Assembly: GCA_964247055.1 (NCBI GenBank)
Contig: OZ176053.1
Span: forward strand, 558,001-622,000
Length of the DNA stretch: 64,000 nucleotides
From: Paragordius varius
Lineage: Eukaryota; Animalia; Nematomorpha
Direction: 5' to 3'
Shown: one piece after another, positions 1-64,000 of the stretch
Numbering within the stretch: the first letter of the stretch is position 1
How the letters are laid out: each line of letters begins with the position of its first letter
Made by a program: the position numbers and the translations under genes
Notes under the pieces: model-generated
Database searches by the model: none
What the model was told of the DNA's origin: nothing
What the model saw: only the letters and a program-made list of their open reading frames with translations

Positions 1-3000
1 GACTATTAGTTGGGGCAATTATATCATTGCAAAAATAGCAACCAAGTTGACAACCTTGTGCAATACTATCTGTTTTAGTCAAAAAACCATTTAAACTTTG
101 AATTTACCCTTGAACAATTCAAATTACCCCTAAAAATAAAATATGTGTTTTCGGGCGGCTAATATAACTCATTATTAATATAAAATGCATCTTTGTGGCT
201 TAGTTTATTATTTTTTTCAGTATTAAGTAAGTAATTTTTAATCTTAAAGAACACATATAATTTATTTTAGGGTGAATTTGAAGTGTAAATGGTACAGTAA
301 TAAAATTATTTTAACACTTTTTAGGACATATATAAACATCCAAATAATTCAACATTTATAAATTTAAATTCTTGGATTAAGATATATCCTAACAAAAAAC
401 ACTTTTATAAAAATTGCATCGAAATTAAGGTTGAATGGACATAAATAAATTATAATTTTAGTAAAGCAATTAAAATTGCGTATTTACAATTAAAATCAAA
501 TAAAGAGCCGCAAGTCAACCATATTTTTTGACAATTTTTTTATATAGATTATGAACTATATCCAATATTGAAAAGATCAATTTAAAAAAAATGCTATTCT
601 TCACTAAATTATGACTTTTAACTTAAATTTCTTAAATATTATTAAAAACTATACTGTTAAGTAAATATAATTAATAACTTTCCATTTAAAAAAGCTATAA
701 TATAATGTTACTAAATAATATATATACCTTTGACATACGCATCACCTGATTGGGACAACTGTTTAGTGTCAGATGTTTTGTCACCATTCATTGGCGCATA
801 TGATCTCAATCCATGTCGTATGATGAGATATGAATCAAAACCAAGTGCCGTTGTTATTACCAACTATAAAAAAAACAATTTCAACTTATATTTAATTAAA
901 CTTTGTAAGTAATTTAAATTCATAAAAATATCTTTGTCTATAAAAAAATTAATTTAAAGATAAAACTGATAAAGAATAATATATTGATAATGTATTATTT
1001 TGTCCATTATTCCACATTATTAAAAAAATTAAATAATATATTTTCTTTTCTTGATTTAATGTAAATTCTATAATCTCATTTAACATTTATCTTATAAATA
1101 TATTAACTTAAAAACTATTTTAAAAAGACAAAAAAATAATCAACCTTTTTCCTTACGGCCCCAATAACAGTGGGTAGCCATCGACTTTCTCGACTGTCAG
1201 TTAGGAGAAATATGGCATCATTTTCTTGTATCAGAGCATCTAACAATTCAATTTCATTCAACTGTTCTTTTGATTTTGCCATAGCTATAGAGTTTTGAGA
1301 GCTACCTAAACATAGAATAAAATAATTTTACAATGATTAAGGTTTTGCATAATGAATGAATATTAACCAGGCTATTATGATATAAAACATAAATTGCATC
1401 ACTCTATATATTAAAAATGGCGTCAATAAAAAAATCGTGCACTAATATTCTGAATTCTGGTTTAAAAAATTTGATTTTCAAATAAAAACTGAATACTTAT
1501 TTAAAAATTTACCTATTGAATAAATATATTTGGGTTCATAAGCGTGTCCTGGACAAGGAATTGTCACATTATAACCTTTAGATACCTATATATATTAGTG
1601 TTCAAATAAAAAATATTTATGATACCATAAAAATATTTTTATTTTGCCCTTTAAATTAATAGAAAAAGGCGTATATAATTATCGATGTATACCACATTAG
1701 GGTATATGGTTTTGAGAGCTTGGGCCGCAATTTCAGCTTTATTACGGAGCGAATTATTAACATTATTTTCTGTTGTAGTTAAATTTAAATCAGGTGATTT
1801 GACATTCGTATTTTGATTCGTTGATGCTGATGATGATTGAGCACATCTAAAGGCATCCTCGAACGTATATAAAGATTGCCGTGTAGGATTAGAATAGGAA
1901 ACAGTGCCATTATCAATGAACGTAATGTGAGTTATACCCCATGCCTTAAATAATCAGATAGACAAATTGTGCATAAAATAATTATATCTTTGTAAACAAA
2001 AGTTATTATATTTCACAATTGTAAAAATAATTTTATTTTGATCATAAACCATAATACTATGGGGAAATATAAAGTTTAGATAATTTATAGTTTTATGTTT
2101 CCCATAAGAATGGATATATAAAAGAATACGGTTTTTATGACATAATAAGGCCAAATTATATCGTTAAAACAATATTAAAATTTAGACATTTCCGCACAAA
2201 AACAAAAATTAACCCAAAATTATGTCAAAACTATGATTAATAGCTAAAAGGTATACCAGAAGACAACGGGCAACATTACATCCCAACGTACCGGCCCCGA
2301 TTAAAAGACATCGATTGGCCCAAAGCCGTTCCAAATCAAGGTCTGGCAAAATGCGCCATTTCATGAGCCGAATGTTAAGTTGAGACGATGTTTTAGCAAT
2401 GAGCCCAGGGTCAAGCAAGGGAGAAAGGTCTAAACACTTTGGCCCCAATGATGGGTTATGGGTGGTATCGCTGACAAATTTTTCATAACCTATAATCATA
2501 GTAATAAAAATGGGTAAGGCAAAGATGTTGAAGTCAACTCTCAATTGTTTTCATAGCACAATTGCGTTAATAAATGTTTTCCCAATCATTCCTCAGAATA
2601 GGAAACCATTTTTTAAGGCTATTGTGCAGTAGTGTTTATTAAATAATTTTTAAACACCTGTAAATTTGACCCATTCTTGAGATACAGTATAATCTTTGTC
2701 ATTTTCATACATGTAGTTGAATGCCAAAGCAGAGTTACCAGAATTTTGATAAGCATTGTTAAAATGCATGGGATAAATGCAAAATTTTATATTATTATGA
2801 AGATGATTGGAAGAATTGTTTGAAAGACTTCGGAAAAAATCATCAAAAATTATTTTAAGGTAGGCTAAAAGGTTTCTTAAAACCCAACTTGGATAAAACG
2901 ATCCGTTGTAAAACATGCCAAACGGATCAAAATATACAATAAGGATAATTTTTTGATTATTCAGGACTTGTGTAAGTAGATTTTGATGGATAAAATCCAT

Positions 3001-3670
3001 TGAAAATTGTTTAATGGTGTTAGAAGAACTATCTGTTGTGAAAAATGTTTGAGGAATGGAGTTAAGCTCCGATTTTTCTATATCTTTCAACAAATTCTGA
3101 AAACATAAAATAGAATATACGTGAGGAATAATTATATTTTTATCTATAATATCGGCAGACGGCTTATATTGACCAATGAAATTGATAGATGGGACTGCAA
3201 ACCAGTAGTAATATTTATATTTTTTAATATCCTTGTATAGTCAAAAAATATTTACTGCATAACATAAAACATAAAATGTTGAAAGCTGTTTAATCGGCAA
3301 TGATTTTTCATTTTTGATGGCTTGTTTAAAATTTTCTAAAACCTTAACATATAAATAAACAAACTTTATTTCCATAATCGTGTAACAATCGTTTCTTATC
3401 ATAATTGGTAAATTTTTCAAACGTATTAGTTAAAATTAAATAGCCATTAAAAGATTTTGGACATGTTGGATCAACATCGTCAAAAGATCTACCCTCCAAC
3501 ATTAACGAATTTTCATCTTTTCCTAAAAATTATAATATACCATTCAAGATATAGCCAGTAATAGGTATTTCCGATTCATCAAGCTTTACATGATCAATCT
3601 TGACTTCTGCTAATCTTACCCAAAAGGATAAATCTATGTGGGATTTTGTCGGTGCAAATTTTAAATTCAT
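1..3670 (-). CDS. ATG7: Ubiquitin-like modifier-activating enzyme ATG7 (E1-like), 3'-partial; continues past the left edge
   Basis: Manual GT-AG model with consistent phases. Exons: 3670-3541, 3522-3365, 3342-3256, 3231-3121, 3096-2658, 2489-2257, 1944-1693, 1585-1513, 1305-1145, 863-728, 69-1. Translation includes [99 protein letters not shown] and LGCYFCND, all recognisable ATG7 motifs. The catalytic Cys region lies beyond the window edge. Confidence 0.96.
87..292. mobile_element. MITE family B (CCATTTAC...GTAAATGG, 21-bp TTCAAATTCACCCTTGAACAA repeats); about 15 copies in the window
   Basis: Sits in an ATG7 intron 17 nt from the acceptor. Other copies at about 8160-8457, 14545-14758, 32103-32390, 38595-38835, 42470-42865, 45791-46033, 50805-51115, 56178-56436 and 57400-57760. 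Confidence 0.78.
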
Positions 3671-3974
3671 ATGATTACCATATTGAAACAACTGACAAAC
3701 CTTCAAAATATAACTTTTATTAGTTTTCTGAGTTAAAAAATTTAGAAGGTTATTATTTTACTGCTTCTACGTTTTACAAAGTAAGTATTTGTTATATTAA
3801 TATATTTAATATATAACCACCTTTTTCGGGTATAAAATGCCCCCCCCTTTTTTTAATATTTTACGATTTATTGAATGACTCGAGGAGGAATTTCATTTAT
3901 TTAAAAATGATTTCAATTGTTGAAGGGTTTATTTGAGCTCCTTACGAGTGACATTAAATTTATTTTCACTTTTT

Positions 3975-4880
3975 TTGTAAGTGCTCAGTATCAAAAAATG
4001 GCAAAATAGTGGTACATTTTTTAAATGAATTTACATTGATGCATGCTTATTCCTAAAAATATCCCCAAAATACATAAACTACCTATAAAAAGCAAAAATA
4101 TATTTCAAAAAAATCTTTAGATGTGGACTCCGAAAGTCCCAAACTTATTCGCTCCTCCGAAATGAACTATTTCCCTTAAAATAAACGCATAATGCGCGAT
4201 AAATTTTTAAATATTAAGTTTTGACATATAAAAATACTTAAATGCAAATTTTTTCAATCTAATAAAAAAAATAGTTGAAGCGCTAAATATTAGTTTGACG
4301 CATGATTGAAACGGTATAAAAAAGAATTTTTATATTTTAAAAACACTTTTTCGATATAATTCGATGAATAAACTTTAATACCTCAGAAATTCTATTCGTT
4401 TGTCTTCAAATTTATGCTAAATTATTTTGATTTTTTTACAAACTTTCAGAAAAAAATTAAAGTGGACGAACCAAGCAATGGAAATGTTATCATCTAATTA
4501 TATATTAAAATATTTATAAAATCCAAAATTTATACCGTTTTCATCATGCCTCAAACTATTAAGTGCGATTCAACATTTCGATAAATTTTGATTTAAAAAA
4601 ATTATGCATTTTTCAAAAGGGTTTTATGTCAAACTTAGTATATATTTTAAAAGACGCCTAACCCCGGCAACACAGTTTATTTAAGATAGACCATTTTACA
4701 GCAAAAAATGGGACTTTCCGAGTCCACATTTGAAAATTATTTTTAAATATAGTTTTGTTTTTATAGGTAGTTTATGACATATTTTAGTGATATTTTTTGG
4801 AATGATGCATTCATTCAAAAATTATTTAAAAAAGAGTGTGCACATTTTGCTATTTTATGATACGAATAGTACTCTAAAGC
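3975..4880. repeat. Degraded foldback palindrome of about 900 bp upstream of ATG7; a related arm lies at about 19330-19650
   Basis: Inverted blocks such as GTGGACTCCGAAAGTCCC (about 4122) / GGGACTTTCCGAGTCCAC (about 4710) and ACGCATGATTGAAACGGTATAAA / TTTATACCGTTTTCATCATGCCT. Boundaries are approximate. Confidence 0.7.
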
Positions 4881-6091
4881 GCCAAAATCAAAATAACATA
4901 ATCCTGATACATTTTTTATATATATTTTATCAAGTAATTTTTTTATAACCCCCTCCCCCCTCCCTTTCGGACGTTGTCAAGTGGATAAAAGAAAAACGTG
5001 AAACCATTTTTGAATCCATTTAATCATTGTCATAAAGCTTAGAAGCCACGTAATAGTTTTGTATTTAACATCAAATGGCGGCTTTCTTGGAGGTTACTTA
5101 AAAAGTGCTAGGCTAAAATTTTTGGGGTAGTTTTTTTATTACAGAGAAACGACTAGTTTCTGGCATTCGTAAAAAAAGTAATTTTTGTATTGGATTTAGA
5201 TGAGCCCATTTCCGGAAAATTGTCTCAAATCCAACATTCTTAATTTGTTATAATATATATCAAAAGTTGAAATTGGACCTTTTTCGGTTACAAGTTAAAT
5301 TTATTTCTCCTAGTCCTCGTTTCACACAATTATAAAAAAATTATCTATTACCAAATTTCGGTTTAAAAACGGATAAGAAACAATTTTTGGTTTATTAAAA
5401 ATATATATTTTATTCAAATCTTGGCTTTTTTTATTATAAAAAAAGCCAATCACATTATAAAGATGTTTCAGCGGTTCTCAGTTAATAATCTATTAAACTG
5501 ATAACGAGGCATAAAAACCATATAATAATGATAAAAAGGTTCTTAATTCTCTAAATATTAAATTAAAGTATATATTTTAAACTGCGCTATTCCAAATAAA
5601 ATTTAAAAAAAATACTATAAATTATTCAAAAATTTATTTTGTTTTACTTTAGGGGTATCCAAAAATAATTTAGCTTGGAAAATGCTTCAAGACATTTTTT
5701 ACCGCTAACTTTTTAAGTGCACACCCTTAAATCCTCTTAAAAAAGTTTATTACATGGTCGATATTTATGTAATGGGTCCTAATAAAAAACCCTGTATTTT
5801 ATATGCCTTTAAATTTGCTTTATTCAAATTTTCACCACAAGCTATTTCTAGGCACTATCTCTGGGTAATTTATCAATTTTACATGTTAAATTTATTCGTT
5901 GGCTTAATATAAAACTAAGGTTATTTTGATTTTCGTTTTTGCGATTTTGATATGATCTGTTTTAAAATGGACTCGGTATAATCCCACACTACATGGTGTA
6001 AAACCCAATAAATGACAAAAACCTTCAGATTAAATCAAATTATATTAAATTAGAAAGTGTCCAATTTACATACGATAATGTTTTATACATA

Positions 6092-6363
6092 CAGTAAAAA
6101 TTGAAATTATACAGACAAAATTTTTTTTTCAAAAGACAACCTGTTTTTTATATCTTGATTATTTTCAATATAACTCACTATTTTAATACAAATTGTATTA
6201 AATACAGATGTAAATAGGAAACCCCATCAGTTTATATTCTACAGTGGTAGGTAACTATTTTATATAAGTAATATTACGGTTTAAAAAAGTATGGTTGTTT
6301 TTTGAAATAAAATATTTGTCTTTATACTTTTACGTTTACTCCGTATAATTTCAGTTTTTATTG
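6092..6363. mobile_element. MITE family A (TA|CAGTAAAAATTGAAATTATACGGAC..., about 270-310 bp, palindromic); about 25 copies in the window
   Basis: Long imperfect TIRs (CAGTAAAAA...TTTTTACTG), the internal pair AACCATACTTTT / AAAAGTATGGTT, and TA flanks are typical of Tc1/mariner-type MITEs. Other copies, some partial, at about 7010-7290, 7593-7880, 8500-8760, 9310-9567, 10270-10505, 11040-11306, 12487-12722, 13670-13950, 15750-16003, 20590-20850, 21302-21522, 29948-30409, 34783-35050, 44660-44958, 46524-46750, 51900-52160 and 58497-58829. Confidence 0.85.
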
Positions 6364-6733
6364 TAAGTTTGATTCACCAAAATTTAATATGTTACATAAA
6401 TTTTATATAAAATAAATCTCGATTGCACATTCATATTAATTTGACTGACTGTTGAGTTTCTTAATTTTATCCATATTCTTATGCAAGGTCATAGGTAATA
6501 CGATAGCTCTTGTAAGTATTTCGTATGGAAACCACGGAGGTCGTAATTTTAATGGTCAACACAATTTAATTCTATGTCAGTATGATAACAAGCAATATAT
6601 AAACCACACACACCTATTTATGGATAAAACCGTAAATATAAACATAACATATTTTACACTAAATGACCAATGTAAATATTATTTGCTATTTAAAAAATAA
6701 TTTATTGTAAGAGGGCTACTTTTTTTGCCTTGT

Positions 6734-9700
6734 ATGAGAAGAATTAATTATCAAGTGTTCCGTAGCCAATCGGTATAATTATTTCAATATTTTTAATATT
6801 TGAAAGCTAACCAATTTTATGAAAGAAAACGCTATTCTGGTCCTCACAGTGGGTGGAACTTTTTTGGGTCTTTTAGCAGGATTTATTATCCGCTCCCAAT
6901 TTTCTTTCAATTTGGATCATCTGGAATTAATTAAGATGCCTGGTGATGCTTTCATAAACGCAATGAATATGTTAACCATACCTCTACTTATCTCCAGCGT
7001 AATTTCAGGTTTTAACGTATACAGACATACAAAATGTCAAAATATAAAGACAAATATTTTTAACAAATGACAACCATAATTATTTAAACTTAATTTTTTA
7101 AATGTAACCCATTGTTTAAAATGCAAGTATGATATATTGATAGAAATTGGTAACATATACAATTTATTCGATATCTGTAATACAATTGTGAAAATAGTTT
7201 TAGGAAAAATTAAGGTTTAAAAATGGTTTGTCTTTTAAAAAATTATTTGTCTTTTAGTTGGACGTTTCGTTCTGTATAATTTTTACTGTAAATAATATCT
7301 ATTTAAAGGTAATAATAAATTTAACAGTTAAAGTTGTAAATGTAATTACCATATATAAAAAAAGCAATTAAAAAATATTTTACCCAAATATATTAACATT
7401 TTTTAATCAAAATTCATTAAAAGTTTATGTTTATAGTTAAGCGGCCGCAGTCATGGTTAAAATGTTTAAATTGTTTTAAATAATACCGTTTTTGCGCTAA
7501 AACAAATCCTTTAAATTCAAAAAGACGAGTCAAAAACTCATTTATCGATTAATACCCCAAACTTTATTCCGAAATCGGCAATATATATATATTAAGTACT
7601 GAAATTATACGGACAAACGTAAAAATATAAAGACAAATAATTTTTCTAAAAACCATACTTCTTAATTTATTTCAATATAAGTGATGATTGTTTTAAATGG
7701 CAAAGTATGAAATAGAGATATATATTACTAACACAATCAATTCTATACTTTACAATTGTAACTAAGTAGTTTATATGGGACATTAAAAGGTTTTAAAAAG
7801 TATGGTTGTTGTCTTTTAGGTCAAAATATTTGTCTTTATATTTTTGCATTTTGTCTATAGTATAATTTCAATTTTTACTGTATCTATATTTGATAGGTAT
7901 TTCACAAATGGAAGGCGTGTCTTTCGATAGAGTTGGTGTTCGAACTCTCCTGTATTTCATGTGTTCTGCCATTTTAGCCGTCTTGAGTGGAGTTACCATA
8001 GCTTATCTTATTCAACCATGTGGCGGATATAAATATTTTGAGAGGCCTTCAGCTATTCCAAAAGCATACATAAACCAGGCTTTACCAGAGATTACTAGGA
8101 GGGACTTGGCTTTAAATTTCATTAGGTGAACCTAAAATATTAATTAATTAAATAATATACCATTTACGATCCAAATTCACCCTTAAACAATTTAAATTCA
8201 CCCTGAAAAAATTCAAATTCACTCTTGAACAATTCAAATTCACCCTAAAAATAAATTATGTGTTTTCGGGCTAATATATCATCCTTAATAAAAAATATAT
8301 TCTAATGGCATTGTTTATTATTTTTTCAGTATTTTATTAATTTTAAACGATTTTTTAAAAATATTATAAAATAAAATTAATTTTTTTCTTAAAAAAACAA
8401 ATAATTTATTTTAGGGTGAATTTAAATTGTTCGAGGGTGAATTTGAACTATAAATGTTATATTATATATAAAGTATTAATCAAAACACACAATGAATAAT
8501 GAAATTTTACAGGTCAAAATTAAAACTAAAATACAAATTTTTTTTGAAAAAAGACAACCATACTTTCACTTAAACTCTATTTAATTATAATTCTCTATTA
8601 TATATTTCAATATCATAACAATTTATCTTTCCCTAGTTGGTAACCCAAAATGAGGAATTATATTTAAAAAATAATCTTTTATAAATATGGTTTTGTCTTT
8701 CAAAAAAATATTTGACTTTTAGTTATTACGTTTTGTCCGTATAATTACCTCTTTACCGTTAATATCTAACCTATTTAATTGTGCATTGCAGAAATATTTT
8801 CTTGTTGACACCAAAATATAAGGACATTTCTCCACCAGAAAAAAATGAGAGTTATTCCAAAATGAAAACCTTGAACTTTCGCTGTCAAAGTCTTAGTAGA
8901 AAAGTGTTGTTATTTCCAAACTCTCCAAATATAATTGGTAAATTTTGCGTATACTATGCAAATTAAAAAATGTCATTTTTTTAAAATAATTCACTTTTAG
9001 GTTTAATTACAGCAAGTATATTGTTTGGAGTAACTGTACAAAAAATGGGTCCGACTGCACGCATATTCAAAGAAATGCTTAATTTTATTGATTCCATCCT
9101 TATGAGAATATCTACCATAATTATGTGGTTGCTATTATATATATATATATATATATATATATTTAAAATTGAACTAATTATCATTAAAACAATCCGAATA
9201 TAAATAGTGAATTTTTGCCTTTAAGTTAAATAATAAATTCAAATTTATAAACGCATAATTGATTAAACAGTAGGACAAGGGTATCCAATCATACCCAATT
9301 ATAAACATTTATACAGACAATACCTAAAAAAAGACAATAATTTGTTTGTAAAAACAACCTTACTTTTTTAAATTTTTTTCTTATATAAGTATTTGTACAA
9401 TTATAAAATACATTGATTGTGTTATCTATTATCTCTATTTGACATTTGTGGTTCAAAAGATTCCCTTTTAAAGATATAAGGTTTTAAAAGTATGGTTGTT
9501 TGTCTTTTGAAAGTATTTGTCTTTATATTTTTACTTTTTGTCTGTATAAATTTTTTTAAAACTGTTATGTAAGGTATTCTCCTATTGGTATTATGTCAAT
9601 GCTCATAGCAAATATTGTAGTTATGGAAAACGTTTCAGATGTTATAGCTCGTTTAAGTCTCTACGTTATAACTATCTTGATTGCATCGTGTGTTCATTGT

Positions 9701-12295
9701 TTGATATGCCTTCCACTCCTGTTTATGGCGTTGACTGGGCAAAATCCTTTCAAATACATGGCTAATATTGTGCCAGCGCTGGGAACAGCTTTTGGAACCG
9801 GTACAAGGTTTGGAATTATACATTCAAATAAAAGTTTATTTCTCAAAAATTAGTAATACTCTAAAAAGACAACCTTATAATTACAATTTAAATTTTATAA
9901 TTGAGTTTATTAACAATTTACATCGCTATTTCCCATTTTACGAACTAAGCGATGAGTAATTAAAAAAAATCAAGGTTTATAAAGTATGGATGTCTTTTAA
10001 ATATTTCTCTTTTAGACGTTTTTCTGGTTTTAATTTTTTTTTACTCCCAAAAAAGCTCTTATTTGCAAAATTTTAGAACTAAGCTTGGATAATGCATTAA
10101 TTAAAATTGAACTACTTATACGGCCCCAATGCAATCTTTTATGTCTCCGATATTCTAAAGTTTGTTCATTATGAATTGTAATGAATGAAAAGGTATTAAA
10201 TATTTCGATGTACACCCCAGGAAATTATTAATTAAATTTTAGATGAAATTTTCGTTAGACACGGCTGGCTTACAGTAATAATTGAATATACGGACAAAAC
10301 GTTAAAATATAAAGACAAATATTTTATTTTTCTCATATAAGCCATTATTACAATTGTAAGATATAGAATTTATTGTGTTATAATATATATCACTATTTCA
10401 AAATTTGCCATTCAAAACAATGTATATTGAAATAAATCAAGATTTAAAAAGTATAGTTGTTTTTTTAATTATATTTTTACGTTATTTCCGTATAATTTCA
10501 AAATCAAAATATATTAAAACTATTTTGTTTTACACAATTTAGTTTGGCGACATTACCTATTACAATGACTTGCGTGGAAAAAGAAAACGCAGTTGATGTT
10601 AGAATCTCGAGATTTGTTTTACCCTTAGGCGCCTTAATCAATATGGATGGAACTGGATTGTACGAAGCTGCGATGGCCATTTGTTTAGCACAAACGCACA
10701 AAATCAGTTGTGGCCGCACTCTTTTAAATCTAAGGTTGGGGGCAAATTATACAATTTATATATACTAATTTACAAATGTTATAGGATAGAGTTAATTCTA
10801 ATGTTTAAGCAGGATTCATGTTTTTAGATCTATTCTGTCTGTAAATTAAAATGCATACATTTATACAACTACAATTTAATTTAACATTTTAAAAATCAAA
10901 GTAAAAATTGAAATTATACAGACAAAACGTAAATAGAGATAAATATTATTTACTAAAAGACAACCATACTTTTAAAACCTAAATTTTTCTCATTTAATCT
11001 ATTGAATTTACAGTTATAAACTATAGAATTGATTGTGATAGTACGGACAAAACGTAAAAATATAAAAACAAATATTTTTTACTAACAACATTCATAGTTT
11101 ATAAATCTTGATTTATTAAATATAATTGTTTTAATGGCCAAGTGTGAAATAATATATATAACTAAAACAATCAATTCTATTCTATACAATTGTAACTAAA
11201 TAGTTTATATGAGAAAAATTACGGTTTAAAAAGTATGGTTGTCTTAGATAAAAATATTTGTCTTTATATTTTTACGTTTGATCCGTATAATTTTAATTTT
11301 TACCGTATATTTATTTTTGATACGTAAAGATGAAACGACCTGAAAATATCTATTTTTGAATGCAAAACAAATCAAAATTTTCATAATTAAATGGTATGTT
11401 TATATAAATATTTAGCATAACTAGCATTTTAATGAACATGGGATCCCTAAAGACTTCGTCAAACAATCGACTCGTGAATTCCATGATAATGTTAAATTTA
11501 CTCAAATTACCCGTGGATGATATGACTCTTCTTATTGCTACAATTGATTGGTTATTGTAAAAATTATATTATGTTAACTTAAAAACTTGAAATTTTTTAA
11601 TTACCAACAGGGATATTTATAACACATAAGATTTATATCAAATTTAAAACTACCATTTACACCGCTGGCTTCCAACCTTTTTTTGTTTACACCTAAATTG
11701 AAATGAAGGTTTTGCGGCCCTCAAAAAAATCCAAGATAAAAATATAAAATATATTATAAAAATTCCAATCAATAAGATCTTTATATCTGCTTTTTTTAAA
11801 ATATTTTTTCCATATCGTTGACAAATCGTGATAATTCGCACTTGAAATTCTTTAATTTGTTTCTAATTTATTTTTTAATTAAGTGTGCGATATTTTTTGC
11901 GCTACCCTTAGGAGAGCGCTGCCCCCATTTTGGGAACCACTGATATAGAGTAAAAGGCCCATAGAAAAATAGTATAAACGATTTTAGACTTTTTAATTAA
12001 TATGACGCAATATAAAAAGTTGCCATTATTAATTTTGTCACATTATTTTTTTACAAACCAAATTATAATTAGGGATAGATTCCGTGCAATGACAAATGTC
12101 CTTAGCGATTCTCTAGGAGCCGGTATAGTTCACAGTTTAAGTCTGAAAGATTTGAAAATTTTAGAAACACGCGAAAATATTTTGAATCAAACAACAATCT
12201 TTGTAGCTTCAAGCGAAGATGGAGAAAATATCAGTGCTCTAAGTTATGAAAGACAATTCCGAAATTATCAATACGAAAATGTTAATAACCCTTAG
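6734..12295 (+). CDS. SLC1/EAAT-family excitatory amino acid (glutamate) transporter, divergent, about 510 aa
   Basis: Exons: 6734-6772, 6807-7008, 7897-8125, 8792-8937, 9001-9127, 9574-9807, 10543-10734, 11416-11556, 12073-12295; phases are consistent. Motifs include [47 protein letters not shown] and [23 protein letters not shown]. The first exon ([13 protein letters not shown]) with its 34-nt intron is less certain; the ATG at 6819 is an alternative start. Confidence 0.92.
11661..11942. mobile_element. Possible degraded hAT-type MITE in an EAAT intron
   Basis: Right end TTTTGGGAACCACTG is a typical Charlie-like TIR. Left end CCGCTGGCTTCCAACC matches only weakly. Confidence 0.4.
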
Positions 12296-12888
12296 ATATT
12301 AAGTCTATTTATGTGGAAAGACTTTTTAATAAATCGTATTTTTGCTATACATTAATCAAACCGTGTATTGGGTTCAATAACTAAAAATTATATTTTTTCG
12401 AACAAAAATTAAACCTTATTTATGTTTTCACGAAAAAAGTTAAAAGATCTATTAGGCAAAAAAGGTACCATACATATTAAAGATAAAGTGAAAATTAAAA
12501 TTATACGGACAAAGACAAATATTTTTTTCTAAAAGACAGCCACACTTTTTATCTCAAATTTCTAAATTTAAAATATTTGTTAAAAATTGGAAATATGGAA
12601 TAGATATATATATATATATATATATATAGGTAACACATTCAATTATATATTTTATAATTGTAAATAAATATTATAGGAAAAATTTGGATTTAAAAATTTG
12701 TCTTTATATCAGTTTTTACTGTATTTTAATGGTATATGGGTAAGAATGAAATGAATATCTGGATATAAATTTATTTATGGATAATCTACTAAAACATGTA
12801 TTATGAATCATTCAAGAATTGATAAAAAAAGGGTGTAATTTATTAGTTTCAAATATTCACAGACACATGGATTTTATGATAATAATAA

Positions 12889-15800
12889 CTAATCTCCCAT
12901 ACTATTTTCATCTTCGTTCAAATATGATTTTAACATTTCAGGAGGTGCTGAATAAAACTTAAGCGCTCTATCCATACCAGTTGATGCTAAAAACCTGGCA
13001 TTTGGTCCAAAACGAACTCCTGTATTCATATTACCTAAAGCAGATTAAAAAAATTACTATATACCACAGTAAAAATTGAAATTGTATGGACAAAACGCTA
13101 AAATGTAAAGATAAATGTTTTTTTGTAAAAAACAACCATACTCTTTTAAACCTTGATTTTTTATACATAACTTATAGTTTTAAACCGCAAAGTATGAAAT
13201 TGATGTGTATATTAGTAGCACAATTAATTATATATATATATATATATATTACAATTGTAAATAATTAAATGTTTTTTATAGGATAAATTACGGTCTAACA
13301 TATGGTCTTCTGAAATAAAATTTTTGTCTTTACATTTTTACGTTTTGTCCGTATATAATTTCAGTTTTTATTGTAATTATATACTTATCAACACTTAAAA
13401 TACATATTAAATTATATTTTTTAGTTTTTTCCCCCAAAATTAGTTTCAAACTGGTTAATTTAAATCATACCAGTTAAATTTGCAGCTGTATTATCATTGG
13501 TAAAAGTATTCAACAAAGTCCATTGTTTAGATAAGTATACTCTCACATCATTCCCAGCCACGGCTAAATAATTGCCTGAATTGTCAAACGATAAAGCCTT
13601 AATATCGTATCTAATAAATACAGCATATAAAATATTAAAAATTGGTGTAGAGAATTTTTTTAAAATTATATTAAAAACTGAAATTATACGGACATAAATT
13701 AATGTATAAAGACAAGTATTTTTATTCAAGAGACAACCATACTTTTTAAAATCTTAATTTTGATATTTAAAATATTTAATTACAATCGTAAGCTGGATAA
13801 TTGATTGTGCTACTAATTTACATTTTTTTATATTTTGCAGTTTAAAACTATATTTGAAAGCAAGGTTCAAAAAATATGGTTGTCTTATAGAAAAAAATAA
13901 TTGTCTTTATACTTTAACATTTTGTCCGTATAATTTCTATTTTTAATGTATATTAAAACAAAAAAATTAAATAATTACTTTATCTAATAAATACACCCTT
14001 AATTTTTTATTTTAGCTTATTAATTGTGGGAATGCAAATACGCAATAAAGATGTATTAATTTTAAATTTCACAATTTCTAATCATGGTAAGTATTATAAG
14101 AATTCAATGGTAATAAATATGTTATTATAGGTTTTCAATTTTATATTAATTTTTTCATTTAAACTGTATTTGTAGTTATTGTTTCCCCAAAGTTAAATAA
14201 ATTATCCAACATATATAAAAAAACCTCTAACCCAAAATTTTTTATAAAACTCAAAATCCATATATATTATATTGTATTAACTTACTTTAGATCAGTTTCA
14301 TTTTCTAACATAGAGATAGTTTTGAAATTTTTGAGTTTCCGTAAATCCCACAACTTAACTAAGCTATCATCAGCCGCCGTGGCTAGATAATAACCATTTT
14401 CAGAAAAAGCAAGAGCAGTAATAGGACCAGAGTGTCCAGGAAAATTTGCAACATTTGATTTTTCCTAAATTCGAAAAAAATGAATGATTTAAAACAATTT
14501 AGCAAATATTCTAGAGCATATTAATCTGTTAGCAATACTATTTCCAATTCAAATTCACCCTTGAACAATTCAAGCATAATATAAATAATATAATATATAT
14601 GGTTATGGCATAGTTTATAATTTTTCATGTATTAAGTTAAAGTTAAATGAAACTCTATCTTTTTAAAAATATAAAAAATATAGGTAATTTATAATTTAAA
14701 AAACACACAAATTTTAGGGTGAATAAATTGTTCGAGGGTGAATTTAAACTGTAAATGGTATATAATAAATATATGGGCATTAACTATATCATCAGAAATG
14801 ATAAACTTTAACCACGTATAACTCAAAATTATGTTTAATACAGGTTTCATTTGTTCTGATATACGGCAATCACTTAATTGTTGGCCAGTTCACGTTATTT
14901 TTGGGGGCAATACAGTAAGGTATGCGTAAAAAACAATAAATGGGTGAAATGAAACACAATATTTTCTCACCTTTCCACATTAATAATTTTGTATATTTTG
15001 GACTTTATTTTAAACTATACGATACTGTACTGCCAAGATTGTAATATCAATTTTTTATTTCTAAAAAAGATCGCTTTAAATGTTTTAAAAAACCTTTAAA
15101 TCCCAAATTTTAATGTTGGAATCTTGTGTTCCCGCCCCAAAAATAAGTCCATCCGGATGGAATTGAATGCAGGTGAGAGGCGTGGTGTCCTTAACCTTAC
15201 AAACTATTTTGCCCGAAGCATTTATGTCGGAAAAAGACCAAGTTTCATCCAGGGAACTGGCTAATACATAATCTCCTGTTGGGTGTAATGATATACCTAG
15301 TAGAAAAAACAGTTGATTAGTAGAAAAATGATAAAAATAATGCAAAATAAACGTAAAATAAAAAAAATGTGATTTTTTGATAGGATTAGAAGCATAACTA
15401 TTAATGCAAAAACTATGTTTAAAAATTTTAGCAAAAAATATTGGTTATTACCATTATTTATTGTTAAATATTTATTTTGTTTCCATTTTTTTAAGTACAC
15501 ATGAATAGCCCAATTATTCGGATATAATAATAAATTCCAAATATATATTGCAGACTACCCTACTTTGGTGTGATAACTAAAAAAAAATATTATGATAAAA
15601 TAACTACCGTTAATCTTTAAATGAAAATTATGGTCGTTTTTTAAATAAAAACCGTTTACTTGGCTAAATTATAAAAACTCAAGTCCTAAATTAGGTTTAA
15701 AACTTGCTATTCAGCGTTTTAAATTTCTTTTCTTAGCACTCATTTATACAGTAAAAATTGATATTATATGAAAATGTAAAATTTTTTTTAAAAAAAACAA

Positions 15801-18685
15801 AAAGCATACTTTTGAATTTTTATATATAACTGATTGTTTTAAACTTTAAATTATAATATAGAAATGTAAATTGGTGACACAATCTATTATGTATTTTACG
15901 ATTGCGATTAAATAATTTTTATTGGATAAATTAAACGTTAAAAAAAGTATGGTTTTGTCTTTATAGTTTTACGTTTTGTCCCTATAACATCTTATTTTTA
16001 CAGTAAGTCGTTTTATAAATAAAAACCGTTTAGATCGCTAATTCAAGTTTTTATAAAAAGTAGAATCCCTATGTTAAGTTATAATACAGCGAAATATCCC
16101 GAGCTTAAATTTTTTTCTTTTTACATTTTTAATCTTAAAAAGTACAGTAAAAATTGAAATTATACGGATAAAACGTAATAAAGACAATTTTTTTTAAAAA
16201 CAACCATACTTTTCAAAACCTTAATATTTCTCATATAAGCTATTTAGTTACAATTGTAAAATGAACAAGTGATTGTGTTAGTAATATATATCTCTATTTC
16301 ACAATTTGCCATTTTAAAAAAATGAGTTATATTGAAATAAATCAAGATTTAGAAAAGTATGGTTTTGTCTTTTAAAAAAAGATATTTTTCGTTATATTTT
16401 TACGTTTTGACCCTCGTATAATTCCAATTTTTACTATAATTAAAATATCTAAAAAATATCTCAAAAATAAAAAAATATCCACCCGTTACAGGAGCCGTAT
16501 GAGCTCTAATAATTTTAGTGCAATGTTCTGTGCCCACATCCCATATCCGGACTGATTTATCCCACGAGGAAGATAGTATCACGTCTCTTTCATTATGATA
16601 AATGACTGATGTCACTTTTTTCATGTGACCTTAATGCAAATAGATAATAATTATAAAATCTGGTCTTAATTACCGCTGTAAAAGTTTTACAATTTTAGGT
16701 TTTACTAATCAATAAAAGGCATTTATAATATATATATATATATATATATATTTATTTAACTTGAGGATAGATATATAGAAAAAAAAGTAGTTGTAAAACA
16801 ATAAAAAATATGATAATTTTACAAAGGAAAAATTCGATTACCTATTATATTAAAATACTCATTTAAAAGCCACAAGTAAAAAACTATAACGCATTATTCA
16901 TTATATCATATTAAATCAATTATTTTAAGAGTATGGTATGAAAAAAAAACCAAAAAAGGTCATTTTTCCTAAAGCTTAATTTTATATTAAAAAAATTTGT
17001 AGAATAAAACAAAATTTTTTTATACCTTTAAACGTTGCCGCCACTTGATTGGTGGTTCGATCAAAAATAACGACATTTTTATCGTTGCCCCCGGTAACGC
17101 ATTTATTAGCATCTTGGGGTGAAATATCAAGACACAAAATCCCAGGATCACTGGCACTATGTAATCCTATGTGACTGGAAGCCTTTTATTAAAATAGACA
17201 TAAAAAAGTTTTCCATATGAAACAAAAATTAAATAAAACAAAAATAAAAAGTTAAAGACCAATATTTTTGTGTAAAAAACAGCATATTTTTTAATCAATT
17301 CAATATCGTTTTAAAATTCGAAATAAAGAGGAGGCATGTAAATTGATAAAGAGTCGATGTTTTAAAAAGTGTATAATCTTAAAGTAATACAAAACCAAAT
17401 ATCAAAAATTATTTGTCTTTTATTGATGCTATGCCTTTGTAATTTAAATATACCGTAAATTTTTTTGCCAAATAAAGGTTTTTAAAATAAAATACCAATT
17501 TAAAAGTTTTCATAGTTTCGGGTTTCGTCAACTCTTCCGGCATAGTCTTGACTCGTTTTTTGCGCTCGGTAGTTAAGATTGCGGCTTTGTCTTGTAACTT
17601 TTGTACAACCTAAAGATGGAAAAAACAAAAAAATATTAAAAAAAACATATCACAATAAAATTAAATATATAAGGTCAAACTTATTTGTTCCTAAGAAAGA
17701 GTGCAGTCCGATCAAAAATTTTATAGAATTAACTATATTAATTTCAATACATTCCGTAGTCTATTAAATTAAATTATAAAAAATCAAAATTTAAAAAGTA
17801 GTATGGTTTTCTTTGAGAAAACAACATTTGTCTTTATACTTTTACGGTTTGTCCGTATAATTTCAGTTTTTACTGAAAAACTAAAAATCAAACTTTTGCA
17901 TAGAAATATATATAAAATAAAAATATTACCGCATCAGTCATGCCCTCCTCTTCATCGTATTTAACGCGTTCGGGCTCCCCTTCAATCTGTGCGCCTGAAA
18001 AAATATGTGTATAAAAACCATGATTTATCACATTAATATCATTTTTAAGTTACATATTTAAAGATTATAAATAATTTTAAACTATCCATCTATCTCGTGT
18101 ATGAACATTTTAAAAGTTTACAAAATTTCCATATATATCTTGCTTTATAAATGTGTACAAAAGATCTAAGATTGATAAAAACAAACCTAATATCTAATTA
18201 AAATTTCAAATAAAAAAAATTATACCAGATTGATTAAGATGCTGTGGCTGTTGTACAACGACTTGAGGTTTAAGTGTGGCCAAAGCTTCCCGAGCAGCGG
18301 CGACTTCTTTATTGAGACGAGCGATAACGCGACACGCCGCATCATGTTGATATAAGGCATGTGACAACTCTTGTCGAGTCGTTTGAAGTTGCTGTCTAAT
18401 GCTAAAACTATGGAGCATAAGGGCATCCCATTCATCCTGAAGTGATTTAAGCAGGGCTGGGATACTCGTAGCCGATGGCGGACGTGGTTTTATAATGGTT
18501 TGATTGGGGTAAATTTTTACATCAATCAACATATCGAGCGTTAAAGGCTCGCCATTAACTGGATCAACTTCCCCCTTTTCTGCCAAGTACTTTTCAATAA
18601 TTCGTTTCTCAAATATAGAACCAGAAGCTGGTGAAACAACAGGATTTTCAGGGACCTCATTGGTAATTGCGCAAATTAGAGACAT
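12889..18685 (-). CDS. PRPF19: Pre-mRNA-processing factor 19 (U-box, coiled coil, WD40), complete, 536 aa
   Basis: Exons: 18685-18226, 17994-17930, 17609-17496, 17182-17026, 16629-16483, 15296-15094, 14464-14286, 13610-13471, 13034-12889. Translation includes the U-box [57 protein letters not shown], and the WD40 motifs [11 protein letters not shown] and [42 protein letters not shown]. Confidence 0.97.
13067..13373. mobile_element. MITE family A copy (PRP19 intron)
   Basis: CAGTAAAAATTGAAATTGTATGGAC ... GTCCGTATATAATTTCAGTTTTTATTG, with an internal (TA)n. Confidence 0.85.
16145..16436. mobile_element. MITE family A copy (PRP19 intron)
   Basis: TA|CAGTAAAAATTGAAATTATACGG ... CGTATAATTCCAATTTTTACTA. 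Confidence 0.85.
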
Positions 18686-19800
18686 GTTTTACCGAATGTA
18701 AAAATATGAAAAAATGTGTTATATTAAACAGAGGTGGGGTAACAAAAATTAATTGATTCGCAAGATTTCGTCATGATTTCTTTCGTGTGATAAATTAAAC
18801 ATAAGTCAAGCAAAACACTTGAACTACCAAGTGTGGTAAGACATACTTGACACATGAAAAAATAGACAAAATTATTTTGGCGATTATTTATATATGTACT
18901 ATTTAGCTTTATATAAAATTGGAACCCTTGTATAAGCTTTTTATTTGATAATTGTTGGCTACATATCCAAATAGGTAGGATACAAAAGAGGATAAAATTT
19001 TGGATAAAATATGCTAATTGTATATATTGCATGTAAAATTTTAAAACAGCAAAAATTACAAACATATTTTAAAAGTTTTTAACACATCGATTTAAAATGG
19101 CGTATGTTAATATATGAGAATATTTGAATTCATTATAGCTATATACCGTTTCCATCCTTCCTCAAAATAGCATGATGTATGCTTCAACATAATTTTGCAA
19201 AAATTTAAATTTTGAAAACTATGGATTTTCAAAAAATATTTTTAGTTGATGTAAAGATTTAGCTATTTTTTATCATGGCATTTTTACCCTTACTTCAAAA
19301 GAACTAGCACATTTTAGAGGAGCAAAAAATATTGGGACTTTCGGAGTTTATATCTAACAATTAAAGTTTAAATATTGATTTTCCTTTATATGTAGTTGAT
19401 GATATATTTTAGTGATTTTGGAATAAGGCATTTACCTTTCACCAAAATGTTTTTTTACAAAAAAATGGGGCAAATTTTGCGATTCTTGTTGTGGCGCACT
19501 TGCCACAAAGGAGTAAATATCTTTATTCATTACTAAGGGTCAAAACCAAGAGGATCATGATACTCTTACATTTTTCGAACAGAAAAATATATATTTATCA
19601 GCTTATTTTTTTATACCCCCCGATTTTTGACGCAGTACGACTTTTATCACTTCTTCTTGAATACACATACTTTTTTAATTTTAATAACAAAATTATTCAT
19701 CATTATTTTATCTTTATCCTTCCTATACGCCAACAACATTTCAATAAAATTAATAAATCAGGGTATATATTTTTCAAATACTATTTTATGACATCTAACA

Positions 19801-20074
19801 CAGTGGTGTCCAACACGCGAGCTTCCGAAACTTTATTTACATCCCGCGAAAAAATTGAAAATTCATAATTTGCAAAAATATGCTCACAAAATCTTAGCAA
19901 AAGTGATGTTTCGCAAAACAATTTTTCTAAATGAGAACTACAAAAAAATTATATTGAGTTTTTTATGGTCTGCAATTTAAATGATTTATTATGTCGTATG
20001 TATTTCGAGTACAGCGTCGGATTTTTTAAGTTAAAAAATTTGACCTGCGAAGACATGTGTGTTTGACACTCCGG
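19801..20074. mobile_element. hAT-type MITE
   Basis: TIR CAGTGGTGTCCAAC / GTTTGACACTCCGG. The 8-bp TSD ATCTAACA / ATCTAGCA matches at 7 of 8 positions and resembles the NTCTAGAN target of Charlie-like hAT elements. Confidence 0.7.
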
Positions 20075-21968
20075 ATCTAGCATATCCTCGTCCCCAAAAC
20101 GAATTATCCTGGTTATGGGCAAACTGTCTAGAATTTTAATTCCGCCATGAGACTTACAATCAAACTAGTCATCCTAAAAACAATGATTTTCAGTTACCAT
20201 TTATTGGTGTGAATTATAGTTATGTAGATCCATATATAAAAATTCATTTCAAAGTACGGGATATTTTGAGATGTCCCGAAAAGCCCACATCTTTAACAAA
20301 AACCCAATTTCTTTTACAATCTTATAATCTACCGAAAATATCTCGGTCATATTCTCCAAACCGAAAAGCTTGAAACAAACATTATCCTTGATTAGTTTGA
20401 ACCCACAAAAGACACGGCCTCAAAAAAATGTGGCTTTAATATTCTTGAAACAGTTACAAACCCTATACTTTCTCAATTGATTTGGACTGCTCACCATCTG
20501 AAATGAAAAACACTAATTTATGGTAAGAATCGCTACGCGATTAGCTTCTAACGAAAACATAAAATATGAAATGACAAGTAAAAATTTAATTTAAAAGGAC
20601 AAAAGGCAAAATTATAAAGGCAAATATATCTAGAAGACAACCATACTTTTTATAAACTACTTAGTTTGGTTACAAGTATAAAATATAGAACTGATTGTGT
20701 TTGTATTATATATCTCAATTTCATACTTTTCTATTTAAAACAATGAGTTATATTGAAAATCTGGATATTAAAAATATGGTTGTCTTTAATGAAAAAAATT
20801 TTTCTCTTTATATTTTTACATTTTGTCCATATAATTTCAGTTATTGTATTAGCTACAATAGTTTCCCAACTTTTAAACATCGATGCCTTAAAAAGGTCCA
20901 AAATCACTTAATATTTCTTATTTTGTGTTTTTACCTGATGAAAAAATTTAGACTGTATCTACTTGACCCTTTTTTGTATTTTTTCTATCCTAATTATTCT
21001 CTTTAATGCATTAGATATTTACCTATAAGCATAAACATTATTCTACTGTTATTATAGTAAATATTCAACTCACTAAAGCAAAAACTTCGACTTTTTGTAT
21101 TTTAATCTACAAAATATTATTATCAATTTAAAAATAATAAAAATATTACATAATAACATGAAAGGTAACAGGCATGCTATAGAAAAATTAAATATTACTC
21201 GTATTTGGAAAGTAATATAGAATCCGTAATTAAACGCAGAATTGCTATGGCCAAAACGGTTGCAATTAATTTTAATAAAATCTGGGCATGACAAAACTTT
21301 TACAGTAAAAATTATAATTATACGTACAAAACGTAAAAATATAATGAAATATTTTTATCTAATAAACAACCATACTTTTTGAAACTTAATATTTCCTATA
21401 TATGCTATTTAGTTACAATTATAAAATATAGAATTGATTGTGTTAGTAATTATATTGTTTGTCTTTTAAAAAAAATTGTCTTTATGTTTTACGTTTTGTC
21501 CGTATAGTTTCAGTTTTTAATGTGAATCCGCCAAACCAATTTTTAAATATAAAAAGATATTAAATTTATTACAATTTAACTTACAAATTTAATTTCAAAC
21601 AAAATAAAACAGTTGGAATACAAATCATATTAATAAAAATAATATATAATAATGGTGCGTGATGTCTACCACCTTATCCCATTAAAACGCTGGCATCCAA
21701 TATACTATCGACATTTTACATCAATGTCAAGAACCCATAAGATTTGAGGTAATTTTAGGCAGTAAACAACCAGTTTCAGTAAACCTGTCTGGCCTTTCCG
21801 TTCCGAATCTACAAAGCTTGATTCGGTTTATCCCTCATAAAGAAAGATAAGAAGAAAGCCTAGCTAGACATTTATTCAAGGGCACATGATACTGCCGATA
21901 TGTTAATAAAAATCCAGCATCGACACGTCTGAGAGAATTCCAACAGTTACTTCAGCCCGGTATATATA

Positions 21969-24006
21969 CCATTTGCACTTAGAGAGTGTCCTTGAACACC
22001 AAGTTGGTCCTTGAACATTTGAAGTTAGTCCTTACACACTTCAAGTTGGTCCTCGGACACTTCTAGTTGGTCCTTGAACATTAGTTGGTCCCTGAACACT
22101 TTAAGTTGGTCCTTTGACTTTTTATTTAACTTTTATCAATCAAATCGTAAATCATTCATCTAATTTATCGTTTTGTTAGGCAAATTTGAAAGATATACTT
22201 TATTTTTATAATATTTTTCTGTGTTATATGCAAATGTGATATACATACTTTGGTTATATATTATAACTTTAACCCCTTATTTGAATTGTATTATTTTTGA
22301 TATTTTTTGTGTTATATGTAAATATACAACCTTTGTTACTTGGAATTTTATTGATATAATGCAAATCATGGACAGTTAAAATTGCTATATATACACCTTA
22401 AAAAACCAAATAAAAAATTCAATTCATTTCACATTTCTTTTATTATCTCTTATCTTAAAAGATAAAATTGGTGGCCAAGACGAGTACCGAACTAATCTAA
22501 CAACTTATCTAACACAACAGTAGAACCTCCGGGTTCCAAACTCGGATGGTGGAGATAGAGCCCAAAGTGCAACAACCATGACAATGTCAATTGCCAATAT
22601 CACCAGCTTGTCCATTAAAAATTATAATGATAATACCAATTATAGCAATGGTAATAATTTTAATCGATCACAATAATACAAACCACTGAAACATTCGCAC
22701 AAGGGTTATGGGAGTATTCATGGGCCAAGCAAATGTCCCGCCTGGAACCGCAATTGCAAACGCGGAAAACCCAACCATTTCGCTAATGTAGATCAAAAAA
22801 ACACTGCCAAAAAAAATGTTCAACCGCCATTGCACTGAAAGCGAACGGGCTAATAATCTATAGCAACTTTGGAATCATTATCAACAAATGGCTGGGGAGG
22901 ACTCCCACATCATTCAACAATTGATGGATGGGTAAGTAAGATTGGCGCGGACAAACTTGTAATAAGATTGATCGGTAAGACGCCTACCTCCCCAGGCCGA
23001 GTTAAAGCTACACCTCGACGATTTCAACAATAAGAGGATGTGTCAGTTACAAAAGGACACTGTTTAGATTCGTTACAGCGCCCATAGTATATCAGTGCGC
23101 CTGGACCAGTTTCAAAGGAATGGTCTAGGGTGGCAGGCAGAGATCAAAGGAAACACGTCGACACACATAACATAGGATGTTATCTTTCAAACCAAGATTC
23201 GTCGACACACCGCCAACTTAACGACACCCACTCAAAAAAGTAGTGATGTTAGGCAAATTTGAAAGATATACTTTATTTTTATAATATTTTTCTGTGTTAT
23301 ATGCAAATGTGATATACATACTTTGGTTATATATTATAACTTTAACCCCTTATTTGAATTGTATTATTTTTGATATTTTTTGTGTTATATGTAAATATAC
23401 AACCTTTGTTACTTGGAATTTTATTGATATAATGCAAATCATGGACAGTTAAAATTGCTATATATACACCTTAAAAAACCAAATATCAAAAATAATACAA
23501 TTCAAATAAGGGGTTAAAGTTATAATATATAACCAAAGTATGTATATCACATTTGCATATAACACAGAAAAATATTATAAAAATAAAGTATATCTTTCAA
23601 ATTTGCCTAACACGTTTCTAACCTATTTCCTATCATTTAACATAAATGTTAAATCAATATCAACTTTAAATCATTGAAAAACCGTATATCTTTATTAATC
23701 TCTTAAAATTATTTTGGATATTTATAAGTATGTTTTCTGGGTTAGTATTTCAAATTTTTCATTGAAAACATTAAAAGTTAATAATTTAGTTAAATTGGAA
23801 AAAATTAGTTTGAAATAAATAAGTGGTTTTTGAGTAAATTTTTTTATTTTTAAATGAATATATAATAAATAAAGAAAATTAGGTTAAAAAATAATAAAAT
23901 AAAAAAATACATGAAAAAATTATGGTTATCAAAATTTAAAAATTTTAAGGCCAACTTGAAGTGTTCAAGGACCAATTTGAAGTGTTTAAGGACACTCTTC
24001 TAGTGA
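21969..24006. mobile_element. MITE family C (CCATTTGCAC terminus, 21-bp TTCAAGTTGGTCCTTGAACAC repeats), interrupted by the gypsy-derived element
   Basis: Left terminus TATA|CCATTTGCAC with about 7 subterminal repeats. The right arm has inverted repeats and a degraded end. The body matches the reverse complement of 56608-57064. Confidence 0.75.
22174..23612 (+). mobile_element. Non-autonomous Ty3/gypsy-derived element with identical 239-bp direct repeats and 132-bp terminal inverted repeats; 5-bp TSD CGTTT
   Basis: TG...CA ends flanked by CGTTT at 22169-22173 and 23613-23617. Direct repeats at 22174-22412 and 23247-23485. Purine tract AAAAAAGTAGTGA precedes the 3' repeat. A degenerate gag double zinc knuckle (GYGSIHGPSKCPAWNRNCKRGKPNHFANV) lies at 22704-22790, after an in-frame stop. 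23481-23612 is the reverse complement of 22174-22305. Confidence 0.85.
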
Positions 24007-24812
24007 TTATATACTACTTTTTAATGTCCATTTCGTCCTTTCCACTCAGATTACGGATGGATAAGGCAAAAAAGCAGTTTTAAACAAAATATTTTATATT
24101 TGGATGAAGAAAATTGTGGACTCGTTACCAAGGGACTCCAAGCCAACCTAATTGTCAAAATATCAGTAACAATTCTGGATAAGGAAAACTAATTTACACT
24201 CTACTAAAGCAAGGCAATATCATCTGGTTATTTTAAATAACAAGGATCTAATTTAAATAAAAATAAATAATATTATGGTATCGGATATGTTGTTATGCTG
24301 CAATCTAATTATTTTCTTATTACGTGCAAACAGATTAATCACAATATCTTTCCAGCAATTTATAGTGATAATAAGAAAATTGGAGTGTCAGGAGATATTG
24401 GCTAGTTCTAATAGATACTTTTAGTCTCTGATAACAGGTCCCGATTTTCTTCATCAGAATTCAAACAATATTGTTTCAGACCGAATATTAATCAAATTTT
24501 TAACCACCCTTAATCCAAATGAAAGGGACGATTCGCAGATTAAAAAAGAATTGGTCAGAAAAAACTGCTGGAAATCTTTTAGACGTGGCGATACTAAATT
24601 ATCTATCAATGTAAGTGTCACCCGTGTTTCTAAGGATGTCCAGTCAAGGTAATTTTTAACTTTTTTTATGGTGATCACCCCTGGAAAATTAACGGCTAAT
24701 AAAATGCTTTAAACGGTGCGTTTGGAGAATTCTTTACATAAAAGGATAAACAAATTTACGAATATCCACCCAAAATAAAATGATCCTGATACATGTCATT
24801 CATTGCCTTTTA

Positions 24813-24937
24813 CAGTAAAAATTGAAATTATACGGGGAAAACGTAAAAAACAACCATACTTTTTGAAACCTTGATTTTTCTCATATAAACTTTTTAGTTA
24901 CAATTGTAAAATATAGAATTGACTGTGTTTATAATAT

Positions 24938-24975
<38 letters not shown>

Positions 24976-25102
24976 TTCAGACCTTTCCATAACAATGGTT
25001 GTATTGAAATAAATAAAGATTAAAAATCTATGGTTGTCTTTTAGAAAAAAAATATTTGTCTTTACATTTTACGTTTTGTCCGTATAAATTCTGTTTTTAC
25101 TG
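24813..25102. mobile_element. MITE family A copy (intergenic)
   Basis: TA|CAGTAAAAATTGAAATTATACGG ... CCGTATAAATTCTGTTTTTACTG|TA. Confidence 0.87.
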
Positions 25103-25596
25103 TACATTTGTTAAAATATATTTTATAACAAAGCCCCCGATGGGCCATAGAATTATTTTTGTTGGATTTATAACTTAATATTTCCTAATCAATGTTAATT
25201 GGGCAGAAACATAAATTAAATGATATAAAGTTTAAAAAATGAGGGTTCATAACATTCTCCTTGTATTAATTTAAATAATTTTTTAAATTTATTTTGAAGA
25301 TAATAAGACATATTAACTGCAAAATAGATTACAATATAATCAATTGTATGGGATAAATGCATATTTGCTAAAAATTACAAATAAATGCTATCATAAAAAT
25401 GATTGCTATAAATGCCATATTAGCTAATAGATTGTTGAAAAAGCACCTCAAAAAATTTAGATCAGAAAAACTATACTCGCCATAAATACTAAAAATTTAA
25501 GTAAAATAAGCTATCACAAAATATAAAATCAATATTGCATAGTGATGGTAAAAATGAGCCTCTAAATAAAAAAAGAAATCATCAATAGGTTGTTAA

Positions 25597-26318
25597 TTAA
25601 AATGTTTCGATTCGAAACGGTGAGCCAGGGATATGTTCATTGCCCCATAGCACAGTTATAAAGTAAATTCCGCTTTCAGCAATTTCATAATTGACCACAA
25701 AAGTTGAATCCAATAAGGTGTCTCCATTTTGGCTCTCAAATTTGCTTATATCATCATTACTTTCGCTGTTATATCGTTTCAAATCACCATTAGGCAAAGA
25801 TTGAGATTTATCTGCCCTGGTGACACTTATATGTCGGACATATATTGGTTTAGTATCGTAAACTTCAGATATCGAATTACTAAGCGTTTTAGAAAAGGAA
25901 CTAGTTTCTGAGGTGACTATACCATTTGAAATTTGTGTGGGTACTATGTTTTCATTATAACTGAGGGTTGTTTGTGCACTACTATGGACAGAATAATTTG
26001 TTGATGATTGATAGCTGCTACTTTCAAACTGGGATAAAGCGAGTTTTTCCGTTTGTTCAGTGGTGATGTCAGATTCATTATTAGTTATGGTTGAGAATGT
26101 TTTTTGATTATTTATCAAAGACGTGTGACAGGATGATGAATTTACAATGTGGCCATTAGGTAAAAGCCCTGATTTAAATGGAGAAGAATTCCCCAAGCTT
26201 GTAATAGAATCAGTTGCAAAAGTGTTTGATGTCAAAATATTATCATTGCTGGGGTTTGGAGATTGCCTTCCTTCAGGAGTGTGGTAACCAATAATACCAA
26301 CCATTAACATACCATCAC
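25597..26318 (-). CDS. FLN: Filamin terminal exon B: second half of Ig24 with long S/T/N-rich inserts, ends in TAA
   Basis: Phase-1 acceptor taattag|GT. 722-nt open exon encoding [15 protein letters not shown]...[insert]...IYVRHIS...[insert]...[34 protein letters not shown], which matches the FLNA Ig24 end (TLVVKWGDEHIPGSPYRV). Confidence 0.82.
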
Positions 26319-27536
26319 CTAATTAATACGACAAAAAAATTAAAGAAAAATAAATTTAAATTATATAAAGAAAATTTGCACTGCAAACCATGCCTGCCTT
26401 ACAAAATCTTATATATAAAAAATCATGCATTTTAACTAAAGAGGGGTCCACACCTAAGATCAGATCGTTTCAACACAATCTTTCCTCTTGGGTACAGTAA
26501 GGAGCACTATTAAAGGCCATTTTTATATTTTGAAACGGTTAAAATGTGATTTTTAATGTCAGTAGCCCCCATGTATAAAATTATTCGTTTTTATTAATTC
26601 CATTTTTAGGGAACTGTGGAGAAAAATACATAGTCTTTATTCAAATATGTAACTAAGGAAAAGGAAAAATCGCATATACATGGGGTTACTAACATATAAA
26701 TTAAATATTGTTATTTTAGCCATTGAAAATACAGATATGACTTATGATAGAGCTCGTTACTGTATATATGCATTCCAGGCACACACTCAATTCAAGGGAA
26801 AATTTATACGGAAACACTGCAATACAAGGGGTGGGGGTGGCATAATAGTTCCTTTAGTGTTGGGTGAAGGATCATGCGTATTACAAAATAAATTACAGTC
26901 ATGTATCCTTTATTTTATCAAAAATTTATTTTTTTATAGTTAAATGGGTAAAAATATTCAGGTAAAAAATGAAAAAAAACAAGAGCTTTATGGTAATTCT
27001 TATACTTTTTGATGAATATGATAGATATTGTTAATACCATAGAGCTCTTGTTTTTTCCATCCTTTAACAAAGATTTATACCCATTTAACGAAAGAAAATA
27101 ATTTTTTCATAAATTAAAATAGTAAGAATGCAATGGTTGAACCTATATGTTTAAATATTATATATAAAAAGAAATCACAGCAAAGAGTGCAAAGGATGCG
27201 TATACAATTGAAAAGTATGAATACTATATTTTTTGTAAATCAAACAAATTTATTTTCATAATTGCACAATAATATACACAAGTAATAATACTTAAAATTT
27301 GTAATCTATTGTTAAATAATTTATATATATATAAGGTGTTTGTGAATGAGATTTATTGCATGATAGTTATATGAAAATATATGAGATACAGGCAATAAAA
27401 TATAAAATTGTTGACTGATGGGTCATAAAAAATGTAAAATTGTTTTATAAACTTAAAAAGGCGACTGACTGTGTGTGTAATCCAAAATATAGTAAAATAA
27501 ATAATTTACCAGTTTTTTTTACAATTTAGGCATAAA

Positions 27537-27588
<52 letters not shown>

Positions 27589-28230
27589 GTAAAATATAGG
27601 ATAATAACACAAAGTAATGATAATATACCATAAATACAGTAAAAATTAAATTTATACGGACAAAACGTAAAAATATAAAGACAAATATTTTTTCTAAAAG
27701 ACAACAAACATACCTTTTAAATCATTATTTATTTCAAACTAACTCATTTTCAAACAAAGTGCGAAATAGAAATATTTATACCTAACACAAATTCCATATT
27801 TAAGAATTGTCACTAAATAACTTATATGAAAAAAATTAAGAATTAAAAAGTATGTTTGTCTCTTAGTAGAATAAAAATATTTGTCGTCTTTATATTTTTG
27901 CGTTTTGTCCTTTCGTATAATTTCAATTTTTACTATATGTTAAGGAAATATAATGGAAAAAAGCGAACAAAAAGAAATAAGATTTTTTATATAATTTTGA
28001 CTTTGAAAGGAGAGCCAGGAACGTTATCACCATACTTTACGAGTAAAAATAAATCCCCCTTTTCAGCCACCACATAAGTTACTTGGAAATTAAAACTAGA
28101 TATGGTTCGAACACTTACCTCTTGAAGGGGCCCGTGGGGACCCCAGGCATTTACTGTAAGCAAATCTTGACCTGCGAACACATACATACGCACACATGTT
28201 AGGGTTTTTATCATGGCAAATATGTGTGCA

Positions 28231-28274
<44 letters not shown>

Positions 28275-28547
28275 ATTTACAATTCAAATTCGCCCTCAAA
28301 CAAATCCGCCCTAAAAAATATTATGTGTTTTTAGCCTAATATAACTTATTATTAATAAGAAATATAATCTTATGGCTTAGTTTATTATTTTTTTTGGTAT
28401 TATATGAATTTTAAACGTAATTTTATTTTTTTAAAATATATTAAAAAATATAGGTAACTTTTAATTTTAAACACATAATTTCTTTTAGGGGTAAATTTAA
28501 ATTGTTCAAGGCTAAATTTGAATTGTTTAAGGGTGAATTTGAAAAAT

Positions 28548-28581
<34 letters not shown>

Positions 28582-31500
28582 CAAATTTATCTAGAATTTT
28601 GGGCGCGCGTTAGTCACAGTCACCCCCCTTAAAACAAATAAAACCTCCACAGTTTTTTAAAATATCAATCTTTTCATCTTATAAAGTTTACAAAAAGTAA
28701 AACTCTCATTTTCAAAACTTACCAGCTTTACTGCAATTAACCATGAAAACGTTGTGTTTGTTAAGGAAAGCTTTTTGAAGACCCATACCCCGCGTTTCAA
28801 CCTTACTTGCATCCGATTTGAAGTGTGGAAGGGTGAATTCATTGGCTTTAGAACCGGATATTTTGGTAACTGTTTCAATACTTAAGTCTGAGGTTTGTCT
28901 ACGATCCGTACTGTGAGGAACTAAGCCACCCTTTTTACCTAAAACAAAAAAGTGTTAAAATTATATATAAAGTTTTAATAATAGGTGTGTGGGTAGAAGA
29001 TTGAAATAATTTTATATTCCTCAAATATGACAAGCGAGGACGTGGTTAGTAAGATTTATTAATATTATTTTTTTTAATAGTTTTGAGAAAAAATTTATTT
29101 TATATATAAATGAGTTTTTTTAAAATTGCTAATTGAATGTAAAATTCATCATTAATCGATTTATTTAACTAAAATTAGTTTATTAAGCGTGCATTTTATT
29201 GAAAACACATAAAATAAATTAAAAAAATACATAATTAAAAATGCAATAAAAAATTTAATCATACCTTCGACTATGGCTTTAAACGGACTGCCTGTGATAT
29301 GATGGCCGCCATATTTGATTGTTATATAATAGTTTCCAGGGACAGTTGGGGTCCATTTAAACTACATACATACGTATTTATATAAAAAATCATGTAATTT
29401 TATAAATTTTTAATAAATGTAAAAAAAATTTTTTGTGTATACTTTATATCCTTCAGAATCTTCATGAGATAAAATTTCAGTTTTGCCTGGCCCATCGATT
29501 TCAACGTGTAAAAGACTCGTGCCAGAATCCGCCGTGTTAACAAAAAACTCATTGGGTTGATCTATAACATAAACGGGTATTAAACATACACATTGTTTAT
29601 GGACAAAAAAAGTTAATTTGACAAAACAAAGCGCTTAAATAGACACTATCAATTAAATTTTGAAATAAAAATTGACTTAAACGTAAAAAATTGATAAAAA
29701 TAGCCAATATTTTTGCATAAAAACTCACTAAGAACACCGACAGAAAGACCCTTTCCACTACATTGGACTCTGAAGGGATCGCCTTCTACATCTTTGCCCA
29801 CACGAATACGGAAAGGTGAATGTCGAATATGGACATGATTGAATTTTATATTGACATAGTGTGTGCCTATATATAGTATCATGAATTGATTAATAAACAA
29901 GGAAATATTTATTGTTTAAACACAATATTGGGATAGAAAATATAAATAAGAAATTAACAGTACAAATTAAGATTATACGGAAGACAAAAAGTAAAAACAA
30001 TTTTTTTTTTAAAACATACAATAACCATACTTAATTGATTTTAATAAATATACAGTATGAATAAGTATACATTACCAGAAAGTTATTAATTATTGCCAAA
30101 TAGCATATGCAGCAAAGAGAATTATTATTGGGGCTAATATTAGTAAAAAATGAAATACTATAAGCCAATAATGCCCTTTGTTGTATATTGTGTTTGGCAA
30201 TAATTAATAACTTTCTAGCAATGTATACTTACTCATACTGTAAAATGTTGTTTAAATTAGAAAGTAGGAAATTGGCACATATATTAGATAGATATTGGTA
30301 AAACAATCAATTATATATTTTACGTTTGTAATAAGTGTGTGGTCGTCTATTGAAAAAAAATTTTGTCTATATATTTTTATACGTCCGTATAATTTCAGTT
30401 TTTACTGTATGTAATATGTATTATTGTATTTAAAAACATTTTTAAAGCTTTTTGATGATGATTTATTTTATAAATTAATAAAGTGATTTCGTTAGTTAAA
30501 ATCATTATTCCTACCAGTATATATGTAAAGATAGGTCTGGTAACATGATTAACAATATCATATTTCTTCTATATCAACTGGAATTACAATGCAACTTTTT
30601 TTATAAAATTAAAACATTCATAAACTGCGTAATACCTTTAACTTTAGGCATAAATCGGACTAAATAATCATCGTCCCCACTGGGTAATATATAGCAATCA
30701 TCTTCTTGGCCTGCAGGATTTACTACTTTGGCATCCAAATGACCTTCACAAAAAAGAAATATAAAATTAAATTTAGAAAGGTTTTGTAAGACACTCTATA
30801 TACAGAGAAAAAACTGAATCTGTTGTTTTTGAATAGAAATTATAATTAATAATAACTAAAATAATGTGTAATAAAAATTAACATTGTAAAATTTATAAAT
30901 TATCACGGCTATTTCGTGTATGTAACTTTGTACAAACATTCTTTATAAAAATTAGATAATCAGATTAAAATATTAGGATTAAACATAAGTCAAAGAAGCA
31001 TTTTATAGGTACTGATAAAAATTCATGAAATTTAAGGCTTTTAACTTTTATTCACAACTCTCTTAAATATGAAATCCATCATCACTCTAAACTAAATAAA
31101 GTTGATAGCCTAAAAAATCATGTATTTTATCTTAAGTAAAAAACTTGATTTAAAACTAACCCTTGGCGCCATTCATTTTAACGGTAAACGTGACGGGTTT
31201 ATTGTTAACGGCAGAACCGCTAATCATATCCTCCAGGCCAGTTACTGTAATTTTTCGGGCTTCACCCATGGGCGGAGTCACATACAGGGTGAAGGGTGAA
31301 TCGGGGATAGCTTTATCATTGAACAGTATATTGATTTTATATTCCCCCGCCTAATAAGAATTAAAGAGTAAGTACTTGTTTTTTATGATTAATAAGTTAT
31401 TTTTAATCGGGCTATGACCATTAAAATTATAAAAATATAAATTGTCAAAAATTAAAATTTAAAAAGCTTTATCATTGAACAGTATATTGATCTTATATTC

Positions 31501-32071
31501 CCCGGCCTAATAAGAAATAGAGAGTCTGTACTTCTTTTTTATCATTAATAAGTTATTTTTAATCGGGCTTTGATATAGTAATTCAAAAAAAAGATATAAA
31601 TTGTCAAATTAAAATTTAAAAAGCTTTATTATTGAACAGTATATTGATCTTATATTCCCCGGCCTAACACATTGTATTGAATATACGCATATATATGTGA
31701 AAATAAAAGAGTGTGTACTTGTTTTATCATCATTTTGGGTTATTTTACAGAAGAATACGGCTTTTTTAACATAATAATTCAAAAAAATTAAAAATATGTA
31801 ACGGTTAAAAATTTTTAAAATCAAATTAATACTATTTTAACAAAAAAACCTCTGTATAAATTTTAATCTTAAATTAAAAACTTAAAAATATGGTAGTAAG
31901 ATCAAAATATTTTTTTATCTCAACAAATATACTTCAGCGCACAAGTATTCAACTGCGGAATATCCATTATCGAGATTATCGAAAGTGATTTGGGCTTTTC
32001 CTGGCCCATCTATGCCCACAGAAAGGGTACCTTCACCCGCTTCGTGCGTATTAATATTGAACTCTCCTGTT

Positions 32072-32104
<33 letters not shown>

Positions 32105-33056
32105 ATTAACAATTCAAATTCACCCTTGAACAATTCAAATTCACCCTTGAACAATTCAAATTCACCCTAAAAATAAATTATGTGTTTTTGGGCTAATATA
32201 ACTCATTATTAATATGAAATATATATTTATGACATAGTTTATTATTTTTGCAGCATTATATTAATTTTAATCAGAATTTTATATATTAAAAATATTATTA
32301 AAAAATAAAGGTAATTTCTAATGAGAAAAACACATAATTTATTTTTGTGCCTTTGAATAATTCGAGGTTGAATTCTCCAGTTTATAAGATTAAAAAAATA
32401 TAAGAATTGATATTATGCAGACGAAAAATTAGGCAAAACTGAGCAAATAAAAAAATATAAAGATCATATATTTATGAATTGAAATGACATAATTAATATA
32501 GGAAAAATTAAGGTTTAAAATAAAAGTAGAGCGAGAGGAAAAAAAGTCTATATCCGTATAAATTCAATTTTTACTAAAAAATGTATGTTATTAAATCAAA
32601 AATTAATATTAGGACCAAGAAGTTGAAAGGTAAAATATTGAGATAATTTATTAAAAAACCAACCATATGTTTAAGCCTTAATTTTTTATGTAATAATCTA
32701 TTGTTTTAAAGTTGTGAAATAAGAAATAGATATGAAAAATATTTCAATAATTATTGTAATTTAAAGGCAAATAAAGTAATTATAAAAAATATTACTGGTT
32801 TTTTTTAAGTATTGCTAATTTTAAATGGTAATTTTTTCCAAGTAAAAATTTTCAAATTAATTTTATCTTTGAAAAATGCTTAAAAAACTAACCTTTTTGA
32901 TTAACTTCAACTTGTTCCAAGCCAGGACCATAAGCTTTAACCTTATGAGCACCTGTTCCATCCGTTCGAACAATCTCACCAACGGTGAATGGGAACGGAC
33001 TCCCTATATAAAATATTTTTATAAAATAAATGGATTTAAAAAAATGATTAAAATTA

Positions 33057-33125
<69 letters not shown>

Positions 33126-36100
33126 ATGTTCAAAATGAAGCTCCGTCGTTATAAATATAAGTAAAGTATTCTTAGATTTATTTAAATATTTTGAGAAAAA
33201 AACAATATAGAATCCAATATATACCATTTACAAATTCCTTGAACAATCTAAATTCACCCTTGAACAATTCAGATTCACCCTAAAATAAATTAAGTGTTGT
33301 TTAAGCTTAAAAATTACTTTTTTAAAAATGAAATTTCATTTAAAATTTAAATAATGATGAAAAAATAATAAAATCATTAAGGTATAATTCATATTAATGA
33401 GTTATTTTAGACCTAAAACACAATTATTTTTAGGGTATATTTGAATTGTGGGAGAATTTGAATTGTAAATGGTATATACGTCCAACATATATTTTATTAA
33501 TCCATTAAATTGTATTTGAAAAAATCATGATTTTCTATCTTATTGATGAAGCAATATATATATTGTTGAAAATGTGTTATCTCCTATCACTTTAAAACGT
33601 ACTTAATGAGAAACAGTTTTTAAAGCAAAACATCAAATTTTTAATCACCCTCCTCCTTATACAGTGTTAAAACCAAATTTTTCTGATCATATAATAAAAT
33701 GTTATATGGATTTACCTTGAATATGTTTTCCCTTATACTTGACACTTATACTGTGAAGTCCTAACTCCTGAGCCTTAAACTGAACACTAAATCGATTATT
33801 GCCTTGATTTACGATTTCACAAAGTTCGACCGAACCATTCGGAAAAGTTACTTGGGCCAAAAGATCAAGGGGGTCAGTATCTGTGAAAATAACGAAATAA
33901 GTAAAAATTTACTTGTTTTGGAGAAATTTTTTTATGTAAATTTTATCCTTCAACATATAAATTCAAAAAAAAGGTTTTTACTATATATGGGAAAAAATAA
34001 GTGCGTCGTCGGTTTAGGATATATTAAAAATTTCTCAGCCGTCAAATTTCTAAAACTTAAAAAGATCTTTTTATAAAATGGGTAAATATTAAAAAATTTA
34101 ATATATATAGTTAATTTGACCAAAAAACCGGAGATAAGTAGCTTATTGGGTATATTTGCACTTATTTTAATAATTCTACGCACGTTTAAGAATAAGTTTA
34201 AAAGGTATATATTTAGCCTGAATATTTCAAAAAATCCTTATATATATTCGAACTTTTTTTTCAAAAAAAACTAAAAATTGAATCTAAAATAAGGTTTGGC
34301 TTACCCAACAAAAGGATATTAAGTTCACAATTGCTTCCAGGTTGCGTTTCCTTCGCAGCAGAAATTTTCTTTTTGATAACTTCACGCTGAACATCTACAC
34401 CCTTACCGGTAACTTTGACGGAATATGGACTTCCTATGAAAGGCAATTAATATTTTATTATAAGGATTTTTTGTTAAAATTTATATGGTTTTCAACAGTA
34501 AAAAATAAAGTTTTTTGTGAATTTTATATATGTATTTCAAAATTAATAATACTACATATAATATGTAAAAGTTAGTTAGTTGGTTAATTAAAGCATTAGT
34601 ATATATATGTAATGATATTAAAAAATATATATTTTTAAAAAAAATAGTTTAAAAATGTACAGACCAGTTTTCCGCGTTAAGCTGACTCCGCTCGCTTCAT
34701 AACACACATAAAAATATAAAAATTAGTAATATATATATATATATATATATATAAGTGTGCAATGTATGCATAGTATGTATACAGTAAAAAAGTGAAATTA
34801 TACGCAAGGAAAAACGTTATATAAAGACAAATATTTTTTTTTAAAAGAACCATACTTTTTAAATATTTCTTGATTATTTTTTCAATATAACTAACTCATT
34901 GTTCTAAATGGCAAAACGTGAAATAGAGATATATTACTGACACAATCAATCTATGTTTTGCAATTGTAACTAAATAGCTTATATGGGGAACATTTAGGTT
35001 TAAAAAAGTAAAAATTATTTGTCTCTATATTTTTACATTTTGTCCTTGAGTAATATATCATAAAAATCAAATCAAATCAAAATTACTTTAAATTACAATA
35101 ATGAATTTCTTTGGGCATTTAAAAAATCTTTTAGTAAAAATAAACTGTTAAACAGTAAAAATCTCAATGACCTTAACTACATGTTGTTAAAATTTAAAAA
35201 AAAATTAGGGATAAATTATTTAAAAAAATTCAAAAATATTGCTAATATAAAGTAATGAATGTAATAATAATAAATTAGTATTGGTAAATGAAACTTGCTT
35301 TCTTAAGTTGAGGCACAATTATTTGGTGTTCTAAAATGGATGGGCCATAACAAATGCATAAATAATTAGTTAGTATAAAGATATATATAGAAAGCGTATA
35401 TTAATATCGATTATTGAAGCATTTAGCAACCAATAGAAAAATCAAAATTCATTTTATTAATAATCCATGACCATTTGGGGTATTTTAATATCCCAGGGCA
35501 ATTTTAAATTCGAATATCATAATAGATATTAAAAGTATTAAGCCGAATTTCAAAATATGTTTTCATTAGACTTTTAGGCGCATTATACAAAAAAGATTTT
35601 TTTGCAAAAAATGTAAAATTGTAAAAAAATGCTCATTTTAAAATTTTTTGCCGGCTTTTTTGCTTATTAAGTTTTATCAAATCGCTAATGAAACATGCAA
35701 ATAAAAGTATATTAGGATGAGAAAATGAAATTAATTAACGTTAAAAAGCTTTCATGTTTTGAGCGGTCTCAATTTTAGACTCTAGAAGTCACAAAAAAAC
35801 TGTAAAAAATTTAAGCTTTTTTATCTAACAAATGAAAATAACAATGTCTGATAATTTTAAAATAGCTTTCAATACTGTGCGTTTATTTACAAAATTGAGC
35901 ATGGGGATATAAAACTACCCCAATATGTCAAGACAAAAAAGTGAAATGGTCAAAAAGTGTTAATAACATACAATGGACCACCCCCCACTCATCATAAATT
36001 TGTTCAATATTGAAAAACGCTTATATAAAAAATAGCTCATGTTTTAATTAATTTAATATAATTTGTTTTTTAAAACTTTTATAAATCCGTATTCATTATA

Positions 36101-37680
36101 TAAAATATTATATTAATTATGAAAAAATAACTAAAAATTATTTAATTATTGGTTAAAAAATAATTTAAATAATTTAAATAATATTTCAGTTTATCTATGT
36201 ATCATGATGATGACAGGGGTCCACTATATTGAATGTTAAATTTAAGCAAAAAACCACGGTTAGTTATATTACTACAAGTTATTATAAATGTTTATTATGA
36301 ACATTTGAGAATTGAAAAAAAAGATATCCAAAAACATATATTTACTTTTGCTCATGGAATCGAATACGTGAAAATATATGGATTGAGTTTAAAAAATTTT
36401 TTATTGGAACCAAAGACAGTTTTTGAAAAATGTAAATATTAATAAAAATTTAAAAGTTTAAAATCAAATTAAAATTCAAAATTTAAATATCCAATCAAAT
36501 CGAGATAGTTAGATAGATAGATATATGATTACAAAATCACACGCAATTAAGGACTAAAACAACAGTGTATAAAAAAGTTATTAAATCATCTCTCAATACT
36601 AAAAATTATTGCAAAACAAAATTTGATATATATATATATATAACGGTTTTATTTTTATTTTTTTTGTTCAATAAAAAAAATGAATTTAGCGATAAAAACC
36701 GATCATTATTAGTAATTGTATGGTTGGTGTGTGTGACACACACAAGAACATTTAACACAATAAAAATATTAAAAATTCATCATTTTTTACTTATTATTAA
36801 TTCAATCACAATCGCGTTGGCTCAAATTCCCCCTAATATTAATTATATCAATATTCACACATTTATCCTCAATTAATTTAAGAGTATAAAAATATTGTGT
36901 AATTTGTAAATTCAATCAATAATATCTAAACAATTCAATTCATTAATATCTTACACTCTCTAATATTTCAAAGGTAAAAAAAACTGTAAAAATACATTTT
37001 TTCCACTCTTAACTGTAAATTTTCACAACATACTGTGCCAAATGTATCGAGAATGTAAACTATCAAACAAATTATCAAAAAAATTAAAAGTTATATATAT
37101 TGATATATAGGTTAATTATGTTTGTTAATTAATTTCCAATAATTTTTTTAACAAGAACAAAATTTAATCCCCTCTTATTATGATTGTTGTTAAAAAAACT
37201 TTACAATAAATGGCATATTTGGCACAAGGAATCGGTTTTTAATCCTATTCTTCCCGTCTGTCACATGCAAGAAATATCAACATTGTTTAAAAAATGGTTA
37301 AAATATCTATCTATGATGATATAATAATTTTACAATTTGGTCAATAAGAAAAAAAATTGGTTAGTTATGTCTCAAAATACTTTTTTAAAAAAATCAATTG
37401 TAAATCTCTAATGTTTTCAAACGATTTCTGTGCTGCCGAATAAATAATTATATATGTTTTTGAGAAAAAAAACATTTTTTTAAATATATCATATCATATG
37501 ATTGTAAAACGAAACTGGACTTATCATGTTTATAATGTATATTACAATAAAAGTTTTTTAGTAAAAAATTTCAATTACACTGGCAAACACACAATCATAA
37601 ATATATGTTAAAAACAATAAATATTAGAGGTCAAGATAAGACTATATTATATCGTAACATATAATAAAATTGTAAATTAG

Positions 37681-37714
<34 letters not shown>

Positions 37715-40700
37715 TTTAAGCAAAGCGGAGTCGGCTCTTTAACTACTGTGTTATAAAACGATTTAATATTAAGATATACATAAATAAAATATTTAATACA
37801 GTAAAAATTGAAATTATACGGCAGGACAAAACGTAAATTTATAAAGATAAATATTTTCATCCAAAGGACAACCCCACATACTATTTAAAACCTTAATGTT
37901 TCCCATATAAGCTATTTAATTACGATTATAAAATATATAGAATTGATTGTGTTAGCATTATATATCTCTTTTTCGCACTTAAATGAATTATATTGATATA
38001 ATTCAAGATTTAAAAAGTATGGGGTTGTCTTTTAGAGAAAAATATTTGTATTTATATTTTTTCGTTTTGTCCGTTTATAATTTTAGTTTTTACTGTATCA
38101 ATCTTGATAAATCACACACAGAGTGTAAAAAATATAACATATTTTAACAATTTTAGCTAATTCATTGCCGCCTTATTCAGAAAATTTCTTAAAGAAAATT
38201 ATTTTGCTTAGATTTTGTAAAATATCTACAGATATAGAGGATCGCGTGTTGGACACCTCTACACAAGAGTATGGCATATATTGTTTGATTGGTTACAATA
38301 TAGGGTTAAACATGATCGAATTCCAACCATTGGTTGTTTTAAACCATACACTACTGTTTTTTGTAAAAAGAAGTTAAAAAGCCTAACCTTGTACATGATT
38401 ATCAGCAAATTTAATGTTGAGTTGATATTCCCCAGGTTGTTTTACAATGTAGGAAAAATCAGATGTGCCATCATGATTATCTATGCATTCAATTTCGGCA
38501 CGGCTGGGTCCTTCCATTGAAACATTCAAGCCGCCATAACCTATCATTATATAAATATATATTGATGAAATTCTTTTAATTGTTATATATCATTTATAGT
38601 TCAAATTTACCCTTAAAAAATTCAAATTCACCCTTGAACAATTCAAATTCACTCTTGAAATAAATTATGTGTTTTTGAATTCATATAATTTCTTATTAAA
38701 AATATAATATAAAATATACCTTTATGGCATAGTTTATTATTTTTTTAGTATTATTTTAATTTATCTGAAAAAAATATATAATTTATTTGAGAGTGAATTT
38801 GAATTGTTCAAGGGTAAATTTTAATAGTAAATGGTTTATATATAAATGATAACTAATATAGTGTGTCAAATCGGAAAATTTTCATATTTTTTCTTTTAAA
38901 TCACACCACTCTATGCCTAAGATATGCACTTAAAACAAACTGAAAAAGATTTTTTTTGTCTAAAAGTCAACAACCAACATATTTAAAAGGCAAAATGTAA
39001 TATTTAATTATGGCTATTTTCATAGCTTTCATCAAACGGATAAAATTGAAAAAAATTTAATATATAAAGTTAAAGAAAACTTTTATTTTCATTAACTTAT
39101 GTCCGAATCAACCGATATAAACATAAAAAATCGTCTTTCCTTCTATCTATGATATAATGATTGAAACAAACAAAATTTAATTATGTTATATCTTTTTTCT
39201 ACCAAAAACTCTTCCCCGTTCAATCATAAAAAGCGAAGATTCCATTTTAAAGCACAGATCTAACACAAAGAGTCTAAATTCAAAAAAAGATTTTTAACTC
39301 AATAACAAAAGTGTAAAGATAAACCTGCATTCTTAGTATCAACTTTAAAGAGATTAGCTTGCATAGTTTTTCCTTCAGTAACACCTTGACCAGTAATCCT
39401 AACTTTCGAAGCATCGCCCAAATCCTCTTTCTTAATGTTAACGGTGAAGGGAGAACCGGTAATTGGATCTCCATTCGGTTGAGTTATCCGTATAATATGC
39501 GGACCAATTTCATGCGGTGTAAAGGAAACACCTATTATATAATAATGGAATAAAAACATCTTGCAATTTCGTGAACAAATAAATGCTAAACTATCAAAAA
39601 TTAGTAGAAACAATAATATTTACTTTAATTAACAATGATAAAAAAATTTGATGCTACAAATGCCAAAAATTTAATTGTATCTGATGATGGGTTTAAATTA
39701 GGGCCATTTTATATAAAAAATATTGAAAATCTTATTGCCGATGTGTGGATAATTTCGACAGATTAAAATTTTGCCATATATTTTATCCATTTTATGGTGA
39801 GCGTGTCTCATTAAACTATATCCCAGTATTTAATAAAATATACTATACATTTAATTTTTTTTTTCCTTTTTTTCTTTTAAGACTAAAGTGGTAGGCATAC
39901 TTTAATAAGTTTACAACTTTGTCCAGGTCATATAATCAGTGAAAAGAATATTAAACAACATATTAAACTTATATACACATTATGCACATTTATGTTGGTC
40001 TATTCACATTATTGTTGGATCTTAAACGCTTTTACCAGCTTTTGATATTATTAAAATCTCAATATCGTGCGTATTAGTACCCGATTTCGTGATAAAATAT
40101 ATCAACACCAGTATAAATATATATAAAATAATATATTATTAAAGTTGCAAATAACACTAATACTGGAAATTTCTAAAACGCTTTCTATAAAATATTTTTG
40201 AGAAAAAGTTCATTAAGTATATATTATAACTTACCGACATATCCATTAGGCATACCACGTAAAACGCAAACATCCTCCAAGCCAGAGGGCGTAGTACACG
40301 TCGTTTTAACCCGTTTGACATCAAACGATTCGCCCCCCTCAACAAGCTTAAGGCTAATTTCATTGGAACAACCCAAGAGCATTTGAGTGCGTTTTGCGCC
40401 CTCACCCGAAATCTTAACGGTGAATGGACTACCTGCTATGTGGGATCCATTAAACTTTACATTGACACGGTAATCACCTGGGCGATTGGGGACATACGTT
40501 ACCTTAAATCAAATTTGATAAATGTAGAATTAAATTAAAATTAGTTGGCAAATTAGTTAAAAAATTTCCATCAATGTTTATATAAAAGCAATATGTAAAA
40601 GAACAACACTTTGAGTTGAATGAAAAGTAGTTGGAAAATATGTTACCTATGTTTTAAAATGATGTTAAAAGTTTTTGAATGAGTAAAATTGAGATTAAAA

Positions 40701-43196
40701 GCGCTGATTTTGAAAAGGAATTATTAATCCAAAAATTTTTCGTAAATAATTTTAAAATTCATTTATTTTATGTATATATTAACACAGATTTACAGTTAAC
40801 ATTAGTCATAATATAAAGGTTTAAAAACTTGGCTCACACATTCATTTAGTTTTTTTAACTCAAACAAAAAATCATTTCTACTGTATTTAAAAATAAATAA
40901 TTTATTAATGTAATGCTTATACTCCAACAGTTCCATCCTTATTATCATGGCAAGAGATATCAGATTGGGATGGGCCTTCCACAGTAACATTTAGTCCCCC
41001 TAAAACAAAATACAAATAAATAAAACGCATGCCCACATAAATAATTTCATGGATAGTCTTATATCATTTTACAGCATTTAGAGAAAGAAATATAAAATTG
41101 GTTAACAATCATCATATTATATGGCAAATTTGGTAAAAAGCACATTATCTTTTTTTTAAAATATATTTATACTCTAATCTACATATTTAAATTAAACAAA
41201 CTAACGTCCTTTTTAGAAATCCTACGAAGGTTTTTTTAACCCTCGTCAAGCACTTAAAAGATGATTTTAAAACGAATGTTATTCAAAATTTTTGAACATA
41301 CTTAATAAATAATTTGCAGAGTATATATAATATAATTTCTTTAACACTTCGATTCAAATTGGGGTATCTAAATACCCCAGACTAAATTTGAGTTAGAACT
41401 ACTGAAGGAAACGGTCTCAATTTAAATTTATGCTTCTATCCTAATAAAAATTATATAAATATGCCAAAATATCTAAAATAAAATTTTGTTTTGAAAAAAA
41501 AAAACTCCATGTCAAACTACTTGGCCGTCATTTTTATTTTACAAAAATTTTGCAAAATATCGTCTTTATTTTATTTTAAGGGTAAAATCAAAGCTAATAT
41601 TTGATTTAAATGACATCTAACATTAATAGAAATAAAAAAAGCTGTTTATTTTGTATTATTTTTTAATTTTACCATTGCACGCATGTCACATTGACTAAAT
41701 TTTTACCTTTCGGTTTTAGCTTAAAATAAGTAATATCAAGTATTTTTGAATAAAATTTTTTATATATTTGGGTTTATTAATGTTATATAAGTGCAAGACT
41801 TTGCTATGGTTTCGATTCATTCGACATTTTTTAAAAAATTTAATTATAAACAGGCCTGGGGTATTTAACTACCCCAATTTGAATCGAAGGACTAAAATTA
41901 ATGTGTTGTATCCAAGTGTTAAACAAACAAGCTAAAAAAAAGTTAATATGGTGCATATGAATTAACATACATAAACCCATTCATCCCATTATATGGCGCC
42001 TAAGAATGCCAAAATTAAAGTATAGCCAGCTCAAAACCAAGAAAAAAATTGGCATTTAATCATTCTATCGATACATAATGAACCAAAATATTAAATTTAT
42101 ACATTTAAAACACAAATCGTTAAATTTAAAAAAAAAACATTTTTTTTCATACATATATCATAGTTTCTCAAATAGAAAAGATTCAATAGAACTTGGGGGC
42201 TAAAATTATTTTTAAAAAGTTGGGCATTATTTTACCCGCTTCGCCATCCTTGGTAACTACGGTGAAGTTACAGGCATCCCCAGCCAAACCAAAGGAGAGG
42301 CCAGGACCCCAGGCTGTAACATTAGAATCCTTTATGTGATCCACATAGAATTGATATGGGCTACCTGTATATTATCATATATATAGAGAGAGTGAAAGAT
42401 TTTTAGGGCGGAATTTTTTTAACAAAATCATTCATTTATTCACAAAAATATCCCGATATGATGATGGACTATTTACAGTTCATATTTACCCTTAAACAAT
42501 TCAAATTCATTCTAAAATAAATTATGTGTTTTTCTGAAATTTAATTGCCAATTTTTATTTATTTCACAAAAATATTCCGATCCGATTATATATCATTTAC
42601 AGTTCAAATTCACCCTTGATCAATATAAATTTACCTTAAAATAAAATAGGTATTTTTTTATTAAAAATTGGTTATATTTTATTATATTTTTAAAGAATAA
42701 TGGAATTTTGTTTAAAATTAAAATAATACTCTGAAAATAATAATAAATTATGCCATTAACATATATTTCATATAGATGATGAGTTATATTAGCTGCTCGA
42801 AAACGCATAATTTATTTTTGGGGTGAAATTGAAATTGTTCAAGGGTGAATTTGAACTGTAAATGGTATATATGTATTTTATGATAGAAATATGTATCAGG
42901 ATTATATCAGGGTGACTTTTTTGGGTTCAGACCTTACAAATGATATAATTTTTTTAAAAGATATATTATATATATATATAAAAGTATTTATATTTAATGA
43001 TGAATTTTACCACAAAAATGGCAACTTTTTTGATCGCCGCCCGTAAGGCAGAAAAACCCAAAATATAGTAATCCTCCATTTTCGTAATAAATATATATTT
43101 TTTATAGCAACCCGATTTTGTGCTATTTCACATTAAAAAAATTTAAAGTTATAGATGGTATTTTGATTTAAATAAATAAGTAATAAAATGCAATTT

Positions 43197-43232
<36 letters not shown>

Positions 43233-46200
43233 GGTTTGATAATGAACTATAAATATGAATTTTTTCCCGGATAACTATTTTTCACATTCTTATTTCTAGC
43301 CTATACTCCTAACCTTAAAACTTTAAATTAGGGTTAATTTTAGCCCCAAAATAAAAATTGAAATTTACCTACAATATCAAATTAAGGTAATTTTTAATTT
43401 TTTTACGGTTTTAAACAATGTTTCAATACATACAATTGTTTATAGGATCTAAAGAACAAAACACTAGTAATAAATAATATATCAGTTTTAATCCCTAATT
43501 ATAAAATATTATAATCAATCAACAGCTGTTTTAGCTTATCCCTAATGAATAATACAATAGCGCATGGCATATAAAACATTGTTAGCCTAGTCCATTAAAG
43601 AATTAAAAAAAGTTTTTTTTTTAAAAAAACAACCCTTGTGTATATAACATATCCACAATATCCCCTTGTTTTTTAACAAAAAAACATGTTTTTATTCTTT
43701 TATGGACTAACTTTGTTTTATGCCATACGTTACTGTAATATAAAAAATCTATTACATATATATATGTACATTGCATTAATCGTTCGATACCAACTATAGA
43801 CCGTGGCGTATGGCATGAAACAATATTAGTCCATAATAAAAGAATAAAAAAATGTTTTTTTTAAAAAAACAAGGGGATATTAGGATATGATTATATACAA
43901 CTAGGCTGTTTTTTTTAAAAAAACATTTTTTTATTCTTTTATGGACTAATAATGTTTTATGCCATACGCTAATGTAAATTGACTATAAATATCATTTTAA
44001 TATTTTATATCTCTTAAAAATTTAATAATAGAGTAATTCAAAATAATTTTCCATTTGCAAAAATACATACCTTGAACCGGTTCCTTTTGGTATCGGATAT
44101 CAATTTCGTGCAAACCCGGTTCCGTTGGATGATATTTAAGGTTGATAGTTCCATCCGTATTACTCGTAACTTTTGGTAAACCAATTTTTCCTGAGGGCCC
44201 TCGTACTTCAGCTATATTACGGGGGGTGTAAAATTATTACATTTAATAGTATAGTATACCATTTACAGTTCAAATTCACCCTTAAACAATTCAAATTAAC
44301 CCTTAAACAATTCAAATTCACCCTTAAACAATTCAAATTCATCCTTGAATTCAAATTCACCCTCGAACAATTCAAATTCACCCTAATAATAAATTATGTG
44401 TTTTCGGAACTAATATAACTCATTATTAATATAAAATATATCTTTATGGCATAATTAATTATTTTTTTCAGTATTATTTTAATTTAAAACAAAATTTTAC
44501 TTTTTAAAAATATATTAAAATATAGGTAATTTTTAATCTTAAAAAATTTATATTGTTCAAGGGTGAATTTGAACTGTTTAAGGGTGAATTTGAACTGTAA
44601 ATGGTATATATAATATATAAAGATTGGTAATAGTTTTGAACAACGCGAAAAATTGTGTATTACTATACGGACAAAACGTAAAAACATAAAGACAAATCTT
44701 TTTTTCTCTTAAAGACAATAAACCATACTTTTTAAAACCTTTTTAATTTTTGCTATATAAGCTATTTAGTTACAATCGTAAAATATACGTAATTAATTGT
44801 GTAAGTAATAGGCACCTCTATTTCATATTTTATACAGTTCAAAACAATGATTTATATTTACAAATATAAATCAAAATTTAAAAAGTATGGTTGTTGTCTT
44901 TTAGAAAATATTAATTTTTATTTACGTTTTGTCCCTTGTATAATTTTAATTTTCCCTGTAATATATAGCATTTAAATAGATTTATATTAAATAATAAAAA
45001 ATAGCCAATGACGATATCGTAGTAAAACTTTAGCGAGTTTTCATTAAATAAATAAGTTAAATAAATAAATAATTTGAGAATAATTATATTTTGGTAGTCA
45101 AGAACATTATTAATAAAGCAAAATATACCTGAGGGTGCGCCCGTCAGAGGGGCCTTAACCGGGGAATTAAAACCCAAATGAAGTAAATTTTCATTGGGGA
45201 GACTTATAACCATATTTATCTTAGTGCCGACAATATTAAAATTACAGAATAATTTTTAGGATAAATAGATTTAAAAAGAATTATACTCACAACGAAAGAT
45301 TCAAAAATGTAATATGAAAAACGTTAAAAAACTAAAAAAATGTATCAAATTTGGCCCGAAAAAAGCGAAATTACATAAAATATTATGTATGTATTGCATA
45401 TGTAAATAAATCATTTAATTTATAAACTACACATTGTTTTAAGTTTAATATAGTGTGAGGCAACTATCATTAAAAGAAAACCCAAAGAGCATCCAATAAT
45501 GTGACAAAATAATGTTTCCAAAAATTGCGACAACTCTTCTTCATTTATTCTAACAAAATGATTGATTTTTCGCAAACGTAATTTAGTTTACAATATATAT
45601 TCATATATATATAACACAATTTAGTTTACGTATATCATAATTAAATTAATGATTTTCGTTTGAAACTAAGTTTAACACAACGCAATATTGTTATCATTAT
45701 TATCGATAATTTTTTTACCTAAAATGTTGGTTGGTAAATATTTTGAAAAAGTATAAATTTTATCAATTATAAGGTAAGATGATATATATACCATTTACGA
45801 TTCAATTCGCTCTCGAACAAGTTTCAAATTCACCCTAAAAGTAAATTATGCTTTTTCGGGTAGCTAATATAACTCATCATTAATATGAAATATATTTTTA
45901 TGGCAGAATTCATTATTTTTTCAGTATTATATTAATTTTAAACGAAATTCGATTTTTTAAAAATATATAGGAAGGATATTTTTAACTTTAAAAAACACCT
46001 ATATATTTGAGGGTGAATATGAACTGTAAATGATATAAAAAAGTTATGGGGTACAAAATAACTACTAGGAAAAAAAATTACCACAATTATACAATAATAA
46101 TAATATAAAAAAAGAAAGATACGTATTGAAAAATAAAAATAAATCAATCAATCCATATCAAGCCAAAAAGACGATATTCGAATAAAATTGAACCAACTAA

Positions 46201-48198
46201 AAAATTACTTTTCAATACAAAAACCAAATGAATAAACTAAGGTTATTAACCAAAAATCAATAGAAAAAAAGATTAGAGTATTATATTTTAATTGTCGCAC
46301 TAAATAAAATCAAAGTATTTGTGTGGTAGAAAATAGATGATAAATTTTTACCATATATTGTTTAAATTACAAGTTATATGCATCAAAAATTGAACCAGGG
46401 ATCGTCCATTCGAAATATTTTTTCAGCCCGCGAGAAAATTTTAATTAAAAATTTTTAGGAAATCCAAGAAAAATTGATTTTCTTAAACAACTTCTCTGAA
46501 TATTGGCAATGAACTAGCAAATACAGTAAAAATTAAATTATACGGACATAACGTAAAAATAAAGAGACAAATATTTTTTTCTAAAAGACAATATCCATAC
46601 TTTTTAAACCCCTAATTTTTCTCATATAAGCTACTTAGTTACAATTGTAAAATATAGTAATTGTGTTAGTTATATATATCTCTATTTCACCCTTTGCCAT
46701 TTTAAACAATGAGTTTTGTTATATTGAAAAAAATCAAGATTTAAAAAGTATGGTTGTTTTAGAATAATATGATGCAATATCAGCAAAATTTATCATAAAT
46801 TTATTAATGAATTTAGATTCCTCTAACTTTTTCGGAATACAAAAATAAAATTAAAATAAAAATACAAATTAAAATTATGATATATTTTATAAATATAGAA
46901 AAAAAACATTTGTCTTTACATTTTTACGTTTTTCCTTGCGCATGCCCATATATATATATTGCGAATACGGGCCAGATAAAACAATGTGTTATTTTGAAAA
47001 AAATCAAGATTCATAAAGTATGGTTGTTGTTTTTTAGAAAAAAAAACATTTGTCTTTATGTTTTGTCCACATAATTTTATTTTTTATTGTATTGTCTCAG
47101 GTCACCTTATAAAATATATTGATTAATGCCCATATATATTTTTTGCAAAAATTCGGTTCTCAAAGCCATTTTTGTGCGCCCGCGACACCCCTGGCTTGGA
47201 CAAAAAACATATATTTGTGTTAGCAATTTTTTTTTCAAACTTTTAGTTTCATATCTCATTAAATATTATTTATTACTTATACTTTAAATTTTAGTTTATA
47301 TTTTAATTTGGTTTCACAAAAATTACTAGTAGTAGTAATCGAAAATTTCCAATATATTCATATATTTAATTTTAGTTGAATTATAATGCATTATATATCG
47401 TTTTGAACAGTTTCAAAAATTAATTACATTGGGTAGGTGATCGACTACCCTGATTATCAGAGAGGGGGGATTTTTCCCGTGTTCTCCTTGTTGCCAGATG
47501 GAATCCAGGATGCATAAGGGAAGACGTTCTCCGTTCATCTACCCCCATATTCTCCATGAATCGAGATACTGGTTGACTCATATTATATATAAACTCAGAA
47601 TTTTTTAGTGTGCTTTCAGTTTTGTAATTCACAATCGTGGCAAAAAAAGTTTGAGGTATAAATGATTACAGCGCAGAAAAAAGATATTTTTTTCGTATTT
47701 TAGTTTAAATACTTATTCGTCGCAAAAGTTGGAGTATAATTCAAACCAAAAAAAGAAGATAATTTTTTAATATTTTATAGTTTTCAATGGGAAAATTTTG
47801 AGTATATTTTAACAAAAAATGTTTCTCTTTTCAAACTTTTTAGTTTTGATTCAATTGCAAAATTTTGTAGATATATATTAGAGACCACGAATCGAGTATA
47901 TATATGTTATATATAGGGGCGAATAATGATCTAAAAAGAATATCCGATACGAATATATATATTCGAATAAAATGACAGTTTTGCCCAATAATTTATAATA
48001 AAATATGTTGGGTGATGACGACACTTGATAATATAATTAATTATAAGGGTGGGGTCTTTTCAATCTCACTTAGCCAAGGAATATATCATGAATTATTCAA
48101 ACCCGTAATATAATTATATATATTTTCACAAAATTTATATTATAAAATATTGAAAAATATGTCTTTTATCTTATTAAAAATGTATAAATGTATAATAT

Positions 48199-48274
<76 letters not shown>

Positions 48275-51200
48275 GTTAAAATATGATTAATATTTCATAT
48301 AAAAAAATATATATTTTATTTTTTACAAGTCTCCAAGAGATATGTTGTATACCAGCAGCTTTAAATTAATATTTTCTGATTTATAAATATAATATATAAT
48401 ATAAATCAAATAAACATATTTTTATAATGTGTTAAATATCTTGAAAAAAAAAACATTTATTCGAAAAAAAAATCGTTAAAAAGTGTTAATTTATTATAAT
48501 ATATACATATATATTTTTATAAAAAATTGAATGATTCCCTCTAATCTTCTTGACTATTGTTATGATTATTTTGAGTTATGAAAAAAAAATCATTAATGCA
48601 CAATTCAAAGTCAAGGCTAAAAATATATAAGAAATATCAAATATTAAAATATTTTTTATTAGAAAATTAAGCTTTTAAAAAATAATTTAATAGTATCGAA
48701 TTGTGGATGTAAATTAATCTCAAGTATTAATTTCAAACATTATTCTTCCCCCTCTATATAGGCAAAAAATAATATTTTTCTTTCGAACAAGGGAAATGCT
48801 TAATTTTTCGTTTAACGATAAAAGTATAGATAGATACTTTTAAAATCAGTAATTATTAATCTAATTTAATAATATATAAAAATTGGTAATTAAATAAGAA
48901 TTTCTCTCTCAAATAATATAATATGAAAAGGAATATAAAATTATTATTTTAAGTTGAAAACAATGGAAGTAAGTAAAACATTTAAATAGGATAATTTTGA
49001 TCTTCTATAATAAAGCAATCTTAATATAATCAATATGAATTGATTAAAGCATTCAAAAATTCGACTGTCAAGATCTCTTAATTTAGGCATCAAAAAAAGC
49101 TAGAATACGCAATATATTTAACTACCTCTGTCAAATGTTGCATTTTTGAAAAAAAGGCACATTGTATCTCCAGACTTTTTGTCTATAGGATTCTTATAAT
49201 TTTATTATCAAAAAAAAATCAAAAGATATTAGTCAAAACTATAAAATTTATATATATATATATATATATACATACATAAATATAATTGACAAAAAAGCAA
49301 TCAAACATCATACCATATAGAATTCCATCCATCAAGGATTTCCGAATTACACGTGAAATATTTTCCTCAACTGAATATAATATGCCTGTTAAATTATCTC
49401 CTTCTTCAAAAGAATTAGTATTAAAATGTCCATTTTTTATGAACTGCTGGTTAGTAAATTGTTCAGCCATAAAAGGAATATTGAATTCAACAGTTCGATA
49501 TTGTGCATATTCCAACACTTGCTTTAAATAATGCTCTTCATATATTTTACGTTCCGTTGTGGAATTTTTCTTATTTGACCATTCTTCAACCTTTTTTTAA
49601 CATAAACATACATGGGTACACAATTACGACTCAGTAAAACCTTATTTAAATTATTACGAGAAATATATACTATTTACAATTCAAATTCACCCTTAAACAA
49701 TTCAAATTCACCCTTAAACAATTCAAATTCATCCTTAAACAATTCAAATTCACCCTTAAACAATTCAAATTCACACTTAAACAATTCAAATTCACCCTTG
49801 AACAATTGAAATTCACCCTTAAACAATTTAAATTCACCCTCAAATAAAATATATGTTTTTTATGATCAAAAATTACCTATATTTTTATTGTTTTAAATAA
49901 TAAAAATTTTGTTAAAAATTAAATTAATACTGCAAAAATATTAAACTATGATGCCATAATGATATATTTCATATTAATAATTAGTTATATTGAATTTGAA
50001 TTGTTCAAGGGTAAATTTGAACTTTAAATGGTATATATAGTATGCATTTTAATGGTTGCATATTTCACACTATAGTAAGGCAATTTGGCCTACACAGTAG
50101 TGTATGGAAAAAACAACAAAATGTTGAATTAACAATTATTTCCTTTCTTTTTTCCATACACTGCTGTGTCGCAAATTGCCCTACTATTAAAATGCATACT
50201 GTATATATCTGATTCAGTTGAAATAGTAAAAAAATTATATAATTTTATATTACAGAAATATCCTTACTATAATTCAATAATATTTTAAATATTTCAAACC
50301 TGTATTTTTTACTTTAATATATCATTTTATGCACCTAAAGTCATTTCAAACGTTTTTTCAGAAAGTTTTATAAGTTAGTTTGCAAAAAACTAAAAAAATA
50401 TTTTTCGTTTTAACTTTTAAAGTTTTAGAATATTGATAAACTATGAAAGAGTACATCTAAAAGGTTAGAAAATTTGTTTTTACTATCACTGAATAAACGC
50501 TACCTTATAAATTATTATTCGTAATTTAACTATTATTTTTATATAATATAAAAAATAAAATAAAGTAAGCCCGAAAGCTAATTTTAAACAAATATACCAA
50601 AACAGGGAAATGGCCCCCAGGAATTCGATTGCCCCCAAAATTAGTTTCAACATTATAAATTCCACATTCAGGAAAGGCCAAGAATACGGTATAAGTCCCA
50701 TCCATATTATCCACAATATCGGCATCGTAAGCCAAATTATAACAACTTTCATCGTATGAGTAACTTTGTTGAGTTTGGTGGTCCTAAAAAAATATTTCAA
50801 AAATATTTACAATTCAATTTCACTCTTAAATAAATTTACCCTCGAACAATTCAATTTCACCCTTAAACAATTCAATTTCACCCTCGATCAATTCGAATTT
50901 CACCCTTAAACCTCAAAAAAATGTTTTTAAAGATTAAATATTACCTATATTTTTATATATGTTTAAAAAATAAAAAAATTTGTTTAAAATTAAAATAATA
51001 TTGAAAAAATAATAAACTAAACCATAAAGATATATTTCATATTAATAATGAGTTATATTAGTTGCCCGAAAACACATAATTTATTTTTAGGGTGAATTTG
51101 AATTGTTCAAGGGTGAGTATGTAAATATTACGGAAAAATTATGATGGAAATTTTATTTTTTTTAAAAAAAAAGTTTTATGCAAAATCTTCATAAATTATA

Positions 51201-54200
51201 TTTACATTATTTAGAGTTTAAACAAATTGAAGATATATAATTTAAAGCACCACCCCCAAAATAATCTTCTTGTATTAATTGAAGAAACTATGTAAATTTT
51301 AAGCAACAATCGAATATATTTAAAGGTAAATATTCGTTTTAACAAGCAAACATTATCTAACATAAAAAATAAAATAAATAAATTAAAAAAATAGTAATTA
51401 TTAAAATTAAATCATTAATCTAGGAAAAAAGCAGCTTTAATTAAACTAACCGTTTAATATGGAATTATCCACTATAAAATCATAAAAAATTTACCATTGA
51501 ATGTTCCTTCACAACTTGACAAGTAACTCTAGGAACGAGAGCCATATTTTTTTGGCATACCGCGTCAGAACCTTTGTGAGTTTTGGTATCTATATTTTCT
51601 TGTGCTGTATTAATCTTATATGTTTGATTATTATAAAATTGTTGGAGACACTGGGAAACATCAACACTAAAGCATTGTTCTTGATCTCGTTTGAATCGAT
51701 AAATTTTTTGCTCATTATTTTGGCATTTTGCGACAATGTTATCAGTTTTTTCGGTTCTTTCATTATTTTTGCTATAATTATTGCTAATTTTAAGGTCTTC
51801 AATGGTTAGATTTATTCGTTTGTCTTCCAATGATTCTTGTATAAAATTTTCTAAAGTGTCAAACATAGAGACATGTATGTTTTAAAACCTATAATCACTT
51901 TACCATTCTATTAACGGGCATAAAGATTAAAATTAAACAGAAACAATATATTTTTTTTCAAAAAAACAATCGTACTTTTTTAAACCTAATTTTTTTATTA
52001 CAATTGTAAAATATATGGATTGTGTTACCAATATACATCTCTAATTTATTCTTTGCAATTTTAAACAATTTATTATTTATATAACATCAATTTAATAAAA
52101 GTAGAGCGCCCTTTAAAAAAATATTTGTCCGTATATTTTTGCATTTTGTCTGTATAATTTCAAAATTCGTAATTACACCCATTTTGTACAAATTTTTCAA
52201 AAATTATGTGTGAAATTTAATCAAATTCTTTCCTAGGAGGTATTAAACAAAAAAAGATAAAATATTGTATTTCCAAAATCCCAATGTATAGCACCTTAAG
52301 TTAAATTTTTCAAAAATCATGGGAACTAATTTAATCAAATTCTTTCCTAGGAAGTATTAAAGAAAAAAAAATTTAAATTAAATTTCAAAATCTAAAGCAC
52401 CTCGAACTATAGCCCCTTCAGAAGTTCCAAGAGTGTGAGTTTGAATACAGAGTGGATTTGCGGAAGGAACTATGCAGGCGCCATATTTCATGAAAATGGA
52501 ATATATATCTGCCGTGTGAGGTGTAAATGTATAGAGCCAACACAGGTCTGTAGTTTCTTCAAAATAATTGGGATCCCCTCTGTGTACCTTAATACAAAAA
52601 TAAAAACAAAACTTGGCAAATAAATATAAATACCATATTTTCAACAAATTATTTTGTCATTTTTTTATTTGTAATCTCCATCTAGTTAAACACAAAGGTT
52701 CAATATATTTTTTCGAAAAATATTTAGCAAATTATACATTTTATATTAGTTATTATTAATGAATTTATCTAAAATTGAAATTATTGTTATCAAAATCTTA
52801 AATGTGATAGATAATGTTTAAATTATTTAAAAAATTAAAAAAGACAATACTCTCTTTAATATTCATAAACGACTTATTATTTAATAAAACAATTTAAACT
52901 TGATTAATAAATTTAAAAACTATTGTTTTTTTACATAAAATAAAAATGGTAATTAACGTAAAAAAAATTGAGTGAAAAAAGGCGTTGATTTACAATGAAA
53001 AGGGGGTAAACTCAATTCTTTTTATTAAACTTACTGCCGTCTTTTTATTTTGGCCCCCGCGGGGTCGCAAAATACCCCGAATAGCATGACCTTTCGAATC
53101 TTGAACCTTGATTGTTGGTATGGCTGTCCCAGCATCAGTCGCATCAATACTTAATGCAATGGGTATTGAGGCATAAAATTTCTGATTATCATCATTTACT
53201 GTATAAAATAATTTAAATGTGATGATTTTTTTTTAAATTGTCATTTAAGGCCTTAAAATCAAAATCTTTTATAGCTTTATAATAATGGTTACAGTGTTGT
53301 ATAAAAACCAATACAAAGCATACTTAAATATTATATTTTAATTAATCATTGTGTTTGGTTTTTCAAAAAAAAAAGAAACAATGGGAAAAAAAGTCAACTA
53401 CACTTTTGTAATTAAAAAAACTAGTGGATGCAAATCTTTTTTCAGCACCTATCTTACAACAACATTTTTTGATTGCAGCCCCCTAAAAATTTCGCTCATC
53501 TATGAAAATAACTTTATTTAAGGAAGTGTAAAACGGTTTTAAAATATGGTGATGTTTAAATAAATAAGGTTTATGTTTTTAGCATAATTGTAAATTCACT
53601 AACCCCCCCCCCCCTTAATTTTTTCTACAATTAATTAGTATTTAGCAAAAAATTCAAATTTGGCAATCATTAGATTATACCAATTTGTCCCTGATGTGTT
53701 ATAATGATAAGCTTGTCAGGTTCAACCGTGGGTAAAAGTTCAAAGGTTCTTGGAAATGTTTCAATCATTGATTGACCCAGACCGCCCTTATAGAGTAATT
53801 CTAAATCGTATAAGCGACAAGGTGCATTTTTTATATGATCATTTTCAAGCATGTTAGGAACGTGATATGTCACCTCATAAATTTGTGACAATTGTTCATT
53901 TTCCACTGTTTCAAATGATGACTCTTCTGGCGTATTAATATCTGTTTTTGTTTTATGAAACACATTTATTGTAAATTGTTTAATTAAAGTAGTTTTGGAA
54001 AAATAACTCCTAAAAACTATGGCACTTTTTCGATTTTAAGCAATAAAGAGATATATCCGTTTTAAGTTAAGTATACGTGGCTAAAAAGCCAAACTGGTTT
54101 GTGGGTATGTTAACATCCCCCGTAATAAGCAAAAAAATTAAAAAAAATAAAATTTAAATAACAATCCTTTTTTATTCGTTTTTTTAATTATTCGAAGAAA

Positions 54201-54936
54201 TATTGTAAATTATGAGGAAAAAAAAAGAATATTGATGAAATTATTTTATTCATTTAAATATATTTTTCAATATAAAACATAAAAAAATCCCACTTTTTCC
54301 GGCGTAGATGGGTGAAGGTGAAGGAGAAATAATAACTTTAGGGATAGTTTTTGCCCTTGAATTATTAGGGGAGTTTCTTCTTTCAATCCTTTTAATGGTG
54401 TATTTGGTATCTAATATTTCTCCTATGTAAAATTTATACAAAAATTTAATAAAATATATTATTAAATAACCACCGTTTAAAAAAATTGAAAAAAAAGTTA
54501 CATTTTATAATATAGTTATTTTTTAGTAAAAATCTTATTTTTACAAATCGAAAATCTACGAAAAAAAGATTTCATCTACATATATTAATATTAAAAATCG
54601 GTAAGAACCCATTTTTTTAAGGCAAAAATTATACGTTTAAGTATACTCTATAAAATTATACCAGTAAATTTATTCTTTATGGCTAATATAAAATCGTCAG
54701 GGGTGAAAATTTCGGAATTTATCCTAGATGATTCAGCATTATAATTCACAAAGAATGATTGAATAGTTCCAGCACGAAAATTTCTAGGTAAAAGACCGCT
54801 TCCCGAAAAAGTAAAAAGTCCTTTAGGCACCCCGACAACAGATTGTGATTTTAAGGGCAAATTTTCTTCAAGATTTTCAGTTGGACGTTGAGTAAGCGTT
54901 TCTTTTTCATCCAGAATATGAGCTGTGAATGGGGAA

Positions 54937-54976
<40 letters not shown>

Positions 54977-57900
54977 AAAAGTTATGAGAAATTAAATTGA
55001 TTCTGGAATGTTTTATATAATTTGGTTTTAAAACAAATTTATTAGTCCCGTAAATGTGTTATTTTTTATATAAAGTTTTTTATTTAAAATAGATCAATAT
55101 ATAGTAAAAACTGAACAAAACGTAAAAATATAAAGACAAAATTTTTTTTAAAGACAACACCATACTTTGTTAAATATAATTCCATATAAATTATTTATTT
55201 ACAATTATGAAAATGTATCATTGATTGTGGTGCCAATAATATCCCCATAATTTTCAGTTTAAGACAATGAGATATATCTATAAAAAAATCAAGATTTAAA
55301 AAGTGTGTTTGTCGTTTATAAAAAAATACTTGTCTTTATATTTTTACGTTTTGTCATCCATATAATTTCAATTTTTACTGAGTATAAAAAACCCCTTATT
55401 AACACCAAATATTTCTTAATATCCAAAGTAAAAAAAGTATATCTATAAAATTTATTCACCATATTAAACTAAAAAAAAATTAAAAGTAAAAAACCTGGTA
55501 TATCTATAAAATTTATCCACAATATTAAACTAAAAAATAGCGAAAAAAAACCTGGTATATGGACATCCTCAAACTTTACAGTAATATCGTATTCTCCAGC
55601 GATCTGAGGATAGTAAGTAACCTTACAAGTCCCATCTCGATTATCTACACAATGCATTTTAGCTTCGGAGGGTCCTTCAATCGTAAGCCCGAGACCGCCT
55701 GTTCCCGCTCGACGGGTATCAACGATAAAACTACAACCTAGGGCATAAAAAATGTTTTATAGATGATAAAATTTTTAGATGTGAAATTTTTTATTAGATT
55801 TTCTACATATCATCTTAATTCATGATAAATTCAATCCAATTCATATATATAGATATATATATATATATATATAGTATAAAATGTTTTATAGAGATGATAA
55901 ATTTTTTTACAAATTGAAAACTTTTAGTTAGATTTTCTACATATAATCTTAATTAAGTAACGGCCTATTATCCACATCATAAATCCAATTAATTGAGATA
56001 ATTTTATCTTTTAATAATGTAACAAGCTACAATATTTTTATTTTTTTATGTATGGCTCACAAGGCCTCCTGCAGCCTGTTGAATATCAATAAAAAATTAC
56101 AATCTGTAAATCCTATATAGTATAAAATGTGTTATTAAATAAAGAATTTGTAAAATGTTAAAAATGTTCATAATATACCATTTACAAATCAAATTAACCC
56201 TAAAAATAAATTATGTGTTTCAAAGGTAATATAATTCCTTATTAATATGAAATATATCTTTATGGCATACTTTTATATTTATTCAATTTATTTCAATTTT
56301 AAACACACAATTTCATTTTTAAAAAATATAAAAAAATATAAGTAATTTTAATCTAAAACATAATTTATTTGAGGGTGTATATGAATGTTCGAGGGTGAAT
56401 TTGAATTGTTCAAAGGTTAATTTGAGGTGTAAATGGTATATTTAGATATTTTAATAATTAAAATATATATAGAGAATTACCCTCTTTTTCCATTTCTATG
56501 GATTCGGATTTCTCATTGTCTATATCCTTTGTGTCAGTCTTTACGACATAGCCATGTTTTAATCCCTCGCCTGATACTTTGACCTTAAATTTAAATTTAA
56601 AATTATGCCATTTGCACTTCAAGAGTGTCCTTGAACACTTCAAGTTGGTCCTTAAAATTTTTAAAGTTTGATTTAACCATAATTTTTGCGTTTATTTTTT
56701 TGTTTTCTATATTAAATATATATTTTTTATATAAAAATAAAAATTTTTATTAAAAAACCACTTTGTTTCAAACTAATTTTTTTCCAATTTAACAAAATTA
56801 TTAACTTTTAAATGTTATCAATGACAATTGTAAATAATAACCCAAAAAACTAATTTATTTTTTAATTAGGTATTAAAATCTCATAAATATACAAATTCCA
56901 AGAAATTAATAAAGATATAAGGTTTTGAAGGATTATTGATTTGAAATTTATTTAAAATAAAAGAAAATAGGTTAAAAACGATAAAATAGATGAATGATAC
57001 GATTTGATTGATAAAAGTTAAAAAAACAAAAATGTTCAAGGACCAACTCTTGAAGTGCAAATGGTATATATAAAATAAAAGTTAAAAAAACATAATTTTA
57101 ATCTTAAGCATATTCATTACTCGTGAAGCATCGAATCCATGCTTTGCATTAATGGCATACGGTTTAGGTAATATGGGTACTCCATCAAAACTGAAATCCA
57201 AATTGTATAAACCTAAGATATCACAATGATTAAAAACAATTTTATACATTAAATAAAGTGTTTAAAGGCAATTTTATAACCCTAACTAATTATAAAGAAA
57301 CATATTAATAAAATTTTGCTATAGTTTTTTTTTAATAACTAACCACAAACGCATATAATTTTTACTCGGGGGGGGGGGGGAGATATTTGATGAGAAAAAT
57401 AATTAGAGGATGAATTTAACATATACCAAGGGTGAATTAAAGGTATAAATTGTATATATACCATTTATACTCAAATTCATCTTTGAACAAATCAAATCCT
57501 TATTAAATATGTGTTTTATAAGATTAAAAATTACCTTTATTTTTTTATATTATTAAAAAATAAAATTTTGAATCAAATTATACTGAAAAAATAATAAACT
57601 AACCCATAAAGATATATTTCCTATAAATATTAATGAGTTATATTAGCTGCCTGAAAACACATAATTTATTTTTAAAGTGAATTTAAATTGTTCAAGGGTA
57701 AATTTGATGGGAAAAATAATTTAGAGGTGGGTGAATTTACCATATACTAAGGATAAATTAAAGCTATAAATTGTATTAATATTTAATAAAATATTCCAAT
57801 AAAATTCAAAATATTCTTATATAAATATAAAATAACCTTCATCCTTGGGGTTAAAATAGACAATGTATTGGCCACCATAAGTTTTATGATTATGATTTTG

Positions 57901-60900
57901 ATTAGATGGCTGTTTTTCAACGTATGCCTCAAAATATTTTTTGGTAGCCGGAACATGAATTAAGCATTTCACTAAACTCTGTTCTTGTTGTTCCTCTTGA
58001 ATAAATTTATCTATCGAAGTAAAAAATGTTTGAAAAATGAATAATTGCATTTTAAGAATTAAAAAAGTAAATTTCAAAAAATCCACATTTATAAAAGTAA
58101 AAATAGCTAAGAATCGTAATAAAAAATGGAATTTTTGCTATTTTTTGAAATAGCACTTAAAATATCAAAAAACAAGGTGATTTAAATTAGTTTTTTATTG
58201 ATAAATGCTTAACTTACCGTAATATTCAAGTTCAGATATTTTCATGGCCGTAGTATCTACTATAATTTCAGTCCCAGCACCAATTAAAACATCTAGAATG
58301 ATTAGATTAATTTAAAAAAGTTTATAGCCAGAATATCAAAGGTGATCTTAAAACTAGTTCAACTAAAATATATAATTATCATTTTAATAAAATAATTTTA
58401 TCAAAAAAAAAAATAAAAAAACTTGGTTCAAGGTCCAATATCTTTATGGCGGATACATCAATATGTGGTTTGATATAAATCTAATTAAAATCAACATAAA
58501 TGAGTTTAAAAAAATACAGTAATAATTGAAATTATACGGAAGGACAAAACGTAAAAATATAGAGACAAATTTTTTATTTGTAAAGCAAACCAACCATACT
58601 CTTTTTAAAACCTTAATGTTTCGCATATAAGCTTTTTAGTTACAATTATAAAATATAGAATTGATTGTGTTAGTAATATATAATAAATATATTTCAAACT
58701 TTGCCATTTAAAACATTGAGTTAGTTATATTTGAAAAAAATCAAGATTAAAAAGTATGGTTGGTTGTCTATTAGAATAAAGTCGTATATTTTTACTTTTT
58801 GTCCTCATGTATAATTTCAGTTTTTCCTGTATTAGTCTTTTCCTTTTTATTGCACAAAAAAAATTTTTAAAAATTTTCAAAAATTTAAAAATAAACAATA
58901 TTTAAATTTACATTGTATGGAGATCCAGGGATATGGCATTCATTGTAGAAAACATTAATTGTATACGGACCAGATAGCAAAGGCTTAAATTGAGCTTTTT
59001 GTAGTTTTTTATTATTATAATTTTTATAATTATTTTGTGATTTCGTATCTGAACCATTAGTTTCAATGGGGAAATTTTGAACTGGAACTTTAATTTTATC
59101 TTCATTTTCAATCGCGATAGATAAGTTACCTAGTATAGTATACCATTTACAGTTTAAATTCACTCTTGGACAATTCAAATTCACCCTTGAAAAATTCAAA
59201 TTCACCCTTGAAAAATTCAAATTCACCCTTGAACAATTCAAATTCACCCTTGGACAATTCAAATTTACCCTTGAACAATTCAAATTCACCCTTGAACAAT
59301 TCATATTCACCCAAAAATATAAATTATGTGTTTTCGAACTAATATTACTCATTATTAATATAAAATATATATCTTTATGTCATAGTTTATTATTTTTTCA
59401 GTATTATTTTAATTTTAAACAAAATTTTATTTTTTTAAAAATATATTAAAATATAGGTAATTTTTAATTTTAAAAAACACAATTTATTTGAGGTTGAATT
59501 TGAATTGTTTAAGGGTGAATTTGAATTGTAAATGGTATATATGTAAACGCACACATTAAAATTCGAATGTTGAAAATTTAATTGAGATATAAACATTACA
59601 TTTATATTTGGAACAAACAAAAATAAAATGTTAATTTTTTTTAAAAAAAGTATGCTAAAAAGATCATATTCCATATATATATATATATATATATATTTAT
59701 AAAATCCAAATTTTCCTAAAATTTTACAAGGAGAAAACGTGACAAGTATAAATAGCTAATATTATAAACAATATTTTACAAATCTTGATTTTTTGGAAAT
59801 AGCCTACCGTTTTGGGTGGAAAAATAAGGAATAGAAATATGAATTGATAACATTAACATCTTTATATTTCAAAATTATAGGTCAGATATAAAATTTATAA
59901 AAATATGTTTGTTCTATAAAAAAAATATTATTCTTTTTCTTTGTATGTTTTGGATTATAATAATTTAGTATGCTAAAAAACTGAATTAAATAAAAAAAAT
60001 GTAATGTTAAACAAAATACCGATTCCAGCCATAGATGTATCAATAAACATATCTAAGGATTCTAGGCTTCTAAGACGTGAAGTCCGTATATTACGATTAC
60101 ATTCCTTAAATAGCCATTCAGTATTTATGATTGAAACTTTATCTGGGTAAGATGGTTCTTTTACAGTAAACTACAGAAGAGAATATATAAATCAAACAAT
60201 TATGAAATTAAAAAGGAATACAAAAAAAATTTTAACGTAAAACAAAGCCTATATTATCTCAACGTTTATTTTTCATTGATAAGATAAAAATTGAGTTGCA
60301 AAATGAGGATTATGAATGATTGTGATAAGACACTCAAAAAAATTTTTTATATTCCACAAAAATGTAAGAAATTAAGTATAAAGGTAAATGACGGATTAAT
60401 AATGTCAGTTATTTAATCCGTGTAATAATGATATAAACGAAAATTAATCTGAAAATTTATTAGAAACATAAACTGAAAATTATATTTTTAAACTGAAATT
60501 ATATTTATAAACTGAATATAATGAACTGAAATTATATTTATAAACTGAAAATAATTTGTCGTCAATAGTAATCGCAGACTCACTCAACAATACACAACTA
60601 TAAGACTACTTGGGGTTTAGTATTTTCTACAAAAATTTGATTTTTATTTTAATTTTTATGTTAATTTTCAATTTAATTTTCATTTATATCATTATTTCAC
60701 AGATTTAAAAACTGTTATTACATAAGAAATCAATGTTTACATATGGTTTTATAACCAATTAATCTTTTAGCTTTGTTTTTATATTTTAATATAATAATGA
60801 GAATTAAAATTTAAATTTTTTTAAAAAAAATAATTAAAATAAATACCATAAACGGACTCCCACAAACATTTACTCCGGATGGATTAATAATGTATAAAAC

Positions 60901-63785
60901 ATTTTTTCCCAACCCAATAGGTGTTATGGTAAATTTAATGCTCTTTGAAATAGTGGTTTCTTCAGGCCAGCCTTCAATTATCATTTCTTCATTCATGGTT
61001 GATAATTATTTTTAATAAAATTATTAATTAAGTATCATAAATAATTTAAATAGAAATTAGTTAAATTTTGTAATAACAGTTGTTAAAATCCGTAATTTAA
61101 CGATAAAGAATAATTAAATAGAATTAAATAAAAGTATATATAGAAATTTTCGTCAATAGTAATCGCAGACTAGTTTCGTGCTTGTTAGCACTCATCAGTA
61201 CGACATAACTATTTGACTAATTGGGGTTTTCACATATCGATTTTGTATATATATGTCCAACTTTGCAATTTTGATATAAATGCAGTTGGTTATACGAATT
61301 TGAATTAAATTAAATGGAATTTATGAAAATTTGAAAATAAACTGAAAATTAACTCTAGGGGTGGTTGGAAATTGTGAGAAAAGACATTTCAATCCTATTT
61401 TTAAGCGAAAAAAAATATTTTTTTTTCGAACCTTGAAAATCACAGTTAATAGTGACTTTAGGCATATATAAAATGGCCGCGTGTTGGTTACCTCTGGTTT
61501 AGAGTATATACTTATACTCTGAATATCAAAATATAAAAATTTCTTATAATAGCAATATCGGTTATTTTTTATAAAATCAACTAAATAAAACTTAAAAATA
61601 AAATAATTTAATCAAATTAAAACAAAATTTAATAAAACCTTGTTGCGTGGATTGTTGTTCACAGGACATAAGGTATGCAAAAAAGGGAGTCGAGGATTTT
61701 TCAATGTTCTTTTCAGAATACGTGGTGTTTTTTGAAAATTTAACATTCAATTCATAGTGTTTATTAAGATCAAAGGGCATTTGTCCCTTATAGCAATCCA
61801 TAAATGAGCCAGTTAATTCAGCCTACGTAAAATTAAATTTTATAAAAAAAAGCATAAAAGTTATGAATTACAGTAAAAACGAAAATTATAGAGGACAAAA
61901 CGTAAAAATATAAAGACAAATAGTTTTCACTAAATGATAAGCAACCATCCATACTTTTTAAATCTTGATGATTTATTTCAATAACTTATTGTTTTAAATG
62001 GTAAAGTGTGAAATAGAGATATTTACATAAATATATTCTATATTTTAAAAATGTAACCAAATATCTTTGATGAGAAAAATTAAGGTTTTAAAAGAGAATG
62101 GGGTTGTCGTTTAGATAAAAATATTTGCCTTTATATTTTTACATTTTGTTCGTATAATTTCCATTTTTACTGTATACACTGTGTGCAAAAAAGAGGTTCA
62201 TTTTGATTTAAGGAAAAATTTTTTTTCATGAGATAGCTTATGACCAGCGTATTCATTTGCCGCAAAAATTTTTATTTGTTGACAACCTAGTTTTTGAAAT
62301 ATTGAGAGAAAATCAAAATCGGGTAAAAAGTGAAAATTAAGGATAATTAAGGATAATTTAAAAATAATCATAAAATCTGAAACATTATCGTTTATTATCA
62401 TTTTAGGAGATATTTTCAATATAAAAACAGCCTAAAATCATATAGTTAGGGTTTCTATAAAATTTCAGGTCAAAAGATGACGTTTTTCTTTTATCACACT
62501 TAAAAAACAAAAAAAATTTAATAAAACTTTATTAAAATAATTTTTTTTAAATTATTTACTACCTAAACTCACTATTAAAATCTTAACATTTATATTTTAT
62601 TAAGGAAAATAAATTTCTATACTAAAATAAAACCAAAAATATTGTTTTTTATTTTTCCATTTTTTTGTCATATATGAGTGTATAAAAAATTTATACTGTT
62701 TTTTTTGGATTCTTACATAGGTGGGAATTATTAAGATATAATTTATGCAAAATAGTATTGAAAAAAGGAATATCAACCAACAATCCTTACAATTTCCTGT
62801 AAAAAGTCTGTTTTATGACAAATTAATATTCGTATTGGGATTTGTACGGATTGTTGGTTGATATTCCACTAATTTTCAATCCTATTTTGCATAAATTATA
62901 TCTTAATAATTCCCACTTATGTAAGAATCCAAAAAAACAGTATAAATTTTTTATACACTCATATATGACAAAAAAATGGAAAAATAAAAAACAATATTTT
63001 TGGTTTTATTTTAGTATAGAAATTTATTTTCCTTAATAAAATATAAATGTTAAGATTTTAATAGTGAGGTTAGGTAGTAAATAATTTAAAAAAAATTATT
63101 TTAATATAATTTCATTAAATTTTTTTGTCTTTTAAATGTGATAAAAGAAAAACGCCATCTTTTGACCAGAAATTGTATAGAAACCCTAATTATATGATTT
63201 TAGGCTATTTATATATTGAAAATATCTCTAAAATGATAATAAACCATAATATTTCAGATTTTGTCATTATTTTTTGAATTATCCTTAAATATCCTTAATT
63301 TTCACTATTTGCCCTATTTCGATTTTCTCCTAACATTTCAAAAACTAGGTTGTCAACAAATAAAAATTTTGCGGCAAATGAATACGCTGGTCATAAGCTA
63401 TCTCTAGAAAAAATTTCCGTTAAATTTTGTTTTGCACTCAGTGTATATATATGCTATGCAATTACTTTTTCCATATTTTCAAGACGACTGTAAAAGGATT
63501 CATCATTCATCTTTGTTGAGTTTTTTAAATCAGTAGGACTTTGATTTATACCATTTTCTGTGCTTAACTCAAAACTTTTTTTATAAATATCAATTGTTTT
63601 ATTATTCGTTAAATTGCTGTTTCCAATCCAAGCACACCAAGGACTCCCCGGGATATCTCGTTCATTGCAAAGAATTCTAACGGAATATTCACCTGTACAA
63701 GCTGGTATATATGTAACGTGGGCCAACCCATTGCCTTCATCTTTGCATTCTATGGTAGTTTGAGATGGGCCTTCAATAGCAAACC
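25597..63785 (-). CDS. FLN: Filamin, 5'-partial; starts at about an Ig4-equivalent repeat, with the actin-binding domain expected beyond the right edge
   Basis: 35 phase-consistent exons: 63785-63466, 61822-61639, 60971-60847, 60170-60020, 59129-58912, 58480-58423, 58292-58218, 58010-57837, 57212-57121, 56583-56481, 55737-55552, 54937-54662, 54422-54294, 53941-53681, 53198-53035, 52587-52401, 51850-51495, 50783-50598, 49590-49314, 44211-44071, 42364-42236, 40999-40923, 40502-40235, 39531-39325, 38540-38388, 34433-34305, 33880-33716, 33003-32893, 32066-31933, 31350-31161, 30743-30636, 29866-29729, 29561-29443, 29361-29265, 28938-28723. These are followed by last exon 28171-27987 or 26318-25597. 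Filamin Ig motifs recur ([76 protein letters not shown]). Repeat numbering is by recalled similarity to human FLNA. Confidence 0.95.
26495..26859. mobile_element. Probable TA|CAGT MITE
   Basis: TA|CAGTAAGGAGCACTATTA ... ATAATAGTTCCTTTAGTG; internal inverted CCCCATGTAT / ATACATGGGG. Confidence 0.55.
27637..27935. mobile_element. MITE family A copy between the two filamin terminal exons
   Basis: TA|CAGTAAAAATTAAATTTATACGGAC ... CGTATAATTTCAATTTTTACTA; about 50 nt past the exon A stop codon. Confidence 0.85.
27987..28171 (-). CDS. FLN: Filamin terminal exon A: compact second half of Ig24, ends in TAA
   Basis: Phase-1 acceptor ttcgcag|GT. Encodes [22 protein letters not shown]...[24 protein letters not shown], which completes the domain begun by ...FMVNCSKA in exon 28938-28723. 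Confidence 0.88.
28273..28549. mobile_element. MITE family B copy inside a (TA)n tract
   Basis: (TA)n|CCATTTACAATTCAAATTC ... GAATTTGAAAAATGG|(TA)n. Confidence 0.85.
30053..30240. mobile_element. 188-bp TA|CAGTATG MITE nested in a family A copy
   Basis: About 48-bp TIR (CAGTATGAATAAGTATACATTACCAGAAAGTTATTAATTATTGCCAAA and its inverse), TA on both sides, splitting the family A copy at 29948-30409. Confidence 0.8.
31312..31668 (-). repeat. Tandem triplication (unit about 156 bp) of a filamin acceptor and exon start
   Basis: AAAGCTTTAT(C/T)ATTGAACAGTATATTGAT(T/C)TTATATTCCCC(C/G)GCCTAA occurs three times. Only the copy at 31350 continues as the full exon. Confidence 0.9.
33060..33121. repeat. 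(TA)n microsatellite, representative of many (also about 9137, 12603, 16730, 27538, 28233, 32074, 43200, 48207, 54939)
   Basis: Direct inspection. These tracts produce the IYIYIY spurious ORFs. Confidence 0.95.
33224..33472. mobile_element. MITE family B copy
   Basis: TATA|CCATTTAC ... GTAAATGG|TATA. Confidence 0.85.
37799..38095. mobile_element. MITE family A copy (filamin intron)
   Basis: TA|CAGTAAAAATTGAAATTATACGG ... TTTTAGTTTTTACTG|TA. Confidence 0.85.
41341..41922. mobile_element. Possible TTAA-flanked (piggyBac-like) MITE
   Basis: TTAA|CACTTCGATTCAAATTGGGGTA...ACCCCAG is inverted at CTGGGGTA...TACCCCAATTTGAATCGAAG, and AGTG|TTAA occurs near 41918. Related GGGGTA/TACCCC motifs occur at about 35490-35955. 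Confidence 0.45.
43555..43974. mobile_element. Two related palindromic MITEs of about 180 bp (43555-43735 and about 43801-43974)
   Basis: Each has GCGTATGGCATAAAAC-like / GTTTTATGCCATACG TIRs. Their internal segments are in opposite orientation. Confidence 0.65.
44259..44604. mobile_element. MITE family B copy with about 5 left-arm repeats
   Basis: TATA|CCATTTAC ... GTAAATGG|TATA. The 21-bp repeats generate the spurious FKFTLKQ ORFs. Confidence 0.87.
49670..50031. mobile_element. MITE family B copy with an expanded 21-bp array (7-8 units)
   Basis: Tandem TTCAAATTCACCCTTAAACAA at about 49680-49840; right end AAATGG|TATA. Confidence 0.85.
50038..50201. mobile_element. Short palindromic TA|CAGTATGC MITE
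   Basis: Arms AGTATGCATTTTAAT..GGCAATTTG..CACAGTAGTGTATGGAAAAA and the inverse TTTTTCCATACACTGCTGTG..CAAATTGCC..ATTAAAATGCATACTG|TA. Confidence 0.7.
55102..55380. mobile_element. MITE family A copy (filamin intron)
   Basis: Family A TIRs and internal core; right end AATTTCAATTTTTACTG. Confidence 0.8.
56608..57064. mobile_element. MITE family C, uninterrupted 457-bp copy in a filamin intron
   Basis: CCATTTGCACTTCAAGAG ... CTCTTGAAGTGCAAATGG|TATA termini. It carries the empty site that corresponds to the gypsy-derived insertion at 22174. Confidence 0.8.
59143..59535. mobile_element. MITE family B copy with an expanded 21-bp array (7-8 units)
   Basis: TATA|CCATTTAC ... GTAAATGG|TATA, 13 nt from the filamin acceptor at 59130. 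Confidence 0.87.
61871..62172. mobile_element. MITE family A copy abutting a foldback element
   Basis: TA|CAGTAAAAAC ... CCATTTTTACTG|TA, followed immediately by the 62177-63443 foldback. Confidence 0.85.
62177..63443. mobile_element. 1.27-kb foldback element with arms of about 600 bp
   Basis: TATA|CACTGTGTGCAAAA ... TTTTGCACTCAGTG|TATA. Long conserved inverted blocks, e.g. GATAGCTTATGACCAGCGTATTCATTTGCCGCAAAA against its reverse complement near 63365-63402. The spacer near 62795-62845 is short. Confidence 0.85.
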
Positions 63786-64000
63786 CTATTTATTTAGGTT
63801 TGCATAGGTTATAAAAATTCTAATTCAATAATATGGATAATCTTATAATAATGACTAAATAGTTAAAATTATTTAGTTATTGATAATAATATCAGTAATG
63901 CACTTAAACCATTTTGAATAGGGTTCTAGTTTTATTGATAACAACGGCAAACTTACATTCTACCTCGCGAACGTAAGTATTTAGAACCAGTATATAATTA

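What the first reader, a model, noticed from the sequence alone, without database searches (positions are those of the whole stretch)
22169..23617. Young gypsy-derived element with both LTR-like direct repeats and long terminal inverted repeats
Seen: 1439 bp bounded by TGTTAGG...CCTAACA with a 5-bp TSD (CGTTT), two apparently identical 239-bp direct repeats, a purine tract and a degenerate gag zinc knuckle. The 3' repeat does not end like the 5' one. At microhomology AAATA it switches to a 132-bp inverted copy of its own start, so both integrated ends are the same U3-type end. The empty site is visible in the paralogous MITE at 56608-57064. Established: normal reverse transcription copies U5 from the 5' LTR and cannot produce this end; Ginger/TDD DNA transposons have gypsy-related integrases, TGT termini, long TIRs and 4-5-bp TSDs. 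Inference: this is either an aberrant template-switch product that still integrated, or a non-autonomous element mobilised as DNA by a gypsy or Ginger integrase, i.e. a snapshot of an LTR-to-TIR transition.
Basis: partly seen in the sequence, partly recalled or inferred. Interest (0 to 1): 0.8.

Follow-up and report, generated by a model that had tools for sequence, protein, structure and literature searches.

The report
Retrotransposon copy with two U3 ends
A small defective gypsy-type jumping gene in this worm genome was miscopied so that its far end became a mirror image of its near end, and it was still pasted in cleanly; it is a well-preserved one-off copying accident, not a new kind of mobile element.

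Summary
Window 22174-23612 is one 1,439-bp insertion with a perfect 5-bp duplication (CGTTT). It sits inside a MITE whose paralogue at 56608-57064 shows the empty site.

It is a non-autonomous Ty3/gypsy derivative. It has a full 294-bp 5' LTR, not 239 bp, an 18-nt primer-binding site for tRNA-Ile(AAU), decayed zinc-knuckle and RT remnants, and a purine tract. Then comes LTR nt 1-239, joined through 5 nt of microhomology (AAATA) to an inverted copy of LTR nt 132-1. Both integrated ends are therefore U3 ends.

The junction is unique in the 110-Mb assembly. Of 97 LTR starts of the family, only this one faces inward. The informative part of U3 (nt 1-155) is identical to that of a young 4,589-bp autonomous gypsy with an open gag-pol frame. 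A second unique junction removes the canonical polypurine tract.

Best reading (about 0.7): a one-off reverse-transcription accident made a cDNA with two U3 ends, and the family's integrase inserted it. Nothing supports DNA-level mobility, and a Ginger link was not tested.

A retroviral precedent exists: a Moloney MLV provirus integrated through two U3 sequences (1988, known here by title only). Earlier notes of this scan report similar capped insertions of gypsy-type elements elsewhere in this genome; I could not verify them. Interest is moderate.

The parts
21970..22173 (.). Left part of the host MITE that received the insertion. It includes a run of about 21-nt subterminal repeats at 22000-22140.
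   Evidence: Aligns with the reverse complement of the paralogue at 56608-57064. Repeats; sequence.
22169..22173 (+). Left copy of the 5-bp target-site duplication, CGTTT.
22174..22467 (+). Complete 5' LTR of 294 bp, from TGTTAGG to GATAAAA. It carries a TATA-like motif at 22386-22393 and AATAAA at 22409-22414. The part up to nt 239 counts as U3.
   Evidence: Nt 1-155, where family members differ, are identical to the LTR of the young autonomous copies L031-L034. Over the whole LTR it differs from them by one base fewer in an A run and three substitutions, all within nt 227-250. Motifs.
22469..22486 (+). Primer-binding site, an 18-nt perfect complement of the 3' end of tRNA-Ile(AAU) plus CCA. 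The match is 23 of 24 when extended.
   Evidence: tRNA-Ile(AAT) genes found by ARAGORN in L071 and L072. Sequence of L072 94-168. Pattern search.
22680..22811 (+). Decayed remnant of the nucleocapsid double zinc knuckle.
   Evidence: blastx against the autonomous ORF, residues 219-264: 30/46 identical, E 5e-12. The cysteines are partly lost.
22823..23095 (+). Decayed remnant of the N-terminal part of reverse transcriptase, with stop codons.
   Evidence: blastx against the autonomous ORF, residues 467-562: 40% identical, E 2e-9.
23234..23246 (+). Purine-rich tract (11 of 13 purines) that abuts the 3' U3. It stands where the canonical polypurine tract was lost. The deletion junction with AGT microhomology lies at 23242-23244.
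   Evidence: Other non-autonomous copies carry about 100-150 nt more here, ending in AAGGGGGAAGTGA as in the autonomous element. The junction is unique to this copy.
23247..23485 (+). 3' LTR copy cut short: nt 1-239 only, lacking the last 55 nt (predicted R and U5).
   Evidence: 239/239 identical to the 5' LTR; the first mismatch is at offset 240.
23481..23612 (-). Inverted copy of LTR nt 1-132, ending exactly at LTR nt 1 (CCTAACA on the + strand). Its first 5 nt (AAATA, 23481-23485) overlap the direct copy.
   Evidence: 132/132 complementary. As RNA the 366-nt stretch folds into a stem of at least 132 bp, -202 kcal/mol, z -33.7.
23613..23617 (+). Right copy of the 5-bp target-site duplication, CGTTT.
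23618..24007 (.). Right part of the host MITE.
56608..57064 (-). Paralogous MITE that shows the empty site, with a single CGTTT (AAACG at 56976-56980 on the + strand).

Best explanation
This is a single, very recent insertion of a non-autonomous Ty3/gypsy-derived LTR retrotransposon, about 1.5 kb in its normal form. Its complementary DNA was miscopied before integration.

Shown: the body is an ordinary retroelement, with a 5' LTR, a tRNA-Ile primer-binding site, gag and RT relics, and a purine tract.

Shown: the right-hand LTR stops at nt 239, inside the AATAAA signal and close to the predicted U3/R border. It continues, through 5 nt of microhomology, as an inverted copy of U3 nt 132 to 1.

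Inferred: during the last, strand-displacing stage of reverse transcription, the growing plus strand left its minus-strand template at nt 239. It annealed to a plus-sense U3 strand, either a displaced or a second plus-strand strong-stop DNA, whose natural 5' end is U3 nt 1. It then copied that strand to its end. This explains why the inverted arm stops exactly at the LTR terminus.

Inferred: the resulting DNA carried the U3 attachment sequence (TGTTAGG...), with CA-3' on the transferred strand, at both ends. The integrase of the matching 4.6-kb autonomous family joined both ends to a staggered cut, giving the family's usual 5-bp duplication.

The copy has no U5 at its right end and has lost its canonical polypurine tract. 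It is almost certainly a dead end for further retrotransposition.
For: - Structure and exact identities.
- One insertion event: perfect 5-bp duplication and a continuous empty site in the paralogous MITE.
- Retroelement hallmarks: an 18/18 primer-binding site for tRNA-Ile(AAU); zinc-knuckle and RT relics homologous to the autonomous ORF.
- Partner element: a 4,589-bp element with one 1,306-aa ORF holding gag, protease, RT, RNase H and integrase domains. Two copies have identical LTR pairs and two are 99.3% identical within the pair; all have 5-bp duplications. Its U3 is identical to ours at every informative site.
- About 30 normal relatives of about 1.5 kb have a 5-bp duplication wherever I read the flanks (about ten copies). 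Six have 100% identical LTR pairs, so the family was recently mobile.
- Uniqueness: the junction probe and the junction 26-mer occur once. Only 1 of 97 LTR starts is in the inward-facing arrangement. No further inverted cap of 14 nt or more exists in this family.
- A second junction private to this copy lies 2 nt upstream of the same 3' U3 block. This fits a reverse-transcription round with several template switches.
- Published background: about 20 nt of a U3 or U5 end suffices for integrase-mediated insertion (PMC7240061). Fold-back self-priming of strong-stop DNA is a known reverse-transcriptase side reaction (PMC6088434). Proviruses with one damaged LTR are common (PMC9278108). A Moloney MLV provirus integrated through two U3 sequences has been described; I know it by title only, from the reference list of PMC5778647.
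Against: - No reads were available, so the structure rests on one assembly.
- The order and polarity of the strand switches cannot be read from the product. A switch of a 132-nt nascent plus strand onto a plus-sense template at nt 239 would give the same sequence.
- The 239-nt U3 strand has no intrinsic hairpin as single-stranded DNA (z -0.2).
- Complementarity beyond the 5-nt microhomology is not better than at other TATTT sites. The choice of site is therefore not explained.
- A source copy with this body and this LTR type is absent from the assembly.
- The polypurine-tract deletion may be older than the end rearrangement.
Confidence: 0.7

Rival explanations
1. Two DNA molecules took part. 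The integrase paired the U3 end of a nearly complete cDNA with the U3 end of a second, short cDNA fragment and inserted both in one concerted reaction. The host then sealed the two broken inner ends, at LTR nt 239 and nt 132, by microhomology-mediated end joining.
For: It explains the same features: two exact U3 termini, a normal 5-bp duplication, and 5 nt of microhomology at the inner joint. Short att ends are sufficient integrase substrates (PMC7240061).
Against: It needs two independently broken cDNAs, pairing across molecules, and a repair step. It does not explain the second private junction 2 nt upstream of the same U3 block. It cannot be told from the best explanation by sequence alone.
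Confidence: 0.12
2. The rearrangement happened after integration. Either a normal element inserted and a second copy landed in inverted orientation at the very same 5-bp site, followed by a deletion between nt 239 of one LTR and nt 132 of the other. Or a replication fold-back rebuilt the 3' end.
For: Microhomology joints are also typical of replication-based rearrangements. Several other family copies carry internal deletions.
Against: The inverted arm ends exactly at LTR nt 1 and abuts an exact copy of the left duplication, and the MITE continues seamlessly. Two hits on one 5-bp site are improbable, because the duplications of the family show no strong target consensus. A fold-back in chromosomal DNA has no reason to stop at nt 1.
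Confidence: 0.05
3. The element is a mobile hybrid with terminal inverted repeats. It was cut or copied as DNA and inserted by a gypsy or Ginger-type integrase acting as a transposase.
For: It has 132-bp perfect terminal inverted repeats starting with TGT, and a 5-bp duplication. Integrases need only short end sequences.
Against: The 239/132 junction and the internal/U3 junction each occur once in 110 Mb. No other inward-facing LTR start exists among 97. There is no donor site. The arms are identical to each other and to the LTR of an active retroelement, as expected from one round of reverse transcription. Ginger-type integrases were not looked for.
Confidence: 0.03
4. The structure is an assembly artefact, such as a fold-back or chimeric read, and the real locus has a normal 3' LTR.
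For: Inverted joints with microhomology and a gap are typical of amplification chimeras (own knowledge). No reads could be inspected.
Against: An artefact would not end exactly at LTR nt 1 and then resume with the correct 5-bp duplication and the rest of the MITE. The locus lies 580 kb inside a 14.2-Mb contig.
Confidence: 0.04

Closest known systems
Moloney murine leukemia virus provirus with LTRs in inverted orientation, integrated through two U3 sequences (Colicelli and Goff, J Virol 1988;62:633; title seen in the reference list of PMC5778647; the paper itself is not held)
   Same: A reverse-transcribed element was inserted by its integrase through two U3 ends instead of one U3 and one U5 end.
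   Different: That case was a retrovirus in cell culture; further details of its structure I know only from memory. Here it is a natural, non-autonomous retrotransposon insertion. Only 132 bp of U3 is inverted, and it is joined to a truncated direct LTR by microhomology.
HIV-1 proviruses with asymmetric LTRs (PMC9278108)
   Same: An intact 5' LTR and a damaged 3' LTR arise from template switching during reverse transcription, followed by normal integration.
   Different: In the cases described there the 3' LTR deletions begin upstream of the LTR and end most often within U3. Here R and U5 are missing altogether and the right terminus is an inverted U3.
Self-priming (fold-back extension) of retroviral strong-stop DNA (PMC6088434)
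   Same: A nascent DNA strand is extended on a strand of its own polarity, which gives an inverted copy.
   Different: The described reaction concerns minus-strand strong-stop DNA and yields dead-end products. Here the product would involve plus-sense U3 and it was integrated.
Non-autonomous LTR retrotransposons (TRIM, LARD and TR-GAG types)
   Same: Short LTR elements without working pol, moved in trans by a related autonomous element. The about 30 normal relatives here fit this.
   Different: Normal members have two complete direct LTRs. This copy does not.
Ginger1/Ginger2 (TDD) DNA transposons
   Different: This element carries a primer-binding site, LTRs and RT relics. It has one copy only and no transposase, and its LTR matches a true gypsy retroelement at all but four positions (99% identical).
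DIRS-type retroelements
   Same: Retroelements with inverted terminal repeats.
   Different: By own knowledge, DIRS elements use a tyrosine recombinase and make no target-site duplication. Here there is a 5-bp duplication and the partner encodes a DDE integrase.

Membership tests
Ty3/gypsy-derived LTR retrotransposon (non-autonomous) | Two direct long terminal repeats | tested here: inconclusive
   The 5' LTR is complete at 294 bp. The 3' LTR is present only as nt 1-239, then inverted nt 132-1. About 30 relatives have two full LTRs.
Ty3/gypsy-derived LTR retrotransposon (non-autonomous) | Primer-binding site complementary to a tRNA 3' end, next to the 5' LTR | tested here: met
   22469-22486 is an 18/18 complement of tRNA-Ile(AAU) plus CCA.
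Ty3/gypsy-derived LTR retrotransposon (non-autonomous) | Polypurine tract abutting the 3' LTR | tested here: inconclusive
   The canonical tract AAGGGGGAAGTGA of the family is deleted. A tract with 11 of 13 purines, ending in the same AGTGA, abuts U3.
Ty3/gypsy-derived LTR retrotransposon (non-autonomous) | Target-site duplication of the family's length | tested here: met
   It is 5 bp here. It is also 5 bp in the 4 young autonomous copies and in the non-autonomous copies whose flanks I read, about ten.
Ty3/gypsy-derived LTR retrotransposon (non-autonomous) | Internal sequence homologous to gag/pol of an autonomous element with the domain order PR-RT-RH-IN | tested here: met
   blastx finds zinc-knuckle and RT relics. 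Pfam finds on the partner ORF gag 64-142, protease 283-375, RT 472-629, RNase H 692-825, integrase 931-1113.
Mobile TIR element (Ginger-like or integrase-mobilised DNA element) | Terminal inverted repeats and a 4-5-bp duplication | tested here: met
   132-bp perfect inverted ends and a 5-bp duplication.
Mobile TIR element (Ginger-like or integrase-mobilised DNA element) | Several copies with the same ends at different sites | tested here: not met
   The junction is unique. Only 1 of 97 LTR starts faces inward. No other cap of 14 nt or more was found.
Mobile TIR element (Ginger-like or integrase-mobilised DNA element) | A Ginger-type transposase in the genome that recognises these ends | not tested
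   No search for Ginger integrases was run. The ends match a true gypsy retroelement.
DIRS-type retroelement | No target-site duplication; tyrosine recombinase | tested here: not met
   A 5-bp duplication is present. The partner encodes an rve-type integrase.
Provirus or retroelement integrated through two U3 ends | Both termini are the U3 end of the LTR, flanked by a duplication of normal length | tested here: met
   Both ends read TGTTAGG... inward, and 132 nt are identical. The duplication is 5 bp and the empty site is shown.

The most novel reading that the evidence does not exclude
Capping a truncated cDNA with a fold-back copy of its own U3 terminus may be a recurrent salvage route in this worm's gypsy elements. 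It would regularly yield integrase-competent DNAs with terminal inverted repeats. This particular product could also matter in another way. If it is transcribed from its intact 5' LTR, through a 3' U3 whose AATAAA signal the junction destroyed, it would give a 132-bp perfect hairpin RNA. That RNA would be identical to the U3 of the active autonomous family, a natural trigger for RNA silencing of that family, comparable to Mu killer in maize. Neither transcription nor small RNAs could be examined.
Probability: 0.12. Interest if true: 0.65.

Novelty: new variant of a known kind. Interest (0 to 1): 0.4.

Why it matters
It is a clean natural record, with its empty site, showing that a retrotransposon integrase will insert a DNA whose two ends are both U3 ends. 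It also shows that a single copying error can turn an LTR element into a DNA with 132-bp terminal inverted repeats. That is the kind of step invoked when gypsy integrases and Ginger-type DNA transposons are linked. As a single dead-end copy it illustrates the step and does not show that the route was ever taken. The same copy documents a mosaic between an autonomous element's LTR and a parasitic element's body, which is evidence of co-packaging and template switching in this genome.

Tried and rejected
- I folded LTR nt 1-239 as single-stranded DNA to look for an intrinsic snap-back hairpin. There is none (z -0.2).
- I looked for extended complementarity next to the AAATA joint. It is no better than at the four other TATTT sites of the LTR. 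An apparent 22-nt extension in BLAST hits to other subfamilies is AT-rich similarity that I do not trust.
- I looked for more inverted caps in this family.
  - Extra 14-mer hits were two solo LTRs, one truncated copy with a normal 3' LTR, and ten unrelated sites. The reversed-pattern control gave five matches.
  - The truncated autonomous copy at C8:2.80 Mb (L076) has no cap.
  - The copy at C4:1.85 Mb stops at position 4110 because sequence that translates like a non-LTR reverse transcriptase follows, by my reading, not because it is capped.
  - Copies L006 and L012, with odd 3' LTRs, end normally with duplications.
Except for the two re-requested in part, those loci were not examined, and I did not fetch them by other means.
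- The first tRNA candidates for the primer-binding site were sites of another LTR family, not tRNA genes. The right tRNA-Ile genes were found afterwards.
I could not find clear termini or a duplication.
- I considered whether the A-type/N-type mosaic boundary coincides with nt 132. It does not: the diagnostic sites run to about nt 155 and the rest of U3 is uninformative.
- Autointegration was rejected on logic, because it would join U3 nt 1, not nt 132, to the target.
- The 1988 paper itself is not held.

Full report
**What is in the sequence**

The stretch 22174-23612 is 1,439 bp long. It runs from TGTTAGG to CCTAACA and is flanked by CGTTT on both sides. LTR nt 1-239 occurs twice in direct orientation, at 22174-22412 and 23247-23485, without a single difference. 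The last 132 nt (23481-23612) are the exact reverse complement of LTR nt 1-132. The direct and inverted pieces overlap by five bases, AAATA.

**One insertion event**

I removed the element and one CGTTT and aligned the joined flanks with the reverse complement of the paralogous MITE at 56608-57064. The alignment runs straight through the junction (335 of 385 aligned positions identical). The paralogue has a single CGTTT at that place. The MITE family is large, with 1,018 first-look candidates. All 40 scored copies are contiguous across the 141-nt stretch that holds the site. The whole 1,439 bp, inverted arm included, therefore entered in one integration event with a 5-bp duplication.

**What kind of element it is**

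The window's genome (G000, 110.5 Mb; earlier notes call it an AT-rich worm) holds about 30 relatives of about 1.5 kb that are 80-93% identical.

- They have two LTRs of 283-297 bp with TGTTAT...ATAACA termini, and a 5-bp duplication in every copy whose flanks I read. Six of them have 100% identical LTR pairs. This is a recently mobile non-autonomous family, called N here.
- The true LTR is thus 294-295 bp. In the window copy the 5' LTR is complete (22174-22467), and the 3' copy lacks its last 55 nt.
- One base after the 5' LTR lies an 18-nt perfect complement of the 3' end of tRNA-Ile(AAU) plus CCA, 23 of 24 when extended. Two tRNA-Ile(AAT) genes with that end were found.
- The interior holds a decayed double zinc knuckle and a decayed start of reverse transcriptase.

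**The autonomous partner**

Four copies of a 4,589-bp element (two of them with internal deletions), called A here, carry LTRs that match the window copy's U3 at every informative site.

- A has one open frame of 1,306 residues with gag, aspartic protease, RT, RNase H and integrase domains in gypsy order.
- Two copies have identical LTR pairs and two are 99.3% identical within the pair. All four have 5-bp duplications.
- The exact 25-nt LTR start of the window copy occurs only in these four elements and in the window copy itself.

**A mosaic copy**

U3 nt 1-155 of the window copy is identical to the A subfamily, whereas N copies differ at eight or more sites within nt 1-132 alone. From nt 327 on, the leader and body are of N type, for example 36/36 with L011 where A matches 31/36. 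The only differences from the A-type LTR are one base fewer in an A run and three substitutions. All four lie within LTR nt 227-250, around the breakpoint and the AATAAA signal. No other copy in the assembly combines this body with this LTR type. A recombinant made from co-packaged A and N RNAs is the simplest reading, but that is inference.

**Two private junctions**

The first is the 239/132 fold-back joint.

- A 91-nt probe across it matches full length only here.
- The 26-mer at the joint occurs once in the genome even with three mismatches allowed.

The second lies two bases upstream of the 3' U3. Compared with all other N copies, about 100-150 nt are missing, including the canonical polypurine tract shared with A. 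The joint shows 3 nt of microhomology (AGT). What abuts U3 now is a tract with 11 of 13 purines that ends in the same AGTGA. A 121-nt probe across this joint is also unique.

Both private joints bracket the same U3 block. That fits a single disorderly round of reverse transcription, although the deletion could be older.

**Where the break lies**

The LTR has a TATA-like motif at nt 213 and AATAAA at nt 236-241. The break at nt 239 is inside the poly(A) signal and close to where the U3/R border is expected. The 3' copy therefore keeps essentially U3 only. This border is predicted from motifs and has not been measured.

**Mechanism**

Normal reverse transcription ends the right LTR with U5. In the A subfamily the integrated U5 end reads GATAAAA. 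Here the right end is a second U3 end.

The only natural DNA end at U3 nt 1 is the 5' end of plus-strand DNA primed at the polypurine tract. I therefore infer the following sequence of events:

1. A growing strand switched, at AAATA/TATTT, between a minus-sense and a plus-sense U3 template.
2. It ran off at that 5' end. The most likely setting is a switch onto a displaced or second plus-strand strong-stop DNA during the strand-displacing completion of the LTRs.
3. The mirror version, in which a 132-nt nascent plus strand switches onto a plus-sense template at nt 239 and then serves as the start of a minus strand, gives the same product and cannot be excluded.
4. Either way the product had the U3 attachment sequence at both ends, and integrase joined both.

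Published work agrees with the parts of this scheme. About 20 nt of a U3 or U5 end suffices for integrase (PMC7240061). Fold-back self-priming of strong-stop DNA is a known side reaction (PMC6088434). Integrated proviruses with one damaged LTR are frequent (PMC9278108). A Moloney MLV provirus integrated through two U3 sequences was reported in 1988; I know the title from the reference list of PMC5778647, and the paper is not held.

**Rivals**

- Concerted integration of two separate cDNA fragments, followed by microhomology end joining, explains the same ends. It needs more steps and ignores the second private joint.
- A rearrangement after insertion is hard to reconcile with an inverted arm that stops exactly at LTR nt 1 next to an exact duplication.
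- An assembly artefact would not restore the duplication and the MITE.
- DNA-level mobility of the hybrid fails the copy-number test.

**Is the accident recurrent?**

In this family I found no second case.

- Among 97 LTR starts (25-nt pattern, up to three mismatches) only the window copy has an inward-facing partner.
- A 14-nt exact pattern added two solo LTRs, one truncated copy with a normal 3' LTR, and unrelated sites.
- Truncated A copies that I could read are not capped.
Two of them were re-requested in part. Caps shorter than 14 nt would also have escaped me.

Earlier notes of this scan, on other pieces of the same genome, describe the same kind of thing in gypsy-type elements. They report a palindromic fragment integrated as one unit, an element capped with an 11-nt inverted copy of its start, and a statement of at least five such insertions in one family. 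I could not locate or verify those. The one note with a usable position (L068) showed old inverted arms but no clear ends.

**Verdict**

The thing is a new natural variant of a known kind of event, aberrant cDNA integrated through two U3 ends. It is single-copy and almost certainly inert as a mobile element.

Copies were only compared.

Noticed in passing
L031 5560-5589, L032, L033, L034, L046, L047, L051, L052 (3' LTR ends); compare L045, L048, L049, L053, L054: The LTR of the autonomous family ends in GATAAAA (TG...AA) in at least eight copies, four of them checked for clean 5-bp duplications. It ends in the canonical ...AACA (TG...CA) in five others and in the non-autonomous copies. The integrase evidently accepts AA at the U5 end. 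The window copy belongs to the AA subfamily. Whether a weaker U5 end favours U3/U3 insertions is open (1 of 5 insertions with the exact TGTTAGG-type LTR start against none among the other paired-LTR elements, not significant).
   Followed up: partly
window 22834-23193 (element nt 661-1020): This part of the non-autonomous family is mostly 97-100% identical between copies (one copy drops to 92-93% in two 60-nt windows), while their LTRs and 5' interior differ by 8-15%. The conservation is uneven for a non-coding parasite. It may reflect a cis-acting constraint or recombination between subfamilies.
   Followed up: no
L044 (G000:C1:6592826-6596342): A complex rearranged locus. Two family LTRs lie in minus orientation around non-autonomous interior in plus orientation, and there is an inverted piece of the autonomous element (positions 1448-1824).
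   Followed up: no
window 22000-22140: The host MITE carries five copies of a 21-nt subterminal repeat (CAAGTTGGTCCTTGAACA-like). The paralogue at 56608-57064 has about two.
   Followed up: no
L041, L042, L043 and four more places: The same tRNA-Ile-type primer-binding-site sequence, in a variant form, recurs at seven other places. In the one I read (L041) it sits in a context that looks like another LTR family.
   Followed up: no
L080 249-420 (G000:C4:1853598-1853769): An autonomous copy stops at its position 4110. It continues into sequence that, by my own reading of the frame, resembles a non-LTR reverse transcriptase (FPTFMYGGESWTL-like), probably a nested insertion.
   Followed up: no
G000:C3:5608827-5609903, C4:8631052-8631870, C1:14875142-14876415: Three non-autonomous copies in which a truncated 5' LTR (nt 1 to about 176-193) is joined directly to interior sequence. 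These are further deletion derivatives of the family.
   Followed up: no

Follow-up and report, generated by a model that had tools for sequence, protein, structure and literature searches.

Two probable alternative last exons that complete the dimerisation repeat of a filamin gene in Paragordius varius

The last Ig repeat of filamin, Ig24, pairs two filamin chains, leading to actin crosslinking, and in vertebrate Ig24 the dimer interface is formed by strands C and D. In the filamin gene considered here an exon that ends inside this repeat (exon X) is followed by two further exons, A and B, either of which could supply the rest of the domain. Are A and B alternative last exons of one gene, as proposed in the initial annotation? 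Or is exon B a tolerated by-product, or part of another transcript? Here we investigate the three exons within the window, that is, the whole 64-kb stretch of AT-rich DNA that was analysed, in a genome of about 25% G+C.

The 3' end of the gene and exon A

To judge from sequence, a long filamin gene has its 3' end at this minus-strand locus. Many upstream exons, within 29245-63789, align colinearly to a 2687-aa filamin, and the best matches, filamins of a crinoid, an acorn worm, fish, amphioxus and an oyster, are about 44% identical. The gene is truncated by the high end of the window; the P0010 alignment begins at its residue 618, and the N-terminal calponin-homology actin-binding domain would fall past that end.

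Exon X (28723-28938, minus strand, as are all features described here) encodes a hinge-2-like stretch followed by strands A and B of the last, Ig24-equivalent repeat. It aligns with residues 2568-2625 of the 2687-aa Antedon filamin, and against full-length filamins it covers hinge 2 and the start of the last repeat, while A and B fall at the extreme C-terminus. The exon closes in phase 1 on a G, directly followed by the donor GTAAGT (GT at 28722-28721), and the last repeat is cut by a phase-1 intron behind strand B. This one donor (G|GTAAGT, 28723/28722) faces two acceptors of equal phase, CAG|GT at 28171 and TAG|GT at 26318, and both joins, X to A and X to B, read through a GGT glycine codon into an open frame. 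The coordinates, phases, acceptors and stops first annotated for the three exons all hold on the minus strand. Exon X is covered in X4, an RNA-like run, with depth falling on either flank; X4 is one run of a single sample, its kind is off record, and all of the RNA evidence comes from it.

On the 93-position Pfam profile for Filamin/ABP280 repeats (PF00630), exon X matches positions 2-32, exon A positions 42-93 and the last part of exon B positions 61-93. With 31.8 bits exon B passes the 26.9-bit cut-off, which X and A, each a half-domain, miss when taken alone. As the three match complementary parts of the profile, they belong to the Filamin repeat family, and the alignments of X and A, together with the structural matches of A, identify hinge 2 followed by an Ig24-orthologous last repeat.

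Exon A lies behind a 551-nt GT..AG intron (28172-28722). Its coding part (27987-28171; acceptor ...TTCGCAG|GT at 28171, TAA stop at 27989-27987) encodes compact strands C to G, and its 3' UTR (27710-27986, the end being approximate) holds a single AATAAA at 27733-27728; an X4 contig spans 27765-28053. Exon A matches residues 2624-2684 of the Antedon filamin, and its best single-domain PDB matches are Ig24 structures, aligned along its full length (1v05, E 1.7e-12; also 8pa0, 2eed and 3cnk). In vertebrates Ig24 (FLNC 1v05, FLNA 3cnk, FLNB 2eed) is likewise the last repeat behind a hinge-2-like stretch. Exon A aligns with it over strands C to G, and exon B shares its MLMVG..G..TP motif and a second motif. 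Unlike in the vertebrate domain, the second half here lies in two exons, probably alternative ones, and in one of them the C-D and D-E loops are longer by about 175 residues in total.

Exon B, its inserts and its origin

The coding part of exon B (25597-26318, TAA stop at 25599-25597) encodes strands C to G of the last repeat and two inserts. Its acceptor AG (26319-26320; ...TTAATTAG|GT at 26318) follows a tract with 72% pyrimidine. Insert 1 (25843-26268, approximately residues 17-158) runs from strand C to strand D; it has about 145 residues, is of low complexity and consists of 46% Ser/Thr/Asn. A putative strand D follows at 25813-25839, where VRHISVTRA resembles in sequence the canonical EILVKH and AlphaFold2 places a strand at residues 160-168 (pLDDT of the block 66-79). 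Insert 2 (25708-25800, approximately residues 173-203), from strand D to strand E, has about 30 residues and is acidic (24% Asp/Glu). Strands E, F and G (25600-25707, pLDDT 91) superpose on those of FLNA Ig24 (3cnk) with an rmsd of 0.8 over 32 residues, 47% of them identical, and residues 203-235 give a Pfam Filamin match (E 2.6e-7). The MLMVG..G..TP motif is present and the PGSPF motif is intact. The 3' UTR (25270-25596, end approximate), with a single AATAAA at 25293-25288, is covered in X4.

In all, AlphaFold2 places five strands in exon B (residues 4-12, 160-168, 205-212, 216-224 and 234-238), and both inserts are predicted to be disordered, with pLDDT below 50 at residues 24-150 and 173-198 and values of 30-46 without secondary structure in insert 1. 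The original description of an exon that keeps its Ig strands around two loop inserts is borne out, the inserts coming to about 175 residues where about 180 had been given. No tandem repeats that might have given rise to the inserts were found inside exon B, insert 1 itself not being one, and a Pfam search of insert 1 returned no domain. A Foldseek search of the exon B model against the PDB gave filamin repeats only, none at an E value of 0.001 or better, as the model consists of half a domain and disorder.

How does exon B relate to exon A? The two align over strands E to G only, with 14 identical positions in about 32-35 residues, which agrees with the strong divergence noted at the outset. 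Either exon compared with Ig24 of other phyla is identical at 11-19 of 35-36 positions, a range that includes A against B (14/35). Their common position, phase and half-domain argue for an exon duplication, of which the sequences alone are no proof. The picture of a conventional A and an aberrant B fits their lengths but not strand C, where exon B is nearer to the canonical domain: 6-7 of 10 positions are identical to aligned deuterostome Ig24 sequences in B, against 3-4 of 10 in A.

Matches to the inserts were not found in the databases searched. Searches of a set of 5.8 billion proteins with exons X and B and with the ORF of exon A gave no homologue, blanks that weigh little because the length filter of that set excludes full-length filamins. 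An exhaustive search of representative sequences with exon B returned 286 matches, all to generic filamin repeats and all confined to the last 35 or so residues; the inserts are absent from all 286, where clustering at 50% identity could hide a B-type tail behind its representative. The 237-aa ORF of exon B has no exact match on record among public assemblies, and a protein atlas gave generic filamin-repeat clusters only (scores of at most 0.84). Among 150 filamin matches, a regular expression picked out none in which the strand C motif and WG..IPGSP are set far apart, and the oyster filamin isoforms of one cluster all have a single common C-terminus. The locus in a relative, and a homologue of the inserts, were sought without success.

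Is exon B, then, spliced and polyadenylated as a merely tolerated by-product, an old and drifting duplicate with AT-biased, Asn/Ser/Thr-rich filler, exon A being the functional one? AT-rich genomes such as those of Plasmodium and Dictyostelium often bear such inserts in loops, and this genome, at about 25% G+C, could be another case: insert 1 is low in complexity, predicted to be disordered and without a homologue. The sequence variants also point this way. All three in exon B are nonsynonymous (T221S, G50A and A34T), against none of the four in exon X, which hints at weaker constraint on exon B. Against this, none of the three breaks the frame, the Ig strands and PGSPF are intact, and the RNA depth of exon B is of the same order as that of exon A. 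The frame itself is open for 241 codons (240 had been claimed), the longest stop-to-stop frame in the 64-kb window, and it is entered in phase 1 alone; the other five frames hold 12-36 stops each, and none of 20000 shuffled versions of the exon stayed open. With these figures, such a frame in sequence of 25-36% G+C would not persist without selection, and we regard the by-product explanation as unlikely.

RNA evidence for the two exons

Run X4 behaves as RNA, since its coverage falls on exons and not on unique intron and since the joints, read on the minus strand, are of the GT..AG type. It has three such joints within a 5-kb stretch, and depth in unique intron bins is nil or nearly nil. A second candidate RNA run under the same species label, X5, gave no coverage of the region.

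The junction of exon X with exon A is seen directly in X4, in one contig of depth 327 joined at 28169/28721 (the cut shifted by two gives 28171/28723) with ends CT..AC on the plus strand. Of the two junctions proposed at the outset, this one is thus observed where expected, at 28723/28171; the X-to-B joint is not among the 15 listed of the 70 X4 joints, and a contig carrying it would be only some 60 letters long and hard to assemble.

Exon B is covered at a depth of 167-224, and an X4 contig at 26124-26319 (depth 187) stops exactly at its acceptor. A contig reaching on into the intron (26290-26678) is about 20-fold shallower, at a depth of 8.4, and DNA contigs from run X2, of the same sample, cross the acceptor unbroken. 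The exact end at the acceptor and the 20-fold step in depth together establish that exon B is genuinely spliced. Its own contig takes in the G at 26319, so that the exon spliced to B must have a final G too, which exon X has; the letter beyond is A in the intron and T in exon X, and a break is therefore expected at the position observed. Exons A and B are both expressed, at comparable X4 depth. At 28748 exon X has a depth of 560, close to the sum of 327 at the A joint, 187 at the 5' end of B and a small rest, contig depth being a poor measure of level. X4 covers both 3' UTRs and none of the unique sequence between them, and falls behind the exon B stop to 81 (25367-25533) and 46 (25200-25366). 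A and B come with a stop and an AATAAA apiece; one AATAAA in either stretch is close to chance expectation in AT-rich sequence.

From its frame, from the completion of the domain and from the shared last letter, we infer that exon X is the upstream partner of exon B. Could exon B instead be unjoined to X, and be spliced to a donor in or after exon A as untranslated 3' UTR, or to another exon or promoter as a separate transcript? The missing X-to-B joint among the 15 listed would agree with this, as would a consensus-like donor inside exon A (GAG|GTAAGT at 28118) and a split between X4 contigs at 28024/28053, where depth steps from 327 to 126 for reasons left unexplained. The internal donor was considered as a route to exon B and rejected: an X4 contig runs unbroken across 28024-28169, so that the donor sees no appreciable use, and its phase, 0, would shift the reading frame of exon B and bring a stop four codons on. 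Exon B, moreover, encodes exactly the half-domain that exon X lacks, in the matching phase and with Ig24-specific motifs, and the unique sequence from the 3' UTR of A to exon B shows no further expressed segment (depth 0 at 26703-26869 and 27204-27537). That exon B is joined elsewhere than to exon X is therefore, in our estimate, quite improbable. That X4 is DNA or DNA-contaminated and the coverage of exon B genomic, as its unrecorded kind might allow, is very improbable, given the nearly empty unique introns, the three GT..AG joints in 5 kb and the contig break at the exon B acceptor, a site that the DNA contigs from this sample cross.

Two probable forms of the last repeat

We consider it likely that exons A and B are a pair of alternative last exons at the 3' end of this filamin gene, differing in their half of Ig24. 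Of the terminal-exon choice first suggested, the presence of both exons in X4 and the start of B at its predicted acceptor are observed, and the link from X to B is our reading of the frame and domain. The lone donor at 28722 would join one of two terminal exons. Joined to the proximal exon A, the message would gain a compact, conventional second half of Ig24 and a poly(A) site near 27710; were the acceptor of A skipped, the donor would join exon B 2.4 kb downstream, which would supply strands C to G with a C-D loop of about 145 Ser/Thr/Asn-rich residues and an acidic D-E loop of about 30. The resulting two filamin isoforms would be alike through strand B of the last repeat and unlike in the half that holds strands C and D. 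The B isoform is presumably made as protein and folded, and its loops might offer a surface for docking or regulation, or change how the chains pair.

As a mechanism this is ordinary: alternative last exons in general share one donor, two acceptors and a stop and AATAAA for each exon, the proximal exon being skipped for the distal. What is unusual is that two diverged exons, probably duplicates, encode the same half-domain. Variants produced by 3' processing that alter pairing are described for human FLNB (var-2 and var-3), C. elegans (FLN-1B and FLN-2B) and Drosophila, where forms are truncated (PMC2199218, PMC3143143). Those variants drop the last repeats, including the dimerisation domain, whereas the A and B forms would both complete it. 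The filamin papers that we found describe C-terminal variants without Ig24 and not alternative Ig24 halves, in keeping with the original remark that the arrangement is not known in described filamins.

A possible model for the loops of exon B, by analogy, is repeat 20 of FLNC, whose 82-residue insertion serves Z-disc targeting and myotilin binding (PMC7216277). Like those loops it is a long, isoform-specific insertion in a filamin Ig repeat. It differs in belonging to another, paralogous gene and in not arising by terminal-exon use, and it has no sequence similarity to the exon B inserts. Exon B would add, beside FLNC repeat 20, a further case of a long disordered insertion tolerated within the Ig fold.

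Does the choice of terminal exon then yield two filamins with different pairing modules, the C-D loop of exon B shifting partner or strength, or adding a docking or phospho-regulated surface at the crosslinking node? This we put forward tentatively, as a possibility that is itself rather doubtful. A big loop at the C-D hairpin could also impede dimerisation instead of regulating it. The stability of pairing through Ig24 sets the working force range of filamin (PMC10348313).

The interest of the locus is bounded by an obscure host and by RNA evidence from a single run. Within those bounds, two complete and differing interface halves in one gene would amount to a natural experiment on the degree of change that the C-D region tolerates, and the choice of isoform may be a means of tuning crosslinking or docking. 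If the pairing modules do differ, filamin dimerisation would have a splice-controlled switch, of a kind not described in the filamin papers found.

The terminal exons of the filamin gene

The long filamin gene, of which the window holds the 3' two-thirds, lies on the minus strand in sequence of about 25% G+C. Its exons from 63789 to 27990 align colinearly with residues 618–2687 of a 2687-aa crinoid filamin. Further along the same strand is a 159-aa open frame (18206–18685) that resembles the N-terminal U-box part of PRP19, presumably the next gene downstream.

In alignments with other filamins, exon X (28938–28723, minus strand) matches hinge 2 and the opening two strands of the final repeat, Ig24, through which filamin dimerises. 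It covers positions 2–32 of the 93-position Pfam Filamin profile, and its last full codon is followed by a single G and the donor GTAAGT. Two minus-strand exons are candidates to complete the repeat. Exon A starts at 28171, behind the acceptor TTCGCAG, and encodes 61 residues before a TAA at 27989–27987; exon B starts at 26318, behind the acceptor TTAATTAG, and encodes 240 residues before a TAA at 25599–25597. With either acceptor the split codon is GGT and the frame continues. The exon coordinates, phases and translations of the initial annotation were all correct when the sequence was re-read. Its remark on the long open frame of exon B in an AT-rich background also held. At 241 codons from stop to stop, this frame exceeds every other in the 64-kb window, with all six frames considered, and when the exon was shuffled 20000 times it never remained open. 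Each of the five other frames has 12–36 stops over the exon's 722 bases. Perfect (TA)n microsatellites of 14–23 units are found in introns and in the intergenic sequence that separates the terminal exons (27538–27583, 28234–28272 and 28550–28578).

Domain halves encoded by exons A and B

Judged from its sequence, exon A is the conventional second half of Ig24. Residues 3–59 align with solved dimerisation-domain structures, namely Ig24 of human filamin C (1v05, 8pa0; E 1.7e-12) and the corresponding domains from filamin B (2eed) and filamin A (3cnk). The start and end of exon B have counterparts in the crinoid filamin, which reads ..NMLMVGIAGPKTPCEE at the first of them. In strand C, exon B is identical to aligned deuterostome Ig24 sequences at 6–7 of 10 residues and exon A at 3–4 of 10. 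Across strands E–G each exon has 11–19 of 35–36 residues in common with other phyla, and the two have 14 of 35 in common with each other. The last 35 residues of exon B match the Filamin profile (E 2.6e-7). When 1.84 billion representatives were searched exhaustively, this block drew 286 matching proteins and the rest of the exon none.

For AlphaFold2 the input was exon B by itself, aligned with other Ig24 tails. Strands were predicted at residues 4–12, 160–168 (VRHISVTRA), 205–212, 216–224 and 234–238, and the last three 10-residue blocks had a pLDDT of 91. Residues 24–150 and 173–198 had pLDDT below 50 and no predicted secondary structure. We read VRHISVTRA as corresponding to strand D, canonically EILVKH. 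Foldseek searches with the model gave weak matches, to filamin repeats only, and the E–G block superposes on FLNA Ig24 with an rmsd of 0.8. These predicted strands, low-pLDDT stretches and Foldseek matches bear out the earlier description of exon B as Ig strands interrupted by two loops, both predicted to be disordered. Insert 1 has about 145 residues between strands C and D (Ser/Thr/Asn 46%), and insert 2 about 30 between strands D and E (acidic 24%). Neither is a tandem repeat in a repeat scan of exon B, and neither scores above noise against any Pfam family. In vertebrates, strands C and D form the Ig24 dimer interface, as Pudas et al. (2005, Structure 13:111) reportedly found. A hydrophobic dimerisation signature is mentioned, with Pudas et al. 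2005 cited, in PMC3143143.

Expression and splicing of the two ends

Exon B is present in four sequencing runs of one 2024 study, for which the kind of run is not on record. We placed contigs of the public runs X1, X2, X4 and X5 on 25200–30200. Coverage is even throughout in X1 and X2, which therefore behave as DNA. X4, 24 million letters from the same sample as X2, behaves as RNA: exons are covered, depth is zero or almost zero in unique intron bins, and skipped ends at its joints read CT..AC on the plus strand, corresponding to GT..AG in the direction of the gene. X5, a candidate RNA run from 2017 with the same species label, has zero contigs in this stretch. Two more filamin introns, 29362–29442 (81 nt) and 29562–29728 (167 nt), both GT..AG, are spliced out in one 1150-letter X4 contig, which confirms them. 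Intronic segments at 26870–27203, 27538–27704, 28373–28539 and 30043–30200 have depths of 10^5–10^6 in the DNA-like runs, which implies MITE-like repeat families of hundreds to thousands of copies; the segments also have signal in X4.

The junction 28723/28171, from exon X to exon A, is seen directly in an X4 contig joining 28169 to 28721 (cut movable by 2, depth 327), and the contig 28053–27765 extends into the 3' UTR of exon A. X4 contigs also break inside exon A at 28024–28053, where a depth of 327 gives way to 126, a step that the listed variants and joints do not explain. Between this 3' UTR and exon B, X4 signal falls only on high-copy repeats (DNA depth 10^5–10^6, against about 250 for unique sequence), and unique bins are at 0.

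Along exon B, X4 depth is 167–224, declining toward 25200. The contig 26124–26319, of depth 187, ends at 26319, and in the DNA-like run X2 the contig 26124–26407 is unbroken across the acceptor; the X4 break is the appearance of a used splice acceptor in a de Bruijn graph. The G at 26319 is part of the X4 contig, so the partner spliced to exon B must likewise end in G. The letter before that G in the partner has to differ from the intron's A, and the end of exon X, ...GCT G, fits. An X4 contig into the intron upstream (26290–26678) overlaps the exon B contig by 30 letters at depth 8.4 against 187, a retention of about 4%. Depth at exon X is 560 at 28748, against 327 at the A joint, 187 in the 5' contig of B and a small rest, a rough sum of little weight since contig depth reflects level poorly.

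Both terminal exons are thus expressed, with the X-to-A junction seen and the acceptor of B in use. What feeds this acceptor? Exon B is exactly the half-domain missing from X, in the phase that X supplies. The X-to-B joint is not among the 15 of 70 joints listed; its expected contig has about 60 letters, with branch points on both sides. A donor inside exon A could be another route, as GAG|GTAAGT (28113–28121; GT at 28118–28117) is consensus-like. It is in phase 0, which would leave B only four codons before a stop, and it appears unused, since the X4 contig is unbroken across it. The contig break falls exactly at the acceptor, which contradicts the idea that B has its own promoter immediately upstream. 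The terminal-exon choice proposed in the initial annotation is partly supported, by the expression of both exons, the X-to-A junction and the use of the acceptor of B, and we consider it probable that the X-to-B junction exists. That X+A and X+B are both made as proteins is likely.

Variation and precedents among filamins

Length-limited protein searches with exon B, the exon A frame and exon X found no homologue, and the exact exon B frame is not on record in public assemblies; the best filamin matches, from several phyla, are about 44% identical. In the contigs exon B has three variants (A34T and G50A, both in insert 1, and T221S, in strand F). Each of them is nonsynonymous, and none breaks the frame. 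Exon X has four, all synonymous third positions. Fisher's exact test on 3/3 against 0/4 nonsynonymous gives 1/35, with tiny numbers, and these variants hint at weaker constraint on exon B than on X. A synonymous GTT>GTA variant at 28748 in X4 (depth 216/560) is absent from the contigs of X2, said to be the same sample, probably through a bubble popped in contigs or a pooled sample.

Known filamin variants in the open literature include hinge-1 skipping and the 41-residue var-1 deletion. The heart-specific FLNB var-2 and var-3 are shortened by the four C-terminal repeats, among them the dimerisation domain (PMC2199218), and C. elegans FLN-1B and FLN-2B and the Drosophila forms are either truncated or begin at alternative starts (PMC3143143). 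Within one cluster, the oyster isoforms all have the same C-terminus. The searchable open literature yielded no description of a dimerisation repeat in alternative versions, and the last repeat is free of long gaps in all 150 listed filamins. The nearest functional analogy to the inserts of exon B is the 82-residue insertion in filamin C repeat 20, which gives Z-disc targeting and myotilin binding (PMC7216277). Alternative last exons are an ordinary mechanism; what is new is their probable application to the two halves of filamin's dimerisation domain, where a large loop, predicted to be disordered, sits at the interface hairpin.
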